15,286 nt of DNA, from assembly GCA_016840425.1 (NCBI GenBank), contig JAEOSI010000029.1, positions 1 through 15,286 of the forward strand, read 5' to 3'. Shown piece by piece: positions 1 to 15,286 of this stretch. How positions within the stretch are numbered: position 1 is the first letter of the stretch; each line of letters opens with the position of its first letter. The notes beneath the pieces are model-generated. The model made no database searches. It was not told the origin of the DNA and saw nothing but the letters and a program-made list of their open reading frames with translations. A program made the position numbers and the translations under genes. Source of the stretch: Candidatus Wukongarchaeum yapensis (GTDB taxonomy: Archaea > Asgardarchaeota > Wukongarchaeia > Wukongarchaeales > Wukongarchaeaceae).

Positions 1-1
1 A

Positions 2-145
2 AAAAAAGTAATAAAAACAATGTTTTCAGAAGGTTTAGACGGACTTCCCATCATGAACGAAAACAAAGAAAAACTTCTAGGAGCATTAATTAAAAAAGAC
101 GTAATAAGATATTTGGCAAAACAAAGAGGAAAACATCCAGAATAG
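2..145 (+). CDS. C-terminal fragment of a CBS-domain protein (5' end outside window)
   Basis: Frame 2 is open from the window edge and reads KKVIKTMFSEGLDGLPIMNENKEKLLGALIKKDVIRYLAKQRGKHPE*, stop TAG at 143-145. It matches the CBS repeat pattern (LPV.d....l.Giit..D). Confidence 0.75.
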   Translation, partial: KKVIKTMFSEGLDGLPIMNENKEKLLGALIKKDVIRYLAKQRGKHPE

Positions 146-357
146 AAACACAAAATAGAAAGATGAAGGTTTTAAATTAAAAATTAGATATTTAAAAAAC
201 CATTTTTAGACACACAAAAGCTTAAAAACAGAAAAAACAAAAAACAACAAGCAAAAAATTCATAAACAATATAAAAATACACAAATAAGAACATAAGCGA
301 GCGCAATAAAAAACACAAAAAACACAAAAAACTTAAAAAAAGCTTAAAAACAAAAAT

Positions 358-362
358 GGAGG
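358..362 (+). promoter_or_regulatory. Shine-Dalgarno (GGAGG) for alba
   Basis: GGAGG lies 8 nt upstream of ATG 371, supporting 371 rather than 464 as the alba start. Confidence 0.75.
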
Positions 363-370
363 CATGACAC

Positions 371-697
371 ATGGCAAAAGAAAGAAGCGGTGCTGATAAT
401 ATCGTATTCATAGGAAACAAGCCGGTAAAGAGCTAGCGGGATAATATCTTCGCTGTTCGCCGTATGAATTATGTGATGGCTGCATTGCAATTGCACATGC
501 AGGGAAATGACACGGTTATTTTAAAGGCGCGAGGTAGAGCTATCTCACATGCCGTAGATGTTGCAGAGATTACGCGCAATAGGTTTTTGACAGAGTTCGA
601 AGTGAAGAATATTGAGATCGGCACAGAAGTTGTAGAGAATGAGAATAGGAAAAGCAATGTATCGGCGATTAGCATAACGCTTGGAAAGAAATCGTAG
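371..697 (+). CDS. albA: DNA/RNA-binding chromatin protein Alba, spliced: join(371..428,465..697), 96 aa
   Basis: Exon 1 reads [19 protein letters not shown]; exon 2 reads [10 protein letters not shown]...[18 protein letters not shown]...IEIGTE...NVSAISITL. Joining them gives the Alba signature IG(N/K)KPVMNYV...[14 protein letters not shown]. 58+233=291 nt, or 96 codons plus stop. Confidence 0.93.
429..464 (+). other. 36-nt archaeal BHB (tRNA-endonuclease-type) intron in alba
   Basis: Central helix C423-G462, G424-C461, G425-C460, U426.G459. 3-nt bulges AAA(427-429) and UAU(463-465), closed by C422-G466 outside and G430-C458 inside. The intron forms a hairpin over 430-458 and contains an in-frame TAG at 434-436. 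Cleavage after the 2nd nt of each bulge gives CCG GTA A|TG AAT (P-V-M-N). Confidence 0.88.
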
Positions 698-834
698 ACG
701 CTGGAGTTTTTTAGTTGGCTTGGGTTGGGCGGATGTCCTCTGGTGTTTTGTTACACTGGTAGGGTCTCCTACCCCCTATTGTTATTTTTCATTTTTCCTG
801 TTTTTTCGTTTTTTAGTGCAGGTTTTCGTTATTT

Positions 835-1602
835 TTATTTTTCTTTTAAGAGTGTTTTTAGGGTTGTAAGGGTTTCTTTGGCTTCGTTTTTGCTTGTTAT
901 TCCTACGGCTATTGCTTTTACGTTTTTTTGCATTATAGCATGTTTTAGGGCTTCTTTTATGGTTGTTTTGGATTCTACTAGGGTTTTCATTGCTATGACT
1001 GTTTTTTTCGTTTTTTCGATCCATTGTAGTACTTTTGGGGTGTCTTTTTCGGTTAGGTAGCCAGAAATGTTTATGGGAAGCATTATAAGTCCATATTTTA
1101 ACTCTTCGTAGTTTTTGTCGAGCCATGGGAGGGTTTTTGCGGGTTCGTGGCTAACTAGTCCGGGAGTTATGCCTGTTTCTTTTATTTTGTTGATCCATTT
1201 CTTTAGAAGGTAGGGGTTGCGTTTGTCAGTAATAGCCCCGTGTATCAGGATGGCTTGTGGGTCTAGTGATTCTAAGGTTTCTAAGCTTTCTTTAATATTG
1301 TTGGGTAATAGAGATCCAACTATTGCAATTTTTACGTTTGTTTCTTTTCTTGCCATTTCGATAGCCTCGACTATGGTTGGGAAAGGTATTAGCTGTACTG
1401 CAGGAACGCCAAGTTTTACAGCTTCTATAAATATTTCAGCCATCTTTTCTGGATAGTTTAGAAATTTTTCTCTGTATAAGTAGGCTTTTTCTTTAAATTG
1501 TCCTGCGCCAAAAAAGGGGGAAGTGCCGATAAAAACGCTTGGAAGAATAGTTTTTTCTGCTTTTATGAGGGGTACTTGTGATTGTTCTTGGAAAGGTTTC
1601 AA
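835..1602 (-). CDS. Aldo/keto reductase-like (TIM-barrel) conserved archaeal protein, 255 aa
   Basis: Long ORF containing IGTSPFFGAGQF, ILIHG, GLVSHEP, MLPIN..GY and VIAMKTL, which follow the AKR-like layout (GxsH, PxN, iAMK). TTG start is uncertain. Confidence 0.7.
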   Translation of the reverse strand: MKPFQEQSQVPLIKAEKTILPSVFIGTSPFFGAGQFKEKAYLYREKFLNYPEKMAEIFIEAVKLGVPAVQLIPFPTIVEAIEMARKETNVKIAIVGSLLPNNIKESLETLESLDPQAILIHGAITDKRNPYLLKKWINKIKETGITPGLVSHEPAKTLPWLDKNYEELKYGLIMLPINISGYLTEKDTPKVLQWIEKTKKTVIAMKTLVESKTTIKEALKHAIMQKNVKAIAVGITSKNEAKETLTTLKTLLKEK

Positions 1603-1772
1603 GTTTTATTTACATCCTTTTGTTTTGGTGTTTTTAAAGAGGGTGCAATCTTTTTTAAATTCTCTTTGTATTAGTGTCAAAAAATTTCAAAAAGTAGAAT
1701 TTTACTTATAGAATGATTGAATGAATTGGTTGATAGGGAAATTTAGTTTGGTTGTTTGGTTGGTGTGTGTTT

Positions 1773-2618
1773 GTGAGTTTTTCTGAGGAGAAGGTTACTG
1801 TTTTGAGTTTGCAGGAGATGAAAAGGGTTGGGAGAAAGATTGTGATGTTGACTGCTTATGATTATCCTACGGCTTTGATTTTGGATGAGGTTGGGGTGGA
1901 TATTGTTCTTGTAGGTGATACTTTGGGGATGGTTGTTTTGGGGTATGAGACTACGCTTCCGGTTACTATGGAGGATTTGTTGAGGCATTGTCAGGCAGTT
2001 AGACGGGGGGTTAAGCGGGCGCTTCTTGTTGCGGATATGCCTTTTATGTCTTTTAATGTGAGTGAGGAGAAGGCGATAGAGAATGCGGGAAGGCTTGTTA
2101 AGGAGGGGGGTGCGGAAGCAGTTAAGGTGGAAGCGGGTCAGGTTACTGAGAGGGCTATAAAGGCGATATCTGGGGCGGGTATACCTGTGATGGGGCATGT
2201 GGGTTTGACGCCTCAGCGGATTCATGCTTTGGGTGGTTTTAAGGTGCAAGGTAGGAATGTGGAGGCGGCGAGGGAAGTTATAGAGGAGGCGAAGAGGCAA
2301 GAGGAGGCGGGAGCTTTTGCGGTGGTGGTTGAAAGTGTTCCATGGCAGGTTGGGAAGGTTATTACAGAAGAGTTAGAGGTGCCAACTATGGGGATTGGGG
2401 CGGGTGTTTATTGTGATGGTCAGGTTCTTGTGCTTCATGATATGTTAGGTTTGTTTGAGAGGTTTTTGCCGAGATTTGTCAAGAGGTATGCTAATTTGAA
2501 GGAGGAGATAAAAAAAGCGGTTTTGAAATATAAAGAGGAGGTGGTGGAGGGGAGGTTTCCGGACAAGGAGCATAGTTATGAAATGCCGGAGGAAGAGGTA
2601 AAAAAGTTTTTAGGATGA
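1773..2618 (+). CDS. panB: 3-methyl-2-oxobutanoate hydroxymethyltransferase
   Basis: Motifs MLTAYDY, LVGDTLGM, ADMPFMS, VKVEAG, GHVGLTPQ, GAGVYCDGQVLV and PRFVKRY. GTG 1773 is preferred to the track's TTG 1752 because homology begins near EKVTV. Confidence 0.95.
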   Translation: MSFSEEKVTVLSLQEMKRVGRKIVMLTAYDYPTALILDEVGVDIVLVGDTLGMVVLGYETTLPVTMEDLLRHCQAVRRGVKRALLVADMPFMSFNVSEEKAIENAGRLVKEGGAEAVKVEAGQVTERAIKAISGAGIPVMGHVGLTPQRIHALGGFKVQGRNVEAAREVIEEAKRQEEAGAFAVVVESVPWQVGKVITEELEVPTMGIGAGVYCDGQVLVLHDMLGLFERFLPRFVKRYANLKEEIKKAVLKYKEEVVEGRFPDKEHSYEMPEEEVKKFLG

Positions 2619-2763
2619 TAGATAAGGGGGTTAAGTTATAACTGATGTGGCTTATATTGGGTTATTGGAATAGATTATTAGGGCAATAAAACGCCGAAAC
2701 TCAAAGATGGTTCTTTTTTTTCGGGAATTCTCCCTTTAATAGTGAAGAAGGATACCATAAAAT

Positions 2764-2779
2764 TTTTATAATTATAAAA
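2764..2779. promoter_or_regulatory. Perfect 16-bp palindrome TTTTATAATTATAAAA containing TATA-like boxes on both strands
   Basis: The palindrome is seen directly. TTTATA at 2765-2770 sits about 23 nt upstream of the GC-rich stem starting at 2793. Confidence 0.45.
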
Positions 2780-2792
2780 TATTATTTGTCAT

Positions 2793-2842
2793 GGCGCACC
2801 TAGTTTATGCTTAATAGGCGGATTTTTATTTCCAGGTGCGCC
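2793..2842 (+). ncRNA. Candidate small structured RNA or 5' leader element of unknown family
   Basis: Perfect 9-bp GC-rich terminal stem GGCGCACCT/AGGTGCGCC in AT-rich intergenic DNA, with a TATA-like box upstream and a long pyrimidine tract downstream. Confidence 0.3.
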
Positions 2843-2946
2843 CTCCCTCCCCCTTTACTTCTACTATTTTTTCTTGGTTTATACGGAGATATTTTTAATG
2901 GAGGGGTGTTTTTGTTTTTTTATTAAGGTTTTTTAGAGGGTGAATT

Positions 2947-3744
2947 ATGAGTAAATCTCTTTCGCGTACTGTTTCTGTGAATGTTGTTAGGTTTAATTTA
3001 CGGACAGAGGAAAAAAGAAAGGTTTTGGATGAAGTGGCTGTTGAGGTCCCTGTTAATATTTTTGTTGGAGGGGAGCATTTTGTTACGCTTCTTGCTTTGC
3101 CAGAGTTTATAGAAGAATTGGGTGTGGGGCATCTTTTTTCCGAGGGGGTTGTTAAGTCGGTTAGTGATGTTTTAGATGTGAGGGTTGAGGATAACAATGT
3201 TTATTTATCGATTAAGGAAGGAGCTGTACGTGTTAAAGCTTCGCGGGTTTTGAGGCTTATTACGACGGCTTGTGGGTCGAGTAGTGATTATTTGAAGCTT
3301 CTTGATAGTATGGATAAGCCTTTAGTAGTTTCTGATGCAGAAGTTTTAGGGGAGGACGTTTTAAAGATGAGAAATTTATTGACGGAAAATACGGTTGTTT
3401 TCAAACGTACTGGAGGGACTCATGGGGCTGGGGTTTTTACTTTAGATGGAGAGCTTATTGCGTGTGCTGAGGATGTAGGTAGGCATAATGCGGTGGATAA
3501 GGTTATTGGAATTTGTGCTTTGAAAGGAGTAGATTTCTCGAGGGCTGTTATTTTTAGTACGGGGAGGATGAGCGCTGAGATGGTTCTTAAGGCGGCGAGG
3601 GTTGGTATTCCTATTGTGGCTTCTTTGAGCGCTCCTTTAAATTCGGGCGTAATTTTTGCTGACCGTTCAGGGGTTACTCTTATTTGTTTTGTGAGAGGGC
3701 ATCGTTTTAATATCTATACGCATGAAAACAGGGTTATCAGTTAG
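2947..3744 (+). CDS. fdhD: Formate dehydrogenase accessory sulfurtransferase FdhD
   Basis: Motifs VAVEVPV, GHLFSEG, TGGTHGAG, EDVGRHNAVDKVIG, TGRMSAEMV.KA and SAP...G..FA. Confidence 0.93.
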   Translation: MSKSLSRTVSVNVVRFNLRTEEKRKVLDEVAVEVPVNIFVGGEHFVTLLALPEFIEELGVGHLFSEGVVKSVSDVLDVRVEDNNVYLSIKEGAVRVKASRVLRLITTACGSSSDYLKLLDSMDKPLVVSDAEVLGEDVLKMRNLLTENTVVFKRTGGTHGAGVFTLDGELIACAEDVGRHNAVDKVIGICALKGVDFSRAVIFSTGRMSAEMVLKAARVGIPIVASLSAPLNSGVIFADRSGVTLICFVRGHRFNIYTHENRVIS

Positions 3745-3777
3745 AAATAAATGAAATTTTGCTGATTTTGAGGTTTT

Positions 3778-4212
3778 TTGTTGAAAAATCAAAAAAGTCT
3801 TGATTCAAAAAGATTTGAACTCATCAAAAAGAGAAAGATTTTAGAGAAGATTATTGATAAAATTTTATCCTTTGAAGAGGAAGTTGAAGGTTATATTGAT
3901 GTTGTGATTTGTGAAGGGAAGAAAGATGCTGATGCGATTAGAAGTTTGAACTGGGCGGTTGAAATAGTTACTTTGGAGGGGAAGCCTTTGGTAGGGGTTG
4001 CAGATGAGATTTCTAAGGAGTATAGGAGGGTTTTGGTTTTAACGGATTTTGATGAAAAGGGGCAAATTTTAGCGAAAAAGATTTCGAAGTTTCTTCTGGG
4101 GAGAAGTAAGGTTGATTGGAGACTAAGAAATAAGATGAAGCGTATTTTAAAACCATTTTTGAGGATTGAAGAAATATCTTTGATTTTAGGGACAAGTATG
4201 ATAGATTTTTAA
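3778..4212 (+). CDS. Small stand-alone Toprim-domain protein (UPF0292/RNase M5-like)
   Basis: Toprim motifs ICEGKKD and LTDFD..G; 144 aa. Start is TTG at 3778 or 3781. Confidence 0.85.
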   Translation: MLKNQKSLDSKRFELIKKRKILEKIIDKILSFEEEVEGYIDVVICEGKKDADAIRSLNWAVEIVTLEGKPLVGVADEISKEYRRVLVLTDFDEKGQILAKKISKFLLGRSKVDWRLRNKMKRILKPFLRIEEISLILGTSMIDF

Positions 4213-4235
4213 ACAATATTATGGTTTCTCTTTTT

Positions 4236-5273
4236 ATGAAATTAGTTATTCTTGGCGGCGGTTTCTGTGGCGCTTTGATCGCTAGGAAATTGGATAAGCG
4301 TAAGGAAATAGAAATCACTCTAATTGATAAGAAAACCTATTTTGAATACACGCCAAGTATTCACAAGGTCATCTTTGATCCGTGTTATCTCCAGAAAATA
4401 ACTATTCCTTTTTCTTATTTTTTGAAGCGCAGTCGAATAGTAAAGAGTAGTTTATTGCAAGTTACTCCTGAATTTGTTGAAACTGAGAAGGAAAAAATCG
4501 ATTTTGACTATTTGGTTATTTCAACAGGCATTGAATACCCCATCTTTCTTGAAGACAAGAAAAACGTTTTCACATTAAAGTCTGGTATTGAGGCTGTCAA
4601 AATGAGTGCTAAAGTTTTGGATGCTGAACGTATTTTGATCATTGGTGGTGGTTTGATTGGTACTGAAATAGCAGGGGAATTAGCGACAAAAACAGAGGAT
4701 AAGCGTGTAATTATTGTGCATCCACATGATCGTTTAATTGAGCGAAATCCGGTAAAAGCTTCACATTATGCTCAAAATTTTTTAGAAAAAAGTGGAGTTC
4801 AGATTATTTTTGGTGAAAAGGTTGTTGATCACAAAGATGGGGTTTTTATAACGAACAAAGGTAGGATTATTGAAGCAGATGTTGGTATTTGGTGTGCTGG
4901 TATTAGATGGAATCCGTTTTTTATGAAGGGGTTTCCTAAGTCAGTTTTTACGGATAAAAATGCGTTAAAAGTGAATAAATATTTGCAGTTGAAAGGTTAT
5001 TCAAATATATTTGTAGGGGGCGATATTAATAGTATTCCGGAGGAAAAAACTGCGCAGAATGCCGAGCAACACGCTCATTTGATAGTAAAGAATTTAGAAC
5101 GGCTGAAAAAAAATCGGCCATTAATCGCTTATAAACCTAGGAATGGACCCTTACTCATCAGTTTGGGTGATTGGACTGGCATTATGACGTTTAGAAGACT
5201 TGGCATTACCGGTTTATTCCCTGGAATTCTGAAATGGTTTGTAGAATGGTGGGTTTTAAGACAATATAAGTGA
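4236..5273 (+). CDS. FAD/NAD(P)-dependent pyridine nucleotide-disulfide oxidoreductase (NDH-2/AIFM2-like)
   Basis: Two Rossmann motifs (ILGGGFCG and IIGGGLIGTEIAGE), plus YLVISTG, WCAG and FVGGDI. ATG 4236 begins the first beta strand (MKLVILG); the ORF track start is 4221. Confidence 0.88.
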   Translation: MKLVILGGGFCGALIARKLDKRKEIEITLIDKKTYFEYTPSIHKVIFDPCYLQKITIPFSYFLKRSRIVKSSLLQVTPEFVETEKEKIDFDYLVISTGIEYPIFLEDKKNVFTLKSGIEAVKMSAKVLDAERILIIGGGLIGTEIAGELATKTEDKRVIIVHPHDRLIERNPVKASHYAQNFLEKSGVQIIFGEKVVDHKDGVFITNKGRIIEADVGIWCAGIRWNPFFMKGFPKSVFTDKNALKVNKYLQLKGYSNIFVGGDINSIPEEKTAQNAEQHAHLIVKNLERLKKNRPLIAYKPRNGPLLISLGDWTGIMTFRRLGITGLFPGILKWFVEWWVLRQYK

Positions 5274-5470
5274 GATTATTAAAAAGTAAGTTCGCTATTA
5301 ACCGATATATTCGTGATCAAATAAGAACACAAAAAAAGAGAAAAAGAGAAAAGTTTCAGAATCAATAATATAATATTATTGTATAAGGTATGTAATAGAG
5401 CATTAACGATTATGTTTAAGGTTTTTATTAGTTTAAAATTGATTTTATTATAGCTAATTTTTGTTGTTAG

Positions 5471-7531
5471 TTGCGTGGAGATGGTTATTTGAAAAAAAGG
5501 AGGAGTTTTTCTTTATTTTTTTCTTTTCTTTTGTTTTCAGTGGTTATTTTAACTGGCTTTACTAATCCGGTGAATGTTGAAGGATTGGATGATAGTGTTC
5601 CAGCTATTGGTGCTGATAGGTGTTGGGAAAATTTGGACATTACGGGGGGAGGGGTAAAGGTGGGGATAATTGATACAGGGATTGATTGGAAGATACCTGA
5701 CTTTTATAAGCCTGATGGTGGCACATACGATTTAAAAACTTATACCATAGGCAGTGAACAGTATTATTATGTTGATATGAATGAGAATGGGATTAAGGAC
5801 TTTGGAGAATCTTTACTTTGGGTTGCTTTCGACGCATCGTCAGGATACTTGCCAGATAAGGATTGGCTCGTGAGGGATGAGAATGAAGATTCGGATTGGG
5901 CTTTAGGAGAAGAAGATGCTTTTCTTTGGGATGGAAGTAGTAGCGTTGTTACGAGGCTGGGAACTTGTAAAGTGTGGAAGATTTGGGACCAGTCTACTGG
6001 AAGCTACTGGCATCGTGGTGTTAATCTCACTTATGACGATCCTTTTGGCAATTCAACTGAGACAGATTATGATGGTCATGGAACACATGTTGCAAGCATC
6101 GTATGTGGTGGCCAAATATCACCTGTAAGAAGGGAGTATGTTGGCGTGGCCCCTGATGCTGAAATAATCTTTGTTAAAGTCGGTAGACCGGGCTCATATA
6201 CGTGGGATGACGCTATAAAAGATGTTATAGATGGTATAAAGTATTGCGTGAATGCGGGAGCAGATGTTATATCTATAAGTTTGGGTTTTGAGACGTGGCA
6301 GTTTTGGGACGGATCAGATGACGTGGATAGAGCAGTAGAATGGGCGTATAGTAGGGGGGTGCCCTGCGTTGTTGCTGCTTCAAATCAGGCGGATAATGAA
6401 CAACATTGGTATTACCCCTCAGTTACAAATAATAGTAGGATAGGGTTTATGGTTGAAGGGGATACTATTTATGATGAAGTTCTTTTCACGATTTTATGGC
6501 GTAATAAAGCTACGAGCATGAATTTCACCCTCCATAATCCCTCAGGAGGAAGCGTAGCGATTTCTCTTCCCTCTTCACCACAAAATACTACCTGGCAGAC
6601 AGGATTGTTAGTTGGAGGGGGTTGGACAGCCTATACGATGGAGTATAGGCAGAAGGTTTCTCCAAGGGACACCGTTCGTGTAGATGTGAATATTACGAGG
6701 GATGGTTCGGATATAGAGACAGGGAATTGGTATTTTAATGTTAGTGAGATTTCGGATGAGGAGTCGGTTCATGCAGTTGCGTATGACTATAGGAGTTATA
6801 ATGTTACGATGCTTGATCATGTTACACCACATTATACTTTGACATCTCCTGCTACAGCAGATCACGCGATAACAGTGGCTTCTTATAACACGTATCTTCC
6901 TGAAGGTTATCCGGGGGATGTGGGAGATATTTCCTTTTTTAGTAGTGTGGGACCGAGGATAGATGGTGGTAAAACTGTTACAATAACTGCACCTGGCATG
7001 TTTGTTTTTGCCTCTGTTTCTAATGATGCGGATTATGGACAAGGTAGTGGACTTATTGGTTGGGTTGGTTATGCGGGGACTAGTCAGGCTACACCTCATG
7101 TTGCAGGAACTATAGCGCTTATGTTGGAAGGAAACAATACTTTGAAAGGACGCCCTGCTGATGTTTACAAGATTTTGATAAACAACACGATAGTTGATGA
7201 ATATGTAGAGAATGAGGGGAGTGTTCCTAATGATTATTGGGGTTACGGGAAGCTTGATGCTTATAATTCGGTTAGAAGGTCTATGGGAATGGAGAGAGTG
7301 GAGTGGTGGACAGGTGACGGGGATGACGAAGTTAGTTTTGAGGATATTTTAAGCGTTTTGATAGTGATGGCCTTGTTTATCGGGTTTGTGTGGATGATTG
7401 CCAGGAGGAGGAGGAGGAGAGGAAAGGAATATTATTATTCCAGACCTTCTGTGGCTTATTGTTGGAATTGCGGAGCAAGCTTGAGCCCAGATCAAAAATA
7501 TTGTACTCATTGTGGAAATAAGTTGAGGTGA
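5471..7531 (+). CDS. Membrane-anchored S8 (subtilisin-family) serine protease with C-terminal zinc ribbon
   Basis: Catalytic triad D68 (IIDTG), H203 (DGHGTHVAS) and S538 (GTSQATPHVAG); oxyanion N305 (AASN). N-terminal signal or anchor; C-terminal TM helix, then RRRRRR, then CxxC-x10-CxxC. The true start may be TTG 5489, downstream of GGAGATGGT. Confidence 0.92.
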   Translation: MRGDGYLKKRRSFSLFFSFLLFSVVILTGFTNPVNVEGLDDSVPAIGADRCWENLDITGGGVKVGIIDTGIDWKIPDFYKPDGGTYDLKTYTIGSEQYYYVDMNENGIKDFGESLLWVAFDASSGYLPDKDWLVRDENEDSDWALGEEDAFLWDGSSSVVTRLGTCKVWKIWDQSTGSYWHRGVNLTYDDPFGNSTETDYDGHGTHVASIVCGGQISPVRREYVGVAPDAEIIFVKVGRPGSYTWDDAIKDVIDGIKYCVNAGADVISISLGFETWQFWDGSDDVDRAVEWAYSRGVPCVVAASNQADNEQHWYYPSVTNNSRIGFMVEGDTIYDEVLFTILWRNKATSMNFTLHNPSGGSVAISLPSSPQNTTWQTGLLVGGGWTAYTMEYRQKVSPRDTVRVDVNITRDGSDIETGNWYFNVSEISDEESVHAVAYDYRSYNVTMLDHVTPHYTLTSPATADHAITVASYNTYLPEGYPGDVGDISFFSSVGPRIDGGKTVTITAPGMFVFASVSNDADYGQGSGLIGWVGYAGTSQATPHVAGTIALMLEGNNTLKGRPADVYKILINNTIVDEYVENEGSVPNDYWGYGKLDAYNSVRRSMGMERVEWWTGDGDDEVSFEDILSVLIVMALFIGFVWMIARRRRRRGKEYYYSRPSVAYCWNCGASLSPDQKYCTHCGNKLR

Positions 7532-7679
7532 TTTTGTCTTAAAAAAACCATTTTTTTGTTTTGATGTTTTTCCTTGTGTTTTTTGCCTCTTTGAGCTATT
7601 TTTTATCCGTTTATTTTTTGTATTTTTCTTGTACTTTTATCTTTGATATTAATTTTGTTTTTTAGGGCTGGTTTGGTTT

Positions 7680-9713
7680 ATGGGTAAAACGACTGAGAAG
7701 CTTGATAGGGGGGCTCAGAATTCTTTTATGGATTTGTTTCCTTATGACCCTTACGGGGAGCAGAGAGTTTTTATGGAAGATTTTAATAATTTGATTTCCG
7801 GGGATTTTAAGGAGGGACTTGTTGGTTTGTTTGAGGCTCCTACGGGGTTCGGTAAGACTGTTGCTATTTTGTCTGCGGGGTTGTGTACGGGGCATAGGAT
7901 TGTTTATTTAAGCAGAACTCACAACCAGATGCGGCAAGTTACGGAAGAGGCTCGAAGAATTAATGCTAAGGGTTTTAACTTTGATTGTGTTGTGAAGGGT
8001 TCGAGGCTTCATCTGTGTTTGGATGAAGGAATAAGGGGTTTGGGGAGTAATCAGTTGGCTGTTGAAGCATGTTTTGCCCATGTTAAGACTGCTATGGGGG
8101 AGGATCTTTTAGATCTTGTTTCGAAGGGCAAAGTTTCCATAGTGGGAGATATTGCAAAGGTGAAGAGCGGGGAGCGACTGATTTGTGATTTGATGGGGGG
8201 TTTGAGAATTGTTGATGTGGCGCCTAAGGATGTTCCCGAGGTAGCGGATGTAGAGACTCTTTTGGAGTATGGGAAAAGGAAGAAGATTTGCCCTTATTTT
8301 CTCGCACGTGCACTTTTTTTAGAGAGGAAGGTTGCTATAGGATCTTATCAATACTTGTTTTTAGGCGAACTTGGAACAAAGGAGGAGATGCTTATTTTGG
8401 ATGAAGCTCATAACATGGAAAATGTTTTAAAAGGTGCGTTATCCCGAACGATAACAAGCCGTATTTTGGAGAGAGCTTTGGAGGAGACTCGTTTGGGGAC
8501 GGGGGTATCCTCTCACAAGTTAGAGGAGAGGCTTTTGAGGTTGCAAAGGTTTTTAGAGGAGGTAAAGCCTGAAGGAGGGAAGAGTTCACAGATATATGAT
8601 AAGCGTGCAATGCTTGAGATTTTTGGAGATTTTGGGATTACTGAGGGGTTTATGGTAGAATTTGTGGGTTCTTGGCTGGAAATTGTTGATTTACATGCAG
8701 ATATAATGAAGGCTCAGGGGAGAGTGTTTCCCCTAGAACATTTAAGAATTAACACGGTTCATAGTTTTTTAGAATCATTTTTGGAAGATCCTCCGGAAAA
8801 ATATGTGGCATGCATTGAAGTTGAAGAGGGTAGAAAAAAGCTTTCGTGGATTTGTTTAGAACCTTCAATCGGTTTTAATCTGATTTTGGAACAAAAACCA
8901 CATTGTACTCTTTTAACAAGCGGCACCCTTTCCCCTTTAGAAGGCACTGCTAAAAGACTTGGTATAGGAGAAGAAAGCGTGCTTAAATCCTATGACACCA
9001 TAATTAGGGAGGAAAATGTCCAAGTTATAGCCTTAAAGAGAGGGCCGAATGATGTTGAACTTACTACGAAATATGATAGAAGATATGAGCCGGAGATCGT
9101 GAGAGAGTATGGAGAAACGATTTTAGAAATATCGTTGAGGGTGCCTAATGGAGTTTTGGTTTTTACGCCTTCTTACAGATATCAGGAACATCTCCTCAAA
9201 ATATGGAGACAAGAGGGCATATTCCAGAAAATAGATAAAAACTCTACAGTGTTTATAGAAAGAGGGTTAACGAAAAAAGTTCTTTTAGAGACTTATAAAA
9301 AAATTGCTAAAAAAGATAAAGCGATCCTTTTCGCAGTATGTAGGGGAACTTTAAGCGAGGGGGCAGATTTCCCTGATGAGGCAGCAAGGGCTGTTATCAT
9401 GGTAGGAGTGCCTTATGCTTCCCTTATTGATCCGAAAATTACGGCGCAAAGAGAGTACTATGAAAGGAAGGAGAAGCGTATGGGGAGCCAGTGGTATTCT
9501 GATGACGCGATACAAACTGTTAATCAATCCCTTGGAAGGGCATGGCGTCATAAAGATGATTATGCCATGGGTTTCCTTTTAGACAGCAGGTATTATTGGC
9601 CCTCAAATAGAAATAGGATCACCGAGTGGATAAAGAGGAGGCTGCTTTACGTATCAAAAAACATGCCATTTTCTACGATTTTACGCGTGGTAGAAACCTT
9701 TTTTGAGAGATAG
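7680..9713 (+). CDS. XPD/Rad3/DinG-family 5'-3' Fe-S DNA helicase (SF2)
   Basis: Motif I APTGFGKT, SRTHNQ, four candidate Fe-S cysteines (HLC, EAC, LIC, CPYF), motif II DEAHN, TSGTL, SEGADF and QSLGRAWRH. Confidence 0.93.
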   Translation: MGKTTEKLDRGAQNSFMDLFPYDPYGEQRVFMEDFNNLISGDFKEGLVGLFEAPTGFGKTVAILSAGLCTGHRIVYLSRTHNQMRQVTEEARRINAKGFNFDCVVKGSRLHLCLDEGIRGLGSNQLAVEACFAHVKTAMGEDLLDLVSKGKVSIVGDIAKVKSGERLICDLMGGLRIVDVAPKDVPEVADVETLLEYGKRKKICPYFLARALFLERKVAIGSYQYLFLGELGTKEEMLILDEAHNMENVLKGALSRTITSRILERALEETRLGTGVSSHKLEERLLRLQRFLEEVKPEGGKSSQIYDKRAMLEIFGDFGITEGFMVEFVGSWLEIVDLHADIMKAQGRVFPLEHLRINTVHSFLESFLEDPPEKYVACIEVEEGRKKLSWICLEPSIGFNLILEQKPHCTLLTSGTLSPLEGTAKRLGIGEESVLKSYDTIIREENVQVIALKRGPNDVELTTKYDRRYEPEIVREYGETILEISLRVPNGVLVFTPSYRYQEHLLKIWRQEGIFQKIDKNSTVFIERGLTKKVLLETYKKIAKKDKAILFAVCRGTLSEGADFPDEAARAVIMVGVPYASLIDPKITAQREYYERKEKRMGSQWYSDDAIQTVNQSLGRAWRHKDDYAMGFLLDSRYYWPSNRNRITEWIKRRLLYVSKNMPFSTILRVVETFFER

Positions 9714-9795
9714 TTTCTGTTTTGTTTGGACAGAAATTAAAGCAAATTTATTGAAAGATAGTCTTGGTTATTTTATGAGAGAGGTTAATTGCGTT

Positions 9796-10860
9796 TTATT
9801 GAGAAGCCAGCTCTTTTATGGTTAGATATGCAAGTTTTACCGTGTTTTCGATGTCACTAAGGTCGGCAACTTGGGAGGGAGAATGAGAATACCGCACCGG
9901 AGGGCAGATAGCGCAAACGGCATAACCTTCATGTACAAGTTGTATGGCCATGGCGTCTGTCGTTCCGTGCATGACACCGACTTGATAGGGAACTTTGTGT
10001 TTTTCTGCTGTTTCTATTATCAGGTTTCGTAGCCAAGGTGTTGCAATCATTCGTGTGTCTGTCACCCTAACAACTGGGCCTTTGCCGAGACTGGCTTGGG
10101 CATCTTGTTTTTTAACACCTGGAAAATCGCCTATACTTGTAGTGTCGATGACTATGGCAGTTTTTGTTTTGTGCTTTGTTGCGGCTATTCTTCCGGCGAC
10201 GGTTGCCCCTTTTAGGCCTATTTCCTCTTGTACTGTAAATGCGCCTATTATAGTGCTATCTTTCCAATTATTTTCGGCTAGAGTTTGGAGGAGGTGGATT
10301 AAAACTGTGCATCCAATACGGTTGTCGAAACATCTTCCCATTATACGGTTTGGGCTGGCTAATTTTTCAATTCCTCGGTCTATTATGATTTGGTTAAATT
10401 TCTTGACGCCGATTTTTTCTGCTTCTTCTTTAGAGTTTGCGCCTATGTCGATCCATAATTCGCTTATTTTGGGCTCTTTTTCAGTGCTTCCTTTTTTGAG
10501 GTGGGGGGGTATAGTTCCAACAGAGCCTAGAATCGTTTTTTTGTCTTTTGTTATTATTTTAACCCATTGTCCTGGGAAAATTTTTGCTTCCACGCCTCCT
10601 TGTGGGGTGAAATAGATCATCCCATTTTCGTCGATATATTTTACTGCTCCTCCTACTTCATCTACGTGGGCAGTTAAAAGTACTGGTTCAGATTTATCAG
10701 ATCCTTCACGGATACAGTAAAAGTTCCCTATATTGTCAAGAAACCATTTATCAGCAAGGCTTCTTTCTTTTATTATATTTTTTATTGTGTTCATTATTTC
10801 TTCTTCAAAACCTGAAACTCCTGGAATCTCTATAAGAGTTTTTAAATCTTCATAAATCAT
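9796..10860 (-). CDS. M42-family (TET-like) metallo-aminopeptidase
   Basis: Motifs GVSGFEE, AHVDE, FDNR.G, QEEIGLKGA, IDTT, GTTDA and RYSHSP, covering the M42 metal ligands H, D, E, D, H. Confidence 0.93.
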   Translation of the reverse strand: MIYEDLKTLIEIPGVSGFEEEIMNTIKNIIKERSLADKWFLDNIGNFYCIREGSDKSEPVLLTAHVDEVGGAVKYIDENGMIYFTPQGGVEAKIFPGQWVKIITKDKKTILGSVGTIPPHLKKGSTEKEPKISELWIDIGANSKEEAEKIGVKKFNQIIIDRGIEKLASPNRIMGRCFDNRIGCTVLIHLLQTLAENNWKDSTIIGAFTVQEEIGLKGATVAGRIAATKHKTKTAIVIDTTSIGDFPGVKKQDAQASLGKGPVVRVTDTRMIATPWLRNLIIETAEKHKVPYQVGVMHGTTDAMAIQLVHEGYAVCAICPPVRYSHSPSQVADLSDIENTVKLAYLTIKELASQ

Positions 10861-10967
10861 TCAATTTCCTCCTTTCATTTTAAAAGACAGTGATTTTATT
10901 AAAAGTTGTAAAAAAGGAAAGTTAACTTTTTGGATTATAAAAATCAAATAGGGGTGATTTTTTGATG

Positions 10968-10983
10968 CACGGCTCTGTAGAAA
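10968..10983 (+). repeat. Solo IS terminal-repeat-like sequence CACGGCTCTGTAGAAA
   Basis: Identical 16-mer at 13805-13820, where it precedes a transposase remnant. GGCTCTGT resembles IS5/IS6-type terminal repeats. No transposase sequence follows this copy. Confidence 0.7.
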
Positions 10984-11044
10984 ACCTTCAGATTGTTATA
11001 TAAATTTTATTTTTTTTAATAAGATCAGAAAAATAATGAAAAAC

Positions 11045-12172
11045 CTACGCAGTATTGAGCCCTATTTGATGTCTTTGAGCTATTCTATATCCTGTTATTA
11101 TTCTCTGATATCCACTTAATTTTTTATCTAATTCTTCATCACCAGTATCTACTAAAAGGATTGGCGTTTTTGACAATTTATACGGTGTTGCTAAAATAAT
11201 TATGTTGTCAATACCGACTTTTTTTATAACTTGGTGACTGATCTGTTGGTTTCCTCTCCCGAATATAAATCCTTGTGCACCTATTGGGCTTATAAGAATT
11301 TTTGCTTTTTTTTCTTTTTCTAAAACATCTAAAATTTCTTTTTCATTGACATCGGCCATTATTAGTTTTCTATTCTTGACGAGATCTACTCCTAAAAGAG
11401 TTTTTTTAATCTTAAGTTTGCTAGCAATAGCTTCAATCGTAGTTCCTGCACCAAGGATATACAAAGAATCATCATTCATAAATTCATACGCAAATTGTGC
11501 AATATTTTCTTTTGATTCGCTATCAGACTCATTATAAAATATAGATTTACCAGCTTGTACTAAAGTTGGGACATAGGGTGTTTTTGCATACCCGTAAATT
11601 TTTGTTTGTAATCTTCCTTTTCGGTATAAATTTTCGTCTGTGTCCATTATTTCTGCTTCTTGTGTTTCGGTTTTTCCTTTCAGAAACATCTTTACGATCT
11701 CAGAACTTATTTTAGGAGTGATTCCAAAAACAGCAGAATGCATTTTTACGCCGGCAGGTATTCCTAAAATAGGTATCTCTTCTCTAACGACAGTAAAGAT
11801 ATCTCTAGCAGTACCGTCTCCACCACAAAATAGAATGAAATCCACCTTGAATTCCAAAAATAAATTACAAACCTTTTTTGTATCTTCTGCAGTAGAATAA
11901 TTGGGACCTTCCAGGTGATATAAAACGGTATATTTTTTGTACCCTACTTCTTTTATGATATTTTCGCCCATAACCCCAGAACACGTCAATAAAGTAAAAT
12001 CGTGTCGGTATTCATATAATTTCTGTAATGTAACTTTTGCTTTACGAGGTGAAAGAGGTATCGCGCCTCTTTTAATAGCCTCTTCTAAATATGACTTACC
12101 ATCAGTCCCTTTTAGCCCTACAGCGCCACCCATGCCGGCTATCGGGTTAACTAGAAACCCTATTTTATACAT
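11045..12172 (-). CDS. ATP-NAD kinase-family protein (COG3199/AcoX-like)
   Basis: MYKIGFLVNPIAGMGG...LKGTDG, GGDGTARD, GIPAGVKMHS.VF and GAQGFIFGRGNQQ. The real start is ATG 12172; the track's extra 8 codons lie inside the mobile-element end. Confidence 0.88.
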   Translation of the reverse strand: MYKIGFLVNPIAGMGGAVGLKGTDGKSYLEEAIKRGAIPLSPRKAKVTLQKLYEYRHDFTLLTCSGVMGENIIKEVGYKKYTVLYHLEGPNYSTAEDTKKVCNLFLEFKVDFILFCGGDGTARDIFTVVREEIPILGIPAGVKMHSAVFGITPKISSEIVKMFLKGKTETQEAEIMDTDENLYRKGRLQTKIYGYAKTPYVPTLVQAGKSIFYNESDSESKENIAQFAYEFMNDDSLYILGAGTTIEAIASKLKIKKTLLGVDLVKNRKLIMADVNEKEILDVLEKEKKAKILISPIGAQGFIFGRGNQQISHQVIKKVGIDNIIILATPYKLSKTPILLVDTGDEELDKKLSGYQRIITGYRIAQRHQIGLNTA

Positions 12173-12174
12173 GT

Positions 12175-12352
12175 ATGAACTACTCCCAGCCATCACAGGG
12201 AGCTTCCTGGTTCAACGACTGGATTATTATTTATCCATCTCCGCAGGCGTAAATTCGGATAGTCCCTACCCTACGCTTTTATATTGTTATTCGTATGACT
12301 ATAAATAGTTTATTATTGTTCAGCTTTAATCTCCCAGCTTTCGTGAGGGAGA
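12175..12352 (-). mobile_element. Non-autonomous IS200/IS605 remnant (TnpB 3' tail, omegaRNA-like scaffold, right end)
   Basis: Minus strand 12269-12231 encodes VGTIRIYACGDG*, like the TnpB C-terminal TVGTTGINACGD-type motif. It is followed by GTCGTTGAACCAGGAAG-CTCCC(N10)GGGAG-TAGTTCAT, a hairpin-plus-tail arrangement typical of IS605 right ends. A related hairpin TCTCCC(N11)GGGAGA lies at 12352-12330. No tnpA or tnpB ORF is present. Confidence 0.75.
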
Positions 12353-12396
12353 CCTCCCCGCCGAAAAAAGTTTAAAAAATAGAAAAAAATGGGTTT

Positions 12397-13755
12397 TTAG
12401 ATTTTTGGTAATTTTTCCAGGGATTGTTTGACGAGATCAATAGGATACTCGTAATCTACGAGTTTACCGTTGTGGTATGCATCGTATGCTGCCAGATCAA
12501 AATGTCCATGTCCGCTGTTCGCAAAGAAGATTATTTTTTCCTCGCCTGTTTCTTTGCATCTCCTTGCTTCATCTATCGCTGCCTTCACACAGTGTGCGGT
12601 CTCAGGCGCTACGACAAAACCTTCTGTTTGTGCAAATAGAGTCGCGGCTTCAAACACTGGGTTCTGATGATATGCAACCGCACCCATATAGCCCTCGTAT
12701 GTAAGCTTACATAATAGCGGAGCGTCGCCATGATAACGCAATCCACCTGCATGTATAGGTGGTGGAACGAAATCATGTCCAAGTGTATACATTAGAGCAA
12801 TCGGCTGCAACATTGCGGTATCACCGTAATCGTATGCATAAATTCCTTTTGTCAGCGTTGGACATGCCGTCGGTTCACATGATATCACTTGCAGATCGGG
12901 GTTCTCACCCTTCAGCTTATCTCCTACAAAAGGAAAACACTGCCCCGCAAAGTTACTGCCCCCACCAACGCATCCAAACATATAATCTGGATAAACATCG
13001 ATTTGCTCAAACTGCTTCTTCAACTCTAAACCTTCAACCGTCTGATGGAGCAAAACATGGTTAAGAACACTTCCAAGCGAATATTTCGTGCCTTCATGCG
13101 TTACTGCATCCTCGGTTGCCTCACTTATCGCTATGCCTAAGCTTCCAGTACACTCTGGGTCTTTCTCTAATATCTTTTTCCCTACGTTTGTTCGCTTTGT
13201 TGGGCTGGGAAATACTTCTGCACCCCATATCTCCATAAGAATTCGCCTGTAAGGTTTCTGTTCATAACTTATCTTTACCATATATATGGTGCAATCTAAG
13301 TCAAAGAGACATGTGCCAAAAGCTAAAGCACTTCCCCACTGACCCGCTCCTGTTTCTGTTGCGAGCCTCTCCACACCCTCTTTCATGTTGTAATACGCTT
13401 GTGCAACGGCAGTGTTTGGCTTGTGACTTCCCGGAGGGCTAACCCCTTCCCATTTGTAATATATCTTCGCTGGCGTATTCAATTTCTCCTCCAATCGCTT
13501 TGCCCTATACAACGGCGTGGGTCTCCAAAGCCTGTAAACATCTCTAACTTCTTCCGGTATAGGAATCCATCTTTCTGTACTCATTTCCTGTTTTATCAAT
13601 TCCATCGGAAAGACCGGCGCCATATCCTCCGCCTTCACCGGCTCTTTTGTTGCCGGATGTAGGTATGGTTTCGGAGGTGTAGGTAGGTCTGCCTGGATAT
13701 TATACCATTGCTTAGGTATTTCATTCTCATCTAGTAAAATCTTTATTTGTTCCAT
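12397..13755 (-). CDS. trpB2: TrpB-like PLP enzyme (tryptophan synthase beta chain, type 2), intact, 452 aa
   Basis: Motifs [23 protein letters not shown] (PLP lysine), [33 protein letters not shown] and SGHG.FD. Confidence 0.95.
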
Positions 13756-13804
13756 TTTAATTCCTCTTTCAATATTGTTTGGTTATTGCTTGTTTTTTAT
13801 TGTA

Positions 13805-14268
13805 CACGGCTCTGTAGAAACCGTATGATTTATACCGCGTTCCTTCTACTTTGGTAGTTTAAAGTTACTCAAAGAGCGGAACATTCTATAGTTTGTGGGG
13901 ATTCTCGTTTTATAAAGATTGCTAAGGCTCTTTCCAAGGTTTTTCTTAGGGGACTCGCCTCTTCACCAGAGCAGGCTTTCTAACCAGTTGTACACGGTTT
14001 GGTATCACCGTGTTATCCTTGTTTTAAAGTAGTTGGAGGAGAAGAGTCACAGGATATTGTTGAGCGTTTACAGGGCTTGACAGGGTGATGAAGTTCCTAG
14101 GCCTCCATCAACTACCCCACTTCACCACGTTGCAGAAGTTCGATCGGAGGATCAAGACTACCGTGCTTAAACGGGTTTTTTTCAGGTTTCATCCGCACCA
14201 CTGCGATCCGGATGAAGAAGCTTGTTTTAGGTATTGATTACACGGGGTTTAAGCTCACTAATGCGAGT
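13805..14268 (+). mobile_element. Truncated IS (IS5-like DDE transposase pseudogene) with left terminal repeat
   Basis: Terminal repeat at 13805-13820. Broken frames read RFIKIAKALSK / PLHQSRLSNQLYTVWYHRVILVLK*LEEKSHR / [19 protein letters not shown] (PHFTTLQKF at 14115-14141) / [15 protein letters not shown] (first catalytic Asp at 14236-14238). Stops and frameshifts are present; the 3' half and right end are missing. Confidence 0.78.
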
Positions 14269-14730
14269 AACAAAGGGCTTTATGTGTATAATTCTGGGGA
14301 TACCGCTAAGCTTACTCCACTCGCTAAAAGGTATACTTTAGGCCATACTTTTGTTCCGAGCGACATTCATGCAAGGGGTCTTAGATATCACAGAAGTGCT
14401 TCAATTCTTTGTCTGCTTGTTAAGGAGAGAGTAATGAATGCTGTTTATTATAAGCAAAACCCGCTGTTTGAAGCAGCGAAGATGTTTGCAAGGTATGAAG
14501 GAATAATTCCTGCTCCTGAAACAAACCATACTGTGAGGGCAGCTATTGATTAGGCTTTGAAGAGTAAAGAAACTAGTGAAAAAAAGGTCATACTTTTCAA
14601 TTGCAGTGGACACGGACTGTTGGATCTTAAAGGGTTTGAAGAGTACCTTGAAGGAAAACTAACGGACTTTGAATTGCCAGAAAAAGAGATTGAAAGAACA
14701 AAGAAAGACATACCAAAAATGGGACAGTAA
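14269..14730 (+). pseudogene. trpB2: 3' fragment of a second, diverged trpB2
   Basis: Reads [12 protein letters not shown]...[11 protein letters not shown]...[21 protein letters not shown]...NCSGHGLLDL...KMGQ*. Internal TAG at 14551-14553 where the intact copy has Glu; conserved glycines altered; the N-terminal part including the PLP lysine is absent. Confidence 0.9.
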
Positions 14731-14973
14731 AAGCGATAAAAGAATTCTATCAACCTATTTTTTATTTTTTTCTCAATTTTTATCAATTAAGTTGATTTTT
14801 AAGAGCCATTCTTAACGGAAATAGAATTTGGTCAAAAATATATCATGGGATAGGAGTATAAAATTTATTTTACTGATTAAAAGCGAGAAAAATAAATAAT
14901 CTAGTTTGGTATAATATAATAATTAAGATATTATTATACGTTGATTTTTTTAGGATCGGAATGGCTCTTGTAT

Positions 14974-15286
14974 TTGGGGAAAAGTTGCAGAAAGCAGATT
15001 TGGTCAAGCATAGTTTTGTTATTTTTTGTCGTATCTTTACTAGTTGTTAGCCCTTTTCCACTTCTAAAAAGAGGGGGGGAAGGTGTTGAAAAAAATGTGC
15101 CTTGCATTGGAGAAAACACTAATAAAAATTTTTCTGAAACAAGAACAGAGGCAGAATATGATTGGTGGAATAGCAGTTTTACTTATAGGAAAAAAATCGT
15201 TTTAAATGAACCTGATCCTCCTTCGAGTTTAACTCCTTTAACCCCTAATAGAACCCTTGAGCCCGTGGATGTCTTTTTAACTTTTG
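14974..15286 (+). CDS. N-terminus of a secreted or surface protein (runs off window)
   Basis: The frame is open from 14941 to the window end: (M)GKSCRKQIWSSIVLLFFVVSLLVVSPFPLL (signal peptide-like), then DWWNSSFTYRKKIVL, resembling the WW..W.YR..I motif at the start of DUF2341/LamG-type archaeal surface proteins. Start codon is uncertain (TTG 14941, 14968 or 14974). Confidence 0.7.
   Translation, partial: MGKSCRKQIWSSIVLLFFVVSLLVVSPFPLLKRGGEGVEKNVPCIGENTNKNFSETRTEAEYDWWNSSFTYRKKIVLNEPDPPSSLTPLTPNRTLEPVDVFLTF

Follow-up and report, generated by a model that had tools for sequence, protein, structure and literature searches.

A Probable Bulge-Helix-Bulge Intron in the alba Pre-mRNA of an Asgard Archaeon

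Introduction

Alba is a chromatin and RNA-binding protein. The Asgard archaeon considered here, Candidatus Wukongarchaeum yapensis, has two alba genes, and one of them, near the start of the 15,286-nt stretch of DNA analysed in this study (the window), does not read through: an ORF of 21 amino acids (371-436) terminates at a TAG codon, and an ORF of 77 amino acids in the same frame (464-697, MNYVMAAL...) holds the remainder of the protein. How, if at all, is a complete Alba made from this locus? A first-pass annotation had proposed that a 36-nt insert between the two coding parts represents an intron of the bulge-helix-bulge (BHB) type, removed from the mRNA by the splicing endonuclease EndA.

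Protein-spliced introns in archaeal protein-coding genes are represented in the searchable literature by one case, that of the crenarchaeal cbf5 pre-mRNA (Watanabe et al. 2002; Yoshinari et al. 2006; Yokobori et al. 2009, PMC2738675). Where it takes stock of BHB motifs, a 2020 report gives the motif as known “in one mRNA” and adds one Haloferax substrate (PMC7714728), and a structural paper of 2025 refers, in its mRNA-intron passage, to nothing beyond the cbf5 work. That the first-pass annotation knew of no described alba intron agrees with our full-text literature searches, in which a published alba intron was not found; since the coverage of these searches is incomplete, this is to be read as “not found” and not as “never published”.

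Results

Organization of the Interrupted Gene

The features of the locus are listed in table 1. As the first-pass annotation had read it, a 36-nt insert with an in-frame TAG splits the motif KPV/MNY. The 77-amino acid ORF matches the Pfam Alba profile (PF01918) with an E value of 1.6e-15 over profile positions 12-65, and because the match begins only at position 12, the N-terminal part of the Alba domain is missing from that ORF. Excising 429-464 joins CCG GTA A to TG AAT (predicted spliced junction CAAGCCGGTAATGAATTAT) and yields an open reading frame for a 96-amino acid Alba. From residue 1-10 to its end this product is colinear, and gapless across the junction, with uninterrupted Asgard Albas (e.g., NKPVMNYV in L030), and it comprises a full-length Alba domain.

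Table 1. Features of the interrupted alba locus (coordinates are positions in the window)
Feature	Position	Strand	Basis and remarks
Shine-Dalgarno-like GGAGG	358..362	+	8 nt 5' of exon-1 ATG; read from sequence
alba exon 1	371..428	+	19 codons and first base of Met codon, phase 1
Central helix 5' strand CGGU, exon bases	423..426	+	MFE fold, motif script; covaries with 3' strand
5' bulge AAA	427..429	+	Predicted cut 428/429
Putative BHB intron, 36 nt	429..464	+	In-frame TAG 434-436; inner hairpin 430-458, AAU loop
Central helix 3' strand GCCG, intron bases	459..462	+	MFE fold, motif script
3' bulge UAU	463..465	+	Predicted cut 464/465
alba exon 2	465..697	+	TG of Met codon, then NYVMAALQ...GKKS; stop 695-697; Pfam Alba E 1.6e-15
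T6 tract	709..714	+	12 nt past stop; read from sequence; possible archaeal terminator

A GGAGG also precedes the alba ATG of the orthologue in a same-genus genome (G001), at a similar distance, and inspection of the sequence ahead of the internal ATG 464 found no GGAGG-type box. The stretch upstream of alba (200-370) is low-complexity, A-rich sequence in which GCTTAAAAAC-like boxes recur (220-229 and 343-352); these boxes may be TATA-like promoter elements. The neighbors of alba are panB and, downstream, a 255-amino acid ORF on the minus strand (835-1602) that has no Pfam match at E 1e-5; no homing-endonuclease gene was found adjoining alba. Farther along the window, 5471-7531 on the plus strand encodes a subtilase (Peptidase_S8) that, unusually, has a zinc-ribbon at its C terminus.

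Geometry of the Predicted RNA Motif

An outer helix, a 4-bp helix, a bulge and an inner helix, in this order along each strand, with cuts after the second bulge base, make up the canonical archaeal tRNA-intron (37/38) arrangement. The BHB motif is also described in a preprint on Asgard tRNA introns (bioRxiv 10.64898/2026.10.13.758758). At the alba locus, both the MFE fold of 420-468 and a motif script reproduced the BHB that had been proposed, with a CGGU/GCCG helix (423-426/459-462) and bulges AAA (427-429) and UAU. The inner hairpin 430-458 with its AAU loop was reproduced as well; it has two single-base bulges, at 434 and 449, that the first-pass annotation had left unmentioned. The outer closure by C422-G466 is possible yet weak, being a lone pair that the centroid fold replaces by 418-419/465-466, and the distal helix that had been placed at 409-413/469-473 forms at 408-412/472-476 in a longer fold. 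Under a strict hBHBh' check the intron-side helix (430-458) is good and the exon-side helix amounts to one C-G pair or to 418-419/465-466; the predicted motif thus appears to fit the relaxed HBh' class and not the strict one. Its fold energy is close to that of shuffled sequence (z -1.35 and -0.92 for two folds).

That the cuts regenerate the junction with no adjustment had been called unlikely by chance. A strict motif, defined by four central pairs (GU counted as a pair), a 3-nt bulge on each side and no fewer than 4 bp of inner helix, occurs 312,341 times on both strands of the 2.16-Mb genome, and when 3 bp of inner helix suffice the 327-nt gene contains 22 instances. The BHB shape is very common by chance and is not significant by itself. 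Only one of the 22 instances restores the reading frame, however, and it is the one that excises exactly the non-homologous insert; at one prescribed pair of positions the motif is expected with a frequency of ∼1e-3 ((6/16)^7 to (6/16)^8), in agreement with the 6-33 matches observed per ∼13,500 position pairs. Beyond chance, too, is the coincidence of the cuts with insert boundaries set independently by homologues and by an intron-less allele, and its repetition at several independent introns: the boundaries equal the BHB cuts exactly here and at six further intron/lineage combinations. Because the bare motif is so abundant, our argument rests on its placement and on comparison across genomes. 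A census of this genome for strict BHB motifs that join reading frames found no excess, the counts being the same as for frame-shifted decoys, and when a codon-usage score was added the best threshold gave 39 against 27-34 for decoys, so that the method does not discriminate.

Independent DNA and an Intron-less Allele

In two other studies of marine sediment (X2, X3), contigs are identical to the window over positions 334-760. The reality of the insert, on which the first-pass proposal depended, is therefore well founded, since such identity between independent studies rules out an assembly artefact. Contigs in two further runs (X6 and X8, that in X8 being 2,729 nt long) carry a related allele, ∼94% identical in the flanks, that skips 424-462 and has TGT in its place, making it a net 36 nt shorter; X6 contains both the intron-bearing and the intron-less allele. 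The intron-less allele reads AAG CCT GTT ATG AAT (K-P-V-M-N), which is the product predicted from the BHB save for two synonymous third-position changes, and 8 of its 10 differences in exon 2 fall at third codon positions. The cuts proposed at 428/429 and 464/465, said to regenerate CCG-GTA-ATG-AAT, thus give an open 96-amino acid Alba with the same junction, at the protein level, as a naturally uninterrupted gene.

Several classes of element were considered for the insert and set aside. At 36 nt it falls far short of the hundreds of nucleotides of a group I or group II ribozyme core, and window positions 200-900 gave no Rfam match at E values up to 1. There is no second copy of the insert elsewhere in the genome, and a repeated mobile element was rejected on that ground. 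An intein was rejected for the reasons given below for other readings of the locus.

Tandem Introns and Selection in a Same-Genus Genome

The alba orthologue of G001 (L005; contig C14, minus strand, ∼1808-1720) is 96% identical in protein sequence to that of the window and carries, at the same site and in the same phase, a 41-nt insert of unrelated sequence. This first intron has a CUGU/ACAG central helix in place of CGGU/GCCG and an inner helix of 9 bp, and the synonymous change of CCG to CCT on the exon side has its counterpart in a C-to-A change in the intron. Twelve nucleotides downstream lies a second BHB intron of 30 nt (central helix AUGU/GCAU, bulges UAA and AAU, 9-bp inner helix), and each base of the 12-nt micro-exon between the two (TGAACTATGTTA) is used in one of the two BHB motifs. 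The tandem BHB structure is the MFE fold of this region (z -5.09). Removing both inserts restores the Alba reading frame. The compensatory changes in related alba loci that had been suggested as a check were found here, and across lineages the central helices at the first site (CGGU/GCCG in the window, CUGU/ACAG in G001, CGAC/GUCG in families f18 and f7) change on both sides or consistently at three of their four pairs.

These inserts bear on the least credible of the alternatives we considered, namely that the ribosome bypasses the insert by hopping of the gene 60 type, that the stop codon is recoded or read through, or that the insert is an assembly artefact. It is true that the window's insert, at 36 nt, is in frame and has CCG and GTA on both its sides. 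Landing on GTA 462-464 or CCG 460-462 would, however, leave the Alba frame, and matching take-off and landing codons that keep the frame, as in T4 gene 60, are absent. Read-through would add 12 unrelated residues found in none of the homologues, and in G001 the two inserts (41 + 30 = 71 nt, not a multiple of 3) shift the frame, so that read-through cannot rescue the gene there. An artefact is excluded by the identical contigs described above.

Comparison of the spliced coding sequences of the two genomes (G000, that of the window, and G001) reveals 27 synonymous and 5 non-synonymous codon changes, with 28 of 35 differences at third positions. Exon 1 by itself has 7 synonymous and 3 non-synonymous changes, and a stretch of 12 residues in it is identical at the protein level. 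The synonymous excess in both exons indicates that they share a single translated frame and are both subject to purifying selection, which argues decisively against a pseudogene and against translation of the second part only.

According to the latter alternative there is no splicing, and the 77-amino acid ORF from ATG 464 is translated into an Alba lacking the first beta-strand, with exon 1 left as a relic or coding for a separate 21-amino acid peptide. ATG 464-466 does open an ORF that still scores as Alba, and gene callers would annotate it so. We nevertheless regard this reading as very unlikely: besides the selection on exon 1, the GGAGG precedes 371 and not 464, it gives no account of why the BHB helix covaries, and G001 has no equivalent internal MNYV ORF, since the Met of MNYV is there on the 12-nt micro-exon, with another stop-containing insert after it. 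More improbable still is a decaying alba pseudogene with a chance hairpin-forming insertion, the work being done by the paralogue on contig C254. That paralogue is intact and BHB-like shapes are indeed frequent by chance, but the codon differences to G001 are those of a gene under constraint, the sequence has no other lesion, the locus is kept in several independent metagenomes, and a chance insertion does not account for boundaries that coincide with BHB cuts in one intron/lineage combination after another.

Other Asgard Families and DPANN

In families f18 and f7 a divergent alba paralogue (∼45-50% identical) has an interruption at the same codon as the window's gene and in the same phase. 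All 6 genomes of f18 have a 30-nt intron there (CGAC-AAA-...-GUCG-AAU), and in f7 one genome (G007) has a 27-nt intron with the central helix CGAC/GUCG. Two other f7 genomes (G017, G055) are intron-less and read CCG ACA ATG AGT, which is the predicted junction. A 30-nt BHB at a second site, within QGA/GD, is present in 3 of the 5 genomes of f16 (GCGC-AGA-...-GCGU-AAG), and the remaining two read GGC GCA GGC GAT, again the predicted junction (intron-less relative loci compared across f7 and f16: L160, L161; L162, L163). At two further f7 loci (L158 in G081 and L159 in G075) the Alba alignment starts at the Met/Val of MSYV and no exon 1 was found in the part that aligned; these may carry a longer or different intron.

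All Asgard alba introns examined (three sites; L005, L034-L040 and the window) are in phase 1 and have A-rich bulges, although a phase shared by n = 3 sites carries no statistical meaning. Except in the second intron of G001, where it has 2 bp, the exon-side helix consists of one G-C pair in each of them. A query with exon 2 across the phylum (251 genomes) returned uninterrupted orthologues as all of its best 150 matches.

Similar inserts occur in DPANN (71 genomes, the phylum of a Nanoarchaeota-titled record), where 3 or 4 of the first 30 alba loci have stop-containing inserts of ∼30-36 nt between GKK and PAMSYV. These resemble the window's insert in gene, in position between beta-strand 1 and helix 1, in size (∼30 nt) and in BHB shape. 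The one that was mapped, L134, is a strict BHB of 30 nt whose exon helix has 7 bp and whose predicted cut lies in the second Lys codon (GKK/PAM) in phase 2, whereas the Asgard introns are in phase 1 and mostly have a single pair. As the cut in L134 lies 8 nt upstream of the Asgard site and in another phase, the DPANN and Asgard introns are neighbors and do not share one insertion site.

Splicing Machinery and Other Introns in the Genome

The genome of the window (277 contigs, 92% complete, 2.16 Mb) encodes RtcB (E 2.4e-176) and has one EndA ORF of 203 amino acids (L003:735-1343, G000:C113) with both the catalytic domain (PF01974, E 1.2e-27) and the N-terminal domain (PF02778, E 3.2e-19). Among solved structures its best relative is the alpha subunit, the catalytic one, of the (alpha-beta)2 enzyme of Aeropyrum pernix (3p1z_B, E 1.7e-49), and the match to the Methanocaldococcus jannaschii homotetramer (1a79, E 1.5e-23) is far weaker. 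The Crenarchaea-specific loop (CSL) and Lys44 are what allow EndA to cut relaxed and misplaced motifs and give it a broad substrate range (PMC3241643); the alignment of the present EndA is gapless through this loop, with Lys at the positions of both K44 and R46, and the genome appears on this basis to encode the broad-specificity type. The protein also has a Lys/Glu-rich N-terminal extension of ∼25 amino acids without counterpart in the crenarchaeal structures. A beta subunit was not found in the 92%-complete assembly by Pfam, and tblastn with the alpha subunit gave only chance matches. Given that 44 of 60 Asgard genomes have two EndA paralogues (bioRxiv 10.64898/2026.10.13.758758), its absence here may reflect incompleteness of the assembly.

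Introns are not confined to alba in this genome. Aragorn recognized only 18 tRNA genes, 16 of them with introns, and non-canonical introns have probably broken up most tRNA genes too far for the program to recognize them. The gene for aIF2-alpha (L125, G000:C70, reverse-complement 1227-1263) contains a strict 30-nt BHB (UCGG-AAA-9-bp stem-CCGA-AAA), the removal of which restores the conserved HISEIA motif. The TruB_N match of cbf5 (G000:C78:8532-8873) lies inside an uninterrupted open frame of 350 amino acids.

The presence of RtcB is also relevant to a reading in which EndA cuts the transcript and the exons are inefficiently rejoined, making the element a switch that destroys the mRNA and not a constitutive intron. 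A precedent for the first step is the cleavage by EndA of a BHB in the HVO_1309 mRNA of Haloferax volcanii, in the account of that substrate in PMC7714728. We give such a switch even less weight than a pseudogene: a ligase is at hand, the frame is restored exactly at each site, the same protein is encoded by the alleles that lack the intron and selection acts on both exons, all of which argues for the joined product as the target of selection.

Discussion

We consider it highly probable, at roughly 0.9, that 429-464 is a genuine BHB (tRNA-type) intron in the alba pre-mRNA, a conclusion drawn from sequence comparison. It is the comparative evidence that decides, that is, the intron-less allele, the covariation of the central helix and the selection on both exons, and not the BHB shape. 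In the proposed mechanism the transcript would fold with the exon's CGGU paired to the intron's GCCG, leaving the two bulges on opposite strands beside a 29-nt hairpin. EndA would then cut after the second base of each bulge, and RtcB would ligate the exons to ...AAG CCG GUA/AUG AAU... and probably circularise the 36-nt intron, allowing translation from ATG 371 into a normal 96-amino acid Alba. With an exon helix of one pair the motif would be a relaxed one, and presumably requires an EndA of broad specificity. The first-pass suggestion that Alba production would depend on the tRNA splicing machinery has to be divided: it probably applies to the interrupted gene and it does not apply to Alba overall, for which the uninterrupted paralogue on C254 is available.

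The closest known system is the cbf5 intron. Both are short, protein-spliced introns of a protein-coding gene with a BHB formed partly of exon sequence, both are polymorphic for presence among relatives, and both appear to be tied to a hetero-oligomeric, broad-specificity EndA. The cbf5 intron belongs to Thermoproteota and the alba intron to Asgard archaea, and alba, unlike cbf5, has several intron positions within its first ∼80 nt and one relative with two introns and a 12-nt micro-exon. Splicing of cbf5 has been shown experimentally, whereas we infer the cleavage and ligation of the alba transcript from sequence. In those respects that can be tested, the alba intron has the properties of a cbf5-type mRNA intron in relaxed form, and would represent a new host gene and a new phylum but not a new mechanism.

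Asgard archaea also have non-canonical introns in their tRNA genes (Valentin-Alvarado et al. 2024, PMC11291895; bioRxiv 10.64898/2026.10.13.758758). In the intron passages of these papers, such introns are alike in lineage, in presumed enzyme and in size (tens of nucleotides), and share with those of alba their many positions, repeated gain and common relaxed motifs. Their hosts are tRNA genes, to which all intron passages of PMC11291895 refer, whereas the host of the alba intron is an mRNA in which the cuts must also keep the reading frame. The text of the preprint contains neither “mRNA” nor “Alba”, and “protein-coding” only in an unrelated use. The HVO_1309 mRNA of H. volcanii (Schwarz et al. 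2020, PMC7714728), as described in the part of that report devoted to it, is likewise an EndA substrate within an mRNA; it is a BHB processing site, whereas the alba element interrupts a conserved domain and the protein needs its removal.

Taken jointly, the loci in Asgard archaea and DPANN suggest a broader reading that we offer tentatively, at somewhat short of an even chance. It holds that protein-spliced introns have landed in alba again and again (in at least four places within ∼80 nt), that turnover is rapid, with relatives having 0, 1 or 2 introns and with unrelated introns at one site, and that housekeeping mRNAs (alba, aIF2-alpha) routinely need EndA and RtcB in a set of Asgard archaea. 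If true, this would point to an active process that inserts introns into protein-coding genes of the prokaryotes most closely related to eukaryotes; introns might, for example, reverse-splice into abundant RNAs, with reverse transcription and then recombination as the next steps.

The alba intron would take mRNA splicing by the tRNA machinery beyond a crenarchaeal curiosity. One practical consequence is that gene callers would systematically truncate such genes, here to an ORF of 77 amino acids. The several positions, the fast gain and loss, the micro-exon and a further split housekeeping gene (aIF2-alpha) form a wider lead, and alba itself would be a small and testable substrate for the study of intron gain and loss in the lineage nearest to eukaryotes.
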